Below, in pieces: positions 1-64,000 of a stretch of 64,000 bases of DNA. Position numbers and translations under genes: made by a program. Position 1 is the first letter of the stretch. Each line of letters opens with the position of its first letter. The notes under the pieces were generated by a model that worked only from the letters and a program-made list of their open reading frames with translations, did not search any database and had not been told where the DNA came from. The DNA comes from an uncultured Verrucomicrobiota bacterium. GTDB lineage: Bacteria; Verrucomicrobiota; Verrucomicrobiia; Limisphaerales; UBA8199. The stretch covers positions 8,940-72,939 of the forward strand of contig CAIQQM010000246.1 in the NCBI GenBank assembly GCA_903873945.1, in the 5' to 3' direction.

Positions 1-261
1 GTTGAGAAACTCGCAATACTGCTTCGTCGTGACGTCGTTGATGCCGATCTGGAACGAGTCCAAGTAAACCAAGTGGATGGGCACTTCATGGCTCTCGTGT
101 TTCTCATCGCGATACCCGTAATGGTCGCCCATCTCGAACGTGCCGGCGGGGATCAGCGCGAAACCAGGCAGGTTTTTGTCCTGCGCCACAAGAGCGGACA
201 CGCCGAGCGCCGCAGCGCCAGCCGCCGCACGTACCGATTTCCAGAGACAAGATCGTGTCAT
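1..261 (-). CDS. FGE-sulfatase (SUMF1-like) domain protein, N-terminal part only (gene runs off the window)
   Basis: Absent from the ORF track because it is truncated by the window edge. Reverse-strand translation from the ATG at 261 gives MTRSCLWKSVRAAAGAAALGVSALVAQDKNLPGFALIPAGTFEMGDHYGYRDEKHESHEVPIHLVYLDSFQIGINDVTTKQYCEFLN. This is a signal-like N-terminus followed by the IPAGxFxMGD ... FxIxxxxVTxxQY opening typical of FGE-sulfatase domains. Confidence 0.7.
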   Translation of the reverse strand, partial: MTRSCLWKSVRAAAGAAALGVSALVAQDKNLPGFALIPAGTFEMGDHYGYRDEKHESHEVPIHLVYLDSFQIGINDVTTKQYCEFLN

Positions 262-444
262 CAAGAGTATGAACGGAAAGGCCGCCCGGGTTTCTACAGA
301 GCCTTTACGGAAATAGCGATATATCTGGCCGACGGTGTTTGTTTTCCGCGCCGTCCCGGTGACCGCGACAAGGCCATAGAACATTCATGATGAGGTCTTT
401 CCCGAATGGGTTCGTAATGGTCGAGCTTCCTATTCTTTCGTGCT

Positions 445-1545
445 TCAAGGACCGGACGAGAGACGGTAAAACCGCCGGGAGTAGTTTGGTGAATCCGTGT
501 CCGTCCAGAGGGAGAAGGTGTTGGAAAGGTTGGTCGTGCAGACGGTTGTCCAGTAGACAAGGTTGGTTGAAGCCTGCACGCAATACGACTGGCCAAGGCA
601 GCCAGTGACGGCGAACTGCATCGAGCCATTGGTCCAAACCGCGCTGCCCAGTCTGGCCGGGGTGTTGGTGCTGGTGGGGGCCACTCCCTGCACCCGCATG
701 CGGATAGAGTACAGCGAGCCGCTGTCAGTCGTGATGAACAACGTCTTGCGGTCACTGCCGCCGAACTCCACATTGGTTGGCCGCGCCGGAACGCTGATTT
801 GTTCCGCCTTTTGGCCGGCGGCATCATAGACGAGGACGGCGTTTTCACAAAAGTAGAAGTTGCCCTCAGCGTCGAGCGTCATGCCGTCGCACTTCACTCG
901 GGCGAACAGCGTTTTGTTCGTCAGGGTGCCGTTCGTGTTGATGGTGTAGCGGAAGACGTTGGTGGCACCCCAGTCGGCGATGTACAGCGTCTTTCCATCG
1001 GGGCTGCCGACCAACCCGTTGGGGCGCACCATGTCGGTGACGACGCGGCTGACGGTGCTGCGGTCAGGGCTGATGTAATAGACATGCTCCCCGCCTTGCA
1101 CGACGGGATGGCCGAAATACACCGGATCAGTGAAATAGACGCCGCCGGCCGGATCAATCCACAGGTCGTTGGGTTCGTTGAATCTCGCGCCGGCGTAGTT
1201 GCTGGCCAGGACCGTGATGCTCAGTTGCGGGCTGATGGACACGATGCGCCCATTGTCACCCTCGCAGGCCACCAGATTGCCGCCGACGTCGAAGCAGAGG
1301 CCGTTCGCTCCACCGGAGTTTGTGCGGAAGACTGAAAGTTGGTTCGACACTGACCACTTGTAGATTGTATCCGCGGGAATGTCCGAGAAGAAGACATTGC
1401 CAACGGTGTCGGCCGCCGGCCCTTCGGTGAAGTGCAAGCCGGAGGCCAGTTGGGTCAGCGAAGCGTTTGTCTCCACCACACTCGCCGCCGTGTTCAGCGC
1501 CACCCAGCAAAGCATCCATGCCGCAAACCGAGTGCTGTTCTTCAT
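445..1545 (-). CDS. secreted SMP-30/gluconolactonase/LRE-like propeller protein with an added C-terminal FYR-ending module
   Basis: ATG at 1545 and signal-like MKNSTRFAAWMLCWVALNTAASV. SGL-family strings: HFTEGPA, FFSDIPADTIYKW, NEPNDLWIDPAGGVYFTDP, RPNGLVGSPDGKTLYIAD, DGMTLDAEGNFYF, NVEFGGSDRKTLFITT. The last ~75 aa (YCVQASTNLVYWTTV...RRFYRLSSGP) resemble the tails of six other proteins in the window. Confidence 0.8.
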   Translation of the reverse strand: MKNSTRFAAWMLCWVALNTAASVVETNASLTQLASGLHFTEGPAADTVGNVFFSDIPADTIYKWSVSNQLSVFRTNSGGANGLCFDVGGNLVACEGDNGRIVSISPQLSITVLASNYAGARFNEPNDLWIDPAGGVYFTDPVYFGHPVVQGGEHVYYISPDRSTVSRVVTDMVRPNGLVGSPDGKTLYIADWGATNVFRYTINTNGTLTNKTLFARVKCDGMTLDAEGNFYFCENAVLVYDAAGQKAEQISVPARPTNVEFGGSDRKTLFITTDSGSLYSIRMRVQGVAPTSTNTPARLGSAVWTNGSMQFAVTGCLGQSYCVQASTNLVYWTTVCTTNLSNTFSLWTDTDSPNYSRRFYRLSSGP

Positions 1546-1565
1546 GTGCGTTGCGACTCACTGGC

Positions 1566-4500
1566 TCACGGCGCCAATTGCACGCGGTAGTAGCCTTGCG
1601 GCTGGCCAACGCGAACGGAGTTTGTGTCGCTGAATGAGGTCAGAGTGCCGATGCTTTGGTTGGTGCTGATGGTGGTCCAACTGGAGGCGCCGAGCGTGGG
1701 CCCGTAGAGCACGGTGTAGGTCCGGGAAGGCAGGCTCGTCCAGCTCAAGTTCAAGGTGGCAGGAATTGCGTCCTCGGAAGCGATGGGAACGAACTGGTCA
1801 GTCGAGACATCGAGAATGCCATATTCTCCTGTTGGCTGTGTGCTCGAGGTATCCATGTAAGTGGTGTTTGTGGCGCTGCTGGTGACCAGGTCGAGGAAGT
1901 ACCACGCGGGCGCGTTAGTGGTCGCTTTCCAGAGCACGATATAGTCTTTGCCGGCCACGCTGGCCCAGGCAATCTGAACACCGCCCGGCGTATGGGTCAC
2001 GCCGGTTATGATTGGCTGGACATTGGTGGCGACCGTCTGCACGACATACGAGTACGTGGTGCCTGGCGCGCCCGCAGGAGTGGTAGCAGTAAGGCCCAAA
2101 CTGTCGCTGGCCGCCAGGTAATAGGAGACTGTGGCGCCCGAGGGCTGCGCAGCAATCTGGCCGCCGTAGATGCCATCCCCTGCGGCGCCGTCCTGGTGCA
2201 AACCATCGTCGAACAGTGTGACGTTAGTCCAACCGCCGCCCGTGTTGCAGTTAAGCATGAGTTGCCGCGTGCTGCTGACATTGTCCGTAAGCTGGGCCGT
2301 GACCCAGACGGCATCAGCCGAGGTGGGTGAAACGGGCGTCTGGGTTATTGCGGCAATAACGGGGGTGTTCCACGCCGTGGGATCCAGGCCCCATTGGTAG
2401 CACTGGATATCGGTCAAACCGTCGCCGTTATGATCGCTGGTGGCGGTGACGGCGGAGAGGGTGCCGAAGTGGGCGCGGACCCAGATGTCAGGCAAGCCAA
2501 GGCCGACGCTATCGGTGGCAGCGCCGGTGTAGGTTTCAACCGTGCCGCGCGGGGTCAGATCTTTGCCTGTGAAGCCGACGAAGTTGGTCGGGTAGCGGTG
2601 GACTTTGAAAACTTCATTGTACCATTGCCCGGCCATGTTCGGATCGGGCGGGATGGCGGAGCCTTGGGCCAGCGGCGTGGAGGTTTCGGGGTTGATATAA
2701 GACCAGACTGTCGTGCCGTTGGTGGTGACCTCAAAGAGCGTGCCGTGTGTGCCGTGGGTAATGAGCGTGTTGCCGTTCGCCTCGCGTTCGGCGCCGCCGA
2801 TGTCGGAACAGTAAAAGTTGGTCGCGGGATTATTTGTGTAGGTCCAGTAAAGATTCGCCGGGCCAAAGGCGGCACCGGTCGTGCGCGAGTAATTACCGTA
2901 AGCGTCCACCGGCGGGACGATCTCGTCCACGGAGGTATAGCCGCGTCCGCCATTACCATTGTTGAAGATGAGGATGTGACCGGCTCCGGGGTAGTTGGCG
3001 GGAATCCAGATACAGCAATGCTGCTGCCAGAGAATTTCGTTGGCTTGCGTGCCGAGTTTGTATTGCTGGGGGTTGCCCCAACGGTAGAGCAGGTCGCCAC
3101 CTTTACCGTAGCTTCCACCGGTATGACCGGCGGCCTGGGCGGTGGTGGTGCTGTGATCAATGACCCAGATTTCGCTGTTGCAGCGGCAACTGATCAGGAT
3201 CTGGTCAAACTGCGGGTTGTAGTCAATCCCGTTGAAATGGTTCCAGAATTGCTGGTTTTGTCCGCTCGGGGGATTGGCATTGATGAGGCCGACGTTGTTG
3301 CTGACGACACCGTAGTTGTGCTTGGTCGAATCGTAATCCTGGATGAGGTGGTCCCACGAATGCCATTCCCAGACGATGTTGCCGCCGTAGGGCCGGGTGG
3401 GTTGGACTTCGGCAATGTAGTCGGGGAGCATGAACCCGCCGTTGGCGGTGATCGCGGACACGCAGAGGTTGGTGTTGAATCCTGCGGCGATGACATCGGC
3501 CAGCGATTTATATTCGCAGACGATCATAATCAGATTGCCGTTGGGGAGAACCTTGAAATCGTGGTGGCTCATGTTGGTGCTGGTGTTCAGGTCGAAGGCC
3601 CAGACGAGGTTGCCTTCCCAGTCACGTTCCTCATGGCGACCGCCTTCGCCGCCCCCGGTGGAAAGAATCGTTCGCACGGAGCATTCGCGGAAGTAGTGGC
3701 CGTTCGTCATTAGGTAGTCTCCGCGGCCTGGACAATACTGGCTCGTCCATTTGTGGACATACTGGCCGGCGTTGTTGAGCAGGTAGGCATTAGTGCCCTG
3801 CATCGGGGACATCAGCGTGTAGCCGGGGCAGGCATTGGTGGCGTTGAGGAACAAGCCGACGGTTTGCGTGAGTTTCTCCGGGCGCATGACGCGGAACCCG
3901 ACTTGGAACCAGGCGGTGTCGGCGTTGCCGTCGGGCGGGGTCCCTAGCGACCAGGACGGGTCGCGGTTGGAGACCCGGCTGTAACCGTAGAACTGCTGGC
4001 CGCCGCCATTGAACCAGGTGCCGCCACGCAGACCGCGGTAGGCCATGTTGCCATAGTCGGTGAAGATGTCGCCGGTAACCGGGCCGGGCGGGTTGGTGAC
4101 GATGTTGTTGTTGGTGCAGTAAGCGTAGTAGGCACTCGCATACCAGTCGTTGACCCACTCCCAGACGTTGCCGGCCATGTCGTAGAGGCCGAATGGATTG
4201 GAGCCGTCGCTGGTCTGGTAGGTGGTCTGGCTGCCGGGCCAGTTGTAATTGGTCGCATACCGGAGCGCGCCGTTGTAGAACCCAACCGGCGTCGTGTTAG
4301 GATAGTCGTTGGTAGATTCAAATGGATCGCCGGAGCCCTGCCAATTCGCGTAGGTGCCGTCGGCATTGCTGTTGGTGCCCCAGGGGAACATGCAGTAGGG
4401 ATTGGTCAACCCGCCGTGCGCGCAATATTCCCACTCAGCTTCGGTCGGCAAACGGAAGCCGTTATTGGTAAAATTGACATCGCCCGTGGCCAGATTATAG

Positions 4501-5510
4501 CACGAGTTGAAGCCGTTGGACTGGCTCAGCCAGTTGCAGTAGGCAATTGCGCCGAACCACCGCACACTGGTGACCGGACGCAGGTCGCGGTTGTTCATTA
4601 CCGAGAATGCGTTGTTGGCGTATTGGATGAAGCTGTAGGCATTGGCGCCGTGGGTGTAGAAATAGATGTTGGTGCCCCCGACGGCATAAACAATGTTCGA
4701 GCGCACTTCGATCAGGCTTTGGGCGAGCGCCGAGTTAAGGAAGGCGCAATATTCGGTCATGGTGGTGAGGGTGGTCGCCATGTAGAGCGGCGATATGTAC
4801 ACGTTGTGAAGCGGGATTTCATCGCTGGGGTGGTCCGGATCGTAAAAGTTAAAGTGGTCTCCCATGACAAAACTGCCGCCGGGGATGCGGACGTATTGCG
4901 CGGTAAATGAAACCGCGGAGTTCGTGCTATTCGTCGTGCCGGTCACGATGGTGAGGGAGATATCGTCGAGTTGGATCCGGTTGCTGCTCGAACCGCCGGA
5001 GAATTGGAACCGCAGAATCAGGTTGCTGACCAGATCACCCGGCTGCAGGTTGTAAGTGTAGAGCTGAAAAGTGTGATTCGAGGCGGTCAGCTCACTCAAC
5101 CGCGTGGTGAAACCGCTGCCCGGATTGAGTTGCATGGCCCAGCCCTCATTACCGGTCAAGCTGTCGGCTTCCATGTAAAACGAGAGCGTGCCGCTATTGC
5201 CCAGCGCATCAATCCCCAGCGTTGTGGTGATCATGCTGTCGGAGAGGTTGGTCGTGCCATTTTTGAATGTCAGGCCGCAGGGGTTGCCGCCGCCATAGTT
5301 GGCATTGGTCTCTTGCTCGAACGGATTACCGCCGTTGAAGGCGACAGTCCAGGCGTTGTCGCAGCCGATCCCCGTCCAAGGTTTCGCGGCATTCGTCGCC
5401 ATTGTTTCCAGGAACACGGTGGTTGTTGCCGCCTGAGCGCGCCAGCCGTCCAACTCGCCGAACACTAGCAACGCGAGGGCGAATGCCATGGGAATACATT
5501 TCATTTTCAT
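1566..5510 (-). CDS. 1314-aa secreted multidomain protein: unknown N-module + FGE-sulfatase-like domain + ASST-like beta-propeller + Ig-like modules + FYR-type tail
   Basis: Signal MKMKCIPMAFALALLVFG. FGE-like strings: YVRIPGGSFVMGD, RLPTEAEWEYCAHGG, GLYDMAGNVWEWVNDWY, RGLRGGTWF. ASST-like strings: YLLNNAGQYVHKWTS, HHDFKVLPNGNLIMIV, VWEWHSWDHLIQDYD, HFNGIDYNPQFDQILISCRCNSEIWVIDH, GDLLYRWGNPQQY, ANGNTLITHG. Module with FDDGLHQDGAAGDGIYGG. Tail ends YYRVQLAP. A 20-nt gap to the downstream gene suggests co-transcription. Confidence 0.8.
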   Translation of the reverse strand: MKMKCIPMAFALALLVFGELDGWRAQAATTTVFLETMATNAAKPWTGIGCDNAWTVAFNGGNPFEQETNANYGGGNPCGLTFKNGTTNLSDSMITTTLGIDALGNSGTLSFYMEADSLTGNEGWAMQLNPGSGFTTRLSELTASNHTFQLYTYNLQPGDLVSNLILRFQFSGGSSSNRIQLDDISLTIVTGTTNSTNSAVSFTAQYVRIPGGSFVMGDHFNFYDPDHPSDEIPLHNVYISPLYMATTLTTMTEYCAFLNSALAQSLIEVRSNIVYAVGGTNIYFYTHGANAYSFIQYANNAFSVMNNRDLRPVTSVRWFGAIAYCNWLSQSNGFNSCYNLATGDVNFTNNGFRLPTEAEWEYCAHGGLTNPYCMFPWGTNSNADGTYANWQGSGDPFESTNDYPNTTPVGFYNGALRYATNYNWPGSQTTYQTSDGSNPFGLYDMAGNVWEWVNDWYASAYYAYCTNNNIVTNPPGPVTGDIFTDYGNMAYRGLRGGTWFNGGGQQFYGYSRVSNRDPSWSLGTPPDGNADTAWFQVGFRVMRPEKLTQTVGLFLNATNACPGYTLMSPMQGTNAYLLNNAGQYVHKWTSQYCPGRGDYLMTNGHYFRECSVRTILSTGGGEGGRHEERDWEGNLVWAFDLNTSTNMSHHDFKVLPNGNLIMIVCEYKSLADVIAAGFNTNLCVSAITANGGFMLPDYIAEVQPTRPYGGNIVWEWHSWDHLIQDYDSTKHNYGVVSNNVGLINANPPSGQNQQFWNHFNGIDYNPQFDQILISCRCNSEIWVIDHSTTTAQAAGHTGGSYGKGGDLLYRWGNPQQYKLGTQANEILWQQHCCIWIPANYPGAGHILIFNNGNGGRGYTSVDEIVPPVDAYGNYSRTTGAAFGPANLYWTYTNNPATNFYCSDIGGAEREANGNTLITHGTHGTLFEVTTNGTTVWSYINPETSTPLAQGSAIPPDPNMAGQWYNEVFKVHRYPTNFVGFTGKDLTPRGTVETYTGAATDSVGLGLPDIWVRAHFGTLSAVTATSDHNGDGLTDIQCYQWGLDPTAWNTPVIAAITQTPVSPTSADAVWVTAQLTDNVSSTRQLMLNCNTGGGWTNVTLFDDGLHQDGAAGDGIYGGQIAAQPSGATVSYYLAASDSLGLTATTPAGAPGTTYSYVVQTVATNVQPIITGVTHTPGGVQIAWASVAGKDYIVLWKATTNAPAWYFLDLVTSSATNTTYMDTSSTQPTGEYGILDVSTDQFVPIASEDAIPATLNLSWTSLPSRTYTVLYGPTLGASSWTTISTNQSIGTLTSFSDTNSVRVGQPQGYYRVQLAP

Positions 5511-5542
5511 GCCTTTGCTCTATTTTGATTATGTGCCAAGGG

Positions 5543-5572
5543 GTTAAACGGAAGAACCCGGCGCCTTCCTAC
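5543..5572 (-). promoter_or_regulatory. candidate ECF-type promoter (site A) upstream of the 1314-aa gene
   Basis: Minus-strand reading: CCTGTAGGA-AGGCGCCGGGTTCTTC-CGTTTAACCCCTTGGCACA. Hexamer GTAGGA (5572-5567), 16-nt spacer, CGTTTAAC (5550-5543). It lies about 33 nt upstream of the ATG at 5510. Same architecture as six other sites. Confidence 0.6.
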
Positions 5573-5629
5573 AGGTGGAGGAGGAAAACAGGGAATGAGT
5601 TGGTTGCCGACCGAGGTTTGCACAAGATT

Positions 5630-7930
5630 TCAGGGCATGCTGACGCCGACGCGGTAGGAGCGCTGGCCGTCCGTGGGCGAAGGGTCCGTGAGCGTGTCCA
5701 CACCGCCGCTGCCGGGGATTCCGGTTTGGGACGGGATATTCGTCCACCCCCCGGCAGTGAGGTCGGTCCGGTAATACAGGGTGTATTTGCGGTTGGCGGA
5801 GGACGGGTAAGACACGGCCAAGCCCGTGGAGTTCGAGACGCTCAAGATGTAGAAGCGAGACAGCGCGTTGGTCGGGTTCGTGTCGGCGATGTATTCCTGC
5901 AGATTGTTCATGCCGTCGCCGTCCGGATCGCACGCCGCACAAGATTGGCTGTTGGTTGCGGCGCCAGTGTCGCCGAAATACTGCGCGCGCCACCAGTTGG
6001 GGATGCCGTCGCCGACCGTGTCCACGGAGGTGGCCATCACGAGGTTCGTCTGGATGTTGGTGCTGCTGCCGGACGATCCGCTGACAATCAGGCTTACCGT
6101 ATTGGTGCCGGGAAAACTGTAAGTGTGAGTCAGGCTGGTTATGGTGACGCTGGTCGTCGCGCCATCGCCGAAACTCCAGTAGCGGTTGGTGATGGTGCCA
6201 GTCGAGTTGTCGGTGAATGTTACGACCAGCGGCGCCCCGCCGTTGGTTGACGCGGCGGTGAAGCTGGCGACCGGAGCGGCTGTCTGGCGGATGATCGTGA
6301 CGCTGTCGCTGACCGCAAAGCTCGATGAATTGGTGCCGCTGACGGTGATGACATTGGTTCCCACATTCAGCCAGAGGTTGGTGATCTGCCACGAGCTGGC
6401 CGCAGCCAGCGTGCCGTTGCTGCCAGTCAGCGCATTGGTCCAGGTCATGGTGCCAACCACATACGAGTTGTTCGTGCCTTTGATGGTGTAATTCGTCACC
6501 GTGTAGGCCACCGTGGCGTTGGCGTTGGTCGCGTCCACGACCGGAACAAGTTCAATCGTGCCTTGCGGGGTCAAATCCCGGCCGGACAGGCCGGAGTAGT
6601 TGGTGGCGTAGCGCCGGATTTTGAAGACGGTGCTGTCTGGCACGCTGCCCTGCGCTACGGGTCCGCTGGATCCGACCGGGTTGACGTATTTCCACACCGT
6701 TGAGCCATTGGTATCAACTTCAAAGAAAATGCCGCTTGGCCCGATGCAGATGAGTGTGTTGCTGTTCGGCAGACGCTGTGTGCCGGAGATGTTCTCGCCA
6801 TAGAAGCTCGGCGAAGGGTTGTAGGTCCAATAAAGATTCGTGGGGTCGTAGGTCGCCGTGATGTTAGTGGCGAGGGTATAGTTGGTGACGCTCGCGTTCG
6901 TATAAATGGGCGTGACGAACTCGTCAATGGTAGAATAGCCGCGCCCGCCGGCACCGTTGTTGAATACCAGGATGTGCCCGCCGCCGGGACAGTTGGTTGG
7001 AATCCACTGCGCGTCATGCTGGCCATAGAGCTTCTGGTTGCTGGCAGTTCCGCGCCGGTATGCCGCCGGATTGCCCCAGCGGTAGAGGAGATCCCCGCCC
7101 ATGCCGCTGTTCCCTCCGGTGTGGCCGGCCGCCTGCGCCGTGGTGGTGCTGTGGTCAATCACCCAGACTTCGTTGAAATTGTGGGCGCTGATGAGGATCT
7201 GGTCGTAGGTCGAGTTGTAGCGGACAGCGTTGCAATGAGTCCAGTCGCCATACGTCTCACGTTTGCCGTAGTTGATGTCAACCAGTTGCGGGTTGTTGGT
7301 GACGTTGCCGTAGTTCGCTTTGGTGGAGTCGTAGTCCTGGACCAGATGGTCCCAGAGGTGCCACTGCCAGACGATTGTTCCGTTCGTCGCCCCGCTTGGC
7401 TGCACCTCGATGATGCTGTCGGGCCATAGGCCTGAAGCTGTGACATTGGCCGGAGCGCACCCCGCGTTGGTGGCCTCGCTTTGGGTTTTGGTCTCCCAGG
7501 CGATGAAAAGGATGTTGCTGTTGGGAAGCCACTCGATGTCGTGGTGCGGTGAATGATTGGTGGTCGAGTAAGTGTAGCTCCACAAAACGGTTCCGTCCCA
7601 ATCAATTTCCTGGATGCCACCGCCCAAGCATCCGCCTCCGGCGTTGAAGGTGGAGTTGGCTATCTGTGCCGAGCGAAGGAGGCGGCCGTTCTCCATGAAA
7701 TAGGCCGACTGGCCCGGCAAATAAGAAGCATTCGTCCAAGTGTGGATGAGCTGGCCGGCGTTGTTGATAAGATAGGTGTTTTTTGAGCTGGCCGGCGGGA
7801 AAAGCGTATAACCCGGCCAGGCACTCGAGCTGTTGGTGAACAGGCCAACGGTTTGGGCGGCCTGCACCAGACTGGTGAACGGGGCCAGCATCACCACCAG
7901 CGTAATGAAAACTTTCATTGATGGCTTCAT
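5630..7930 (-). CDS. 766-aa secreted ASST-like beta-propeller + PKD domain + Ca-binding-like linker + FYR-type tail
   Basis: Signal MKPSMKVFITLVVMLAPFTSLVQA. ASST-like strings: YLINNAGQLIHTWTN, HHDIEWLPNSNILFIAW, VWQWHLWDHLVQDYD, HCNAVRYNSTYDQILISAHNFNEVWVIDH, GDLLYRWGNPAAY. PKD-type FTDNSTGTITNRYWSFGDGATT. Linker VGDGIPNWWRAQYFG..CDPDGDGMNNLQEYIADTNPTN. Tail RSYRVGVSMP. Confidence 0.8.
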   Translation of the reverse strand: MKPSMKVFITLVVMLAPFTSLVQAAQTVGLFTNSSSAWPGYTLFPPASSKNTYLINNAGQLIHTWTNASYLPGQSAYFMENGRLLRSAQIANSTFNAGGGCLGGGIQEIDWDGTVLWSYTYSTTNHSPHHDIEWLPNSNILFIAWETKTQSEATNAGCAPANVTASGLWPDSIIEVQPSGATNGTIVWQWHLWDHLVQDYDSTKANYGNVTNNPQLVDINYGKRETYGDWTHCNAVRYNSTYDQILISAHNFNEVWVIDHSTTTAQAAGHTGGNSGMGGDLLYRWGNPAAYRRGTASNQKLYGQHDAQWIPTNCPGGGHILVFNNGAGGRGYSTIDEFVTPIYTNASVTNYTLATNITATYDPTNLYWTYNPSPSFYGENISGTQRLPNSNTLICIGPSGIFFEVDTNGSTVWKYVNPVGSSGPVAQGSVPDSTVFKIRRYATNYSGLSGRDLTPQGTIELVPVVDATNANATVAYTVTNYTIKGTNNSYVVGTMTWTNALTGSNGTLAAASSWQITNLWLNVGTNVITVSGTNSSSFAVSDSVTIIRQTAAPVASFTAASTNGGAPLVVTFTDNSTGTITNRYWSFGDGATTSVTITSLTHTYSFPGTNTVSLIVSGSSGSSTNIQTNLVMATSVDTVGDGIPNWWRAQYFGDTGAATNSQSCAACDPDGDGMNNLQEYIADTNPTNALSRFYILSVSNSTGLAVSYPSSANRKYTLYYRTDLTAGGWTNIPSQTGIPGSGGVDTLTDPSPTDGQRSYRVGVSMP

Positions 7931-7983
7931 GTGCGTTGTTTTGTTTGTTTTCTATGGCTATGTTGCCTCCCGGCTCGACGATA

Positions 7984-10900
7984 CTATCTCCATGCTTTGA
8001 TTCGATAGAATTGGTTGCTGGAGGTAAGACCACCGGTTTGTATGAACGTGTTCGTGATCGCAGTGGGCGGAAGGTTGGTGAACAAGGCGAACCAGGCGCC
8101 GCCAGGCGCGGGCAGCTCGTAGCTGGACTCGATCACCTGCGTAGCACCGATTCCCCCGATCCAGGAGATGGCCATGCCGTTGGTTTGGAGCGAGAGGCCC
8201 ACGAGCGCAAGGAACGAGGCGCTGTTCGTGGGATTCGTATCCGCGAGGTATTCCTGCAAATTGCTCATGCCGTCACCATCCGGATCGCAGGCGGCGCAAG
8301 ATTGGCTGTTGGTTGTCGAACCGGTGCCACCGAAGAACTGCGCGCGCCACCAATCAGGGATGCCGTCGCCGACCGTGTCGACCGAGGTGGCGATGATAAG
8401 ACTGGTCTGGGTATTGGTGCTCAGGCCAAGCGGCCCGCTGACGATCAACTGCACGGTGTTGGTGCCGGGAAAGCTGTAGGTGTGGAGCACATTGGTGACG
8501 GTGGTGTTGGTGGTGAACCCATCGCCAAAGCTCCAGAAGCGGTTGGTGATGAACCCGGTCGAGGCGTCGGTGAAGGTGACCAGCAGCGGCGCGCCGCCAC
8601 TGGCCGGCATGGCGGTGAAGTTGGCGACGGGCGGAGTCGGAGTGAATCTGGCGGTGACATTGATGCTGGCGATGACGTTCGTGTCGGTGCGCGGGTTGTC
8701 AGTGCTGCTGTCGCTCCAGTTGACGAAGGCATAACCGGTATCCGGCACAGCGGTCACGGCTGTGCCACTGCCGCCGTAGTTGATCGTTTGCGGACTGGTG
8801 CCGCTGATCGTCCCGTTGGTTCGGGCAGTATAGGTCAACGTGTACATGTTGATCGCGAAGTTCGCTGTCACGGTGATGTTGTTGGTGACATTGACATCCG
8901 TGCGTGGATTAGCCGTGCCGCCGTCGCTCCACATGACGAAGTGGTAGCCGGTATTGGGCACAGCCGTTACGCTTGCGCCACTGCCACCGGCAACGACGGT
9001 TTGCAGAGTTGTCCCGCTGATTGTGCCGTCAAGTCCGGCAGCGTAGGTCAACGTGTAGGTCTGAATAACATTGATACAATTCAGGTGGGTATTTGTGCTG
9101 ACGCCACTTGGGCCCGTGGCAACCAAGGTTACGGCGTTGGTGCCGGCCACGGCGTAAGTGTGGATGAGGCTGGTGACCGTGGTGTTGGTGGTAGTGCCGT
9201 CACCAAAATCCCAGAAGCGATTCGTAATCGAGCCGGTAGAAGAGTCGGTGAAGGTTACGGTCAATGGTGCGGCACCGCTGGTTGGCGTGGCAGTGAAGTT
9301 GGCTGCGGGGACATTTGTGGCATCGAGGACGAGGTAAGAGAACCCACTCGCATTGGTCGTCAAGCCGTAGGAGTCCCAGGCCGTGAGATAATAGAAAACC
9401 GTGGTGCCGGCGGGCTGCGCCAGAATCTGCCCGGTATAAACACTGCTGCTCCCCAAGCTCATGCTGATATTCGAGGAAGTGCTGCCGCCGCTTACCACGC
9501 TCACGGTAATTTGATCGAGGAATATCCGGTTGCTCGTGCTCGCAATCCCTTCGCTGAACTGAAACCGCAAGAACAGATTGCTGACCAAGTCGCTCGATTG
9601 GAGACTGTAGCTGTAGAGTTGCCAGTTCTGATTGCTGGTGGTCTGTCCCGACAGGCGCGTGGTAAAACCGCTGCCGGAGTTGAGTTGCATGGCCCAGCCG
9701 ACATTGCTGCTCACAAGACTGGTCTGAAGATAGAACGTCACCGTGCCGCTGTTGCCTCGCGCATCAATCCCATTCGTGGTCGTGATCATGCTGTCGGAGA
9801 GATTGGTCGTGCCTTTGCCGAATTGCAGCGCGCAAGGATTGCCCGTGCCGTAGTTGTAAGTGGTCTGTTGCTGGAAGGGATTGCTGCCGCTGTAGGTGAC
9901 GGTCCACGCGTTGTCGCAGCCGGTTCCCGTCCACGGCTTTACGGCATTGGTCGCCATCGTTTCGGTGAACACAGTGTTTGTCACGGCGCTGCCGGTGCCG
10001 ATGCTGTAGGTGAGGACGACCGACGCGACCGCCAGATCATCCGTGACCACCGCCGAGATGGTGACCGGAGCGGCGCTGGTGGGGGTGGCCGGCAACTGGG
10101 TGACATTGGCGATAACTGGCGGCAGGTTCGTTGGGCCTGCCTGCACCGTGTAGGCGCGCAGCGTATCCGTGGCGGTATTGCCGAAATCGTCCTGGGCGGA
10201 GACGTAATAGCTCACGTTCGTGCCCGCCGGGAAGGCGGGAATTTGCGCGCCGTAAATGCCGTCGCCCGCCGCGCCGTCCTGATGCAATCCGTCATCCAGC
10301 ATGACAACGGTGTTCGTGGTGTTCCCGGCAATATAAGTCAACGTAGCCGAGGTGACGACGCGGCTGTTCGTGATGATTGAAGTAACCCAAACGCTGTTGG
10401 TGGCCGCAGGCGCTGACGGAGTGATCGTTGTGCCGGTGATGGTCGGCGCGGAAATATACGATGGCGTGTTGCTGGTGATCGTGCTCTGTGCGAGGAGAGT
10501 CCGGCCGGCCAGCGCGGGATGATTGGTGGCATACCGATACGCGCGGAAAACGTAGTTATACGTCGGCCAGTTATCACGCTTGTAAGTAATGATGCCATTG
10601 GCCGTGACCGGGTTGATGTATTCCCACACGACGGTGCCACCATTGGTGCCACTGCTGGTTACTTCGAAGATGTGGCCTTCCGTTGAGTCGCAAATGAGCG
10701 TATTGCCATTGGGCAACCGCTGGATGCCGGAGTCGAGGTGGCTGAACATGCCCTGATTGGCCATCGAGTAATACATCCAGGTGATTTGGCGCGACATGTT
10801 CTTCTTCTGCTTGTCCGTGTCGTGGCCGGGCGGCGACCAGATATAGTAACCGGCGCTCGGCGGATTCACATAAGCCCCCGTGTCGTTCGTGCTCGCGTTC

Positions 10901-11952
10901 AGGTAGCCGTTGATCTCGAAGATGTAAGACTGCGGTGTGGTCTCGAACAGGTCGCCGCCGTTGTTGTACACCAGAAAATGGCCCGCGCCTGGCACCCCGG
11001 CTGGAATCCATTGCGCGTCGCTTGAGGCGCCAATCTGCTTGTTGCCCGTGGTGGAGACGGTCCAATTCGCGGTGATTGAAGGCGGACTGCCCTGGCTGTA
11101 GCGCGCGGGATCGCCAAAGCGATAAAGGAAGTCGCCGTTGGCGCTGGCGGCCAGGGCGATGCTGGCGGCTGGGTTGCCGGCGAGGAAGGTGTTGCCGTGG
11201 TCTATTACGTAGAACTCGCCGCCCGCAGCAGTGATGACGATCTGGTCGAGGTTGGTGTTGTAGTCAATCGCGTTGCAGTGCAGCCAGTCGTTGGTCAACG
11301 GCCGGCCGGGCAGGTTCAAATTGATTCGGCCGGGGTAGTTCGAGATGGTTTTGCTGGAGCCGACGTAGTTGGATTGGGCCGCGCTATAGTCCTGAATACC
11401 GTGGTCGAAGAAACACCATTCCCAGACCACAGTGCCGGTGGTGTCCACTTCCACGATCGCATCCACGGTGACGTTGGTGTACGGGGCATTGGCGGGATTA
11501 CAGCCTGCGGCGACGCAGGCGTTCGACGTAACCGACTTAGCGGCGATGTAGAGCGTCGTGTTCGTGCCGAGCTTCGGGTTGTAGATCCTCAGGAAATCAT
11601 GGTGCGGTGCGTAGTTGGTGCGCGTTTCCGTGTATTGCCAGACCGTGTTCCCGCTCCAGTCCACTTCCGTAAGTCCGGTGAAGCCGTTAGCGTCTCCACC
11701 GGTGGCGTCGAGGACATTCCCGTTCGTGAGCAGGTGCGGATTCGTGCCGACCGGCCACGTGTGCGCCACACGCCCCTCCATATCAATCAGGTAGGTGTTG
11801 CTCCGCACGCCAAAGAAAGTATAGCCGTTGTAAGTGTTCGTCTTGTTCCAGAAGAGGACCTCGGTCGGCCCTTGCAGCCGCTCGTAGGCCTGGAGGGGGA
11901 TTGACAAGAACAGCCCGGTTACGGCGATGAAAATACAGGGGAGATGTTTCAT
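7984..11952 (-). CDS. 1322-aa secreted ASST-like propeller + Ig-like module + unknown 165-aa module + 2 PKD + 2 InlB-B-type repeats + linker + FYR-type tail
   Basis: Signal [22 protein letters not shown]. ASST-like strings: [115 protein letters not shown]. PKD strings [22 protein letters not shown] and [22 protein letters not shown]. Listeria/Bacteroides-type repeats YTLTY..[15 protein letters not shown] and [10 protein letters not shown]. Tail [10 protein letters not shown]. Confidence 0.8.
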   Translation of the reverse strand: [1322 protein letters not shown]

Positions 11953-11988
11953 AATGTGGCTCGTTGGTTGCGCGTGCGCGGGGGCAGG

Positions 11989-13497
11989 TTACGGTGAATG
12001 ATACGACGGCGTCCGGCCCGTGATGGTACTCCCTGAGGTCAAGGTGTGGCCGGTCAGAGCCGGATCGTTTGTGCCGATGCGGAAAGCCCGGAAAATGGAG
12101 TTGTACATCGGCCAGTTGTCATACTTGAGTTTTACGATGCCATCCGAGGCCACCGGGTTGATGTATTCCCACACCGCGTCGCCGGCGGGCGAGACTTCAA
12201 TGACGTGTCCCTCCGTATCGGAGCAGATGAAAGTGTTCCCATTCGGCAGCCGCTGAACACTGCCGCCGATGTGGCTGGTCATGCCGTGGCTGGCTTTGGG
12301 CTGGTAGCTCCAGACGATTTGTTTCGACATCGCCTTGGGATTCAGGCCGGTGTTGGCCACGGGCGGCTGCCAGGTGTTATACCCGGCGTCCGGGGGATTC
12401 ACGTAGGCCGCCGTGTCATTCGTCAGCGCATTCAGATAGGGGTCGATTTCAAACGCGTAAGAGTCCTGGGTATGCTCGAATAAATTCTGGGCGTTGTTGA
12501 AGATGAGAAAGTGGCCGGCACCCGAAAGCCCCGCCGGAATCCAGCTTATGTGATGCGCGCCGCCGATCTGCTTGTTGCCAGTGGTGGATTCCGTCCAGTT
12601 GGTGAGGATCGAGGGCGGGCTGCCCTGGTTGTAGCGGGCCGGATCGCCGAACCGATAGAGGAAATCCCCGGCGGCGCTGGCCGCCAGCGCGATGCTGTTG
12701 GAGAGGTTGCCAGCGATGAAGGTGTTGCCGTGGTCGATGATGTAGAATTCGCCCCGCACCGAGTTGACGGCGATTTGGTCCAGCGCCTGGTTGTAATCAA
12801 TCCCGTTGCAGTGCAGCCAGTCACTCTGCACCGGCATGCCGGTGATGTTGGCATTGAGCCGGCCGGGATAGTTGGAGATGCTCATGCCCGTGCCGACGTA
12901 GTTGGTCTTGGTCGCGTCGTAGTCCTGAATCAAGTGATTATAAAACCACCACTCCCAGACGACGTTGCCGGACATGTCCACCTCCACCAGCGCGTCCATC
13001 TGGGCAGTGTTATAATTCTGCCCGTTGGCGGGATTGCACCCGGCGGCGATGCACTGGTTGGAACTGACCGATTTGTTGGCGATGTAGAGTGTCGTGTAGG
13101 CGTTCAGCTTCGGGTTGAACATGCGCAGGAAGTCATGGTGCGGCGCGTAGTTGGTGCGCGTCTCGAGGTAGGACCAGACGTTTGACCCGTTCCAGTCCAC
13201 CTCCACGAAGCCGGGGAATCCACTGGGGTCGTTGTTGGAGGCATCGAGCACGTTGCCATTGGTAAGCAGATGCGGATTCGTCCCGACCGGCCAGGTATGT
13301 GCCACGTGACCCTCCATATCGATCAGGTACGTCGTGCCACGCACGCCAAACCAAGTGTAGCCGCTGTAGGTGTTCGTTTTATCCCAATACAGCAACTCGG
13401 TCGGCCCTTGCAGTGCTTCGTAGGCGTGAAGGGAAGTGGCCGTCAAAAAGGCCAGCAGCCCAAGCCGGAAACCGGTCAACAGCGCTTTTGTCATCAT
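11989..13497 (-). CDS. 502-aa secreted ASST-like beta-propeller protein (single domain)
   Basis: Signal [25 protein letters not shown]. The N-terminal ~110 aa are near-collinear with the 1322-aa paralog ([61 protein letters not shown]). Also [70 protein letters not shown]. Confidence 0.8.
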   Translation of the reverse strand: [502 protein letters not shown]

Positions 13498-13519
13498 AAA
13501 AGGTATCTCCAGAAGAAAA

Positions 13520-13966
13520 TTAGCTTTCCCAGAATTGAATCCGTCGCCGGGGCCATCCTTCCGCCCTGTCGCATTGATTGATCAGCCCACGAACCATCGC
13601 GAGCAGCTCCTTGACCGGAAACGGCTTGGGCAGAAAGGCATCCACACCAGCGCTGAGAGCGTCGGTGGCTTGTACCTCACTGCCTGAGATGAGCAGAATC
13701 TGAACCCGCGAAAAGCCCGCCCGGACATGGCGCGCGAGTTGGATGCCATCGAGACCAGGCATATCGAAGTCGGTTACCAACAACTCGAACGATTCCGGGG
13801 CGGCGCTAAATACTTTCAGAGCCTGGCATGGGTTATCGCAAGCTACGACTTCACTGCCCGGAATGCCGCGCAGAATCTGGGCGATGAATTCCAGCACAGC
13901 CGGGTCATCATCAACGACCAACCACCGGCAAGAATGAGGTGGGTCGCTCATTTTCTCGGTTGTCAT
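13520..13966 (-). CDS. stand-alone response-regulator receiver (CheY-like) protein
   Basis: WLVVDDDPAVLEFIAQIL..., LLVTDFDMPGLDGIQLARHVR (phospho-acceptor Asp context), ILLISGS, LPKPFPVKELLAMV. No output domain. The track start at 14002 is GTG. The ATG at 13966 is preceded by GGAGG about 8 nt upstream. Confidence 0.8.
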   Translation of the reverse strand: MTTEKMSDPPHSCRWLVVDDDPAVLEFIAQILRGIPGSEVVACDNPCQALKVFSAAPESFELLVTDFDMPGLDGIQLARHVRAGFSRVQILLISGSEVQATDALSAGVDAFLPKPFPVKELLAMVRGLINQCDRAEGWPRRRIQFWES

Positions 13967-14020
13967 AATGGGAGCCTCCACAGAAATTAAGGCCTTTCGC
14001 ACAGGTTCTGTTACAGACCT

Positions 14021-16183
14021 TCACTGTTGAGTACTCGAGATGTCCCTCGACGCCACTGCTGCCGCCTCTCCTCGGGCATAGATTACCTGCAACTCGGAAC
14101 TGGCGAGGACTTTGTCTTTCATGGCGGCCAGCAGCACATCACGCGTCACTTCCGCAGGGGCAACCGCGGGTTGAAGCGGCGCCGAGAGAGCGTAGAGGGT
14201 CAGGACGTAGGTCTTGTCGCCAGGGCCTTTGGAATGAGGTGGAGCATAGCCCGTTCTGCCATTGACGCTGTTATTTCCCAAGGTGCCGATCCCTTGAACA
14301 TTCTTGGGCAGGGCGCCTACATCGGCCGGGATATTATAGAGAGTCCAGTACCACTTGGTTTTCCCTTCGGGGTCGATGTGGTGCATGATGAGGGCGTAAC
14401 ACTTCGTCCCCGCCGGCGGCGCACTCCATTCCAGCGGGGGAGTTGCGGCGGCACCGTCCCCGGTGAACTCCTGCGGCAGCCGTCCGCCGCTGGTGAAGGC
14501 GGGGCTCCGCAGAGTGAAGGCGGCGCCGGAAGCTGAGAGGGCAGCGGCCGAAGACTGGGTGGACGCAGGCTGCGCGGACGCGCCGAACAGAAAGTCCGTG
14601 TTCCGGATGTCGGGCATCGCGATGGGCTGCGAGTAGAGGTAAGCGCCCTTGCAGGTGTATTTGCTGTCCAAGTTGCGCAGCTTCAACAGCGCGCTCTTCT
14701 GGTCGGCGGCGAGGGTCTTGCTGACCGCCGTGAAGCGCATTGCATACCAGTAGGAAATCTCGCCGTCCAATTCGCCGTAGCGCTTCGCCAGAGCCAGAAC
14801 CTTGTCCTTGTCCACGGACTCCTCCTTCATGAACCGCCGGAGTTCAACGGAAATGGCACGCCTGACGGTGACGACTTCCTGCAGGTCCTTGCGCTGGAGG
14901 TCCACCAGGCCCGTGACCAGCCCGCGCTGCGATTCCGTCAATGCCGCCAGGAAGCCTTCCCCGCTGTCGCCGGTGAGCGACGTGCTGATCGAGAAGTTAG
15001 CGTTGCCCATGGCGGGGATATCCTTCATGTAAAAGGAGCCGAAGTAGGTCGCGTGGCGTTCCGGACAAAAGTACACATCCGCATCCACCGAACCCGCATA
15101 CCAACTGAACATCTCGCTGGCGTAGGTCATGACGGCCACATGCAGGGCGGGAGAGAGACTCCGTTTGTCCACCTGATCGGCCAGTTCCGGCCAGGTGGAG
15201 GAGTTGTTGAAGACCATCTTGCGCAGATAGGCCTTCTGTTGGTCAGTCAGCGCACGGACGATGCCGCCCAGAACCTTGGCCCGCTGGCAACTCAGGAGCC
15301 CATCCACCTCGAAGATCCCTGCCGTGTATTTCATCACCGCCACGCGGTCCAGGGCCGTGGTCCCGGCAGGGATATCGCCGGCCAATTGTCGGCAGAAGGC
15401 CTTGATCAACGGAAATCGCTTATTAGCCAGATCCGCCAGCAGCTTCTCCTGCTCCCTGGCCAAGGCGACCAGTTGCGCCTTCTGGTCAGCGCTCAGGACA
15501 TAGAGAATGTTGTTGGCCGCTCGCGGCACAAACGACGTGTTGTGGCCCAGTTGGTTGGCGTCCACGTCGCGCATGTACTGGAAGCCGAAGAAGTCGGCGG
15601 CTTTCCCCGGCGGCAGGAAGGTGCAACTGCCCAGGTCGCCGGTGAGAAAGGCCAGTCCGTCAAAGGCGATCGTGTTTAGTTGCGCCCGATCCGAGATAGC
15701 CTGTTCAATCGAGTATTGGCCCTGTCCACGGGATTCTTGCCCCCGAGCCTCAGGGCGATTCCCTCCGCCTGGCGCCCGATCACCCCCGCGAACTGGTGGC
15801 TGCTGGCCACTCCCGGTGGCCTGCCCCGGCGGCGGCGCCAGATCGCGCAGCTTGTCAGGGTCGAACCCGGCCGCCTTGACCGTGTCGTTGAGTGCCGGCC
15901 CCCCGCGGAGTCCTGCCTGGCGGAAAGCTTCATGGATGGCTTTGGCCTGGTCGGCGGTGAGCGTGTTGGCGTCGTACTTGGACAGGATGGCTTTCACCTG
16001 GTCCTTCTGAGCATCCGTGAGGGTCTGCGTTTCCACCGGTGGCCCCCCGTTGCGCTCGTTGCCAAAGCCGCCTTCGCGCGCGGGAGGACGCTGTCCGTCG
16101 GGCGGTGGGTTTCCGTCTTGTGCTGTGAGGATGCAGGTCGAAGCGCCGAGTGCCAGAGTGAGAAGAATGACTTTCGTTTTCAT
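14021..16183 (-). CDS. secreted fusion protein: P/G-rich region + helical region with six LTxxQ-like motifs + C-terminal PEBP (YbhB/YbcL) domain
   Basis: The track start at 16228 is TTG. The ATG at 16183 gives the signal peptide MKTKVILLTLALGASTCILTAQ. PEBP strings at the C-terminus: FTLRSPAFTSGGRLPQEFTGDG, PPLEWSAPPAGTKCYALIMHHIDP, GYAPPHSKGPGDKTYVLTLYAL. Motifs LTDAQ, LTADQ, LSADQ, LTDQQ, LTESQ, LAADQ lie upstream. Confidence 0.7.
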   Translation of the reverse strand: MKTKVILLTLALGASTCILTAQDGNPPPDGQRPPAREGGFGNERNGGPPVETQTLTDAQKDQVKAILSKYDANTLTADQAKAIHEAFRQAGLRGGPALNDTVKAAGFDPDKLRDLAPPPGQATGSGQQPPVRGGDRAPGGGNRPEARGQESRGQGQYSIEQAISDRAQLNTIAFDGLAFLTGDLGSCTFLPPGKAADFFGFQYMRDVDANQLGHNTSFVPRAANNILYVLSADQKAQLVALAREQEKLLADLANKRFPLIKAFCRQLAGDIPAGTTALDRVAVMKYTAGIFEVDGLLSCQRAKVLGGIVRALTDQQKAYLRKMVFNNSSTWPELADQVDKRSLSPALHVAVMTYASEMFSWYAGSVDADVYFCPERHATYFGSFYMKDIPAMGNANFSISTSLTGDSGEGFLAALTESQRGLVTGLVDLQRKDLQEVVTVRRAISVELRRFMKEESVDKDKVLALAKRYGELDGEISYWYAMRFTAVSKTLAADQKSALLKLRNLDSKYTCKGAYLYSQPIAMPDIRNTDFLFGASAQPASTQSSAAALSASGAAFTLRSPAFTSGGRLPQEFTGDGAAATPPLEWSAPPAGTKCYALIMHHIDPEGKTKWYWTLYNIPADVGALPKNVQGIGTLGNNSVNGRTGYAPPHSKGPGDKTYVLTLYALSAPLQPAVAPAEVTRDVLLAAMKDKVLASSELQVIYARGEAAAVASRDISSTQQ

Positions 16184-16256
16184 ATCTGCTTTACGTTGAC
16201 TAAGTTTATTGCTGTTTATCGCTGCCAAAATGGGACCATATTTTCATGTCCAAGGG

Positions 16257-16286
16257 GTTAAACGGAAAGGGACAGCAGCCTCCGAC
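16257..16286 (-). promoter_or_regulatory. candidate ECF-type promoter (site B) upstream of the PEBP-fusion/receiver/ASST gene string
   Basis: Minus-strand reading: CCTGTCGGA-GGCTGCTGTCCCTTTC-CGTTTAACCCCTTGGACATG. GTCGGA (16286-16281), 16-nt spacer, CGTTTAAC (16264-16257). Confidence 0.6.
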
Positions 16287-16331
16287 AGGAAAAGTTGTAT
16301 TTCTTCAACCGGCGCGATCATGACACCTGGG

Positions 16332-17545
16332 TTACTCATATCGAAGCGCCTCAATCGGGTCCATGCGCGAGGCTTTGCGCGCGGGATAGAAACCAAAGAA
16401 GATGCCGACCGCGGCGCTAAACAAGAAGGCCACTACCCCCGAGGTGAAAGAAGTGAGCGTAGGCCACCCCAGTTTGGCGGCCACGAGTCTCGAGCCCGCC
16501 AGGCCGAGCACGATTCCGATGGCGCCGCCGATGATGCTGAGCGTCATGGCCTCCAACAGGAACTGGAGCAGAATGGCGCGCCCCTTCGCGCCGACGGCCA
16601 TGCGAATACCGATCTCGCGCGTGCGTTCGGTGACGCTCACCAACATGATGTTCATGATGCCGATGCCGCCGACCAGCAGCGAAACACTGGCAATCGCGCC
16701 CAGCAGGACGGTCATGATGCGCGAGGTTTCGCTGGCGGTCTGGGCGATCTCTTGCTGCGTGCGGACCGTGAAATCGTCTTCCTTTGTGCCGGTGATGCGG
16801 TGGCGCTGGCGCAAGAGGGCGGTCATCTGCTGCTGAACCTCACCAAGCCGGTCGGCGTCTCGCGCCTGAGCAATGATGCCGCGCAGGTTCGTCGTGCCTT
16901 GAATGCGACGCATGAGACTGGAGTGGGGCATCAGCACCACGTCATCCTGATCTTCGCCCCGCAGGTTGTTGCCTTTCGCAGTCAGCTCGCCGATGACGAC
17001 GAACGGCACGTTGCCGACGCGAATGGTTTGCCGCAGTGGATTGAGGTTGCCGAATAGCTGGCGGGTCACCGTTTTGCCGACAACGGCAACCTTATTGGCG
17101 GCGCGAATGTCCTGGTCGGTGAACATGGCACCCCGGGCCAGCGGCCATTGCCGGATTTCCAGGTAATCGGTGCCTTCGCCCATCGCCATCGTGGACCAGT
17201 TCTGGTTGCCGGAAATGACTTGGACTGGCGCGCGCTGATCGGGGCTGACCAGGACCACGCCGGGGACTTCACGCCGGATGGCCGCGGCGTCTTCCAGCGT
17301 CAGGGTCCCCGCAGTGCCCTGGCCGCCACGGGCGCCGCCCAACGTAACGCTCCCGGAGAAGATCAGGATGACGTTGCGCCCCAGGCTGTCAATCCGGGCC
17401 TGCACCTGCGCCTTGGCCCCTGCGCCGATGCTGACGGTGGTGATGACGGCCGCCACGCCGATGATGATCCCGAGCATCGTGAGCAACGAGCGCAGCTTGT
17501 TCCGGCGCAGCGCCCGCAACGCAATCCTGGTTGTGGCCAGGGTTT

Positions 17546-17549
<4 letters not shown>
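16332..17549 (-). CDS. ABC transporter permease, MacB/FtsX type
   Basis: N-terminus MKTLATTRIALRALRRNKLRSLLTMLGIIIGVAAVI, a large periplasmic loop, and a C-terminal FtsX-like 3-TM block (TVLLGAIASVSLLVGGIGIMNIMLVSVTERTREIGIRMAVGA...). A 4-nt overlap with the upstream ATPase gene. Confidence 0.85.
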
Positions 17550-18307
<758 letters not shown>

Positions 18308-18312
18308 GGCTC

Positions 18313-19521
18313 TTACCTCGGGGGCGGGCGTGACGGTGTGCCCGCAATCGGATTGCTGGCGCGCGTTAGGTCCACCGTCGCCACCGAGGTTGATAATGCC
18401 GTGCCGACGACGACTGTGTCGCCCTCCTTCACGCCTTCGAGGACTTCGGTCACGACTCCGTCGCTGATGCCGGCCTTGATTTCAACGGCCACTGGGTGTC
18501 TAGGCGAGTCGCCATCTGTGACCGTGGGCAAAAGGAACACCGTACTCTCCGTCGTCGCCTCTGCTGGGGTTTGCACGACGCCACCTGAGTCCGGCGGCCG
18601 GTAGCGAAATGCCGCGTTAGGAATCTTAAGCGCGTTCCGGCGTTGCGCCGCGACGATGGAGACGCTTGCCGTCATGCCGGGTCGGAGTTTTAAATCACGG
18701 TTGTCAACTTCGATGACGCTGTCGTAAGTGACCACGTTTTGCACGGTCGTGGCGGCGTTGCGTACCTGGGCGACCTTGCCCTTGAACTTGCGGTTGGGAA
18801 AAGCGTCCACACTGAAGTTGACCTCTTGCCCGACTTCCACCGAGCCGATGTCCGCCTCGGACACACACGCGTCAATCTGCATTTGGGCCAGGTTGTTCGC
18901 GATTTGGAACAGCGTCGGCGCGGACAAGCTGGCCGCCACCGTCTGGCCCACATCCACGTTGCGCGCGATGACAATGCCATCCACAGGCGAACAGATGGTG
19001 CAGTGGGCCAGGTCCACTCGCGACTTCTCCAGCGCCGCTTGCTTGATCTCCACGTTGGCCTCGGCTTGGTGCAAGGCAATCACCGTCGAGCTGTATTCCG
19101 ACTCGGACATGATCGACTCGGCGAAGAGCGCCTGCGCGCGCTTCGCGTTGAGCTGCGCCAACTCCAATGCCGCATTCGCGCTCTTCAGTTCCCCCTCGCT
19201 CTGATGAACGGCTGCTAGATAAATCGCCGCGTCCAGTTGCGCGATGACTTGGTTGTTCGTGACGATGGAATTGTAGTCCACGAACAGCTTCTGGATGGTC
19301 CCGGATATCTGGCTGCCGACGAGAACATTGATCACGGGATTCAATTGGCCCGAGGCGGTCACGCACTGAATCAAGTCACCCGAGACGACTCGTGCCGTTT
19401 GATACTCCGGCGGTTGAAGACGCGGGCGCTGCCAATACCAGCCTGACCCGCCGGCCGCGATGGCCAACAGGATGAACCCGGCAAACGATCGTCCAAGTCG
19501 GAGCGGTTTAATTGTGTTCAT
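18313..19521 (-). CDS. efflux periplasmic adaptor (HlyD/MacA family)
   Basis: The in-frame ATG at 19521 (MNTIKPLRLGRSFAGFILLAIAAGG) gives a TM anchor. It is followed by lipoyl/hairpin/beta-barrel type strings: VSGDLIQCVTASGQLNP, IAQLD, coiled AALELAQLNAKRAQAL, ICSPVDGIVIARNVDVGQTV. Confidence 0.85.
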   Translation of the reverse strand: MNTIKPLRLGRSFAGFILLAIAAGGSGWYWQRPRLQPPEYQTARVVSGDLIQCVTASGQLNPVINVLVGSQISGTIQKLFVDYNSIVTNNQVIAQLDAAIYLAAVHQSEGELKSANAALELAQLNAKRAQALFAESIMSESEYSSTVIALHQAEANVEIKQAALEKSRVDLAHCTICSPVDGIVIARNVDVGQTVAASLSAPTLFQIANNLAQMQIDACVSEADIGSVEVGQEVNFSVDAFPNRKFKGKVAQVRNAATTVQNVVTYDSVIEVDNRDLKLRPGMTASVSIVAAQRRNALKIPNAAFRYRPPDSGGVVQTPAEATTESTVFLLPTVTDGDSPRHPVAVEIKAGISDGVVTEVLEGVKEGDTVVVGTALSTSVATVDLTRASNPIAGTPSRPPPR

Positions 19522-19642
19522 GGCAGGAATCACTCGGCAATCATGAGAGGTAGCGTTCCTGTGCTCTGAGCAAACGCGTCGATGCCCTGAGTGCCAGAAG
19601 AACAACAACCTTCGCTTTCGTGAGTGTTTTCATGTCCAAGGG

Positions 19643-19672
19643 GACGAACGGAAATGGACGGGAGCTTCCGAC
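19643..19672 (-). promoter_or_regulatory. candidate ECF-type promoter (site C) upstream of the adaptor/ABC operon
   Basis: Minus-strand reading: CCTGTCGGA-AGCTCCCGTCCATTTC-CGTTCGTCCCCTTGGACATG. GTCGGA (19672-19667), 16-nt spacer, CGTTCGTC (19650-19643). It sits back-to-back with site D, 31 nt away. Confidence 0.55.
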
Positions 19673-19702
19673 AGGAAAAGTTCAGAATTCTTTCGAGGGG
19701 CG

Positions 19703-19733
19703 GTAGAAAGTTGTCGCGCGTATGCGTTTTAAC
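19703..19733 (+). promoter_or_regulatory. candidate autoregulatory ECF-type promoter (site D) of sigma copy 1
   Basis: GTAGAA (19703-19708), the 16-nt spacer AGTTGTCGCGCGTATG, then CGTTTTAAC (19725-19733). Only 17 nt separate it from the sigma ATG at 19751. Confidence 0.6.
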
Positions 19734-19750
19734 CATTATGGACAACTGAC

Positions 19751-20401
19751 ATGACCAGCGATTCCGGCGTCGGGATGGAAGAGCTTGAGCGCCGCCTCCG
19801 GGGCGGTGATCTTGAGGCGTTGGCCGAGGTGTTCTCCCACGAGCGGGACCGCCTGTGGCAGATCATTCACTTCCGCCTGGCCGAGCCGCTGCGGGGGCGG
19901 TTGGGGCCTGACGACGTGTTGCAGGAGTCCTTCCTGGCCGCCAGCCAGCGCCTGAAACATTATGCCAGCAGTCCCGCCACCTCGCCGTTCATCTGGTTGC
20001 GCATGATTGTGAATCAAACACTCATCGACCTGCATCGGCAGCACCTGGGCGCGCAAAAGCGAGACGCCGCCTGCGAAGTTGCCATTGACGGCCTGCCTTA
20101 CGGCCAGGCCACCTCAGCCTCCGTGGCCATCCGGTTGGTTGGACAGTTCACCTCACCAAGCCGGGCGGCAGTGCGCGCGGACGTGCTTGGGCTGGTGCAA
20201 GCCGCCATTGAGCAGATGGACCCTATCGATCGCGAGGTGCTGGCGCTGCGTCATTTTGAGGACCTGACCAACAGCGAAGTGGCCGAGGCGTTGGGCATCG
20301 AACAGGATGCCGCCAGCATTCGCTACATCCGAGCGTTGCGCCGGCTCAAAACAATCCTGGCCCAGGTGCCAGACCTTGGGAAGGAAGTCCAACATGGCTG
20401 A
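19751..20401 (+). CDS. ECF-family RNA polymerase sigma factor, copy 1 (kinase-associated type)
   Basis: Sigma-2 region: RLWQIIHFRL..DVLQESFLAASQRL..FIWLRMIVNQTLIDLHRQH. Sigma-4 region: DREVLALRHFEDLTNSEVAEALGIEQDAASIRYIRALRRLK. The stop overlaps the kinase start (ATGGCTGA). Confidence 0.9.
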   Translation: MTSDSGVGMEELERRLRGGDLEALAEVFSHERDRLWQIIHFRLAEPLRGRLGPDDVLQESFLAASQRLKHYASSPATSPFIWLRMIVNQTLIDLHRQHLGAQKRDAACEVAIDGLPYGQATSASVAIRLVGQFTSPSRAAVRADVLGLVQAAIEQMDPIDREVLALRHFEDLTNSEVAEALGIEQDAASIRYIRALRRLKTILAQVPDLGKEVQHG

Positions 20402-23141
20402 CACGGAGAGGAGGCGTGATCCGTTGGAGGTGCTGGCCGCCGAGTACCTGGAGCGGCTGCGGCAAGGCCAGGCCCCCTCCATCTCGGAATACGCCGCGCA
20501 GCACCCTGAGCTGGCGGAGGAGATCCAAGAACTCTTCCCCACTATCGCTGTCACCGAACGGTTGAAGGCACGGCAAGCGCGCTCCAGCGGCGGGCGCGCG
20601 GCGCTCGGGGCGGCGCGACCCGAGCGGTTGGGCGACTTCCGGCTCATCCGCGAAATCGGGCGCGGAGGCATGGGCGTAGTCTTCGAGGCGGAGCAGGAAT
20701 CGCTGCGGCGACGGGTGGCCGTCAAGGTTCTGCCCCGCCAGGCGCTGCTGGACGAGAAACACCTCAAGCGGTTCCAGGCCGAGGCCCGCATCGCGGCCAA
20801 TCTGCATCATACGAATATCGTGGAAGTCTTCGGGGTCGGGGATCAGGACAGTTTTCACTACTACGTGATGCAATACATTCGCGGCGTCGGGTTGGACGCA
20901 GTTATTCCTCTGCTTGCGAAGTGCGCCCGCAGCCAGGAGACCACTGAGCCCCAGCCGAACGCGATACCCGCAACTATTCCCAGTTCTGAAAGCGCAATCG
21001 CTGAGGCGGCCGTGCGGCAATTGCTTGGCGGAGAAGCCGGACTCCTTGTGGACGGTCGAATGGGCCCGCACTACTGGCAGAGCGTAGCCCGGATTGGCTT
21101 ACAGGCCGCCGACGCACTGAATTATGCGCATAGCCAGGGGACACTGCACCGGGACATCAAGCCGGCTAACCTGTTGCTCGACCCCCAAGGCACTGTCTGG
21201 CTGGCCGATTTCGGCTTGGCCAAGGCCGCCCAGTCCGAAGACATCTCCCTCTCCAACGACGTCGTCGGGACGTTGCGCTACATGGCTCCGGAACAGTTTG
21301 GCGGCAACACCGACCACCGCAGCGATATCTATAGTCTGGGACTGACCTTGTATGAGCTGCTCACTTTGAGGCCGGCGTATGAAGAGACCGAGCCCAGCCG
21401 CCTGATCCAGCGCATTACCCAGGGGCCACCTCCTGCGCCGGGCAATAGTAACCGGGAGATCCCGCGCGACCTCGAAACCATCATTCTCAAAGCCATCAAC
21501 CACGAGGCCGGCCAGCGCTACCAATCGGCGGAGTTGATGGCCGACGACCTCCGCTGCTTCCTTGAAGACCGGCCCATCCACGCTCGGAGGGTGGGCCCCG
21601 TCGAGCGCTTGGGCCGCTGGTGCCGCCGCAACAAGCGATTGGCCAGCTTGACTGGAATATCGTTGTTTCTTCTTGTGCTGGTGGCCGTGGTAGCCTCCAT
21701 CGGCTATGTGCGAACCACAAACGCTCTGCACGGGGAAGCGCTCCAACGCACCAAGGCCGAAACTAACGCCGGCCTCGCTATTGAGGCGCTCGATCAGATG
21801 TTCGAACAGCTTTCACCAACGCGAATGCTGATCCTTCCGCAAAGAGGGGCGAGGGGCGAGTCTGCCGATGCCCCCACCTCGCCGATTCTGTCCAGGGAAG
21901 CTGCGGCACTGCTGGAAAGGATGCTGCCGTTTTATGATCGGCTGGCCCAGCAGACTGGAAACGATGATCAGTTGCGGGCCAGAACGGCCGAAGCCAACCG
22001 GCGCGTGGGTGCCATCCGGCAGCACTTGGGCCAGCTCGAGGAATCGGTTAAAGCCTATCGGCGAGCTCTCGCTCTTTACCAGGAAGCGGGTGCCGGCTCT
22101 CCATCCAATCCGAAGCTCAAGCTGGAGGTGGCACAAATAGAAAATGAACTGGGCCGGCTGTATACCGCGCGGCAGCAGGTGGCTGAAGCCCGGCAATCTC
22201 ATCTTGCCGCTTTGGCTTTGCTCCAGGGCGATGCGGCTTTGCCGTCCGCCCCGGCCGCGTTGCGCTTCGAACTGGCTCGCACTTACTACTCTCTCGGCAC
22301 CCAGGAGCGTCCGCTCCCGGCAGCTGCCCCGCCCGAGGAGCGTGGCCCAGTTCCAATTCCTGAGGAGCAACGGGACAGCCTGGCCAAGGCCGTCGTTTTG
22401 CTCCGAGCGTTGGCGGCCACGTCTCCGGCCAACCCGGAATGCCAACACCTGCTCGCTCTGTGTTACCTGGAAGGAGCGGCGGCTGAGGATGATGCCCGGT
22501 CCGAAGGGGGTGACGAACGCGCCATCGAGATTCTCGAAGGTCTAGTCGCAGCATTTCCGGGTGTTGCCGACTACGCGTACGACCTCAGTGAGGCTTACAC
22601 GCGGATCCATATCCCGGACCCACCCATCCCGCCCGAGGTTCGGAACATCATCGAGGAGCGCTTTAGCAAGTCCCTGACCCTGCTCGAAAAGCTCGTCATC
22701 AAATATCCCGATATTCCTGATTTTCTCGCCGCCGAAGCACGCCTCCACGACATGCTTGGTGGCTTCCATCGGGGAATGGATCATTGGGCTGAGGCGGAAC
22801 AGAGCTTCCGCAAGGCCGTCGCTCTCCAGGCGTCCTTGGTGAAGCAATTCCCGGACGCGCCCTATTATGGTCTGTGGATGGCCACTTTCCGAATCGCCTT
22901 GGCCGATGTCTTAATCCGCAGAAACCAGCCTCGCGACGCGCGCACCGAACTGGAGGACGCTATCTCAAAGCTGCTGCAACAACAGGAGCGGAGGCCGGAG
23001 ACGCCCCGCCCCCACGACCTGCTCGCGTTGGGCTATTCCACGCTTGAGACTGCGTTGCGTGAAGCTGGAGAGAATGGCCTGGCTGATGAAGCGGCGCGCA
23101 AGGCGGAGCGGGAACGAAACGCAGTTCCCCGTCCCCCTTGA
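20394..23141 (+). CDS. transmembrane Ser/Thr protein kinase with large C-terminal TPR-like region, copy 1
   Basis: Start reset to MADTERRRDPLEVLAAEYLERL. Kinase strings: LGDFRLIREIGRGGMGVVFEAEQ, VAVKVL, HRDIKPANLLLD, DFGLAKA, GTLRYMAPEQ. One TM helix, LASLTGISLFLLVLVAVVASIGYV, followed by ~450 aa of helical repeats. Confidence 0.9.
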   Translation: MADTERRRDPLEVLAAEYLERLRQGQAPSISEYAAQHPELAEEIQELFPTIAVTERLKARQARSSGGRAALGAARPERLGDFRLIREIGRGGMGVVFEAEQESLRRRVAVKVLPRQALLDEKHLKRFQAEARIAANLHHTNIVEVFGVGDQDSFHYYVMQYIRGVGLDAVIPLLAKCARSQETTEPQPNAIPATIPSSESAIAEAAVRQLLGGEAGLLVDGRMGPHYWQSVARIGLQAADALNYAHSQGTLHRDIKPANLLLDPQGTVWLADFGLAKAAQSEDISLSNDVVGTLRYMAPEQFGGNTDHRSDIYSLGLTLYELLTLRPAYEETEPSRLIQRITQGPPPAPGNSNREIPRDLETIILKAINHEAGQRYQSAELMADDLRCFLEDRPIHARRVGPVERLGRWCRRNKRLASLTGISLFLLVLVAVVASIGYVRTTNALHGEALQRTKAETNAGLAIEALDQMFEQLSPTRMLILPQRGARGESADAPTSPILSREAAALLERMLPFYDRLAQQTGNDDQLRARTAEANRRVGAIRQHLGQLEESVKAYRRALALYQEAGAGSPSNPKLKLEVAQIENELGRLYTARQQVAEARQSHLAALALLQGDAALPSAPAALRFELARTYYSLGTQERPLPAAAPPEERGPVPIPEEQRDSLAKAVVLLRALAATSPANPECQHLLALCYLEGAAAEDDARSEGGDERAIEILEGLVAAFPGVADYAYDLSEAYTRIHIPDPPIPPEVRNIIEERFSKSLTLLEKLVIKYPDIPDFLAAEARLHDMLGGFHRGMDHWAEAEQSFRKAVALQASLVKQFPDAPYYGLWMATFRIALADVLIRRNQPRDARTELEDAISKLLQQQERRPETPRPHDLLALGYSTLETALREAGENGLADEAARKAERERNAVPRPP

Positions 23142-23381
23142 CCCCATTGGGAGTGCGCGCGTCCCGCCGGTGAGTTTCACGGCCTTGTTTCAGCGCGACT
23201 CACGACATCGCCGCCGCGCACGAGGCGGACAGGGCTTGGGCTGGCTATCGTGAAAGCCATCGTTAAAGCCCATGGCGCCAGCATTCGGGTTGCCAGCGAA
23301 CTGGGTCGGGGTAGTACGTTCACGATGCGTTTACCGGCAACTCCGGTCGCACAGGCAGTAACCTGTGTTCCGGGTGCTTGA
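23142..23381 (+). pseudogene. 3' remnant of a histidine-kinase gene (HATPase_c C-terminal end only)
   Basis: The frame opening right after the kinase stop reads ..EFHGLVSARLTTSPPRTRRTGLGLAIVKAIVKAHGASIRVASELGRGSTFTMRLPATP..*. This is the G2-box region of an HATPase_c domain. There is no start codon, H box, or N/G1 boxes upstream. Confidence 0.55.
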
Positions 23382-23527
23382 TACGAATAGCATGCTGCCG
23401 ACCTGTGGAGTCGGACAACGTGTGGCCGAAAGCCTGCAAGGCTCCCGCAAATAAACGAGGCAACCAATTGCCGAAAACGTGAAAATCCCCCTCAATGACC
23501 CAGAGAGTCTACTACGGACGCGGTTTG

Positions 23528-25213
23528 TTAAGGTCCCAACAACACCCGATAAAAGCGCTCGGGATAGTTTGTTATCGTTGTGTCTGACCAAAGAAGCGGC
23601 GTTACGGAGAGGTTGGTGGTGAACACATTCGTCCAACTCGCGAGGTTGGTCGAAGCCTGGACAGTATAATTCAACCCGGTCACGCCGTTGATGGCAAAGT
23701 GGAATCCCCCGTTCGTCGAAGACATTTCCGTTAGCACCGGTGGTGGGTTGCTCACGGTTGGCGCCGGGATGGTATAACTGTAAGACACCATGCGGTTGGT
23801 CGCCCCGACTCCTTCGTCGCTGGGGCGAAAAGACCGCACGTATTCCACGAGGGCGTTGGTGGGTGAGACCGTGACCCGCAAATGGCCGGAACTGCCATAG
23901 AAGACGCCGCTCTGATAGTTGTAGCCGATGTTGGTTCCCGTCGCATAATTGGTCGAGTTATAGGGGTAGTGACTTGGCTGGGGCACTTCCTGATAAATGA
24001 GATCGGGCGGGCCACTGGAACTGCCACTGGCATAGTAATCCTGTTTGCAAAACAGGTGGTCGTGGCCGTGAAAGAACACCTGCGCCTTATTGGTAAGCAG
24101 GAGGTCGCGTATCGGCATCGGCCAGCCCGGGCGGTGGCTGGCAAAACCGTAAGTGCCGTTAGTGTTGAGACCGCCCCACTCAAGATACGGTGAATACTCC
24201 AGGCCGCCTCGCGCCTCGGTATCGAAGCTGCCGCCAACGAGGTGGTGGGCGAAAACGAACTTGTATTTTGCTGTGCTGGTTTCCAAGGTTGATTTCAGCC
24301 AGTAGTACTGATTGGTCCCAAGGGTCCAAGCCCACGGGTCTTTGGACTTGTTTACCGCCTGATCGCTATACCAGAACGGATCGAGAGTGATAAACAGCGC
24401 GTCGCCCCACGCGAACGCGTAGTAGGCGTCGCGGGGTTGCTGCTGATAGAAGTCCACGTTGGTCGCGCCCGAATAGAAGCCGCCCGGAATCGGGCAAGGA
24501 TAATAAAGCTCCCGCGCACTAGCGCCCCAGACCGGCGGGTTGGCATGCGGCACGCTGTTGCTCAACCACCAGCCCAGTTCGGGATCGTGGTTGCCATCCA
24601 CCAGAAACAGCGGCACGGAATGGCCCGGGATGTTGAAGAACTGGCTGCGCACTGCGGCGCACGCCGCGAGAATGCCAGGTTGAGTCATGGTGTAGGGATT
24701 GGTGGAGGCATACTTTTCGCCCATGAATGTGTCGCCCAAATCAATGAGGAAATCCGGCAAATCGGCGAGAATGTTGGTGAGCGTCTGCTGCCAGACCGTG
24801 GGGACCGTACCGGGAACATCATTGTAGTGCGGGTCCGCCTCAATATCGAAGGTAAAGGTGCTGCCGCGATTCCGTTGGGTGTGGAACTGGCGCTCGGTCC
24901 CCGCGCTGAAACTTTGGTCGCCGCTTGCCAGAAAACGCATCCGGTAGTAATACCGCTGATCCTTCTGGAGTCCGCTGATCGTGATCTCGCTGGGCGTCCC
25001 ATTGGTGAGGGAGTTCGTCGTGGTCTGGGACGTGTAAACGCCCGACTGGGTCCCATATTCGAAATAGACCTGGAGGTCGTTGCTCGCCAGCACACTCGTG
25101 GTGACGGATGTGTCGGTTGGACGCCCCAGCAGCACGTCGTACGTGACCGTGGCTGCGGAGGCCATCAGCGCGTTGAGGAGAAGCAACCCAATCGCGAGCA
25201 ATCTTGGCTTCAT
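23528..25213 (-). CDS. secreted metallophosphoesterase (purple-acid-phosphatase-like N-domain) with FYR-type tail
   Basis: Signal MKPRLLAIGLLLLNALMASA. FN3-like N-domain (RYYYRMRF). Motifs GDTFMGEKY, LVDGNHD, FVFAHH, FFHGHDHLF. Tail YTVQASTNLASWTNV..ERFYRVLLGP. Confidence 0.8.
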   Translation of the reverse strand: MKPRLLAIGLLLLNALMASAATVTYDVLLGRPTDTSVTTSVLASNDLQVYFEYGTQSGVYTSQTTTNSLTNGTPSEITISGLQKDQRYYYRMRFLASGDQSFSAGTERQFHTQRNRGSTFTFDIEADPHYNDVPGTVPTVWQQTLTNILADLPDFLIDLGDTFMGEKYASTNPYTMTQPGILAACAAVRSQFFNIPGHSVPLFLVDGNHDPELGWWLSNSVPHANPPVWGASARELYYPCPIPGGFYSGATNVDFYQQQPRDAYYAFAWGDALFITLDPFWYSDQAVNKSKDPWAWTLGTNQYYWLKSTLETSTAKYKFVFAHHLVGGSFDTEARGGLEYSPYLEWGGLNTNGTYGFASHRPGWPMPIRDLLLTNKAQVFFHGHDHLFCKQDYYASGSSSGPPDLIYQEVPQPSHYPYNSTNYATGTNIGYNYQSGVFYGSSGHLRVTVSPTNALVEYVRSFRPSDEGVGATNRMVSYSYTIPAPTVSNPPPVLTEMSSTNGGFHFAINGVTGLNYTVQASTNLASWTNVFTTNLSVTPLLWSDTTITNYPERFYRVLLGP

Positions 25214-25228
25214 AAGCAGAAATCGTGT

Positions 25229-26902
25229 TCAGGGGCCATACAAAAACCGGTAGAAGCGGCGGGAGAACCGGGTTGAATCCGGGTCAGACCAGAGGAATGG
25301 CGTCACCGAAAGGTTGGTGTTCAAGACGGTGCTCCAGGTGGCAAGATTGGTCGAGGCCTGCAAGGAATGGTTTTGGAATAGAGTGCCGTTGAGCACGAGT
25401 TGGGCCTCGCCGTTGGTGAGCGTGATGCCGTTGACTTGCGGCGAGTCAATCACGTAGCTGTGGCCAATCATGCCGCTGTACTGGCCGTTGGTCTCGGCCG
25501 CCGGCAGATACATGCGCACGTATTCCACTTTCACCTGCGCCGGAGACACGGTGACGCGCGTGTAACCGGAGCCGTTGGTCACGATATAGCCGCCCAGGTA
25601 ATAGGCATCGGCGTTGTACAACGTGTTGGAGGGGTCGGCCGGCAGCGGGAGTTCCTGGTAGGTGACGCCGTCGAGTTGCTGGTGCGCTTCCAGGTGGTCG
25701 TGACCCTGGAAAAAGATCGTGCAATGATTGGAAGCCAGCAGTTGGTGAATCGGGGTGGCCCACAGCGGACGCTCGGCGGGGAAGTCGTAGGTCGTGATAT
25801 TGGTGCCGAAGTTCGCCGTTGATCCGCGGACACTGTAGCCGCCCCATTCATAATCCTGGGCTTCTTCGATGCCGCCCCGGCCCGTGCCCAGCACATGATG
25901 AGCGAAGACGAATTTGTATCTGGCGGTGCTTTGCTCGAGGGTCGCTTTAAGCCATTCATACTGGGGATCGCCGTGCGTGACATCCCAGACGTTCGTTCGC
26001 TTGGCGCCGGTGCCGTGGTCGTCACCCAGGACATTGTCCACACACACTGGGGAGGACCAGTAGGGATCGAGGGTGACAAAGAGGGCGTCACCCCACGTCC
26101 AGGCGTAGTAGTTCCGCAGCAAACCGATAAACGGCACAGGGTTGGTGTTGCCCGTATAGAAACCGTCGGGGGCCGGCTCCGAATAGTAGCTGTTGCGGGC
26201 ATTTTGGGCCCAGACCGCAACGTTGTTAGAGGTGCCATCCAGCAGGTAAGCCGCCGCCTGCTCATGGTTTCCGTTCACCAGAAAAATCGGCGCGGAGCAG
26301 CCGACCAGACCCAGATAGGGGCGCTGGAGGATATAACGATAGGTGACGTTGCTGGAGTTGAGACTGTTGGTTGGTATGAGGTCGACACTGAAGTCGTCGC
26401 CGATGGTCATGTAGAAATCCGGCTGGTCCGAGGCGGCGTGGACCAAGGTGTTGCTGTAGAGTTGAAAGTTGAACATCTTCCCGACCCGCTCCGGGTGCGA
26501 ATCACCCTGAATACAGAAAGTGAAAGTGCTGCCCGGTGGTCGTTGCGTGTGGAAGGTGTGCTCGACGTCGGCCTCAAAACTGGTTTCGCCGGCATATTGC
26601 AAACGGAGGCGGTAATAGTAGCGGGTGTCCGGCTGCAGCCCGGTCAAAACGACCTCGAGCGGCTGGCTGGCAATGAGGTTCGTGACGAACGTTTGCCGGG
26701 TGTAAACCCCCGTCGCTGTGCCGTACTCAAAATAGGCTGCGGCGTTGGTGTCCGAAAGCGCATTGATGGCGATGGAATTGGCGGTGGGCCGGCCAAGTAC
26801 CAGCGAACCACTGAATGAGGCAAATACCGAAGTCGCGGCCAGGATACAGGCCGCGCAGATCAATGCCCGAATAAAATGCATGGAGCTAAACATTTTCGTC
26901 AT
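25229..26902 (-). CDS. secreted metallophosphoesterase paralog with FYR-type tail
   Basis: Signal-like MTKMFSSMHFIRALICAACILAATSVFA. RYYYRLRL. Motifs QGDSHPE, IGDDFSVD, LVNGNHE, FVFAHH, FFQGHDHLE. Tail HSLQASTNLATWSTV..RRFYRFLYGP. A 15-nt gap to the downstream paralog. Confidence 0.8.
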   Translation of the reverse strand: MTKMFSSMHFIRALICAACILAATSVFASFSGSLVLGRPTANSIAINALSDTNAAAYFEYGTATGVYTRQTFVTNLIASQPLEVVLTGLQPDTRYYYRLRLQYAGETSFEADVEHTFHTQRPPGSTFTFCIQGDSHPERVGKMFNFQLYSNTLVHAASDQPDFYMTIGDDFSVDLIPTNSLNSSNVTYRYILQRPYLGLVGCSAPIFLVNGNHEQAAAYLLDGTSNNVAVWAQNARNSYYSEPAPDGFYTGNTNPVPFIGLLRNYYAWTWGDALFVTLDPYWSSPVCVDNVLGDDHGTGAKRTNVWDVTHGDPQYEWLKATLEQSTARYKFVFAHHVLGTGRGGIEEAQDYEWGGYSVRGSTANFGTNITTYDFPAERPLWATPIHQLLASNHCTIFFQGHDHLEAHQQLDGVTYQELPLPADPSNTLYNADAYYLGGYIVTNGSGYTRVTVSPAQVKVEYVRMYLPAAETNGQYSGMIGHSYVIDSPQVNGITLTNGEAQLVLNGTLFQNHSLQASTNLATWSTVLNTNLSVTPFLWSDPDSTRFSRRFYRFLYGP

Positions 26903-26917
26903 CGTGCTCGTTCCAGT

Positions 26918-26948
26918 TTTATGCGTGAAGGGACAACCGGATTCCGAC
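26918..26948 (-). promoter_or_regulatory. weak variant of the ECF-type motif (site E) upstream of the phosphoesterase pair
   Basis: Minus-strand reading: GGGTCGGA-ATCCGGTTGTCCCTTCA-CGCATAAA. The -35-like GTCGGA is intact (26948-26943), but the spacer is 17 nt and the -10-like block is degenerate. Confidence 0.3.
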
Positions 26949-26994
26949 CCTCAGCCCGGATGAAGCATTGCTGCGCGTTCATCGAACTGCGTTC

Positions 26995-27153
26995 TCAGTT
27001 CGTTTCACGATCGTCGCCCATCTCACACTTGAACTTGCCCACCGGAATCACCGCGAGGCCACGCAGCTTCGCCCGTGCCAAAGAGCCGTCGGGGCCGGGC
27101 GCCATATCGCCAGCCATCACTCCCGACAGCACCATCAATAGTGCCCTGTTCAT
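26995..27153 (-). pseudogene. 52-codon N-terminal remnant of an FGE-sulfatase (SUMF1-like) gene
   Basis: From the ATG at 27153: MNRALLMVLSGVMAGDMAPGPDGSLARAKLRGLAVIPVGKFKCEMGDDRETN*. The GLAVIPVGKFxxEMGDD string parallels GFALIPAGTFEMGDH of the gene at 1..261, and the ORF stops where the domain should begin. Motif site F lies directly upstream. Confidence 0.45.
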
Positions 27154-27165
27154 AATATCCAAGAG

Positions 27166-27195
27166 GTTAAACGGCAAGGCAGCCTTAATTTCTAC
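27166..27195 (-). promoter_or_regulatory. candidate ECF-type promoter (site F) upstream of the SUMF1-like remnant
   Basis: Minus-strand reading: CCTGTAGAA-ATTAAGGCTGCCTTGC-CGTTTAACCTCTTGGATAT. GTAGAA (27195-27190), 16-nt spacer, CGTTTAAC (27173-27166). Confidence 0.55.
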
Positions 27196-27239
27196 AGGCG
27201 AAGCGACCGAAATAAAGCTGCCGATTTCTTCGAATTCTT

Positions 27240-27270
27240 GTAGAAAGTGACAGGTTCTATGCGTTTTAAC
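27240..27270 (+). promoter_or_regulatory. candidate autoregulatory ECF-type promoter (site G) of sigma copy 2
   Basis: GTAGAA (27240-27245), the 16-nt spacer AGTGACAGGTTCTATG, then CGTTTTAAC (27262-27270). 17 nt separate it from the ATG at 27288. Confidence 0.6.
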
Positions 27271-27287
27271 CATCATGGCAAACGGGC

Positions 27288-27929
27288 ATGACCGGCGATT
27301 CCAGCGTCGGGATTGAACAGCTTGACCTCCGCCTGCGGGGAGGTGACACGCAGGCGTTGGCCGAGCTGTTCTCCCGCGAACGGGAGCGCCTGTGGCGGAT
27401 CATTCACTTCCGTCTGGCCGAGCCCCTGCGGGGGCGATTAGGGCCAGAGGACGTGCTGCAAGAAGCGTTCCTGGCCGCCAGCCAACGCCTGAACCATTAT
27501 GCAAACAGTCCCGCAACGTCGCCGTTCATCTGGCTGCGCATGATCGTGAACCAGACTCTGGTTGACCTGCACCGGCGGCACCTGGGGGCGCAGATGCGGG
27601 ATGCTGCCCGTGAGGTCAGCCTCGACAGCGTCCCTTACGCCCAGGCGACCTCGGCATCGGTGGCGATTCAATTGGTCGGAATTTTCACGTCGCCAACTGG
27701 CGCTGCTGCGCGTGCTGACGTGTTCAGCCTGGTGCAGGCCGCGATTGAGAAGATGGACCCCATCGACCGCGAAGTGCTCGCCCTGCGGCATTTCGAAGAA
27801 CTGACCAACAGCGAGGTGGCTGAGGCGCTGGGCATTGAGCAAAAGGCGGCCAGCATTCGCTACATCCGGGCCTTGCGCCGGCTCAAAGAAATTCTGGCCC
27901 AAGTGCCAGACCTGGGGAAGCAAGCATAG
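27288..27929 (+). CDS. ECF-family RNA polymerase sigma factor, copy 2
   Basis: Collinear with copy 1 over its whole length (RLWRIIHFRLAEPLRGRLGPEDVLQEAFLAASQRL..DREVLALRHFEELTNSEVAEALGIEQKAASIRYIRALRRLK). The TAG stop lies 1 nt before the kinase ATG. Confidence 0.9.
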   Translation: MTGDSSVGIEQLDLRLRGGDTQALAELFSRERERLWRIIHFRLAEPLRGRLGPEDVLQEAFLAASQRLNHYANSPATSPFIWLRMIVNQTLVDLHRRHLGAQMRDAAREVSLDSVPYAQATSASVAIQLVGIFTSPTGAAARADVFSLVQAAIEKMDPIDREVLALRHFEELTNSEVAEALGIEQKAASIRYIRALRRLKEILAQVPDLGKQA

Positions 27930-27930
27930 C

Positions 27931-30693
27931 ATGGCGGACCTGAGAACAGAACGCGACCCATTGGAAATGCTGGCCGCTGAATACATGGAGCGGCTGCGGC
28001 AGGGTCAGCGTCCGGACATCGAGGATTACGCCGCCCGCTACCCGGCCCTGGCGGAGGACATCCGCGATCTTTTCCCCACGATCTCCGTCACCGAACGCTT
28101 GAAGGCGCGGCAAGCGCAGTCCAGTGGCGGGCGCGCGACCTTGGGGCCGGCGCAACCTGCCCGGTTGGGCGACTTCCGGCTCATTCGTGAAATTGGCCGC
28201 GGCGGCATGGGCGTGGTCTTCGAGGCGGAGCAGCAATCGCTGGGGCGCCGCGTAGCCGTTAAGGTTCTACCGCGCCAAGTCCTGCTGGACGAGAAACACC
28301 TCAAACGATTCGAGCGCGAGGCCCGCATCGCGGCGAATCTGCATCACACGAACATCGTCGAGGTGTTTGGCGTGGGGGAGCACGATGGTTTTCACTACTA
28401 CGTGATGCAGTACATTCGCGGCGTCGGGCTGGATGCGGTCATTCCTCTGCTCGCGAAACTGGCCTGCAATCAGGGGGGCACTGAGCCGCAGCCTGCCCCT
28501 GCATCAGCGAGCGTTCCCACTGCAGAAAACGCGCTGGCCGAAGCGGCCGCGCGGCAATTGATTGGTGAAGGAGCTGGGCTTCGCCCAGAAAATGGCCTGG
28601 TCCCACATTACTGGCAGAGCGTGGCCCGAATCGGTTTGCAGGCTGCAGCCGCGCTGGAATACGCGCACAGCCAAGGGGTGCTGCACCGCGACATCAAGCC
28701 AGCCAACTTGCTGCTCGAGGCCGAGGGTACCGTCTGGCTGGCCGATTTCGGTTTGGCGAAGGCGGCCCAATCCGAGGATGTGTCGCTCTCGCGCGACATC
28801 GTCGGCACGCTGCGTTACATGGCCCCCGAACAGTTTCGCGGTCAGGCCGACCACCGGAGCGACATCTACAGCCTGGGGTTAACCCTCTATGAGTTGCTGG
28901 CTCTGCGGCCCGCTTACGAAGAGACTGACCAGAGCCGGTTGATCCAGCGCATCACCCAAGGATCGCCGCCGCCGCCGGGCACCGCAGGCCTGAGCATTCC
29001 GCGCGACCTCGAGACCATCATTCTCAAAGCCGTCAGCCATGATGTCAACCAGCGCTACCCGTCGGCAGCGGCCATGGCGGACGACCTCCGCTGCTTCCTC
29101 GAAGACCGGCCCATTCGCGCCCGGCGAGTGGGCCCCGTGGAACGGTTGGGCCGCTGGTGCCGCCGCAACAGGACCCTGGCCAGCCTCACGGCGCTTACGT
29201 TCTTCCTGCTCATCATGGTTGCGGTGGTGGCATCCATCGGTTACGTCCGCACAAAACGCGCCCTGCGAGGAGAAGCGTTGCAGCGCGCCAAGGCCGAAGC
29301 TAACGCCGGCCTCGCCATCGAAGCCCTCGACCGGATGTTCGAGCGATTCTCCCCGAGCCGAATGCGGGTTCCTCCACAGCTCTTGATGGAAGGAGCGCAG
29401 AGTGAAGGCGTCAACGTTCCCAGCTCGCCGATTTTGTCCAGAGAAGCCGCCGCGCTGCTGGAGGAGATGCTGCCGTTCTATGACCGGCTGGCGCAGCAAA
29501 CCGGAAATGATGGCAAATTGCGCGCCGAAACCGCTGAAGCCAACCGACGTGTCGGTGCCATCCGCCAGCGCTTGGGCCAGTTCGATGAGGCAGTTAAAGC
29601 CTATCGGCGAGCAATCGCTCTTTACCAAGAGTTGCGCGCCGGATTACCGGCAGAACCGATGCTTAAGCTACAGATGGCGCAGATCGAAAATGAACTGGGG
29701 CGACTATACACCGCGCGGCAGCAGATGACAGAGGCCCGTGAAGCTCATTTGGCCGCTTTGGCTCTGCTGCAAGGCGATGGTGCGTTGCCGTCTGCTCCAG
29801 CCGTGTTGCGCTTCGAACTGGCGCGTACCCACTATTTTCTTGGCACCCAACAGCGCCCACTCCCGGCGGCTGACCCGCGCCAAGGGGTTGGTCCAGCTCG
29901 AATTCCCGATGAGCAACGCGACAGTCTGGCGAAGGCCGTCGCGTTACTCAAAGCCCTCCCGGCTTCACCCGCCGCCAACCCGGAATACCAGCATCTGTTG
30001 GCGCTGTGCTACCTGGAAGGAGCCGCCGTGGGGAATGGTCCCCGCTCGGAAGCCAGAGGGGGTGCCGAACGCGCCATTGAGATTCTCGAAGGCTTGGTTC
30101 AAGCCCACCCGGGAATTCCCGATTACGCCTATGACATGAGCGAGGCTTACGCGAGGATCCACATTCCGCGACCACCCATTCCACCAGAGAATCAGCGGAC
30201 GATTGAGGATCGGTTGGGCAAATCCCTGGCCTTGCTCGAAAAGCTCGTTGCTCAGCATCCAGATATTCCTGATTTTCCTGCCGCCGAAGCGCGTATCCAC
30301 GACAAGCTGGGTTCGTTTCATCGGCAGATGGAACATTGGGCGGATGCGGAGCAGCAATTCCGCAAGGCCATCGCCCTCCAGGCGCCCCTGGTGAAGCAAT
30401 TCCCCGACGCACCCTTTTACGGTCTCTGGATGGCAACATTTCGAATTGCTCTTGCCGACGCCTTGATCCGGCGAAATCTACCGGGCGAGGCACGCACCGA
30501 GCTGGAGGACACTATTTCAACGCTGTTGCGCCAACTGGAGCAGAGGCCAGAGATACCCCCTCCTCACGAGCTGCTCGCGTTGGGTTATTCAAAGCTTGCG
30601 GTTGCTTTGCGCCAGCTTGGAGAAGGAGACCGAGCTGACGAAGCGGAGCGCAAGGCTGAGCAGGAACGAAGCGTTCTTCGCCGTTCCCCCTGA
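27931..30693 (+). CDS. transmembrane Ser/Thr protein kinase with TPR-like C-terminal region, copy 2
   Basis: Start reset to MADLRTERDPLEMLAAEYMERL. Same kinase strings as copy 1 (GRGGMGVVFEAEQ, HRDIKPANLLLE, DFGLAKA, GTLRYMAPEQ). TM helix LASLTALTFFLLIMVAVVASIGYV. Collinear helical C-terminus. Confidence 0.9.
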   Translation: MADLRTERDPLEMLAAEYMERLRQGQRPDIEDYAARYPALAEDIRDLFPTISVTERLKARQAQSSGGRATLGPAQPARLGDFRLIREIGRGGMGVVFEAEQQSLGRRVAVKVLPRQVLLDEKHLKRFEREARIAANLHHTNIVEVFGVGEHDGFHYYVMQYIRGVGLDAVIPLLAKLACNQGGTEPQPAPASASVPTAENALAEAAARQLIGEGAGLRPENGLVPHYWQSVARIGLQAAAALEYAHSQGVLHRDIKPANLLLEAEGTVWLADFGLAKAAQSEDVSLSRDIVGTLRYMAPEQFRGQADHRSDIYSLGLTLYELLALRPAYEETDQSRLIQRITQGSPPPPGTAGLSIPRDLETIILKAVSHDVNQRYPSAAAMADDLRCFLEDRPIRARRVGPVERLGRWCRRNRTLASLTALTFFLLIMVAVVASIGYVRTKRALRGEALQRAKAEANAGLAIEALDRMFERFSPSRMRVPPQLLMEGAQSEGVNVPSSPILSREAAALLEEMLPFYDRLAQQTGNDGKLRAETAEANRRVGAIRQRLGQFDEAVKAYRRAIALYQELRAGLPAEPMLKLQMAQIENELGRLYTARQQMTEAREAHLAALALLQGDGALPSAPAVLRFELARTHYFLGTQQRPLPAADPRQGVGPARIPDEQRDSLAKAVALLKALPASPAANPEYQHLLALCYLEGAAVGNGPRSEARGGAERAIEILEGLVQAHPGIPDYAYDMSEAYARIHIPRPPIPPENQRTIEDRLGKSLALLEKLVAQHPDIPDFPAAEARIHDKLGSFHRQMEHWADAEQQFRKAIALQAPLVKQFPDAPFYGLWMATFRIALADALIRRNLPGEARTELEDTISTLLRQLEQRPEIPPPHELLALGYSKLAVALRQLGEGDRADEAERKAEQERSVLRRSP

Positions 30694-30694
30694 T

Positions 30695-33600
30695 TCACCG
30701 GCTGCCCGGCACGACCTCCATGAGATCGTGGCCGATGATGACCTCTCCCTTGTAGACTTCGGCGATCGCGTTAAGGGTTGCCTCCTCATCCACCTCGACG
30801 GCAACGATATGCGTCAGCACAAGCTTCTTCACCCCTGCCTTTTGAGCCATGTTCCGAACCTCATGCGCTGAGGCATGGGCCATGGGTTGCCGGCCGCCGC
30901 CGACCCCGCCTGCGCCGCCAGCAGGACGAAAGACGCCCCGAGGCACGATCGAACCCCCGGAATCCAGCACCAGCACGTCGGCACCGCGGGCCAGTTCGAT
31001 TAGCTTGTCGGAATAGGTCAGGTCGCCAGAGATGACGATTGATTTCCCGCTGACATCAAATCGGTAAGCGACGGTATGGATGCTGTGGGGCACTTGCGCG
31101 GTTGTGACCTGCAGGCCGCCAAGTCGGAAACTCTCGCCGCCTTGGATTTCGCGGACCATCGGTTTGGGAAGGTTGCTTGCGCTGCGTCCCATCCGCTCGA
31201 TCCGATAGGCAATGTCCTCGGCATAAAAGTCCACCGTAAAGTCCGCTAGTTTCTTGGTGCCCGGCGGCCCGACGATGTCGAGCGGCAGGCCGCGCACCAG
31301 GGCAGTGTTCAGCATCGGCATGAACTCCTCATCATGATCCCGGTGATGGTGGGTAATGAAGAACGCGTCGATCAGCGCCGTGGAAATTCCAACCTCGTAG
31401 AGGCGGGCCTGCGTCCCATTGCCCATGTCCACGAGTATGAATCGGCCGCGATACTGAATCGCTGCGCTCGGCCCGGAGCGATCGGGGTTGTAGGGCGGCC
31501 CACCGGAGCCGACGATGATCACGCTAAAGTCCCCTCCGGGTTTAAAACGGGTCGGCAGGCGCTCGCCGCCCATTGGCCCGCCGGGCTGTCCCCTCATTCC
31601 ATCGCTATTTGCTGCTCGCCCGAAACCTCCGCGTAACAACTCGGCGGGGCTGGCTGGGGGAGCACCGTTCTCGGCAAGGTTCGAACTAGAGGCATCTCTG
31701 TAAATGTCATTGCCCGTTTTGCCAGCCCAGTTGCCGGAAAAGGTGCAGTTTTTCACGGTGCTGATGGAACTGTCGCAGAAGGCGGCCGCGCCACCATTAC
31801 CTTTGGCCGTGTTGTCCTCGAACCGGCAATCGGCGAGCGCAACGATGGTGTTTTCCAGTTGCGAGGCACGGCTGACGCTGAACACCGCTCCTCCATGGCC
31901 CCCCGTCGTGTTGCGGCGAAGAACGCAGCCGTTCAGCTTCGGACGAGAACCGTAATCGAAGTACACTGCCCCCCCGCGCCAGCGGGCTGTATTGCCGACG
32001 AAGTCGCAGTTGGTAAACGTGGATTCAACCCCGACGCGATCGAGGACGGCACCACCGTTTTCCGAGTGGTTGCCAGTAAAGCAGCATGCGGTGAACACGG
32101 GTTTGGCGCGGTCATAGCTGTAAACCGCACCGCCGTCCCGCGCATAGTTGTTCGTGAACGTGCAATGGCTGACAGTCAGCGTGAAGCCGGCCATCACCTC
32201 GGCGTTGGGTCGTCCCTGCGGCCCGCGCCGGTAATTGATCAGGCCGCCGCCCTTCCCGTCATAGCCGGCGCCATCGGCGTAGCCATCGGTAATGGTAAAC
32301 CCGTCGAGCACTGCGCCGTTGGCGCCAATCAGGACATGGTAGGCGTGGTTACCGTCCAGCACTGTCACGTTCTTCGCCGGGTCACGCTGGGAGTCGTTGC
32401 CGGCAAAACCGCCGTAAAGTCGCACGCCCGGCTGCAAGACAAACGAGGCCGACCGCTCCGCGCCGAGTTTATACGTGCCGGCGGCGACGCGGACTTCCGC
32501 ACCATCCTTGCCTGCATCGTCCAGTGCGCGCTGCAGTGAGGCGTAGGCGCTGTTCCAACTGTGGCCGTCCCCATTGCCCTGGTTGGCAGCGTTTGCATAC
32601 ACAATTCGTTGCGACGATGGTATCGGTTCCGGGGCGGCTGCGAACGGTTCCCGGATTGGCTGAGCGCCGTATGGTTTGAGCTCCTGGAGCAACTCGGGGA
32701 GTCGCGCTTCGGTGAACCGGCCAGGCTGGTAGCCGGCATCGCCTGTGGTGGATTCCTTGATGAAGGGCGTATTGTCATGCCAGTTGTAGATGCCCGGGTC
32801 CTCCCAGTCGCAGATGTTGTTCGTAACCAGGCAGTAGATTAGTGACGGATTACTGGCCGGCCCGGTGCCCTGGTAGAGTGGCGCGCCATACTCCACAGCA
32901 TGATTCTTTGTAAACGTGCAGAAATACAATACCGGCGATGAGCCGCCGTCGTTGCCCATGCCGGCGGCGCTTTGGGCGGCATTGCCCGTGAAAAGGCAAT
33001 TGATGAGCGTCGGCGAGCAACCGAAATCATTATACATCCCGCCGCCCTTTTGCGGGGTCTCGTTGGCTTCAAATACACAATCCAGGAATGTCGGCGCCGT
33101 TCCCAGGTCGTTGCTGACCCCTCCACCGCGGCCGCGGGCGGAGTTGTGGCGGAAAACGCAGTTGATGAAGACCGGCGCCCTGCTGTTCGCGTCAGGACGC
33201 GGAGGGAACAAGGTGCTGGTCATATTATAGACCGCGCCGCCTTTGCCGGCCTGGTTATTCTCAAAAACACAATTGCGGACTGTTGGCGAGGCGTGAAAAT
33301 TGAGCATACCCGCGCCTGATCCGTTGTTGTTTCCGCCCATGACGGCCTGCGGGGTCGTGTGGAGCGCTTGCCCGCCACCGCCTCTGCCGCGTGGACCTGC
33401 ACCGGGAGGACCACCGCCGCCCGGACCACCAGGTCCGCCACCCAGGGCACTACCACCCGTGATGGTAAACCCGTCGAGCACCGCCTCGTCAGCACCGGTG
33501 ACCACGTGAGGCACGCCCTTTCCATCGAGAATGGTCACGTTATTCTGCCAATCCCGCTGGTCGCGCCGGGTTTCGGTCCCACTGAATCCACCGTAAAGCG

Positions 33601-34135
33601 CGCCGCCCTTGTGGAGCTGGAAGGTGGCCTCGGGACCGGAGCCGGGCGAATAGGTTCTTTGGGCGACCCAGATCTCGGCGGCGTTGGCTGCCAGCGCGTC
33701 CTGCAGGTTCGAGAACGCGCTGGCCCAGCTCCTGCCGTCGCGGCGACCAGTCGTGTTGGCACCGTTGACGTAGGCACGCGTGCCAGGAATGACGCCGGGA
33801 ATGGAGTCGCTTCTTGCGACACCGGCCTGAGGGCGCGCCGGCTCTTCGCCCTGCTTCTCCATTGCGGCCACCCGGGCATCACGAGCTTTGAGTTCTTCCA
33901 GCGTGATGAAGCCGTCATGGTCAGTGTCGATTTGATCCCACCGCTGCCTCATCCGCTCGGGCGCTTCGTCCCGGCTGATCTTGCCGTCGCCGTTGCGGTC
34001 GAACATCTGCATCAATTGTTCGGGAGTCGGACGTGGCTCGTTGGGGGGCGGATTGGGCTGGCCAAGAACCAGCCCGGGCCCGACCAAAGCTAGAGTGGCC
34101 AGCAGCTTTCCCATGAATTTGAATGTTCTGCTCAT
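30695..34135 (-). CDS. 1146-aa secreted protein: two EF-hand loops + two right-handed beta-helix blocks + C-terminal MBL-fold (RNase Z/ElaC-like) hydrolase domain
   Basis: Signal MSRTFKFMGKLLATLALVGPGLVLG. EF-hand loops DRNGDGKISRDE and DTDHDGFITLEE. Repeated GGA(V/M)YN...C.F..N blocks (GGAVYNMTS, GGGVSND, GGGMYNDFG, GGAVYSYD, GGAVYFDYG). MBL motif FITHHHRDHDEEF with later VISGDLTY and LVLTHI. Confidence 0.75.
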   Translation of the reverse strand: MSRTFKFMGKLLATLALVGPGLVLGQPNPPPNEPRPTPEQLMQMFDRNGDGKISRDEAPERMRQRWDQIDTDHDGFITLEELKARDARVAAMEKQGEEPARPQAGVARSDSIPGVIPGTRAYVNGANTTGRRDGRSWASAFSNLQDALAANAAEIWVAQRTYSPGSGPEATFQLHKGGALYGGFSGTETRRDQRDWQNNVTILDGKGVPHVVTGADEAVLDGFTITGGSALGGGPGGPGGGGPPGAGPRGRGGGGQALHTTPQAVMGGNNNGSGAGMLNFHASPTVRNCVFENNQAGKGGAVYNMTSTLFPPRPDANSRAPVFINCVFRHNSARGRGGGVSNDLGTAPTFLDCVFEANETPQKGGGMYNDFGCSPTLINCLFTGNAAQSAAGMGNDGGSSPVLYFCTFTKNHAVEYGAPLYQGTGPASNPSLIYCLVTNNICDWEDPGIYNWHDNTPFIKESTTGDAGYQPGRFTEARLPELLQELKPYGAQPIREPFAAAPEPIPSSQRIVYANAANQGNGDGHSWNSAYASLQRALDDAGKDGAEVRVAAGTYKLGAERSASFVLQPGVRLYGGFAGNDSQRDPAKNVTVLDGNHAYHVLIGANGAVLDGFTITDGYADGAGYDGKGGGLINYRRGPQGRPNAEVMAGFTLTVSHCTFTNNYARDGGAVYSYDRAKPVFTACCFTGNHSENGGAVLDRVGVESTFTNCDFVGNTARWRGGAVYFDYGSRPKLNGCVLRRNTTGGHGGAVFSVSRASQLENTIVALADCRFEDNTAKGNGGAAAFCDSSISTVKNCTFSGNWAGKTGNDIYRDASSSNLAENGAPPASPAELLRGGFGRAANSDGMRGQPGGPMGGERLPTRFKPGGDFSVIIVGSGGPPYNPDRSGPSAAIQYRGRFILVDMGNGTQARLYEVGISTALIDAFFITHHHRDHDEEFMPMLNTALVRGLPLDIVGPPGTKKLADFTVDFYAEDIAYRIERMGRSASNLPKPMVREIQGGESFRLGGLQVTTAQVPHSIHTVAYRFDVSGKSIVISGDLTYSDKLIELARGADVLVLDSGGSIVPRGVFRPAGGAGGVGGGRQPMAHASAHEVRNMAQKAGVKKLVLTHIVAVEVDEEATLNAIAEVYKGEVIIGHDLMEVVPGSR

Positions 34136-34171
34136 TTTGTGCCGTGCCTGAGGACGAGTGAAAGGGCTTCT

Positions 34172-37100
34172 TCAGGGAAAACTCACGCTAATCCGATAGA
34201 AGCGCAACGTGTTGGTTGCTGGGGCGGGGTCCGTCAAGGCATTCACACCTCCATCACCCAGCATGTCCGTTTGCGACGGGACGGGCGACCACACCCCGGA
34301 AGCGAGGTTGGTGGTGGAATACAAAGTGTAATTACGACCCCAGGCGGATTGGTAGCAGACGGTCAGACCCGCCGCGCTGTTGGAAATGCTTTGGATTTGG
34401 AAATTCGACAGCGCGTTTGTGGGATTCGTGCCAGCGATATACTCGTGGTAGTTGTCCACGCCGTCGTGGTCAGGATCGCAGGTGGCGCAGGAGTAACTGT
34501 TCGTAGTGGTTCCGGTGCCGCCGAAGTATTGGGCCCGCCACCAATCGGGGATACCGTCCCCCACGCTGTCGACGTAGCGGTTGACGGCGGCGTAGGTGAA
34601 GACGTTGGTGGTGGCGACGTAAATGTAAGAAGCGGTGTTGGTGTCATACGTGCGCTGCTTCCAGGTCATCGTGACCCCCAGGTCGTTGGTGCCGGGACCG
34701 CTGATTTCCACCAGCAAGTAGCCGTAAGTTTCGGTGATGTTCCAGAGGTTGATGGGGGTGTAAGGCGCGTTGGTGCCATTGTAACCATAGAGTTGGGGCG
34801 GCCAGTTGGTGCTGCCGCCCGTGCCGACGATGAACTGATAGAGGTCATTTGCTGGATTGCCGTCGCCATCGTCTATGCGGGCGACGTTGAAGAAGTGGTC
34901 ATGCCCGCAGAGATAAACCTTCGCGCCGGCGGAGGTCAGGCTGCTCCAGAACGTGTTGCGCTGAGTTGGATCGGCACCGAGGCAGTCGGTGTGGAAGGCC
35001 TTGAATGCCGGCTCGTGACCATAGACGAAAATGTGCGGCAAGCGGTTCGCGGCGAGCTGCTGATTGAGCCACGGCTGGTTGACCTGGTGGATGTTGACGT
35101 AATCATCCAAACCCACGAACAGGGCGTTGCTGTAGGTAAGCGCGGTCGAGTAGGTGAGGTCAACTTCACCGGTCGGGCCGTTGGTCGGCATGGAGTAGGC
35201 CCCGCTGAAGAAGTTGGTCCACTCGAGAAGGCCGTTCGGCACGTCGTCCTCGTGGTTGCCTCGAATCACGTATACGGGAATGCCGCTGTTGGCCAGCGGT
35301 GCCATCTCGCTGCGCCAAGTGGTGAGCTGGGTCGTGAACGTGCTGAGCGAACAACCGGCGCCGGATTCAGTGACGTCGCCGGCGATGATGAGGAACTTGG
35401 CGTCATCATTGATGGCGGCCGTGGCGATTTCCGCTGGAATCGTTGTCAGCGGAACGTGGGTGTCGCCGACGAAGGCGAACCGCCAGGCATTGGTGACCGG
35501 GATATCGCGCACCAGGCGCACGTAATTGTAGATGCGCACGGCGTCGCCCTGGGGGGCCAGGGAACTGTAGTAGCCGTAGGGAACATAGGTGTAGCTGCTC
35601 AGGCTGCCGCCTTTGGGATCGCTGCGTTGCGCGCCGGCTCCGTGGGCGTCCACCCAAGAGCCGCCCGAGTAGCCCATCGCGCGGCCAAAGCAGACGTAAA
35701 TCCCCTCCTCTCCGTTGGTGCTGGTCACCAGCGTCGTGCCGCTCCAATACCAGGGCCAGTCCAACTGCCGGTTCTCATTGGTGATGGCGGTGCAGTTGAA
35801 AACAGGGTTGATGGCGGCGGAGCCGGTCGTGTCGGGCGAGCGTGTATAATCCACAATGGTCTGCAGTTCCTTTGAGTTAGGGAGCCGCCAGTCGCTGTAG
35901 CCAAGGTACTTCGCCGCATTCTGCGCCTGCACCCACGCCAGCGCATTCGACCAGTTCATACCAACACCGCTATCGTTGCGGGACCACAGCAGCCTCGTCG
36001 CCTTGTCGGAGATCGTGCCGTCCCCGTTGTTTACGAGGTTGTTGATGCCGTAGCTGGTGTTGCCTCGCACGTAGCGGACGTAATTCGAGTTCGCCGGAGG
36101 ATATCCTTTGATCCGGCCGTCCGTGAAGTTGAACCCGAAGGCCGCGGCCTGACCGTTCATCACCGTGCTCACGTAAGGTGTGGCTGACCAGTCCTGAGCA
36201 TCGATGACGCGCGAACCGATCAACTCCGAGGTGCCGGGGCCGTAGGCGAACCCGAAGTAGTTGGTGTCGATGAACGGGATGTAGCCGGAGGTGTTGGTGA
36301 AGCTGTTGCCATTCGCTCCGATGAATTCAGCCAACGAATAGAGTTCCTTGATGGTCGGCATCCGCCAATCGCTGTAGCCGCCCACCCGGCAGGAGGCGAC
36401 GTTTGAGACGGCATAGGCCCACGAGACCTGTTGCGTCCCGCGTGCCTGCACCCACATCAGGCCGGTGTTGAGGTCGGTGATGGTGCCGTCGCCGTTGTTG
36501 GTGTAGGCCGGCTGGTGGCCCTGGATCTGCGCATCCTGGCCGTAGAAGGGTTGCCCGGGGACGGGCGCCGGAATGACGCCTGAGTCGTTGTAGCAATTGG
36601 TTTGGGCGGTATCCACCACGACATACGCGCCGTTGGTGGGCGGCGATGACGCCAGGATGAACCCGGCCCGCGTCAAGCTGTTCGAGCCCAATGGTCCCCA
36701 GACGGTCAGGCTGACGTCGTAGCTGCCCGAACCGTAGTAGGTGTGGACCGGGTTGGTGCCGCCGTCCGTCGAGCCGTCGCCGAAATCCCAGAGCCGGTTG
36801 GTGACGTTCGGCGTAGAGGCATCCATAAAGTTCACTGTCAAGGGCGGGACACCATTGGTCAGGGAGGTGGTGAAGCCTGCCACGATGGTTGTGGCGGGTG
36901 AGACGGAGAAGAGACTGGCTTTGAAGCTGACGACGTTGGTCCCTTGGTATCGGATCAAAACATCTTTGTAGCCGACTGGTTCCTGGTTCGGGATACTGAA
37001 CGTGGCGACAATGATGTTCGTCACGCCGTTGGTCTCGGGACGCGAGATGGCTGTGGCGAGGTTCGTGCCGAGGGTCGCGCTGGTGGGCTGTATGTTCGCC

Positions 37101-37273
37101 GGCGGCGGGGGCGCCGAGGTGCTCAGCGTGAAGGTCATCGCCAGACCAACCGTAGCTTGTGGAGCCGAGGACGGGCTGACGCTTGAAATGACGTTGGTGG
37201 CCGTGGCAAACGCCGAGGGACTTAGTGCCACGAAGCCAAATACGAACGCGAGGATTAACACATTTCTCTTCAT
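34172..37273 (-). CDS. 1033-aa secreted protein: Ig-like + PKD + two DUF1566 (Lcl C-terminal-like) domains + metallophosphoesterase + linker + FYR-type tail
   Basis: Signal MKRNVLILAFVFGFVALSPSAFA. PKD-type FMDASTPNVTNRLWDFGDGSTDGG. DUF1566-like DLNTGLMWVQ..YSDWRMPTIKEL and RLLWSRN..YSDWRLPNSKEL. Phosphoesterase motifs FAFVGDTH, IIAGDVTESG, VIRGNHED, FVYGHEPAF, LCGHDHFF. Linker VGDGIPDWWRAQYFG..CDPDHDGVDNYHEYIAGTNPTN. Tail LRFYRISVSFP. Confidence 0.8.
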   Translation of the reverse strand: MKRNVLILAFVFGFVALSPSAFATATNVISSVSPSSAPQATVGLAMTFTLSTSAPPPPANIQPTSATLGTNLATAISRPETNGVTNIIVATFSIPNQEPVGYKDVLIRYQGTNVVSFKASLFSVSPATTIVAGFTTSLTNGVPPLTVNFMDASTPNVTNRLWDFGDGSTDGGTNPVHTYYGSGSYDVSLTVWGPLGSNSLTRAGFILASSPPTNGAYVVVDTAQTNCYNDSGVIPAPVPGQPFYGQDAQIQGHQPAYTNNGDGTITDLNTGLMWVQARGTQQVSWAYAVSNVASCRVGGYSDWRMPTIKELYSLAEFIGANGNSFTNTSGYIPFIDTNYFGFAYGPGTSELIGSRVIDAQDWSATPYVSTVMNGQAAAFGFNFTDGRIKGYPPANSNYVRYVRGNTSYGINNLVNNGDGTISDKATRLLWSRNDSGVGMNWSNALAWVQAQNAAKYLGYSDWRLPNSKELQTIVDYTRSPDTTGSAAINPVFNCTAITNENRQLDWPWYWSGTTLVTSTNGEEGIYVCFGRAMGYSGGSWVDAHGAGAQRSDPKGGSLSSYTYVPYGYYSSLAPQGDAVRIYNYVRLVRDIPVTNAWRFAFVGDTHVPLTTIPAEIATAAINDDAKFLIIAGDVTESGAGCSLSTFTTQLTTWRSEMAPLANSGIPVYVIRGNHEDDVPNGLLEWTNFFSGAYSMPTNGPTGEVDLTYSTALTYSNALFVGLDDYVNIHQVNQPWLNQQLAANRLPHIFVYGHEPAFKAFHTDCLGADPTQRNTFWSSLTSAGAKVYLCGHDHFFNVARIDDGDGNPANDLYQFIVGTGGSTNWPPQLYGYNGTNAPYTPINLWNITETYGYLLVEISGPGTNDLGVTMTWKQRTYDTNTASYIYVATTNVFTYAAVNRYVDSVGDGIPDWWRAQYFGGTGTTTNSYSCATCDPDHDGVDNYHEYIAGTNPTNALSNFQIQSISNSAAGLTVCYQSAWGRNYTLYSTTNLASGVWSPVPSQTDMLGDGGVNALTDPAPATNTLRFYRISVSFP

Positions 37274-37396
37274 TTTTCCCCGCCTTTCGGTCGAATCTTG
37301 CGCTTATCAGACTTCGCGAGGAAATCGACTGGAAGTACAGACGATTGGGTTTCGGCCGGGTGCCGCTGCCCGAGAGGGCGGGCTCTCTGCGTATGG

Positions 37397-37828
37397 CTAC
37401 ACATCGGGATCTGCGCCGCCCAGGCCGTTGCGGATTTTGGTCAACATCTCCCCCGTCGGCCCCACCATGTCCTCGGGAATCGACTTGCGGATGTCCCGCT
37501 CGACTTCATCCCACACTTTTTTGACGTGCGCCTCGGCCCGCTTCCCGGCTGCTGTAAGGCGGACTCTTTTGGCACGTTGATCCCCGGCATCCTTGCTCCG
37601 TGCTATCAGCCCGTTCTTTTCCATGCGCTGGATCATGTTCGTGACCGTGGCGCGTTCGATGTGGAGGCCTTCGGCGATCTCGATTTGGGACAGCTCACCG
37701 TTCCGGGCAATTGCTTCCAGGACGCGCCCTTGTCCGTGATGAATCCCAGCAGTGCTCAGGCCTTTGCGAACCCTATCCTCGAGCAGCTTTCCCGTGTGCA
37801 TCAAGAGGTGAAACAGAGGCCTTTTCAT
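37397..37828 (-). CDS. MarR-family transcriptional regulator
   Basis: Winged-HTH string LSQIEIAEGLHIERATVTNMIQRMEKNGLIARSKDAGDQRAKRVRLTAAG. It heads the minus-strand string 37828 -> 30695. Confidence 0.85.
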   Translation of the reverse strand: MKRPLFHLLMHTGKLLEDRVRKGLSTAGIHHGQGRVLEAIARNGELSQIEIAEGLHIERATVTNMIQRMEKNGLIARSKDAGDQRAKRVRLTAAGKRAEAHVKKVWDEVERDIRKSIPEDMVGPTGEMLTKIRNGLGGADPDV

Positions 37829-37954
37829 GCTGGATAGATATTGTTAGCACGCTAACTAAATATGCCCAAACCGCGCCGCTTTGTCAAGAAAGCGCAAAAA
37901 GAGTTTTCCCGTGGCTGTTTTGGGTGACGAGCGCTAGGCCAGGGTCGGCAGGGG

Positions 37955-38235
37955 ATGGACGCGGATTTGCCCAAGCGCAGCGCCAACTCGAACGACATCA
38001 CATGCAGGGACGTCATCAGGAGATACCAGGCCGACGGTTATCCAGATGGCCAGCGGCAACAGCGCCCCGCCCGCGCTCACGAATTGGAGGCCAAATCCCC
38101 CCGTTCTGGGACAAGGTGCCCATCGATGCGGTTACCAACGCCACCTGCGACCGTTACAGCGACTATCGGGTCGAGCTTATTCGGGCCGTGCAAGCTGCTC
38201 GTCCGTCGCCAAGCTGGCTGATCTCGAAGTTCTGA
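37955..38235 (+). pseudogene. possible frameshifted N-terminal fragment of a tyrosine-recombinase/integrase gene
   Basis: Two adjacent frames read ..ITCRDVIRRYQADGYPDGQRQQRPARAHELEAK and ..PPFWDKVPIDAVTNATCDRYSDYRVELIRAV. From memory, these resemble the N-terminal arm/SAM-like region of PVC integrases. There is no catalytic domain. This is a weak, memory-based call. Confidence 0.3.
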
Positions 38236-38746
38236 CGGAAGACGCAGGCCAGGACCATCACGGGTAGCCGTTCCACCAGCGCGCGGATCATCTTGAAGGA
38301 CCGGCTGCCCGATCCAATGATGATAGAGGCCCGGAACTCGGTTGTCGGGACACCAGACTCCCGCAAAGTCCTTCCCACTTCGTGGCGGCTGCGAAGGTGG
38401 GGCGAGAGAGGTCGATCCTCCTCGGCGAGGGCCCAGATAGATGATACTTTTGACTCCGACCGCACGGGCAGCGACCCCGAAATTCCGCGCGGTTTGCCGG
38501 TCTTGTTCCTCATGGTTGCCGGTCGCCCCCCAACGAATGAACCGGATAGAAAGCGGCTTCGACGCCGGTCAGGGCCACCCGCGAGGAGTCCCCGTCCAGC
38601 ACATCACCACGCTGCACGTCCACGCCTGCCGGGACTCGTAAGACGAGGTTTTCTGGCCGCCGGGCCAGACATCGCACATGCCACCCGGCCACCGATAGCA
38701 ATGGCAACAACCGGCCGCCGATACAGCCCGTGGCGCCGGTGATCAA
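38163..38746 (-). pseudogene. frameshifted and 3'-truncated NAD(P)-binding NmrA/YbjT-like gene
   Basis: ORF 38746-38510 starts with the Rossmann string MITGATGCIGGRLLPLL. ORF 38513-38163, in another frame, carries HLRSRHEVGRTLRESGVPTTEFRASIIIGSGSRSFKMIRALVERLPVM. After that the sequence loses family resemblance near 38230, where the integrase-like fragment ends. Confidence 0.5.
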
Positions 38747-38792
38747 GATGCATTCGGAATCCGGCGTGGGTCCCCGCTCCGCGAACGGGGAT

Positions 38793-39377
38793 TCATGCGC
38801 CCGGCTCAGTGCGCACCATTACCTCGTTACGGCGGAGAAAGGCGGGCGTCCAAGGCGGATCGAAGTAGCCGTAGATCGGGGGTGACAATTCTCTTAAACC
38901 TCCCGCCTTCATCCACGCGCGCAGCCGCCCATGCGACTGTGCCTCATTGTCAGGGTTGCGCCCGCCACTGTAGCGGAGCACGGCAAAGCGGCCGGACTCC
39001 AGCTCGCGCACGCGCACCTGGTCGTCTTTGGGCTTTGGTACATCTCCGCTCTTCAACTTTGCAGGCATCACGAACGCCATCAAGGCATTTGTCCCGCTGC
39101 CGGACATCAACACGGGCGTGGTCATCGCGATCTTCTGCTTCGCATCGTTGCCGCCGGTGATGAAGCGGAAAAGCCGATTGAAACTGCCGTCTGCTCCGTG
39201 GCCGCTGGAGCCCATGGGTGTCTCTACCATCGTCAGCGCCGGGTAATCGCGGATCTCGATGTTGCCATTGGAGCGCACGACCCTGTAGGGCGCGGACTCG
39301 TAACCTGCACGCGTGGTTTTACAGCCAGCCAGAACCAGGGCCACTGCCACGACGAGAATCAGGAGTGCAATCCACAT
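38793..39377 (-). CDS. SOUL heme-binding-family lipoprotein
   Basis: The ATG at 39377 gives MWIALLILVVAVALVLAGC (lipobox). The track start at 39386 is GTG. SOUL-type strings: YESAPYRVV, IEIRDYPA, FNRLFRFITGGN, IAMTTPVLM, RFAVLRYSG, FDPPWTPAFLRRNEVMV. Confidence 0.75.
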   Translation of the reverse strand: MWIALLILVVAVALVLAGCKTTRAGYESAPYRVVRSNGNIEIRDYPALTMVETPMGSSGHGADGSFNRLFRFITGGNDAKQKIAMTTPVLMSGSGTNALMAFVMPAKLKSGDVPKPKDDQVRVRELESGRFAVLRYSGGRNPDNEAQSHGRLRAWMKAGGLRELSPPIYGYFDPPWTPAFLRRNEVMVRTEPGA

Positions 39378-39767
39378 TTTATTCACCGCCAGACTTTAAG
39401 CTGATGCAGAGTCGAAATCCACCTTTCGCAGAGGTTTTGCAGTCCTCCGCCCTGGGCCACGGATTTCCTGGCTAAGAAACTGTGTGAGGGCAGAGGTCAC
39501 TTACAGGCACTAGCTGCTCCGAGGCTTGAGGTGGGTGACGTTCTGATTAGTCTCGTTTCCATGATTCATCGAGTGAATTGCTGCGGGACGATCAAGTCAC
39601 ATACTGAGGTATGAGAAAACGGCATCTTCTGCTGCTCTTCCCCGTCGGCCGGCCCTCGGTCGGGTCGTTAGCCCCGTTCAAGTGGCATGACTGTTCGGGG
39701 TGGTTCTTTAGACCATTTTTAGACCACGACATAGCTTTTGCACACAGGGTGCACCACGCCGCGGGTG

Positions 39768-39794
39768 TTGACTTCCTTAGGAAAACGCTATAAT
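39768..39794 (+). promoter_or_regulatory. near-consensus sigma-70-like promoter upstream of the tRNA-like sequence
   Basis: TTGACT (39768-39773), a 15-nt spacer, then TATAAT (39789-39794). The -10 hexamer is perfect and the spacer is short. It lies about 21 nt upstream of GCGCACCG at 39816. Confidence 0.35.
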
Positions 39795-39828
39795 AGCCCT
39801 GTAAATACAGTGCTCGCGCACCGTCTTC

Positions 39829-39878
39829 TTTGCCTTCTAAGCAGAGGGTCCTGGGTTCGAGTCCCAGCGGGCGCGCCA
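39829..39878 (+). tRNA. tRNA-Arg(TCT) 3' portion: anticodon arm, variable loop, T arm, acceptor 3' strand and CCA. Not an intact cloverleaf.
   Basis: TTTGC-CTTCTAA-GCAGA (anticodon TCT at 39836-39838), GGGTC, CTGGG-TTCGAGT-CCCAG, CGGGCGC-G-CCA. No D arm upstream. Only GCGC(A)CCG at 39816-39823 could pair with the acceptor 3' strand. Confidence 0.6.
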
Positions 39879-39959
39879 ACCGCAGAATGCGGAGCAAGCT
39901 TTTCTGCGGAGAAACGAGTTGTTCTTTCCCGAGCCGGGAATTGCGTTATCCTGGGTGTG

Positions 39960-40847
39960 ATGCTCAGACTCGAAGATCTGGCTGAACTGCTCGAACGAAA
40001 CCGTGCCGCCGCCCGGGCGCGGGTAAGGGAATTCTCCATCGGCGGCAGGCACTTCGCCTTCAATTCCAAGCCCGCCATCATGGGAGTGGTCAACCTGTCG
40101 CCCGATTCATGGTATCGGGAGAGTGTTTGTTTGACGGTGGAGAGCGCGGTTCGTCGGGGCGAGGTGCTGAGGGCGCAAGGGGCGGACATTGTCGATATCG
40201 GCGCCGAATCGACACTGGTGCACGCAATCCGCATGGATGAGGAGGGGCAGAAGGCAAGGCTGTTACCTGTTATCAAGGCGCTGGGCGGGGCTGGATTCCT
40301 GGTCTCGGCCGAAACTTACCAACCGGCGGTGGCGTGCTCTTGCCTGGAGGCGGGAGCAAAGGTTTTGAACTTCACCGGTAATGAGTTGAACCCGGAGCTG
40401 TTCCGCATGATTGCGGCACACGATGCTGCGGTAATTCTTTGTTATGTGCAGGGGAATAATGTGCGGGAGGTGGGCGATTTTGACTTCGGCGAGGATCCGG
40501 TTGGGATGATGCAAGAGTATTTCAGCCGCCAAATCGAACAAGCCACCCGTTGCGGAGTGGAGAGAATTTTCGTGGATCCGGGGCTTGGTTTCTATTACCG
40601 CAACCTGCAGGACAACGCGGTTCGTGTGCGCCACCAGATGACCGTCTTTTTGAACACCTTCCGGTTGCGAACGCTGGGTTTCCCGATCTGCCACGCCTTG
40701 CCCCACGCCTTCGAGTTTTTCGGCGAGGAGGTGCGTTCTGCCGAACCCTTCTTTGCTGTGCTGGCGGCGTTTGGCAAGACCGATTTGTTCCGCACGCACG
40801 AAGTCCCTCGCATTAAGGCCGTGCTGGAGACAATGAAGGTGTTTTGA
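39960..40847 (+). CDS. dihydropteroate-synthase-like pterin-binding protein (divergent)
   Basis: Start reset to the ATG at 39960 (MLRLEDL); the longer track ORF reads through the tRNA fragment. Strings: IMGVVNLSPDSWY, GADIVDIGAEST, LVSAETYQPAVA..LEAGAKVLNFTG, AVILCYVQG, IFVDPGLGF. AESTL replaces the usual GESTRPG. Confidence 0.6.
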   Translation: MLRLEDLAELLERNRAAARARVREFSIGGRHFAFNSKPAIMGVVNLSPDSWYRESVCLTVESAVRRGEVLRAQGADIVDIGAESTLVHAIRMDEEGQKARLLPVIKALGGAGFLVSAETYQPAVACSCLEAGAKVLNFTGNELNPELFRMIAAHDAAVILCYVQGNNVREVGDFDFGEDPVGMMQEYFSRQIEQATRCGVERIFVDPGLGFYYRNLQDNAVRVRHQMTVFLNTFRLRTLGFPICHALPHAFEFFGEEVRSAEPFFAVLAAFGKTDLFRTHEVPRIKAVLETMKVF

Positions 40848-40856
40848 GAGAGCCGG

Positions 40857-41843
40857 TTAATCGCGAGAGATTAGGAAGACCCCCTCCTCTCCGGATCTGG
40901 TTACCCACTGATCGAGCACTCGTAACCCGTGCCGTCCGAGCATGGTGCCCACAAGGGCGGGGGTGTGACGATACGAAAAGAACAGGCGAAGCGATTCACC
41001 GGCGCGGAATTCGAACCGATGCGCATCGATCTCGATGCTCCGCGGATGAAGGAAATGAAAAAAGACCGCCACCCGCCTTAAACCGCTTCCGGCTGGAACT
41101 TCTTCAACACGGAACCGCAGTTCCCCGTCGTTGGCAGCAACGCCAAGGTCCAAAAGGAACGCCATCAACCAGTCGCGCGTCAGGACATTATCGTAGAGCG
41201 GAAGGATGCTTTGAGCGCTGGCGGCATAATCGGGTCCGGGCGCAAGATTCGCGCTCAGCAACAAGCAGTCTCCCGGCCGCACCAATGCTGCAAGCCGGGG
41301 TAGAATGACTTCCGGTTCAAAGTTCGGAATCATCCCGAAGAAGGTGATGAGTCGCGCTGCGTCGGGAATGGAGCGTTCGTCGAGCACGCTTGGCAGATCG
41401 CTGGCAGAGGCCAGGTCGCACACCAGCGGAAAACAATTCTCTGCCGGGACAACCGACCGGGCGATCCGCACTGCTTCCAGAACCATTGCGATGCTGACAT
41501 CCGCTGGCGTGTAGAAAACCTCCCTGCCCGCCATTTGCAGCAGCGTCAACAGACGCGTGTCTTTCTGTCCCCCGCCGCAACCAAGCCCTGCCAGATGAAC
41601 CCGCATCGTTTTGATCCGGCACGCTGCGGCCATAAAACCCCGCTCATAGGCGGCTGCGCAATCCGGATCCGTGCGCGAGGGAGATAAAGTCGCGTGCAGC
41701 AGCAACCATTTTTGGGTTTGCTTGATGTTGTCGTAATGGAACTTGTGGTTCACCTGCCGGGCACGCAAGGAGTCGAGCAAATCGCGGCGCACGTTTTCAG
41801 GAAACTGGCTGGAGTGAATCGCCACATTAACCACTGTGGGCAT
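40857..41843 (-). CDS. SAM-dependent methyltransferase, EgtD/Methyltransf_33-like
   Basis: LAGLGCGGGQKDTRLL (SAM-binding loop position), YTPADVSIAMV, ITFFGMIPNFEPEVILPRLAALVRPGDCLLLSANL, a C-terminal substrate-domain-like half. The alignment was done from memory only. Confidence 0.5.
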   Translation of the reverse strand: MPTVVNVAIHSSQFPENVRRDLLDSLRARQVNHKFHYDNIKQTQKWLLLHATLSPSRTDPDCAAAYERGFMAAACRIKTMRVHLAGLGCGGGQKDTRLLTLLQMAGREVFYTPADVSIAMVLEAVRIARSVVPAENCFPLVCDLASASDLPSVLDERSIPDAARLITFFGMIPNFEPEVILPRLAALVRPGDCLLLSANLAPGPDYAASAQSILPLYDNVLTRDWLMAFLLDLGVAANDGELRFRVEEVPAGSGLRRVAVFFHFLHPRSIEIDAHRFEFRAGESLRLFFSYRHTPALVGTMLGRHGLRVLDQWVTRSGEEGVFLISRD

Positions 41844-41971
41844 GGGGGGTGTTTTGGCTCAAATCCTTCGGCAAAACAAGCTGCGATTCGCGAACTCGAA
41901 CAGCTGTGAACCGCGGGCTGTGGGCTCCGCGGATCATTGACTTGCCGCCCGGCCTGCCGCATAGTCGTGAC

Positions 41972-42733
41972 ATGGATTTCGACATATCGCACCTCCTGGA
42001 AAAATGGGATTACCAGCCGGGGCAGGTTGTCGTCCGGAGATTCAAAGCGAAGGACGGGCGCGAGAAGATTCAACTGCGCGTGGACTTGGGGCTGTTGCAA
42101 ATGAATGCGGATGGGCGACCGGACGGCAAGCGCCCTTTTGGCCAGCCGTCGCTATTTGATCACTACCTCGGGCGTCTTTCAAAGCACAAGCTCGCCCATG
42201 AAAACAGCGATGAAGGATTCAAGCTCAACGCCGAGGATTGTGCCAAGCTTCAGCTCGAGGCCCTGCAGTATCACCATCGTTACATTTGTCTGCTGCAACT
42301 GGAGGATTATGATGGAGTGCTGCAGGATGCGGAGCGTAATTTCGCAGTCTTCCAGTTTGTGGGCAGATACGCCGAATCTGAAGATTTGGCATGGTCGCTC
42401 CAGCAATTTCAACCGCAGCTTCTGATGATTCTGACTCGCGCACGGGCATCGCAGGCGTTGAAGTCGGATGATTATCCCGTGGCTATTAAGCAGGTCGAAG
42501 AGGGGCTGGAACAAATCCGAACGTTTTACCGGGAGCATTCGCAATCCGAGGCGGCGGAACAAAGCGGTGAAGTGCAGTCTTTAGGAGAATGGCTGGAGGA
42601 AATCCGCTCCAAACGGCCCCTCTCGACCCGGGAGCGCCTTGAGCGGGCGTTGCACGATGCGGTCCAGGCCGAGAACTATGAGAAAGCCGCCAAGGTGCGC
42701 GACGCGCTGCGAAATCTCAAGACGCCGGAATAG
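41972..42733 (+). CDS. UVR-motif-containing protein of unknown function
   Basis: Start reset to the ATG at 41972 (MDFDISHLLEKWDY). C-terminal UvrB/UvrC-type motif ERALHDAVQAENYEKAAKVRDALRNL. Confidence 0.5.
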   Translation: MDFDISHLLEKWDYQPGQVVVRRFKAKDGREKIQLRVDLGLLQMNADGRPDGKRPFGQPSLFDHYLGRLSKHKLAHENSDEGFKLNAEDCAKLQLEALQYHHRYICLLQLEDYDGVLQDAERNFAVFQFVGRYAESEDLAWSLQQFQPQLLMILTRARASQALKSDDYPVAIKQVEEGLEQIRTFYREHSQSEAAEQSGEVQSLGEWLEEIRSKRPLSTRERLERALHDAVQAENYEKAAKVRDALRNLKTPE

Positions 42734-43076
42734 GATGAGCGGGACCACGTTGACCCCAGCCAGCTTACTCAAGTCTGCGTGCGGGAAAATTGCCAAGTGA
42801 TGCCACGAGAGCCAGGCGCGTGTCCAGAAACTAGACACGCGATAAAGGGGGGCGTCGCTCTGGGCAAAGGCTGTGGCAGCTTCTTTTCATGACATTCCTC
42901 CATTGTTCAGTCTGGCCACTAGCGGATGTTTGTGTCTGTGTATGGGAAATACCCCCATTAGATGTAGTGACCTGACCGGGGAGTTGCTGGAAACAGTGGA
43001 TTTGGCTTGGATTAAGCTAATCTAACACACAGGCTGCAAGCAGAGGAATTACTAAATTGCCAGAGTATTTATTTAT

Positions 43077-45125
43077 ATGATTTGCCGCAAGCATTTCGTG
43101 ATTAGTAAGTTGCGCGTCACAATAGGGGTTTTGTTTGCCGTTGTGGTCCCATGCCTTTTTGTTGGAACGGCGGCGGGACAAGCGGCTTTACTGGGCCCGG
43201 CGGGGATCGTTTTGTGGAATGGCAACGAACCGCAGATATTATTTGCGCAAGCTGTAGCCTGGGCAAGTTTCCTGACGGTGAGTCATCTGACGTGGGGGGT
43301 GGTTGGGCTGGTCACGGTGTTGCTGGCATCGCTGGCATGGATCGGCGCATTGCGGCGCCAGGTTCAGAACCAAACCGAGGTCATTCGCCAAAGGCTGGAG
43401 GAGCGCAGACACTTCGCCGAATCGCTGGCTCGGGAAAAGCAGTTGCTGACGACACTGATCGACCAACTGCCCGACAATGTTTTTGTGAAGGACAAGGAAG
43501 GGCGCTACACGCTGACCAACCGGAATCATGCGCTGTTCCATGGCGCAGCCAACAAGGAAGAGTTTCTGGGCAAAACCTGTTTCGAGATATTCCCGCCGGA
43601 ACTCGCCCAGGGTTACTCCGACCACGACGAGGCGATCCTGAGCGGGAGCCGCGAGGTGATTAGTGTGGAAATACCGTCAAAGGACGGTCGGGGAAATACA
43701 CGCTGGCTATCGAGCAAGAAGGTTCCTTTGAAGGACAGCACAGGAGACATCGTTGGGCTGGTTGGAATCAGCCGTGACGTGACTGACCAGAAAAGAGCGG
43801 AGGCCGCGCTGGCGCACGAGCGGGATTTCCTGGCGACCTTGCTGGACAATCTGCCGGACAGTATTTACTTCAAGGATTTGCAATCGCGTTTCGTGCGGGT
43901 CAGCAAATCGAAGCTCAAAAGCTCGTTCGAGCTCGCGCTGAGCGCCCACCTTGCCTCCTGCAAGGGCCCGGAGACAGGGAATCTACCCCCGCATTTGAAG
44001 GACATGGATGAGTTTTCCAAATACCTGATTGGCAGGACGGACTTCGATTTTTATGCGGAGGAACGCGCCCATGAGGCCTATGAAGACGAGCAGAAGATTA
44101 TCCGGACCGGGAGCCCCGTCATCGGGAAAATCATTCACGGCATGCGTGTTGACGGCAAGGTCAATTGGTCGTTAACAACCAAAATGCCGTGGTACGACGC
44201 AGACGGCCAAATCATTGGCACATTCGGCATTTCGAAGGACATCACGCCGATCAAAGAGGCCGAGGCGCAGGTTGAGCAACTGCATAAGCAATTGCTGGAC
44301 ACGTCCCACCAGGCCGGCATGGCGGATGTGGCGACAAACGTTCTCCATAACGTGGGCAACGTGCTCAACAGCGTGAATGTGGCGGTGAGTCTGATCGTTG
44401 ATGGCGTGAAGAAGTCCAAGGCGACGAACTTTGCCAGGGTCGTCGGCCTGATGCGCGAACATGAGAGCGACCTGGGTGATTTCATCAGCCGCGATCCGAA
44501 GGGCCAGCAAGTGCCCGGGTATCTCGCGCAACTGGCCGAGCATCTGGCAGCGGAACAAGCGGCCACACTGAAGGAGCTTGAGGGCCTCACCAGCAACATC
44601 GAGCACATTAAAGAGATTGTGGCCATGCAACAAAATTACGCCAGGGTGTCGGGTGTAATGGAGGCCGTCCAGGTCAGCGAGTTGGTGGAAGACGCCCTGC
44701 GGATGAACGCGGGAGCGCTGGCGCGTCACGATGTGATCGTCGTTCGGGAATACGGGGAGGCTCTGCCGAAAATCACGGTTGAGAAGCACAAGGTGCTGCA
44801 AATCCTCATCAACCTCGTGCGTAACGCCAAATACGCCTGTGACGAATCGGACCAGCCGGACAAGCGCATAACAGTCCGCGTGGCCAATGGTGAAGGGCGG
44901 GTCAAGATAGCGGTAACAGACAACGGCGTCGGCATCCCGCAAGAGAACATGACGCGCATCTTCAATCATGGGTTTACGACGCGGGACAACGGCCATGGAT
45001 TTGGGCTGCATAGCGGAGCGCTGGCCGCCCGCGAACTTGGGGGGAGGTTGCTGGCCGAGAGCGACGGCATCGGCCGTGGCGCTACATTCACGCTTGAACT
45101 GCCAGTCGCCCCGAAAAGCAAATGA
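43077..45125 (+). CDS. membrane-anchored PAS-PAS sensor histidine kinase
   Basis: Two N-terminal TM segments and two PAS-like blocks (LIDQLPDNVFVKDKEGRY.., LLDNLPDSIYFKDLQSRF..). H-region ATNVLHNVGNVLNS. HATPase_c strings LINLVRNAKYA, DNGVGIP, GHGFGLH, GATFTLELP. Confidence 0.85.
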   Translation: MICRKHFVISKLRVTIGVLFAVVVPCLFVGTAAGQAALLGPAGIVLWNGNEPQILFAQAVAWASFLTVSHLTWGVVGLVTVLLASLAWIGALRRQVQNQTEVIRQRLEERRHFAESLAREKQLLTTLIDQLPDNVFVKDKEGRYTLTNRNHALFHGAANKEEFLGKTCFEIFPPELAQGYSDHDEAILSGSREVISVEIPSKDGRGNTRWLSSKKVPLKDSTGDIVGLVGISRDVTDQKRAEAALAHERDFLATLLDNLPDSIYFKDLQSRFVRVSKSKLKSSFELALSAHLASCKGPETGNLPPHLKDMDEFSKYLIGRTDFDFYAEERAHEAYEDEQKIIRTGSPVIGKIIHGMRVDGKVNWSLTTKMPWYDADGQIIGTFGISKDITPIKEAEAQVEQLHKQLLDTSHQAGMADVATNVLHNVGNVLNSVNVAVSLIVDGVKKSKATNFARVVGLMREHESDLGDFISRDPKGQQVPGYLAQLAEHLAAEQAATLKELEGLTSNIEHIKEIVAMQQNYARVSGVMEAVQVSELVEDALRMNAGALARHDVIVVREYGEALPKITVEKHKVLQILINLVRNAKYACDESDQPDKRITVRVANGEGRVKIAVTDNGVGIPQENMTRIFNHGFTTRDNGHGFGLHSGALAARELGGRLLAESDGIGRGATFTLELPVAPKSK

Positions 45126-45172
45126 TGCCGTAGTGGATAACTGGCCGGGAGCTGGCGGAACAATCGCGTGTG

Positions 45173-45529
45173 CTACTGCTTGACTACTTGCACCTTCCCG
45201 GAATCGGCATCGTAAACAATTTTTGTCCCGTACGGCGGAGTGGGAATCTGCGGAATGTATTTCTGCTCAACCAATTCGCTCAGATCTTTTGGGTTGCGAC
45301 CGTGATCTGCGCCGAACAGTTGGATGGCTTGGTTGAGCGAGACGGTGTCCACGGTCTTGACGGCGCTTTGTTGGGCTTTGGCGGCGGCGCCAAGATAATC
45401 GACCGGGGCGGTCAGGAGTCCGCCGCCGCTGGAATCCGCAGAGGTTGATGAGCCGGGTTTGTCAGATTTGTCGCCACAGCCGATGAGAAGCAAACTCGCG
45501 GCGAGCGAAAGGCAGAAACGTGCGTTCAT
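45173..45529 (-). CDS. small lipoprotein of unknown function
   Basis: MNARFCLSLAASLLLIGCGDK lipobox. No recognisable domain. Confidence 0.5.
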   Translation of the reverse strand: MNARFCLSLAASLLLIGCGDKSDKPGSSTSADSSGGGLLTAPVDYLGAAAKAQQSAVKTVDTVSLNQAIQLFGADHGRNPKDLSELVEQKYIPQIPTPPYGTKIVYDADSGKVQVVKQ

Positions 45530-45533
45530 AGAC

Positions 45534-47639
45534 TCACCTTACCTCTCCCTGCGTAAAAACCAAGCCTGCCGTGGCCGTCTGGCGTGCCTGCTTGATCAAA
45601 TCGAGATCCTCACGCAAGTCGGCAAAACGGAATTGCGGTAGACCGCTCTGCTCCCGGCCGAGCAGCTCCCCCGGGCCGCGCAGTTTCAGGTCTGCTTCGG
45701 CGATGAGAAAGCCGTCGAGGGTTTCTTCCAGGACTTTTAAACGCTGGCTGGCCTCCCGATTTTTGGCGGCGGCGACGAGAATGCACCAGGAATCATGCGC
45801 GCCGCGGCCAATGCGCCCGCGCAATTGATGAAGCTGCGCCAGGCCGAATTGCTCGGCATTCTCGATTACCATCACAGTGGCGTTGGGCACGTCCACGCCG
45901 GCCTCGATCAGCGAAGTCGCGAGCAACACGTGCAGAGCGTTGGAGCGAAAAGCAGCCATCGTCTTCTCCTTCTCTTTGCTCTTGAGCCGGCCGTGGAGCA
46001 AGCCGACGTGGAAGGGGGCCAGCGCCTGGCGGAGGGTTTCGAATTCGAGCGTGACCGCTTTAAGGCCGGTTGGGCCTGTCTCCTCGACGCGCGGATAGAC
46101 CACATAGGCTTGGCGGCCCGAGGCGAGCTGCTCACGGATGAATGCAAGAACTTTGGGCAGCTTGTCGGCAGTGCGAACGAAGGTCTTGACCGTGCCGCGG
46201 CCGGGAGGCATCTCCTCGATGGTCGAAACGTCCAAATCGCCGTAGAGCGTCAGGCCCAGTGTCCGGGGGATGGGAGTGGCGGTCATCACCAGCAGATGGG
46301 GGTAATTACCTTTGCGGAGGAGTTGTTCGCGTTGCGACACGCCGAACTTATGTTGCTCGTCGATGAGCACAAGTCCCAGATTCTCCGGCGTGAAGCTGGA
46401 CTCGAGCAACGCGTGAGTGCCTATGAAGAGCGTTGGGCATTGAGAGCCGGGGCCTGAGATCTGGGATGGATGCCGGGCCCCGGCTCCCGGTTCCCGGCTC
46501 CCGGTTTGGAGTTCGACCTCGAGGCCGAGCGGCTCAAACCAATTGGTGAAAGTGAGGAAATGTTGTTCCGCCAGGATTTCGGTTGGGGCCATGAGAGCAA
46601 CGCTGAGGCCGGTTTCGAGGGCCATGAGCGCGCAACATGCGGACACAACGGTTTTGCCGGAACCGACATCGCCCTGCAGCAGGCGGCGCATGGGGTGCCG
46701 GCCAGACATGTCTTTGCGGATTTCGCGGAGGACTTCAGTTTGTCCGCGAGTGAGGTCGAACCCGAGGCGGGCGAGGAACGGCCGGATGAGATGGTTGTCC
46801 CCGCCGCAGGGTAAGGCCCGGGCCCGGACTTCAAAGTTCCTGCGGCGAAGCAAAAGCCGCCGCTGGAGCTCGATTAGCTCGTCCAGTGCTAGGCGTCGCC
46901 GCGCAAGTTCGATGTCCGAAAAATTTTCTGGAAAATGGAGCAGGCGAATGGCTGTGGCCCGGTTGGGGCAGGCCGGAATTTGGCCGGAATTTTGGCTGTC
47001 GGAGGGGTTCCCCGGCTCCTGTGGCCCGGCTGGCGCACAGCCATTTGAAGCTCGCAGCGCCGCCGCCGGCCATGGGTCGGAAATGTGCGGTTCAGCTGCG
47101 GCAACCGTTCGCCAAACCAAAGCGCGTAGCCATCGTTGCGGCAGGCCTTCGGTTAGCGGATAAATTGGGGTGATGCGGTTGAAATGAATGAACTTTTCTT
47201 CACCAGCCTCGACGACTTCCGTTTCCGGATGGTCCATCGTGCGCGGCTTGAGTGACTGCAATTTGCCGAAGACCACGACTTCGTCGCCTGTGGCGAAGTA
47301 ATTCTCCATGAACGGCAGGTTCCACCAGCGGCAATGGAGCCGCGCCGAGCCGTCGTCGAGCACGAGCTCAAAGAGTGATTTCTGGCCGCGGCGGAGGCGC
47401 TTCACGCCCAGGGCGACCACAACGCCCCGCGTGAGAGAGGCCTCGCCAAGCTGGAGCTCGGCAACGGGCTTGAAATGGCGGCGGTCCTCATAACGCCGTG
47501 GGCGGTGGAGCAGGAGATCCTCCACGGAGAGGATTCCCAACCGGCCGAGTTGCGCCGCTCGCTCCCGGCCAACCCCGTACAAGGTGGCCGCCGGCCGGGC
47601 GAGGAAAGGGACTTGCGGGCTGGGTGCGGCGGCCGTCAT
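45534..47639 (-). CDS. recG: ATP-dependent DNA helicase RecG
   Basis: Wedge/OB N-terminus, GDVGSGKT, DEQHKFGV, MTATPIPRT, QLHQLRGRIGRG. Start set to the ATG at 47639 (MTAAAPSPQ), which makes an ATGA overlap with the upstream gene's stop. Confidence 0.9.
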   Translation of the reverse strand: MTAAAPSPQVPFLARPAATLYGVGRERAAQLGRLGILSVEDLLLHRPRRYEDRRHFKPVAELQLGEASLTRGVVVALGVKRLRRGQKSLFELVLDDGSARLHCRWWNLPFMENYFATGDEVVVFGKLQSLKPRTMDHPETEVVEAGEEKFIHFNRITPIYPLTEGLPQRWLRALVWRTVAAAEPHISDPWPAAALRASNGCAPAGPQEPGNPSDSQNSGQIPACPNRATAIRLLHFPENFSDIELARRRLALDELIELQRRLLLRRRNFEVRARALPCGGDNHLIRPFLARLGFDLTRGQTEVLREIRKDMSGRHPMRRLLQGDVGSGKTVVSACCALMALETGLSVALMAPTEILAEQHFLTFTNWFEPLGLEVELQTGSREPGAGARHPSQISGPGSQCPTLFIGTHALLESSFTPENLGLVLIDEQHKFGVSQREQLLRKGNYPHLLVMTATPIPRTLGLTLYGDLDVSTIEEMPPGRGTVKTFVRTADKLPKVLAFIREQLASGRQAYVVYPRVEETGPTGLKAVTLEFETLRQALAPFHVGLLHGRLKSKEKEKTMAAFRSNALHVLLATSLIEAGVDVPNATVMVIENAEQFGLAQLHQLRGRIGRGAHDSWCILVAAAKNREASQRLKVLEETLDGFLIAEADLKLRGPGELLGREQSGLPQFRFADLREDLDLIKQARQTATAGLVFTQGEVR

Positions 47640-48097
47640 TTGCCAGCATTCGCCCGCGGGAGTTCGGGAACATGCGGTTTGCGGCATTGGGGACAGAGAG
47701 GAACGGGTCCATCCAGTTGCTTCATCTGCTCCCGGGTTTCCATCAGGGCACGCTCCAACTCGTGGCGCTCGTTGAGGCTGGACTTTATCTTGGCAAAAGC
47801 GACGGCGTTGATGAGGAAGGCAATGAAATGCATCCCGGTGTTCCAGTAGCTGTAAAAGGGGGCGGAATAATGGTCGCCCGCATACCGATCAGCCGCGTAC
47901 CAGATTAGGGAGGCAATAAAGGCTGCGATAATGCCCGGCTCCCGGCCCAGATTCCAGGCGACCACGGCCACAGGCGCCGTGTAGAACGCGAACAAGCCCA
48001 ACTCGTAACCCGTGGCATAGTCAATCCATCCGAGCACAGCGAGCCAGACGGCGCAACCGGCTAACACCATCCATGTCTTGGGTTTGCTGCAACGCAT
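47636..48097 (-). CDS. four-TM membrane protein with C-terminal coiled segment and CPQC motif
   Basis: Hydrophobic segments WMVLAGCAVWLAVLGWI, LGLFAFYTAPVAVVAW, GIIAAFIASLIWYA, MHFIAFLINAVAFA, then ..LCPQCRKP. Function unknown. Confidence 0.5.
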   Translation of the reverse strand: MRCSKPKTWMVLAGCAVWLAVLGWIDYATGYELGLFAFYTAPVAVVAWNLGREPGIIAAFIASLIWYAADRYAGDHYSAPFYSYWNTGMHFIAFLINAVAFAKIKSSLNERHELERALMETREQMKQLDGPVPLCPQCRKPHVPELPRANAGK

Positions 48098-48184
48098 AAC
48101 TCGGTTTAGTTCAACACTTGCAGGAAGGCAAGCGGCGGATTACTCGTATCGGACCCCCGCGTCTGCGCCTTCGCCCGCCGTTCT

Positions 48185-48308
48185 ATCTGTGTCAATCTGT
48201 GGCTTCCGGTTCTCATCCGTGGCTCCGCTCACGTGTTCACCGTCACTCCTGGAATGACCGCCTGTGGCATTTGGCCAGGGGGTAAACACGTGCAATAGCC
48301 ACAGATAG
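48185..48308. repeat. cluster of short ATC(C/T)GTGGC(A/T)-type repeats
   Basis: ATCTGTGTCAATCTGTGGCT (48185-48204), ATCCGTGGCT (48215-48224), CCTGTGGCA (48261-48269), and the inverted copy GCCACAGATAG (48298-48308). Confidence 0.6.
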
Positions 48309-48554
48309 TTCGGATATAAGCACGACCGGCAACACAAGCACCGAGGCAGGTTCGGAAGCGGATGACTGGGGCCGAATTCCGAGGTTCAGACCGTAAATTG
48401 GCTTTATTCATTCGGCCTGCATTCACGCGCCAGACGCTTTGGGGTTGTGCTTTCCCGTGGCAATTGGTTAATTTGGAACACGTCGGGTGTAGCGGGGCGT
48501 CGGCAACCCTGTTCTGGCGAGCTCCGCAGTCCCGCGCAATTGGCAAATTCTTTT

Positions 48555-49892
48555 ATGACAAACGAACTGTCGAACTTTCTCACCACACTCAAAAAACGTT
48601 ATCCTGCGGAGACGGAATTCCATCAGGCGGTCACCGAGGTGGCCAAGTCCGTTTGGCCATTCGTCGAGAAAAACCCAAAATATCAGAAGGCGAAAATCCT
48701 TGAGCGCATGTCCGAGCCCGAACGGGTGCTGATGTTCCGTGTCACATGGACGGACCGCCACGGCGAAGTGCAGGTCAACCGCGGCTATCGCATACAAATG
48801 AACAGCGCCATCGGGCCTTACAAAGGCGGGCTGCGGTTTCATCCATCGGTCACGCTGGGCACATTGAAGTTTCTGGCGTTCGAGCAGGTGTTCAAGAACG
48901 CGCTGACGACTTTGCCCATGGGCGGCGGCAAAGGTGGCTCGGATTTCGACCCGAAAGGCAAAAACGATGAGGAAGTGATGCGTTTCTGCCAGGCGTTCAT
49001 GAGCGAGTTGTGCCGGCACATCGGTCCGGACACCGACGTGCCCGCGGGTGACATCGGCGTGGGCGGGCGGGAGATCGGTTTCCTGTTCGGCCAATACAAA
49101 AAGCTGCGCAACGAATTCACAGGCGTGCTTACCGGTAAAGGCATCAACTGGAGCGGCAGCCGCATCCGCGGGGAAGCCACCGGCTACGGTTTGGTCTATT
49201 TCGTCGAGGAAATGTTGCGCACGAAAGGAAACTCCATCAGCGGTAAGACCGTTGCCGTTTCCGGTTCGGGCAACGTCGCCCAGTACGCCGCCGAGAAGGT
49301 GTTGATGATGGGCGGCAAGGTCGTGACGTTCTCCGATTCCGATGGGTTCGTTTACGATCCCCATGGCGTCGATGCCGAACGGCTGGAGTTCGTGAAGGAA
49401 CTTAAGAATGTGAAACGTGGCCGCATCCAGGATTACGCCAAACAGTTCAAGTGCGAGTATTTTGAAGGCAAGCGGCCCTGGGGCGTGGAATGCCAGGTCG
49501 CCCTGCCTAGCGCCACCCAAAATGAATTGACCGGCAGCGATGCCAAGGCCCTGACTGGGAATGGCTGCATCTGCGTCGCCGAAGGCGCGAACATGCCCTC
49601 CACCCCGGAGGCCGTTGAAGTGTTTCTCGCCAAAAAGATCCTGTTTGGGCCCGGCAAAGCCGCCAACGCCGGTGGCGTTTCCGTCAGCGGGTTGGAAATG
49701 TCGCAAAACAGCATGCGGCTGCAATGGACCAACGACGAGGTGGACAAACGCCTAAACGCGATCATGAAAGCTATTCACAATCAGTGTACGCGTTTCGGCG
49801 AGCAGGACGGCTTCGTGAACTACGTCGATGGCGCCAACATTGCCGGCTTCCGCAAAGTTGCCGAGGCCATGCTCGACCAGGGCATCGTCTGA
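48555..49892 (+). CDS. gdhA: NADP-specific glutamate dehydrogenase
   Basis: Start reset to the ATG at 48555 (MTNELSNFLTTLKKRYP). Strings: YKGGLRFHPSV, PMGGGKGGSDFDPKG, GPDTDVPAGDIGVG, AVSGSGNVAQYAA. Confidence 0.9.
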   Translation: MTNELSNFLTTLKKRYPAETEFHQAVTEVAKSVWPFVEKNPKYQKAKILERMSEPERVLMFRVTWTDRHGEVQVNRGYRIQMNSAIGPYKGGLRFHPSVTLGTLKFLAFEQVFKNALTTLPMGGGKGGSDFDPKGKNDEEVMRFCQAFMSELCRHIGPDTDVPAGDIGVGGREIGFLFGQYKKLRNEFTGVLTGKGINWSGSRIRGEATGYGLVYFVEEMLRTKGNSISGKTVAVSGSGNVAQYAAEKVLMMGGKVVTFSDSDGFVYDPHGVDAERLEFVKELKNVKRGRIQDYAKQFKCEYFEGKRPWGVECQVALPSATQNELTGSDAKALTGNGCICVAEGANMPSTPEAVEVFLAKKILFGPGKAANAGGVSVSGLEMSQNSMRLQWTNDEVDKRLNAIMKAIHNQCTRFGEQDGFVNYVDGANIAGFRKVAEAMLDQGIV

Positions 49893-50010
49893 CGCAGGTG
49901 CTTGGGTCCGGCGCGGGACGAAATTTATAAAGCCGGGATGCGAGAGCAATCCGCAAGGGCATCATCCTTTCGTGAACGCGCGCCTGCTCACCCTGGGGTC
50001 GTGAACCGGT

Positions 50011-51318
50011 TTACGTTTTCTTCCCAAATTCCGGGTCAACCTTGAGCAAGAACGCAAGGGTCAGGCCGGGCAGAGTCGAAAAGATTACCCAAAGGAAGAA
50101 ATGCCGGTATCCGATATGGTCGGCGAGCCAGCCGCTCCACAGGCCGGGAATCATCATGCCCAGGGCCATGAAACCGGTGCAGATGGCGTAATGCGCGGTC
50201 TTGTGCGGGCCATCTGCGAAATAGAGCATGTAGAGCATGAAGGCCGTGAACCCAAAGCCATAGCCGAACTGCTCGACAGCTACCGCGCTGCAGGTGAGCA
50301 GAAAGTTCGCCGGCTGCGCAAATGAGAGAAAGATAAACGCCAGCTTGGGGAGATACATCGAGCAAACCATGATGGGCAGCATTCGCTTGAGGCCATGCTT
50401 CGCGGTCAGGAACCCGCCCAGCAATCCGCCGCATGTCAGGGCCAGGATTCCGAACGTGCCGTAGGCCAGCCCCACCTGGCTCGTGGTTAGCCCCAACCCT
50501 CCCGCCTTGCGGCTGTCCAGCAGGAAAGGCGAGATGACTTTCGCCAGTTGAGCCTCATCGAAGCGGTAGAACAGGAAGAAGGCCAGGGCCATCAACACGC
50601 CCGGTTTCCGGAAGAAAGAGCCGAACGTAAGGAAGAATTCGCCCACGGGACCCTTGCTGTTCAACACCGGCCCGTCGCCTGCCGGCCGTGGCAACATAAC
50701 GCTGTGCCAGCAACTGAAGGCGAGGAACAGGGCCGCAACGACAGCGAGTGTGGCCGACCAGGCCAAAGGAATATTGCCGGTTTTGGTTTCCAACATGCCC
50801 GCCAGCACGACGAGCAAACCGCTCCCGACAATCATTGCGGTCCGGTAAAACATGCTGCGCAAACCTACCCACCACGCCTGCTCGTGTTTGGAAAGCGCTA
50901 GCATGTAAAAGCCGTCCGCGGCGATATCGTGGGTGGCTGAGGCAAAGGCCATGATCCAAAAGAAGAACAGCGACCATTTGAAGAAAGCGTTTCCCCGGAC
51001 CGAAAACGCCGCCAGTGCCAGCCCGAGTGTGACGAGAAACTGCATCGCCACCACCCACAAGCGCTTGGTGCGCGTGATGTCTGCCAGCGGGCTCCACAAG
51101 GGCTTGATGACCCACGGCAGATAGAGCCAGCTCGTGTAGAGTGCTATGTCGGTGTTGGAAATGCCGAGCCGCTTATACATCACCACGGACATCGTCATGA
51201 CGATGACGTAAGGAACGCCTTGGGCGAAATAGAGGCTCGGAACCCAGAGCCAGGGATTGCGGTTTGTGCGCCGGGCATCCGCGAATCGGGGGGGCAATTG
51301 AGAACCGGCGGGCGTCAT
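50011..51318 (-). CDS. MFS transporter, AmpG-like
   Basis: 12-TM profile. N-terminal LWVPSLYFAQGVPYVIVMTMSVVMYKRLGISNTDIALYTSWLYLPWVIKPLWSPLAD resembles AmpG-type permeases. ATG at 51318 chosen. Confidence 0.65.
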   Translation of the reverse strand: MTPAGSQLPPRFADARRTNRNPWLWVPSLYFAQGVPYVIVMTMSVVMYKRLGISNTDIALYTSWLYLPWVIKPLWSPLADITRTKRLWVVAMQFLVTLGLALAAFSVRGNAFFKWSLFFFWIMAFASATHDIAADGFYMLALSKHEQAWWVGLRSMFYRTAMIVGSGLLVVLAGMLETKTGNIPLAWSATLAVVAALFLAFSCWHSVMLPRPAGDGPVLNSKGPVGEFFLTFGSFFRKPGVLMALAFFLFYRFDEAQLAKVISPFLLDSRKAGGLGLTTSQVGLAYGTFGILALTCGGLLGGFLTAKHGLKRMLPIMVCSMYLPKLAFIFLSFAQPANFLLTCSAVAVEQFGYGFGFTAFMLYMLYFADGPHKTAHYAICTGFMALGMMIPGLWSGWLADHIGYRHFFLWVIFSTLPGLTLAFLLKVDPEFGKKT

Positions 51319-51375
51319 GTTGTGTCCAGGGGGCTTCCTGCGGCAATGAGGCTCGCCGTGGAAGCGCGCAACCAA

Positions 51376-54198
51376 TTAGCCAGCCTGGGTGACCGCCTGG
51401 ACACAGCGTCCGCAGATGGTCGGATGCTCCGGGTGCGAGCCGACGTCAGTTTCCCAATGCCAGCAGCGCTCACATTTTCGGCCGTCGGCTTTCTTCACCA
51501 CAGCGAGCGGACTGGCTGTGCCGGCCGCGCGTGGCTGGGTGGCGAATTCAAGCTGCGAGACGTTCAACAGCTCGCGCAGGTGTTCCGAGTATTGTTTCTC
51601 GACATCGAGCGAATTTCCGGTTTGTCCCGACAACTGAACTTTGGCCTCGAGAGCCTTGCCGATCAGTTTGTTTTGCCGTGCCTTTTCAAGTTCGGGCAGC
51701 ACGGCCTCGCGCGTTTTGAAGAGCAGCTTCCAATCCTCCTCTTCCTTCGCGCTGGAGTTGAACGGCGCTGGCTGCCAGGCCAATTCGTGCACCGAAGCGG
51801 TGGTTTTGCCTGGCACAAATTCCCACGCCTCATCGGCTGTGAACGCCAGCAATGGCGCAAGTATCTTGCAGAGGCCGGCGACCATCCGGTGCAATGCCGT
51901 CTGTGTGGAGCGGCGGCGCGGAGAATTTGCCGCATCAGTGTAAAGACGGTCTTTCACCACGTCATGGTAGATGGCCGACAACTCGACCGCGACGAACTGG
52001 CTTATTCTTTGGTAAACAACGTGGAATTCGCAGTCGTCGTAAGCTTTGATGACGTCCTGTTCCAGTTTCGAGAACTCGCCGAGAATCCAGCGGTCCAACC
52101 CGGTCAGTTTGCTGTCTGGCACGGCATCCTTCGCCGGGTCGAAATCATAGAGGTTCGAGAGCTGGTACCGCAGCGCATTGCGGAGAACGCGGTAAGTCTC
52201 GGCAACTTTATTGATCCGCTCTTCGCTCACGATGATGTCATTGCGAAAATCCTGCGAGGCGACCCAGAGCCGCAGGATGTCCGCGCCATGTTTCTTGATG
52301 TACGCCTCGGAAGTCTGCGGCTTTTCATAGCCGCCCTGGCTTTGTTTGCTCTTCGAGATCTTTTCGCGGTCGGCATCCACCATGAAACCGTGCGTTAGCA
52401 CGGTCTTGAACGGCGCCGCGCCATTGCCGGCGAGCGAGAGCAGCAGCGAAGACTGGAACCAGCCACGGTGCTGGTCGCTGCCTTCCAAATACATGTCGCA
52501 CTGGAACGGCTTGTCTTTGCCGCGCAGTTCCGGCCGCGTCGCGATCACGGCGCGCGAGGACGAGCCCGAGTCAATCCAGACATCGAGCGTGTCGTTGGAT
52601 TTGGTCGCCGCTTCGGGTCCGGTCCAGTTTTTCGGTTTGAGCGCGGCCCACAATTCGGCGGCGGTCTTCTCAAACCAGGCATTGGAGCCATGCTTCTCGA
52701 TCAAATCGGCCGCGTTGCGCACGATCTGGGCGTCAAGGAGCGGGTTTCCCTGAGCGTCATAGAAAGCGGGGATGGGCACCCCCCAGGTGCGCTGTCGCGA
52801 AATGCACCAGTCCGGCCGGCCTTTCACGGCGGCTTCGATGCGGCTCTTGCCCCAGTCCGGGATCCAGTCCACACGGTTGATTTCTTCGAGCGCCCGCTCG
52901 CGGAATTTCACGTGGTCAATCTTGACGAACCATTGGTCCATCGCCCGGAAGATGATGGGCGTCTTGCTGCGCCAGCAATGCGGGTAGCTATGCGAGTAGT
53001 TCTCCAGGTGGAGCAATGTTTTGCGGGCGCGCAGTTCGTCCAACACCGCTTCGTTCGCCTCGCTCTTCCCGTGCTTTTCGAGTATGGCCTTGCCCAGCAT
53101 TCCGGCGGGCATTTGCTCGCTGATCGGCAAATCGCTCGTGTGTGTGAATCGGCCATCGTCGTCCACCGGCGAATAAATCGGCAAACCGTGCCTTGAGCCG
53201 AGTTGGTAATCTTCCAAGCCATGCCCTGGCGCAATGTGCACGAAGCCGGTGCCGGTGGCATTGTCCACAAACGAATCCCCGGCGAAAAGCCTGCCGGTCC
53301 GGTTGCAGAACGGATGTTGATACGTGAGTTGGCTGAGATGCCCTCCGTCCAGATTGTGGAGGATCTGGTAACCCTGCCAGCCGCACTTTTCCGCCACCGC
53401 CGGAAGCAGCGAAGCCGAGACGATGAATTTCTCATCGCCCGCCTGCGCGAGCGCGTAGCTGAACGTCGAGTTGAAGGCCACCGCCAGGTTCGCGGGCAGC
53501 GTCCATGGCGTTGTGGTCCAGATAACGAGGAAGACCCCCGGTTGCCCGATGACGGGGAATTTTACATGAATGCTCTGGCTGACGTGGTCTTTGTATTCGA
53601 CCTCCGCCTCGGCCAGCGCCGTCCGGCAGGGGATGCTCCAATAGACGGGTTTCTTGCCGCGATAAACAAAGCCCTGCTCCACAATGTCGGCGAACAGGCG
53701 CAACTCCGCCGCTTCGTATTCCCGGTCGAGCGTGAGGTAAGGATTGTCCCAATCACCCAGCACGCCCAGGCGCTTGAATTGCCCGCGCTGGATGTCGATG
53801 TATTTGCGCGCGTAAACCTCGCACGCCTTGCGGATGGTCGCCGCGTCAGAAGCGGTATCGCCGGCTTTGCGCATGTCCTGCGTGACCTTGAACTCGATGG
53901 GCAGGCCGTGGCAATCCCAGCCCGGGATGTAGGGGGCGCTGAAACCGCGCAGGGTCTTGTACTTGACGATGATGTCCTTGAGAATCTTGTTCAGCGCCGT
54001 GCCGACGTGGACATCGCCGTTGGCGAAGGGTGGGCCGTCATGAAGCACGAATTTTTTCGCGCCGGCCCGTTGGGTTTGGAGACGTTCGTAGAGTTTGGCG
54101 GTCTCCCATTGCTTCAAGCGCTCCGGCTCCCGGGCAACCAGGTCGGCTTTCATCGGGAAATCGGTTCGCGGCAGATTTAGAGTGTTTTTGTAGTCCAT
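51376..54198 (-). CDS. ileS: isoleucine--tRNA ligase
   Basis: HIGH-region PPFANGDVHVGTALNKILKD, the class I editing insertion, KMSKS-region KISKSK, and a C-terminal zinc ribbon CERCWHW...CGRC. Confidence 0.95.
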   Translation of the reverse strand: MDYKNTLNLPRTDFPMKADLVAREPERLKQWETAKLYERLQTQRAGAKKFVLHDGPPFANGDVHVGTALNKILKDIIVKYKTLRGFSAPYIPGWDCHGLPIEFKVTQDMRKAGDTASDAATIRKACEVYARKYIDIQRGQFKRLGVLGDWDNPYLTLDREYEAAELRLFADIVEQGFVYRGKKPVYWSIPCRTALAEAEVEYKDHVSQSIHVKFPVIGQPGVFLVIWTTTPWTLPANLAVAFNSTFSYALAQAGDEKFIVSASLLPAVAEKCGWQGYQILHNLDGGHLSQLTYQHPFCNRTGRLFAGDSFVDNATGTGFVHIAPGHGLEDYQLGSRHGLPIYSPVDDDGRFTHTSDLPISEQMPAGMLGKAILEKHGKSEANEAVLDELRARKTLLHLENYSHSYPHCWRSKTPIIFRAMDQWFVKIDHVKFRERALEEINRVDWIPDWGKSRIEAAVKGRPDWCISRQRTWGVPIPAFYDAQGNPLLDAQIVRNAADLIEKHGSNAWFEKTAAELWAALKPKNWTGPEAATKSNDTLDVWIDSGSSSRAVIATRPELRGKDKPFQCDMYLEGSDQHRGWFQSSLLLSLAGNGAAPFKTVLTHGFMVDADREKISKSKQSQGGYEKPQTSEAYIKKHGADILRLWVASQDFRNDIIVSEERINKVAETYRVLRNALRYQLSNLYDFDPAKDAVPDSKLTGLDRWILGEFSKLEQDVIKAYDDCEFHVVYQRISQFVAVELSAIYHDVVKDRLYTDAANSPRRRSTQTALHRMVAGLCKILAPLLAFTADEAWEFVPGKTTASVHELAWQPAPFNSSAKEEEDWKLLFKTREAVLPELEKARQNKLIGKALEAKVQLSGQTGNSLDVEKQYSEHLRELLNVSQLEFATQPRAAGTASPLAVVKKADGRKCERCWHWETDVGSHPEHPTICGRCVQAVTQAG

Positions 54199-54262
54199 TC
54201 GCGCTTCAAAGAAGCCGGAAGCTAACAGTGGCGCGGGGGAGTGTCAACGAACGCCCCGACCC

Positions 54263-54283
54263 GGTAGTGTCTTAATTTGGATT
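54263..54283 (+). repeat. left terminal inverted repeat
   Basis: GGTAGTGTCTTAATTTGGATT. Confidence 0.85.
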
Positions 54284-54415
54284 TCTTTCTTCAAGGCTCA
54301 TCAAAATGTGAATAACCATCCCAATAGTTTGTGAATAGACGCCAATATGTTTTTTCGCCCATTCATTGACGCGTTGAGGCGCGCCCCACAGAATCCTCGA
54401 AACAAATGCGCTAAT

Positions 54416-55372
54416 ATGGCGACGCTATTAAACGACAAGGAGATTGCCGGACTGGTGGGAAGGGTGATTGTCAACGGGGATGCATCGTGTGTAAGGACAA
54501 ATTCATATGTTCTGAGGCTTGGTCCAGCAGGCGAATTCCTGAATTCAGGCAAGGAATTTACACTTGGGGGATCAAAAAAGGGGATCAGGATTCAACCGGG
54601 CCATTCGGTTGCTCTCACAGCATTTGAAACCATTGATTTTAGGCGAGAGACCGTTCGGCAGATTTACCCAGACCATGACCTACATGCTTTGGTTAGCCCA
54701 TCGACAGATTTATCCAGAGAAGGACTGGTTGCCCCAACAACTCAGGTAGATGTGGGGTATCATGGAACCTTAAATTGGACCCTGACCAACACTTCTAATG
54801 AGGTGCGGAGATTTTTAATGCATGAAAAGATATTCCGCATCACATTTTTCAAACTCGCACCAGGAGAAACGCCAGTCGGTACGTACAAAGGGGATTATCA
54901 GGGGAGAACCGGATATGTCCGATCTGAGCGGAAAGGGCCATCGGTGGGAATGCGCGAAAATGAATGGGAAGATTCAAGGATTGATGGCGGGCCAGAGGCG
55001 TTGCTGGAAAACCTCATAAAATCCGGCTATCCTTGGAATCTTTTGGGCGAAAGACTCCAAATAATCGACGGCCAGTTTCAGACCGTTACGAATGAATACG
55101 GGGAAATCAAGAAAGCGATGGGAGACATGAAACAGGACATGCCAATTACCATTAGCAACTCTTTCAATCAGCAAATTGAGTCGGTCAGTTCCAAATGGAC
55201 TGTCAAGGCTCTTGCAGGGCTTGGTGTGCTAATTGGGTTAATCCTGACAACAGTAACAAGCGACACAGCCCTAAACTTTCTGAAAAAACAAGGGTATTGG
55301 GTCGGGGTGCTTATCATGGTGGGTGCCGTCGTATTTTTCTTACTTTTGGGATCGAGACGGATTAAGAAGTAG
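54416..55372 (+). CDS. dUTPase/dCTP-deaminase-superfamily domain protein with C-terminal double transmembrane tail
   Basis: Start reset to the ATG at 54416 (MATLLNDKEI). The N-terminal ~190 aa follow the Dcd pattern: NSYVLRLG, IRIQPGHSVALTAFETIDF, SPSTDLSREGLV, QVDVGYHGTLNWTLTNTSN, IFRITFFKL. C-terminal TM segments: ALAGLGVLIGLILTTV and YWVGVLIMVGAVVFFLLLG. Confidence 0.6.
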   Translation: MATLLNDKEIAGLVGRVIVNGDASCVRTNSYVLRLGPAGEFLNSGKEFTLGGSKKGIRIQPGHSVALTAFETIDFRRETVRQIYPDHDLHALVSPSTDLSREGLVAPTTQVDVGYHGTLNWTLTNTSNEVRRFLMHEKIFRITFFKLAPGETPVGTYKGDYQGRTGYVRSERKGPSVGMRENEWEDSRIDGGPEALLENLIKSGYPWNLLGERLQIIDGQFQTVTNEYGEIKKAMGDMKQDMPITISNSFNQQIESVSSKWTVKALAGLGVLIGLILTTVTSDTALNFLKKQGYWVGVLIMVGAVVFFLLLGSRRIKK

Positions 55373-55379
55373 AAGTTTG

Positions 55380-55400
55380 GGTAGTGTGTTAATTTGGATT
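55380..55400 (+). repeat. internal third copy of the terminal repeat (left-end orientation)
   Basis: GGTAGTGTGTTAATTTGGATT is identical to the left end apart from one C-to-G change. It starts 8 nt after the stop codon at 55370-55372. Confidence 0.8.
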
Positions 55401-55470
55401 CGGAGGTTCTTTCAGCCAGCGTTCAAAAATTTGTTTTTTTCCAAAACTAACGGTCGCAAGTATTTTCATT

Positions 55471-55776
55471 TTATTCCTTTTTTCTGGACTCTTTGATTTG
55501 ATAAGCAACGCCAACCTTCACGGCGCTTTTTGCAGAGTCAACCGGAGGCAGTTCTAATATCGTAATGAACTCCTCCGGCTCACCATACGTCCAGCCGTAG
55601 CAGCGTTTAGCCTTTGGGTGTCCTGTTAGGTCAAAAACCTCAACATCGCCCCGCCAAGCGGTCTTTCCGCGAAACACTTCATGCACCGGCACAGTCTCGC
55701 GGTAAACCGCTCCGCATTTGTGCAAATGCTGAATCGCTGTCTGGAGCCTCGCTAGATAGTCCTGTTTATTCTCCAC
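55471..55776 (-). CDS. small conserved-looking hypothetical protein (start uncertain)
   Basis: ORF ..DYLARLQTAIQHLHKCGAVYRETVPVHEVFRGKTAWRGDVEVFDLTGHPKAKRCYGWTYGEPEEFITILELPPVDSAKSAVKVGVAYQIK. The ATG at 55857 would overlap the transposase 3' end by ~90 nt and give an Arg-rich, overlap-like N-terminus. A GTG at 55776 is more plausible. Confidence 0.4.
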   Translation of the reverse strand: MENKQDYLARLQTAIQHLHKCGAVYRETVPVHEVFRGKTAWRGDVEVFDLTGHPKAKRCYGWTYGEPEEFITILELPPVDSAKSAVKVGVAYQIKESRKKE

Positions 55777-56593
55777 TGCGTTCAACCAGATCCGCAACCG
55801 TCCAATGGCTGCTTTCAATGCCAGCCGCCATCGCGGGCGACATTCGCAACGCACCATGCGTTTTGCAGAAGTTGTAATACGCGAAATTCAGAGCAACCGC
55901 AGCCTCAAAGTTTTCAATCTTCTTGCTGAACGCATTGGTGAGGCGCGTGAGTCTCCGGCAGTGCATCCGCAAGGTGTGATTCTGCTTCTCAATATGGCTT
56001 GTTGTAATGCGGCTCACGTCAGGCATGCCGCAAATGATCGTGCGCTCGGTTCTGACCACTTCGGCAGGGCTGTACCTACTTGCCGCATCTTTGTTGAGAT
56101 TCGTGACTGCGTAGGTTTTTACGAGTTGAGCGTAATCGACTTCAGCGCCGAACCCGCGTTCGATTGCTTCGGGGTACGAGGAAAGGGCATCGCTTGAAAG
56201 TTGAACACGCCGCGAAAGGCGTCCGGCCAAATCCTCCATGAAGGCTTGGGCGTGATACAGGTCGCGTTTGCCGACGATGAAAGACGGAATCAACTTGGTG
56301 TCGGCGTCCAAAGCGATGAACGTCCAGACATCGCCATACGCATCAGAGCGGCGTGCGTTCTTTTGCTTGGCCCCAATGAACCCCCAAATCTCGTCAACCT
56401 GGATTTGCTTGCAGGTCAGATCGCGCATCTTGGAATCCATGATCTTCTTGCAGGCTGTGCCAACGCGAAGCCCCAAGCTCATAATCGTGTTGCGGTTCAC
56501 GTTGGTAATTCGCTCAATGGCACGTATAGAAGCGCCTTCCGCCAGCATCGAAATCACCGCCACTTTCTTTTCGATCTTCAGGATATTTGCCAT
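55766..56593 (-). CDS. IS1-family-like DDE transposase
   Basis: N-terminal HTH (VAVISMLAEGASIRAIERITNVNRNTI), QVDEIWGFIGAKQKN, WTFIALDADTKLI, SSDALSSYPEAI, TSHIEKQNHTLRMHCRRLTRLTNAFSKKIENFEAAVALNFAYYNFCKTH. Confidence 0.75.
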   Translation of the reverse strand: MANILKIEKKVAVISMLAEGASIRAIERITNVNRNTIMSLGLRVGTACKKIMDSKMRDLTCKQIQVDEIWGFIGAKQKNARRSDAYGDVWTFIALDADTKLIPSFIVGKRDLYHAQAFMEDLAGRLSRRVQLSSDALSSYPEAIERGFGAEVDYAQLVKTYAVTNLNKDAASRYSPAEVVRTERTIICGMPDVSRITTSHIEKQNHTLRMHCRRLTRLTNAFSKKIENFEAAVALNFAYYNFCKTHGALRMSPAMAAGIESSHWTVADLVERSGE

Positions 56594-56685
56594 ATATGGA
56601 ATTTACCAAAGTCCCGTTTTTAAGCAAGCACTATTTTTATGTATTTTTGTGCTTGCAAGTAAGTATGCTTGTGATAAGTTCAGGC

Positions 56686-57705
56686 ATGCTTACAGACGAT
56701 TCGATTCAATCAATGGGAGGAAAAGCCCGCGCCGAGGCTTTATCTGACGACCAAAGGAAAGACATAGCTCGCAAGGCCGCTGAGGCGAGATGGTCAATGC
56801 CAAAAGTAGGGTGGGAAGGGGAAATGACCATTGGGCCAGTCTCGATTAAATGCGGCGTCATCCCTTCCAGGGAAGATGGCGAGAAGCCGTTAAGGGTCAT
56901 ATCGGAGACGGCGTTTATGACGGCTCTTGGGATGTATCGCAGTGGAGCCCTTTCTGTCAGGCGTGAGGTTTCAGAGACCGGTGCACAAACACCCCTTTCA
57001 TTGGCATACAAGAATCTCAAGCCATTTATTATAAAGCACTTAGGAGACGTGCACTTTCAGCCCACAAAGGTCATCTTCGCCAATGGTTCTGTTGGGCACG
57101 GATTGGATGCCATACTAATTCCCAAAATTTGCGAAATCTGGATGGATGCACGGAAGGCAGGTGTTTTGGGGAAGAGGCAAGAAGCGATAGCCGATATGGC
57201 AGAAATCATTCTTCGTGGGCTAGCTCGCGTGGGGATAATCGCCCTCGTTGATGAGGCTACTGGTTATCAGGCTTTCCGAGATCGACTTGAGCTTCAAAAA
57301 ATCCTCGAAAAATATGTCAATGATGAATGGGCAAAATGGACAAAACGTTTTCCTGATGAATTCTATCGCCACCTGTTTAGGCTCAAGAGTCGGGTCTATC
57401 CGCCCACAGCCGGAAGGAACAAACCATCGTACGTAGGACATTGGACAAATGACGTTGTTTATTCGAGATTGGCCCCAGGAATTCTAAAGAAATTAAGGGA
57501 GCTAAATCCGAGAGTGGGAAACAATCGGCTCCGCAGGCATCATCAGTATTTGACTGAGGATATTGGCGTTCCTGAATTAGAGCAGTTCTTATCAAATATC
57601 ATCTTCTTGATGAGAACGTGCATATCATGGAATGAATTCAAAATCAGGCTTGATGCGGCCGCACCGAAATTTGGGGATACCCGCAGCCTTGCTCTTGATG
57701 TATAA
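56686..57705 (+). CDS. P63C-domain (phage-type) protein
   Basis: GGKARAEALSDDQRKDIARKAAEARW opening. P63C-like core: IIALVDEATGYQAFRDR..LQKILEKYV..WAKWTKRFPDEFYRHLFRL..PSYVGHWTNDVVYSRLAPGILKKLRELNP..HHQYLTEDIGVPELEQFLSNIIFLMR. Start is either 56686 or 56713. Confidence 0.65.
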   Translation: MLTDDSIQSMGGKARAEALSDDQRKDIARKAAEARWSMPKVGWEGEMTIGPVSIKCGVIPSREDGEKPLRVISETAFMTALGMYRSGALSVRREVSETGAQTPLSLAYKNLKPFIIKHLGDVHFQPTKVIFANGSVGHGLDAILIPKICEIWMDARKAGVLGKRQEAIADMAEIILRGLARVGIIALVDEATGYQAFRDRLELQKILEKYVNDEWAKWTKRFPDEFYRHLFRLKSRVYPPTAGRNKPSYVGHWTNDVVYSRLAPGILKKLRELNPRVGNNRLRRHHQYLTEDIGVPELEQFLSNIIFLMRTCISWNEFKIRLDAAAPKFGDTRSLALDV

Positions 57706-57710
57706 AAAAC

Positions 57711-57779
57711 GGGGATGGCTCGGTGCTGCGCCAGGCTCTACACCCAAGGCTGCATGGGGTTCGATTCCCCACATCTCCA
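57711..57779 (+). ncRNA. tRNA-Ala-like element (acceptor stem + T arm intact, central part does not fold)
   Basis: GGGGATG (57711-57717) pairs 7/7 with CATCTCC (57772-57778), including G3-U70, with discriminator A. T arm TGGGG-TTCGATT-CCCCA. The 37 nt between do not form D or anticodon arms, and no CCA is encoded. Confidence 0.3.
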
Positions 57780-58031
57780 AGCCATCACCCGAAGTACTTT
57801 ACCAGATTTTCGGGTTTTCAAATAGTTTATTTTAGAATTGCCTTCTTGCGCCAATCGCCAATACTCAATATGTTAATTCTCAATTCAATCGAACCGTGAG
57901 AACCATTCCGCTATTGTGTGCCGTTACGCTGGGGGCTACTGTCTTGTGTATTCCTGAAATGAGACAGTATTCGTTCCAACGCCACCGCGACGGCCTGCAA
58001 CGACTTGAAAGTTAAAGGAAAGGGGAAATCT

Positions 58032-58670
58032 ATGAACGGGCACGATCTATGCGATGTCAATTCTTTGAAATCAAACATCATGGCCGACGTAAAGCAAGTT
58101 ACCATCGGAGATGCCCAATCCTGGTACGGGCGTGCGGATGGTATTGTCCGGGCATCAGCACTCCGGGACATAATGGGCGTCATGATCCAGCGCAATGTCA
58201 AAACTGAATTTGAAAATGATTCTTATTTCGACGCCTTGATGTTTAGTGAAATGATGTTTGATCGATCCAACCAGTCTATCTCCCTCTTCACCGGATCGGG
58301 TTGTGAGGCGTTTTTGCAAACGCTACACCGATCTTTTTATTCAGCTCTCGACCGATTGAAAAATAGCGGCGGAAGCGTGCGGATGATTACCACCGCTGAA
58401 CACGTATCCGAATTCCTAATGGGATTGCAAAAGCGGTATCCCGAGACTCTTTCCGTTGCGCCTGCGCGAGCCAATGAAGTCATCGGACATTTTTTTATTT
58501 GCGATTCACGAATGGCCCGAGTTGAACAACCTCATGGGCCATTAACACCCGAAACGCCTGTGGACGCAATAAAGGCAAAAGTCTTTTTCAATCATCCTGC
58601 GGTAGCGCAGATGCTTGAAATCCGTTTTAACGCTTTCTGGAGAGCTGTTCAGCCTGTGCCTAAAGTGTAA
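58032..58670 (+). CDS. hypothetical soluble protein (cargo gene)
   Basis: The ATG at 58032 is preceded by AAAGGAAAGGGG. No motif was recognised with confidence. There is a weak PLD-like flavour only (ISLFTGSG...GGSVRMITT...GHFFICDSRMARVEQPH), without an HxK..D motif. Confidence 0.45.
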   Translation: MNGHDLCDVNSLKSNIMADVKQVTIGDAQSWYGRADGIVRASALRDIMGVMIQRNVKTEFENDSYFDALMFSEMMFDRSNQSISLFTGSGCEAFLQTLHRSFYSALDRLKNSGGSVRMITTAEHVSEFLMGLQKRYPETLSVAPARANEVIGHFFICDSRMARVEQPHGPLTPETPVDAIKAKVFFNHPAVAQMLEIRFNAFWRAVQPVPKV

Positions 58671-58678
58671 AAGGGCAC

Positions 58679-59245
58679 ATGCCGCTTTATTCACTCATTG
58701 CCCTCACGCTGAGTTTGTTTGGGGCGACGTACACTGCAATCTCAGCATTACGGAATCATTTTGACAGGGACATCATCCAGACGGTTGACTCAATCAAAAC
58801 GCATATAGGGTCCATCAAGGGAGCCGGATCGCCTCCGGAGACATTGCAGAATGCCGAGGGAACCCGCGCCAAGATTATGTGGTGGAATTCGGTATGGAAA
58901 TGGAGTTTGGTTTTTCACATCGGCGCTTTTGGATTATTCATTTTTGTCATCGCATTTCTATGTCTTTTTGAGTGGGATGATCTCCCAATCAAAGTGGCGA
59001 AGTCGGGGCAGGATATGACTCAGGAAGCTATTCAGTATTCTGTAACTGGATTTTGGATCGTGTCTTCCATTTGTGGCAGACTAACTATTGCGGGAGCGAT
59101 GGTTGTAAATCTGTTGTGTGGGCTCTTTGCTTATGTATCTGCAGGGAAAATTAAGTCTTACGGAAAAGTTCTGTATGGCCTTGCCAAGTGTGCTGAAGAG
59201 ACTTCGGCAGCATCTCGGCTTTCGCCGCCAGGTTCTGGGAATTAA
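58679..59245 (+). CDS. hypothetical membrane protein (cargo gene, 8 nt after the previous stop)
   Basis: TM segments LYSLIALTLSLFGATYTAISAL, WSLVFHIGAFGLFIFVIAFLCLF, GFWIVSSICGRLTIAGAMVVNLLCGLFAYV. Confidence 0.5.
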   Translation: MPLYSLIALTLSLFGATYTAISALRNHFDRDIIQTVDSIKTHIGSIKGAGSPPETLQNAEGTRAKIMWWNSVWKWSLVFHIGAFGLFIFVIAFLCLFEWDDLPIKVAKSGQDMTQEAIQYSVTGFWIVSSICGRLTIAGAMVVNLLCGLFAYVSAGKIKSYGKVLYGLAKCAEETSAASRLSPPGSGN

Positions 59246-59303
59246 CGGCAACGGCATGGTTACTCACCAGCCAAGGTTTCAGGGTAACGTTCTATATAAG
59301 TCC

Positions 59304-59321
59304 CCAAATTAAGACACTACC
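59304..59321 (-). repeat. right terminal inverted repeat
   Basis: CCAAATTAAGACACTACC is the exact reverse complement of 54263-54280. Confidence 0.85.
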
Positions 59322-59404
59322 CCCGACCCTGTGTCGCGACTTTATGGAAATGAACATCCGGGTCAGGAGGGGCTGGAAGTGGGTCGCGAGGCGTTGCGCC
59401 GCGG

Positions 59405-59690
59405 GTGTCTGGAAATTACTTTATAACCTCGTTGGTTTGGCCTTTCCTGCCGTGCGCGATGCCAGGGTTGTTGTGGGCTTCGGCGTAAATCCGGTTTCAA
59501 GCGGATGGCTTCCTGGTACTCGGTGATCGCCCCCTCGATTTGGCCGTTGTTGAAGAGGGAGAAGCATGGGCTGAGGTGCGCAATGTAATTGTTATCCGTG
59601 ACTTCGAGCGCATGCCGGAAAAGGGTTTCACTGTCCTTCCAACGCCCGAGCTGTTGCTGGTCAAGGTGAGGGATAGGACGATGGCCCCTG
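59405..59690 (-). pseudogene. frameshifted fragment duplicating part of the neighbouring TPR gene
   Basis: Nucleotide-level resemblance to 60340-60690. Compare GTGCGCAATGTAATTGTTATCCGTGACTTCGAGCGCATGCCGGAAAAGGGTTTCAC with GTGCGCGATGTGATTGTTATCCGTGACTTCGAGCGCATGTCGAAAAAGAGTTTCGC. Reverse translation gives FRHALEVTDNNYIAH..EYQEAIRLKPD, then an extra T breaks the frame. Confidence 0.6.
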
Positions 59691-59748
59691 TATTACGCCC
59701 GTTTTGTAGCTGGAAGAAAGCTGCGTTGACAAGCTTGACCCCGCTGCC

Positions 59749-61977
59749 TCAATGACCGGACAAATCGGCGAGCTTCTTCTGAATCTGCGGGTTCGGCTCG
59801 ACTGACAGCGATTTGCGCCACGCCTCGGCAGCCCGGTCCCGCTGGTTGAGCGCCGCATAAACGTCGCCAAGGTGATCGTAGTGACCCGCGTCGGGCCTGC
59901 TGGAATTTTCGCTGGCCCGGAGCAGATAATCCAGCGCCTCGCGCGGACGGTTCAGTTTGAACAGCACCCAGCCCAGGCTGTCCAGGAACACCGCGTTCTT
60001 CGGTTCGAGTTTAACGGCCTTTTCGATCATCGCGCGGGCCTGTTCGAGGTTCTCGCCGCGTTCAGCCCACAGGTAGCCGAGGTTGTTGTAGGCTTCGGCG
60101 TTATCGGGTTTCAGGCGGATCGCTTCCTGAAATTGGCCAATGGCCTCGTCGATTTGGTCTTTATTACCGAGGGCGACGCCGAGGTTGTTGTGGGCTTCGA
60201 CGTAATCCGGCTTGAGGCGGATGGCTTCCTGATATTGGCGGACCGCCTCGTCAATTTGGCCTTTGTTGAAGAGGGCGTTGCCCAGGTTGTTGTGGACGTC
60301 GGCGTCATCGGGTTTGAGGCGGATGGTTTCCCGGTATTGGCTAATCGCCTCGTCAATTTGGCCTTTCCTGCCAAACGCGAGGCCGAGGTTGTAGTGGGCC
60401 TCGGCGTCATCGGGCGTGAGGCGGATGACTTCCTTGTACTGACTGATCGCCTGGTCGATTTGGCCTTTCATACCGAGGGCGGCACCAAGGTTATAGTGGG
60501 CCTTGGCGAAATCCGGTTTGAGGCGGATGGCTTCCTGGTATTCGCTGATTGCCCGGTCGACTTGCCCTTTCGTGCCGAGGGCGATGCCAAGGTTTAAGTG
60601 CGCGATGTGATTGTTATCCGTGACTTCGAGCGCATGTCGAAAAAGAGTTTCGCCATCCTGCCAATAACCAATCTGTTGGCGTGTCAACGCCAGGCACAAC
60701 CCGATGGCTGCTGAACCCGCCACCAACAACGCAACCATATGGAGCCGCCAGCGCCGGGTCAGTTCGTGCGCGCCCCAAACTACGAGGATTAACACCCCCA
60801 GCGATGGAATATAGGTATACCGATCCGCCATCGCCTGTCCGCCCACTTGCACCAGTCCGATCACGGGCACGAGCGTCCCGCAAAACCAGAGCCAACCCAT
60901 CAGCAAAAATGGATGGCGCCGCCGCATTACAATAAGCAACGCCGAAATCCCTGCCAGCAACCCGCCCGCCAGCAGCACTTTCGCCACCGGCCAATACCCG
61001 GGGTGCGGATAGAAAACGGCTAGATCCGTCGGCCAGAAGGTTTTCCCGAGATAGCAGCAGCAGGAAATGAGGGCGTTCGCGCCGCGCGCGCTCAGCGGCA
61101 GGTTTTCACCCGCCGCAAAAGCGCCTCCATGCTGTTGCGCCACGAAGGTCATCACGCTCGCCGCCGCCGAGAGGGCAAAGAATGGCAGCTTTTCCCAGAG
61201 CAACCATTTCCAATTGCCTTGCCTCGACACCCGCCACCCGCCACTCGTCACCCTCTGGAGGGGCCAGTAATCAAGCAGCAACATGACGAACGGCCACGTC
61301 ACCAGCATCGCCTTGCTCATCAGGCCGCAGATGAAGAAGGCGAGGGAGAGGGAATAGTTGATGGCTGAGGAAGATTGAACGTCCAACATCGAACTGACGG
61401 CTGGCGATCCGTGATCCGCGCCCCGCGAGCGCCGCTGCGCATAACGGGCGTAAAAGAGCAGCGCGAGAAGGCCAAAGCACGCGCTCAACACATCCTTGCG
61501 CTCCGCCACCCAGGCGACGGATTCGACGTGCAGGGGGTGAACGGCGAACAAGGCAGCCGCCAACAGGCTCCGCCACGTCGCGCCAGTCAACTGTTGGAGC
61601 AACGCGAAAACCAGCACCGCGTTGAGGGCGTGAAACAACACGCTGGTCAGATGATGGCCCCGGGGGTTCAGCCCGAAAAGTTGGCAGTCCAACATGTGGG
61701 ACAACACCGTTAAAGGATGCCAATTGGCTTCCACAGGGCTTAAGAAGGCCCATTTGATACTCTCCAGGGTCAGCCCGGCTTGGACATGATTATTCGAAGT
61801 GACGTAGCCACCGTCATCATAGTTAAGGAAGGCACATTGCATCGCCGGCCAGTAAAGGGCAATCGTCACCAGCACCAGCAATCCCGCAACCAGCCACACC
61901 GGGAAACGCGACCACGTCCTGTTGGTGGCAGATGCTATCGCCAGTGCGGGTTCGGATTTCATCGCTGGGCCTTCCAT
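59749..61977 (-). CDS. polytopic membrane protein (PMT/ArnT-like glycosyltransferase-type N-domain) with C-terminal TPR array
   Basis: About 10-12 hydrophobic segments in the N-terminal ~440 aa (YDDGGYVTSNNHVQ near the first loop), then 7-8 TPR units (AEAHYNLGLAFGRKGQIDEAISQYRETIRLKPDD etc.). Confidence 0.6.
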   Translation of the reverse strand: MEGPAMKSEPALAIASATNRTWSRFPVWLVAGLLVLVTIALYWPAMQCAFLNYDDGGYVTSNNHVQAGLTLESIKWAFLSPVEANWHPLTVLSHMLDCQLFGLNPRGHHLTSVLFHALNAVLVFALLQQLTGATWRSLLAAALFAVHPLHVESVAWVAERKDVLSACFGLLALLFYARYAQRRSRGADHGSPAVSSMLDVQSSSAINYSLSLAFFICGLMSKAMLVTWPFVMLLLDYWPLQRVTSGGWRVSRQGNWKWLLWEKLPFFALSAAASVMTFVAQQHGGAFAAGENLPLSARGANALISCCCYLGKTFWPTDLAVFYPHPGYWPVAKVLLAGGLLAGISALLIVMRRRHPFLLMGWLWFCGTLVPVIGLVQVGGQAMADRYTYIPSLGVLILVVWGAHELTRRWRLHMVALLVAGSAAIGLCLALTRQQIGYWQDGETLFRHALEVTDNNHIAHLNLGIALGTKGQVDRAISEYQEAIRLKPDFAKAHYNLGAALGMKGQIDQAISQYKEVIRLTPDDAEAHYNLGLAFGRKGQIDEAISQYRETIRLKPDDADVHNNLGNALFNKGQIDEAVRQYQEAIRLKPDYVEAHNNLGVALGNKDQIDEAIGQFQEAIRLKPDNAEAYNNLGYLWAERGENLEQARAMIEKAVKLEPKNAVFLDSLGWVLFKLNRPREALDYLLRASENSSRPDAGHYDHLGDVYAALNQRDRAAEAWRKSLSVEPNPQIQKKLADLSGH
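60079..60588. repeat. five tandem 102-bp repeats (coding TPR units)
   Basis: Unit starts at 60079, 60181, 60283, 60385 and 60487 (GAGGTTGTTGT.. / CAGGTTGTTGT.. / AAGGTTATAGT..). Each ends ..TTTGGCCTTT...GCC. The period is exactly 102 nt, or 34 codons. Confidence 0.85.
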
Positions 61978-61995
61978 ATCGAACCCGGGGATGCC

Positions 61996-63228
61996 TCAGG
62001 CTTTTGCGGCTGCGCGTGCCGTGCAGGCCGAACAAACCGCGGCGAACACCTGGTCAACGGAAATTTGCTGCATGCAAAGGTTGTCCTGGCAGGGGGATTG
62101 GCGGTTGTTGTAGGCGTTGACGCACGGGCTGCACACGAGGCCCGCCCACAATGCCGTGTTCCGCCGATTCCGCGCCGCATAGAGCGCCGGTGTTTCCGGC
62201 CCAAACAACGCCACAACCCGGATCGGCGTCAGCGAAGCAAAGTGCGCCGGGCCGCTATCGTTGGTCACGAGCACATCCGCGAGGGTATATAGCGCCATCA
62301 ACTGGGGGAGGGTGGTTTTGCCGGCCAGGGAGAAGCAGCGCGGGGAGCCGACCGCTCGCGTCATCTCTTCGATGGCGTCCGCTTCGGCAGCCATGCCGGT
62401 GAAAGCGACGTGGGCTTCGGGAAATCGTTCAAGCAAACGGCCCGCCAGTTCCAGGTAGCGCGGGTTGGGCCACCTGCGCAACGGAACGAGGTCGCTGGCG
62501 TTCGGATTCAGAAGAATGAACGGCGCGCGGGCGGTTGTTCCCGAGAGTTCGCGCAGGAGAGTTTGCATCGCGGCGCGGTCGTGAGGGCTGGGCGAAAACT
62601 CCGGAAGCCGCTCATCCGGGACCGGCGGCTGGCTGCCGAATGCGGGCAATGTCCCCGGCTTTTGGGTCAGGGCCTCGACCAGGGCTTGAAAGGTCTGGGC
62701 TGTGTGCAGATAAGGATTGTAAAGGAGCCGGTGAGTCATCAGGTCCCCGCGGTAGGGGCCCTCGCCAAAAAATGTGTGAAAACCAACCCGCGTGCGCGCC
62801 CCGCTCAGGAAGGTGATGGCGGCGGAACCGCGCGAGAAGAATTCCATGTCAATCGCGCCGTCGAGTTTGAGCTTTCGCATGCGCGCGACCGCCTGCACGG
62901 CTGTTCGGCACATGGAAAAGAAACTCGCGAAGGAGAGGGTGATGACATTCGCCTCAGGCACCAGGCCCAGCGCATCCAAAATGAAGCGGTTTTCCTCAAA
63001 GACGATGAAATAGACGTTCTCGCGGCCGGCCATTTCGACGGCCCGCCGGATCGCCGGGTAGGCCAGCACGGTTGAGCCTTGCTCAGCCAGCTTCACGAAG
63101 AGAATCCGGCGCAGCGATGGCGGCGATGGGTGCTGCCGTCGCCCGAACCAGCGGCGGAACCTCGTGAGACAGAAACAAAGCGGGATTCCCAGGCGGCGGT
63201 CGATTCGCTGGAGAGTCGCGACGTTCAT
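61996..63228 (-). CDS. glycosyltransferase family 9 (heptosyltransferase-like)
   Basis: The track start at 63273 is TTG; ATG at 63228 chosen. Strings: ILFVKLAEQGSTVLAYPAI, FILLNPNASD..RRWP, FTGMAAEAD, VTNDSGPAHFASL. Confidence 0.75.
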   Translation of the reverse strand: MNVATLQRIDRRLGIPLCFCLTRFRRWFGRRQHPSPPSLRRILFVKLAEQGSTVLAYPAIRRAVEMAGRENVYFIVFEENRFILDALGLVPEANVITLSFASFFSMCRTAVQAVARMRKLKLDGAIDMEFFSRGSAAITFLSGARTRVGFHTFFGEGPYRGDLMTHRLLYNPYLHTAQTFQALVEALTQKPGTLPAFGSQPPVPDERLPEFSPSPHDRAAMQTLLRELSGTTARAPFILLNPNASDLVPLRRWPNPRYLELAGRLLERFPEAHVAFTGMAAEADAIEEMTRAVGSPRCFSLAGKTTLPQLMALYTLADVLVTNDSGPAHFASLTPIRVVALFGPETPALYAARNRRNTALWAGLVCSPCVNAYNNRQSPCQDNLCMQQISVDQVFAAVCSACTARAAAKA

Positions 63229-63440
63229 GAGCAGCGGGAAATTGTGCGGTGACGTTTCATCGGCGGCCAACAAAAAACTCGGCTTGAAGAATGTGCGACC
63301 GGGCGGAAGGTTTCAATCACTTTCACCACCCCAGGCCATTTCCCGATTAAAACCGGAACAAATTCCCATCCCATATACGTAGCCGTGGACGTCAGTCCGC
63401 GTCGATCTCCCTTCCTGTTTCCGGCCGGAAACCCGACTTC

Positions 63441-63563
63441 AATCCGTGGATTTTCCCCTTGCTTATTAGGTCTTTGCGTTAAATTCCTGCTCCGAAAATC
63501 CGTGTTTAATCCGTGGCAAAATTTCCGTTCCCCTTTTCTGTGAAATCTGTGCCATCTGTGGCT
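63441..63563. repeat. second cluster of AATC(C/T)GTG..GGC(A/T) short repeats
   Basis: AATCCGTGGA (63441-63450), AATCCGTGTTTAATCCGTGGCA (63497-63518), AATCTGTGCCATCTGTGGCT (63544-63563). Confidence 0.6.
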
Positions 63564-63772
63564 AAAATTCTTCTCCCTGCCTGAAATCCCGTTTCCGCCG
63601 CTCCCGATCACCCGTTCTTGTCATGCCAATAAACCTGTCGCCAGCGACTGGTAAATATTTTTTGTATTTACTTCTTGCGCTTGAATTCGGGCGGCGCTAT
63701 TTTCGCGGCAATTGACGAAATTGAAAAAGTTTTAACAGGCATCAAATCAAAACACGTTACCCAGTTCGTTAT

Positions 63773-64000
63773 ATGTCTCCCTCAAAAATGAAAGAGCTGT
63801 TCCGTCGCAAGGCATCCCGCGCATTCACACTCATCGAATTGTTGGTGGTCATAGCCATCATCGCCATTCTGGCGGCTCTGTTGCTGCCGGCCCTGGCCAA
63901 GGCCAAGGCCAAAGCTCAGGCGATCACCTGCCTCAACAACATGAAACAATGGGGCCTGGGCGGCAAACTCTATGCCGATGACAGCAACGACCAGGTGCCG
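63773..64000 (+). CDS. prepilin-type N-terminal cleavage/methylation domain protein (partial, runs off window)
   Basis: [61 protein letters not shown]. This is the class of abundant PVC pseudopilin-like proteins. Confidence 0.85.

What the first reader, a model, noticed from the sequence alone, without database searches (positions are those of the whole stretch)
54416..55372. Cargo 1: dCTP-deaminase/dUTPase-fold domain with the catalytic Glu position substituted, fused to a two-helix membrane tail
Seen in sequence: residues 1-190 follow the Dcd/dUTPase beta-barrel pattern (LNDKEI.., NSYVLRLG, IQPGHSVALTAFETIDF, SPSTDLSREGLV, QVDVGYHGTLNWTLTNTSN, IFRITFFKL). In my manual alignment to E. coli Dcd (IDPGWSGCIVLEFYN) the catalytic Glu aligns with Thr (VDVGYHGTLNWTLTN). 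The C-terminal third contains a helical stretch and two hydrophobic helices (ALAGLGVLIGLILTTV and YWVGVLIMVGAVVFFLLLG). The gene is bracketed by two same-orientation copies of the transposon end. Established knowledge: nucleotide-depleting enzymes (dCTP deaminases, dGTPases) act in anti-phage defence, and many abortive-infection effectors pair a sensing domain with membrane-disrupting helices. The published defensive dCTP deaminases that I recall use a different (zinc cytidine-deaminase) fold. Inference: this may be a nucleotide-sensing or modified-nucleotide-binding domain controlling a membrane effector, that is, a single-gene defence or exclusion cargo. Other possibilities are an inactive relic or a membrane-tethered dUTPase-like enzyme.
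Basis: partly seen in the sequence, partly recalled or inferred. Interest (0 to 1): 0.65.

Follow-up and report, generated by a model that had tools for sequence, protein, structure and literature searches.

The report
Mobile membrane-anchored dUTPase-fold protein
This gene encodes an uncharacterised protein that joins a nucleotide-binding domain of the dUTPase/dCTP-deaminase type to a membrane hairpin, travels between bacteria on transposon ends and prophages, and is a reasonable but untested candidate for a one-gene anti-phage or exclusion function.

Summary
ORF 54416-55372 (+) encodes a 318-aa protein. Residues 1-175 form a Dcd/dUTPase-fold domain. A conserved neck, a long helix and two C-terminal transmembrane helices follow.

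The Dcd deaminase glutamate is Thr here and is absent in 148 of 149 family members. This does not show inactivation, because the closest solved relatives are archaeal Dcd-like dUTPases that also lack it. Other pocket and lid residues are almost invariant, so the domain is functional and not a relic. It is not a dCTP deaminase. The motif I acid and the motif II arginine are also changed, so hydrolase activity is uncertain.

The family is large, with about 1,000 clusters at 90% identity in two subfamilies. It is spread patchily over at least 12 phyla, has lower GC than its hosts, has no conserved partner gene, and is known only from uncultured bacteria.

In the window the gene lies between an extra outer IS1-like end and the canonical end of a cargo-carrying IS. 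The whole 5.06-kb unit has an 8-bp target duplication. Elsewhere the gene is a 1.6-kb mobile cassette, an internal IS passenger or a prophage moron.

PADLOC, the searched literature, and the phage and plasmid collections gave nothing. A defence or exclusion role is plausible but circumstantial.

The parts
54255..54262 (.). Left copy of the 8-bp target-site duplication CCCGACCC
   Evidence: Read directly. It is identical to 59322-59329.
54263..54280 (+). Outer left terminal inverted repeat GGTAGTGTCTTAATTTGG. This is the extra end that brings the dcd-TM gene into the mobile unit.
   Evidence: 100% complementary to 59304-59321. Related ends lie upstream of the homologous gene in L001, L003, L004, L005, L007, L008 and L051.
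54416..54940 (+). Residues 1-175: cytoplasmic Dcd/dUTPase-fold domain, including the C-terminal lid motif Y157-x3-YQ-x3-G-x3-S-x-R
54941..55033 (+). Residues 176-206: conserved neck (GM..EW...GPE.L..L..SGYP)
   Evidence: Conservation (G204 and P206 nearly invariant). Model confidence is lower here, pLDDT 63-73.
55034..55198 (+). Residues 207-261: long helical stalk, variable in length across the family (23-121 residues)
   Evidence: DSSP helix 207-281. Length distribution.
55199..55261 (+). Residues 262-282: transmembrane helix 1
   Evidence: Family-averaged hydropathy. Present in 148 of 149 members.
55292..55354 (+). Residues 293-313: transmembrane helix 2, followed by the basic tail GSRRIKK (55355-55369) and the stop codon (55370-55372)
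   Evidence: tail mean net charge +3.3, loop about neutral, so both the N-terminal domain and the tail face the cytoplasm.
55380..55397 (+). Inner copy of the left end (one mismatch). This is the canonical terminus of the IS, lying just beyond the small ORF.
   Evidence: In the relatives of the transposase where an end was detected on that side, the inverted repeat lies shortly after the small ORF.
55471..55785 (-). Small conserved IS accessory ORF (about 104 aa) with no family match
   Evidence: Its homolog follows the transposase in most of the 80 related loci, and also in L004 and L008.
55766..56593 (-). IS1-family DDE transposase (275 aa)
   Evidence: Pfam DDE_Tnp_IS1, 34.1 bits against a cutoff of 24.1. 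NCBIfam transpos_IS1 E 9.5e-20, below its cutoff. More than 500 relatives in metagenomes.
56587..59245 (+). Other cargo of the canonical IS: a P63C-domain protein (56587-57705), a 221-aa ORF (58005-58670) and a 188-aa ORF with hydrophobic stretches (58679-59245)
   Evidence: phrog_2384, E 2.6e-94.
59304..59321 (-). Right terminal inverted repeat
59322..59329 (.). Right copy of the target-site duplication CCCGACCC

Best explanation
The gene encodes a mobile, stand-alone accessory protein.

Shown:
- The N-terminal domain faces the cytoplasm and has the Dcd/dUTPase fold.
- It keeps the sugar-binding and catalytic aspartate (D112), the arginine equivalent to Dcd R115 (R101), the motif II hydroxyl residue (T97) and the C-terminal lid.
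- It lacks the deaminase glutamate.
- The lid runs directly into a conserved neck, a helical stalk and a transmembrane hairpin.
- The gene moves on IS1-like ends and in prophages, has no conserved partner, and has a foreign base composition.

Inferred:
- Like other members of this fold, it assembles as a trimer.
- The head binds a deoxynucleotide-like ligand whose level changes on infection, for example dUTP or a phage-specific modified dNTP. Alternatively it binds a phage protein that targets dUTPase-fold trimers.
- Ordering of the lid on ligand binding is passed through the neck and stalk to the six membrane helices, which then perturb the membrane.
- The result is abortive infection or exclusion that protects the host and its mobile element.
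For: Fold and pocket.

Family-wide near-invariance of D112, R101, T97, W121, N125, Y157, Y161, Q162, S170 and R172, with the Glu position free to vary.

Two transmembrane helices in 148 of 149 members, with positive-inside topology.

The membrane helices conserve hydrophobicity but not sequence. This fits a membrane-perturbing or anchoring role more than a specific transport site.

No conserved neighbour in 47 loci.

Gene GC is a median of 7.6 points below its flanks, and at least 3 points below in 42 of 48 loci.

Patchy spread over at least 12 phyla at 50-55% identity.

Mobility:
- 8-bp target duplication around 54263-59321.
- L004: the gene lies inside an IS with its own 8-bp duplication.
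- L001: a 1.6-kb cassette with perfect 17-nt inverted repeats and the duplication GCGGCGCG.
- L135: the gene lies between the terminase large subunit and the portal.
- L052: a prophage-like region.
- L136: inserted between leuC-like and leuD-like genes.

Defence genes occur near some copies: CBASS cyclase plus E2, AbiEii and restriction-modification genes; a Shedu SduA_C gene and PycTM; a Schlafen/AlbA_2 ATPase as co-cargo.

Some cargo genes of the same IS family match the PADLOC single-gene candidates PDC-S13 and PDC-S05.
Against: - No PADLOC model matches the protein.
- No paper describing this architecture was found.
- Most neighbours are housekeeping genes, and defence neighbours are a minority.
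- No enrichment statistic against a background was computed.
- There is no expression or phenotype data.
- Stalk length varies from 23 to 121 residues and is not clearly phased. This fits a passive tether at least as well as tight allosteric coupling.
- The trimer and the ligand were not tested.
- The motif I acid and the motif II arginine are altered, so the identity of the ligand is open.
Confidence: 0.38

Rival explanations
1. It is a membrane-tethered enzyme. The head is an active dUTPase-type pyrophosphatase that removes dUTP or a phage-specific non-canonical dNTP, and the hairpin only localises it. Any defence or house-cleaning effect comes from catalysis and not from membrane damage.
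For: - The closest solved relatives are true dUTPases (9ln0, 8y1w, 2zdc), which also lack the Dcd glutamate.
- The motif III aspartate, the aromatic residue over the sugar and the lid are conserved.
- An acidic residue is present either at position 32 (subfamily B) or at position 98 (subfamily A), and never at both. This could be a relocated metal ligand.
- The variable stalk length fits a tether.
Against: - The motif II arginine that contacts the phosphates in Dut (R71) and Dcd (R110) is Ser/Thr in 131 of 149 members and Arg in only 5.
- The motif I acid is Val/Ile in the window's subfamily.
- A soluble enzyme has no obvious need for a membrane hairpin, yet 148 of 149 members have one.
- The conserved neck has no counterpart in known enzymes of this fold.
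Confidence: 0.25
2. It serves the mobile element or a phage and not the host. Possible roles are an addiction toxin, a regulator of transposition, or a holin-like or lysis-timing membrane protein.
For: - Repeated linkage to IS ends in the Verrucomicrobiota clade.
- Position between terminase and portal in L135.
- The C-terminal two-helix hairpin with a charged tail resembles small membrane-active phage proteins.
Against: - None of the 80 closest relatives of the transposase carries the gene, so the IS does not need it.
- Most family members in other phyla have no transposase or phage genes nearby.
- Only one hit in 2.9 million viral contigs and none in 50,697 phage records.
- No antitoxin-like partner is conserved.
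Confidence: 0.1
3. It is a membrane-associated sensor or regulator of the nucleotide pool that is unrelated to genetic conflict, for example one linking dNTP status to an envelope process.
For: - Many copies sit among housekeeping and envelope genes.
- Ligand-pocket conservation combined with a membrane anchor.
Against: - Patchy distribution across phyla, GC below the host genome, carriage on IS elements, cassettes and prophages, and several disrupted copies are not typical of a core physiological regulator.
- There is no conserved neighbourhood.
Confidence: 0.15
4. It is an ordinary housekeeping dCTP deaminase or dUTPase, or a decayed inactive relic of one.
For: JGI annotates homologs as 'deoxycytidine triphosphate deaminase'. 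The fold matches.
Against: - Scores fall far below the curated cutoffs: 33.5 against 92.8 bits, and 17.4 against 27.
- The essential deaminase Glu is absent family-wide.
- The extra 140 residues with a membrane hairpin are conserved.
- The gene is mobile and compositionally foreign.
- A relic would not keep about 60 invariant columns in 62 sequences.
Confidence: 0.03

Closest known systems
Archaeal Dcd-like dUTPases (Pyrococcus P45 9ln0/9ln3, Thermococcus pacificus 8y1w, Sulfolobus tokodaii 2zdc/2yzj)
   Same: - Best sequence and fold matches: Foldseek E 1e-11, target TM-score 0.92, and profile E 2.6e-14.
- They have no glutamate at the Dcd E138 position.
- Shared motifs: REG in motif II, VD.G[YW].G in motif III, and the Y.G.YQG lid.
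   Different: - They are soluble proteins of 150-170 aa.
- They keep the motif II Arg/Lys-Ser (IRSSLAREG, LKSTLARNG) and the motif I Asp (YDLR). The window protein has SPSTDLSREG and SYVLR.
- The window protein adds a conserved neck, a stalk and two transmembrane helices.
Bacterial dCTP deaminase Dcd and bifunctional DCD-DUT (E. coli 1xs1, M. tuberculosis 2qxx, M. jannaschii 1ogh; TIGR02274, PF22769)
   Same: The same fold. Equivalents of Dcd R115 (R101), S111 (T97) and D128 (D112) and the C-terminal lid are present.
   Different: - The catalytic E138 is Thr and is absent in 148 of 149 members.
- R110 is lost.
- Scores are below the family cutoffs.
- The protein is membrane-anchored and mobile.
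Defensive dCTP deaminases (AvcD / 'dCTPdeaminase' system)
   Same: The nucleotide-centred theme, and the 'dCTP deaminase' label in automatic annotation.
   Different: Those proteins have an N-terminal kinase domain and a zinc-dependent cytidine-deaminase domain. That is a different fold with no membrane part. No PADLOC match was found here.
Ligand-gated transmembrane effectors of signalling defence systems (CBASS Cap14/Cap15, Pycsar PycTM, TM-containing Thoeris effectors)
   Same: The architecture logic: a cytoplasmic small-molecule-binding domain fused to a short transmembrane bundle whose sequence is poorly conserved.
   Different: - Those effectors sit next to a signal-making enzyme. Here no partner is conserved.
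- The sensor fold differs.
- There is no PADLOC match.
- This comparison rests on my own knowledge and was not tested with the tools.
IS1-family insertion sequences with passenger genes, and mobile insertion cassettes
   Same: - The terminal inverted repeats begin with GGT.
- An 8-bp duplication flanks the element.
- The transposase is a DDE_Tnp_IS1 enzyme.
- A transposase-free cassette form exists in L001.
   Different: - This IS family has a third small conserved ORF and a highly variable one-gene cargo slot.
- In the window the dcd-TM gene lies outside the canonical end and is captured by a duplicated extra end.

Membership tests
dCTP deaminase (Dcd; TIGR02274 / PF22769) | Score above the curated family cutoff | tested here: not met
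   TIGR02274 scores 33.5 bits against a cutoff of 92.8. PF22769 scores 17.4 against 27.
dCTP deaminase (Dcd; TIGR02274 / PF22769) | Catalytic glutamate (E. coli E138). PDB entries 1xs4, 2j4q and 2v9x are structures of E138A and E138D variants of this residue. | tested here: not met
   E138 aligns with T122. Thr occupies this position in 119 of 119 close members, and Glu in 1 of 30 distant ones.
dCTP deaminase (Dcd; TIGR02274 / PF22769) | Dcd/dUTPase beta-barrel fold with a C-terminal lid | tested here: met
   Foldseek probability 1.0 to 1xs1, 2qxx and 4xjc. The lid aligns with KYRNQQG.
Trimeric dUTPase (including the archaeal Dcd-like type) | Motif III aspartate (E. coli Dut D90) and the aromatic residue over the deoxyribose (Y93) | tested here: met
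   D112 and Y115 align with them. D112 is present in 147 of 149 members, and position 115 is always Y, F or W.
Trimeric dUTPase (including the archaeal Dcd-like type) | Motif II Arg-Ser that contacts the phosphates (Dut R71-S72) | tested here: not met
   The window has S96-T97. Position 96 is T or S in 131 of 149 members and R in 5.
Trimeric dUTPase (including the archaeal Dcd-like type) | Motif I acidic residue (YDLR / LDLR) | tested here: not met
   V32 in the window; V, I or A in the close clade; E in 13 of 30 distant members.
Trimeric dUTPase (including the archaeal Dcd-like type) | Homotrimer with active sites at subunit interfaces, and dUTP hydrolysis | not testable with these tools
   Only a monomer model could be made.
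Defensive dCTP deaminase (AvcD-type) | Zinc-dependent cytidine-deaminase domain plus an N-terminal kinase domain | tested here: not met
   No such Pfam or PADLOC match was found.
Known anti-phage defence systems (PADLOC-DB 2.0) | Match to any system model | tested here: not met
   The best match is LeoBC at E 0.06, over the helical region only.
Signal-gated TM effectors (CBASS / Pycsar / Thoeris type) | An adjacent signal-synthesising enzyme in a conserved operon | tested here: not met
   No neighbour cluster is shared beyond closely related genomes in 47 loci.
Signal-gated TM effectors (CBASS / Pycsar / Thoeris type) | A cytoplasmic ligand-binding domain fused to a short transmembrane bundle | tested here: met
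   This is a resemblance in architecture only.
IS1-family transposable element carrying passenger genes | Terminal inverted repeats, a target-site duplication and a DDE_Tnp_IS1 transposase | tested here: met
   The NCBIfam transpos_IS1 score of 71 bits is below its cutoff of 100, so this is a divergent member.

The most novel reading that the evidence does not exclude
A dUTPase-fold trimer has been turned into a self-contained immune receptor. It would read out abnormal deoxynucleotides directly (dUTP, hydroxymethyl-dNTPs or other phage-made precursors). Its lid arm, which in the enzymes closes over the bound nucleotide, would transmit that event to a six-helix membrane bundle that kills or arrests the cell. 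This would be a one-protein abortive-infection system that needs no second messenger, and it would spread as IS cargo.
Probability: 0.25. Interest if true: 0.8.

Novelty: new variant of a known kind. Interest (0 to 1): 0.6.

Why it matters
If the defence reading holds, this would be a new type of single-gene system. An enzyme fold from nucleotide metabolism would serve as the sensor, which offers a direct way to detect phages that use modified DNA precursors.

The family is invisible to current defence catalogues because it occurs only in uncultured lineages.

Apart from function, the locus shows how an insertion sequence picks up a neighbouring gene by using an extra copy of one end. It also exposes an IS1-like family with a hypervariable one-gene cargo slot, which could be searched for further accessory functions.

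If instead the protein is a membrane-tethered pyrophosphatase, it would still extend the known range of the dUTPase superfamily.

Tried and rejected
- PADLOC, Pfam, NCBIfam and PHROGs on the protein gave only weak Dcd/dUTPase matches and no defence model.
- Full-text literature searches for this architecture or for PF22769 found nothing relevant. One search on ISMhu11 was swamped by unrelated papers.
- Rfam found no RNA element next to the gene, so there is no sign of an RNA antitoxin or riboswitch.
- The promoter and terminator scan gave no more sites than shuffled sequence.
- Clustering of neighbour ORFs (80 aa or longer) in 47 loci found no conserved partner. ORFs shorter than 80 aa were not examined.
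- A search for flanking inverted repeats outside the Verrucomicrobiota clade found nothing convincing.
- tblastn against GenBank phages and PLSDB plasmids gave no match. BFVD fold hits were only generic Dcd/dUTPases.
- Laying metagenome contigs on the locus showed the insertion as assembled. It did not show an empty site, so insertion polymorphism was not demonstrated.
- The first genome scan, using the divergent alignment A3, failed for lack of a conserved stretch.
- The small ORF next to the gene was considered as a possible antitoxin and rejected. It travels with the transposase and is absent from the L001 cassette.
- Frameshifted copies were considered as evidence of a fitness cost. They were not used, because several come from assemblies that may carry sequencing errors.
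Full report
**The observation**

The window holds an open frame at 54347-55372 (+). Its internal ATG at 54416 gives a 318-aa protein beginning MATLLNDKEI.

The gene lies in a 5-kb stretch of 46-52% GC, between ileS (51376-54198, minus strand) and a TPR-repeat gene. The surrounding genome is about 60% GC.

**The N-terminal domain**

Residues 1-175 are a diverged member of the Dcd/dUTPase superfamily.
- TIGR02274 gives E 3e-8, well below the curated cutoff. Pfam DCD gives E 0.005.
- phrog_1663 gives E 1.5e-8.
- PDB 2yzj gives E 1e-8, which improves to 2.6e-14 with a profile of 62 homologs.
- An AlphaFold model built on those homologs has pLDDT of about 88-97 over residues 1-170.

Foldseek ranks the archaeal Dcd-like dUTPases first: 9ln0 and 8y1w (target TM-score 0.92), then 2yzj/2zdc among them. 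The bifunctional DCD-DUT enzymes and E. coli Dcd follow.

**Active-site mapping**

I compared the family profile with E. coli Dcd and Dut, whose sequences were taken from the MG1655 record. The equivalences are:

| Window residue | Dcd | Dut |
|---|---|---|
| T122 | E138 | (Ser) |
| R101 | R115 | - |
| T97 | S111 | S72 |
| S96 | R110 | R71 |
| D112 | D128 | D90 |
| Y115 | W131 | Y93 |

Across 149 full-length members:
- The glutamate position is Thr in all 119 close members. It is T, S, G, L or another residue in the 30 distant ones, with Glu in a single case.
- D112, R101, T97, G114, G117, W121 and N125 are invariant or nearly so.
- The lid residues Y157, Y161, Q162, S170 and R172 are also invariant or nearly so.

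The nearest solved enzymes are true dUTPases with Met or Ala at that position, so the missing glutamate rules out deamination and not function.

The real departures from those dUTPases are the motif II arginine (Ser/Thr here) and the motif I acid (Val/Ile in this subfamily).

The family splits into two subfamilies.
- Subfamily A, which includes the window protein, has Val/Ile at position 32 and Asp at position 98.
- Subfamily B has Glu at 32 and Thr at 98.

No sequence has an acid at both positions: 127 have it only at 98, 13 only at 32, and 9 at neither. This may be a relocated carboxylate. The pattern is confounded by phylogeny, so I treat it as a lead only.

**The C-terminal half**

After the lid comes a strongly conserved neck (GM..EW...GPE.L..L..SGYPW). 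The model then predicts one long helix (207-281) followed by a second helix (283-312).

Two hydrophobic segments of about 20 residues are present in 148 of 149 members, including those only 25-30% identical.
- The start-to-start spacing is narrow (31-32 residues), which leaves a loop of about 12 residues.
- The loop is almost uncharged.
- The tail after the second segment is short and carries a mean net charge of +3.3.

By the positive-inside rule, both the N-terminal domain and the tail are cytoplasmic. The stalk between neck and membrane varies from 23 to 121 residues.

The tail is a defining feature of the family.

**The mobile element**

The 18-nt sequence GGTAGTGTCTTAATTTGG occurs three times, against 0.01 expected by chance:
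- 54263 (+)
- 55380 (+, one mismatch)
- 59304-59321 (inverted)

The octamer CCCGACCC abuts the outer pair on both sides. The whole 5.06-kb unit therefore transposed as one piece.

Between the inner end and the right end lie:
- a small ORF (minus strand)
- an IS1-family DDE transposase (minus strand; Pfam score above cutoff)
- a P63C-domain gene
- two further ORFs

I fetched the 80 closest relatives of the transposase from metagenomes.
- The canonical element is usually 2.4-2.9 kb. Its order is end, one variable cargo gene, transposase, small ORF, end.
- Where an end was detected on that side, it lies shortly after the small ORF. This is exactly the position of the window's inner copy.
- None of the 80 carries the dcd-TM gene.

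In the window, then, the gene lies outside the canonical IS and is captured by an extra outer end.

Related arrangements exist elsewhere.
- L004 (66% identical protein): the gene sits inside the element, next to the small ORF. A Schlafen/AlbA_2 ATPase occupies the other slot, an 8-bp duplication TTCGCGCT flanks the element, and the whole lies near a relaxase and an integrase.
- L001: the gene alone is flanked by perfect 17-nt inverted repeats and the duplication GCGGCGCG. This is a 1.6-kb transposase-free cassette.
- Solo left ends lie upstream of the gene in L003, L005, L007, L008 and L051.

Contigs from separate metagenome runs span the gene / inner end / small ORF junction, so the arrangement is not an assembly artefact. 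No empty site was seen.

**Distribution and context**

- Subfamily A has at least 423 clusters at 90% identity, and subfamily B at least 569.
- At 50% identity, only 142 representative clusters are reached from the window protein.
- A scan of one genome per species found 43 loci. They come from Verrucomicrobiota, Bacteroidota, Alpha- and Gammaproteobacteria, Planctomycetota, Methylomirabilota, Acidobacteriota, Desulfobacterota, Calditrichota, Sumerlaeota, Hydrogenedentota, Binatia and Lachnospiraceae. All are metagenome-assembled genomes, mostly at 50-55% identity.
- The gene's GC is a median of 7.6 points below its flanks.
- No neighbouring gene is conserved beyond close relatives.

Neighbours are mostly housekeeping genes, with occasional defence genes:
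- a CBASS cyclase with E2, AbiEii, a type IIG enzyme and HsdR-like proteins within two genes
- a Shedu SduA_C gene and a PycTM gene within 5 kb in L138

Other notable positions:
- L136: the gene splits a leuC/leuD-like pair.
- L052: the gene lies in a prophage-like region.
- The single IMG/VR hit has it between the terminase large subunit and the portal, a typical position for a prophage accessory gene (moron).

There is no match in GenBank phages or in PLSDB plasmids.

**Interpretation**

What is firm:
- The protein is a conserved, functional, cytoplasm-facing nucleotide-pocket domain of the dUTPase type.
- It is tethered to the membrane by a hairpin.
- It is encoded by a horizontally mobile stand-alone gene.
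- It is not a dCTP deaminase, not a housekeeping gene and not a relic.

What it does is inferred. I favour a ligand-triggered membrane effector used in abortive infection or exclusion, at about 0.38, for three reasons:
- The membrane hairpin is universal but poorly conserved in sequence.
- The lid, which in the enzymes orders over the bound nucleotide, is wired directly into a conserved neck and stalk.
- The gene behaves like accessory conflict cargo.

The main rival, at about 0.25, is a membrane-tethered pyrophosphatase acting on dUTP or on modified precursors. The lost motif II arginine, the lost motif I acid and the unexplained membrane anchor count against it. The close kinship to real dUTPases and the variable stalk count for it.

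Element-selfish or phage-lysis roles (0.10) and a physiological nucleotide sensor (0.15) remain possible.

**Comparison with known systems**

- The defensive dCTP deaminases have a kinase domain plus a zinc cytidine-deaminase architecture and are unrelated.
- No PADLOC model matches.
- No paper on this architecture was found.

The case is best described as a new variant within the Dcd/dUTPase superfamily. Its architecture recalls ligand-gated transmembrane effectors, but without their signalling partner.

Noticed in passing
window 57711-57780 (+): Partial Rfam tmRNA match (26 bits, below the gathering score of 47; E 1e-7). It spans the model's two ends in only 70 nt, just after the P63C ORF and inside the IS. 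ARAGORN finds no tRNA or tmRNA here. It may be an attachment-site relic of an integrative element captured as cargo.
   Followed up: no
L055-L134 (relatives of the transposase at window 55766-56593): This IS1-like family has a hypervariable one-gene cargo slot between one end and the transposase. Of 39 non-redundant candidate cargo ORFs, only a minority match any Pfam family at E 0.001 (at most 9). Matches include P63C (2), Bro-N, Schlafen/AlbA_2, DUF3800, DUF5343 and ferritin, and the PADLOC candidates PDC-S13 (E 2e-82), PDC-S05 and PDC-M34A. Several of the ORFs start with hydrophobic, membrane-like stretches.
   Followed up: partly
window 55471-55785 (-): A conserved ORF of about 104 aa overlaps the 3' end of the transposase gene. 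Its homolog follows the transposase in most of the 80 related elements. It matches no Pfam, NCBIfam, PHROG or PADLOC family. It behaves as a third core gene of the IS.
   Followed up: partly
window 58005-58670 and 58679-59245 (+): Two adjacent cargo ORFs of unknown function lie between the P63C gene and the right end. The 221-aa ORF has only a weak DUF7436 match. The 188-aa ORF has hydrophobic stretches in its sequence. They could be a separate two-gene module.
   Followed up: no
L003, L007, L008, L051, L052 (upstream of the dcd-TM gene): A conserved palindrome of the form TTGGACAGC-n-TTGTCCAA, followed by repeated AATGTTAA(T/C)AA-like motifs, lies between the IS end and the gene. The palindrome is absent from the window copy, which keeps only the TGTGAATA-type repeats (54315-54345). 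It may be an operator or a transposase-binding region.
   Followed up: no
L042, L043, L045, L047, L048, L030: Some genomic copies are disrupted. L042, L045, L047 and L048 have frameshifts. L043 has a 1.6-kb insertion splitting the gene. L030 has a second, fragmentary copy 4 kb upstream of an intact one. Several may come from assemblies with sequencing errors, so the frameshifts may not be real.
   Followed up: partly
L136 9001-9999: A subfamily B copy, together with two small ORFs, sits between the large and small subunit genes of an aconitase-family (leuC/leuD-like) pair and upstream of an isopropylmalate-dehydrogenase-like gene. This is an insertion into an operon.
   Followed up: no
L135 8506-9531: The only viral-contig homolog lies between the terminase large subunit (gpA) and a lambda-family portal gene, in the same orientation. 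This is a typical position for a prophage accessory gene (moron).
   Followed up: partly
window 54348 and 55673 (runs X2, X3): Metagenome contigs match the window from these points onward but continue into unrelated sequence upstream. Other copies or arrangements of the gene and of the IS probably exist in the same communities.
   Followed up: no
L001 11253-11498 (+): The 1.6-kb cassette carries, downstream of the dcd-TM gene, an 81-aa ORF with a Cys/His-rich zinc-ribbon-like motif (CHTCN...CPHC). It has no counterpart in the window.
   Followed up: no
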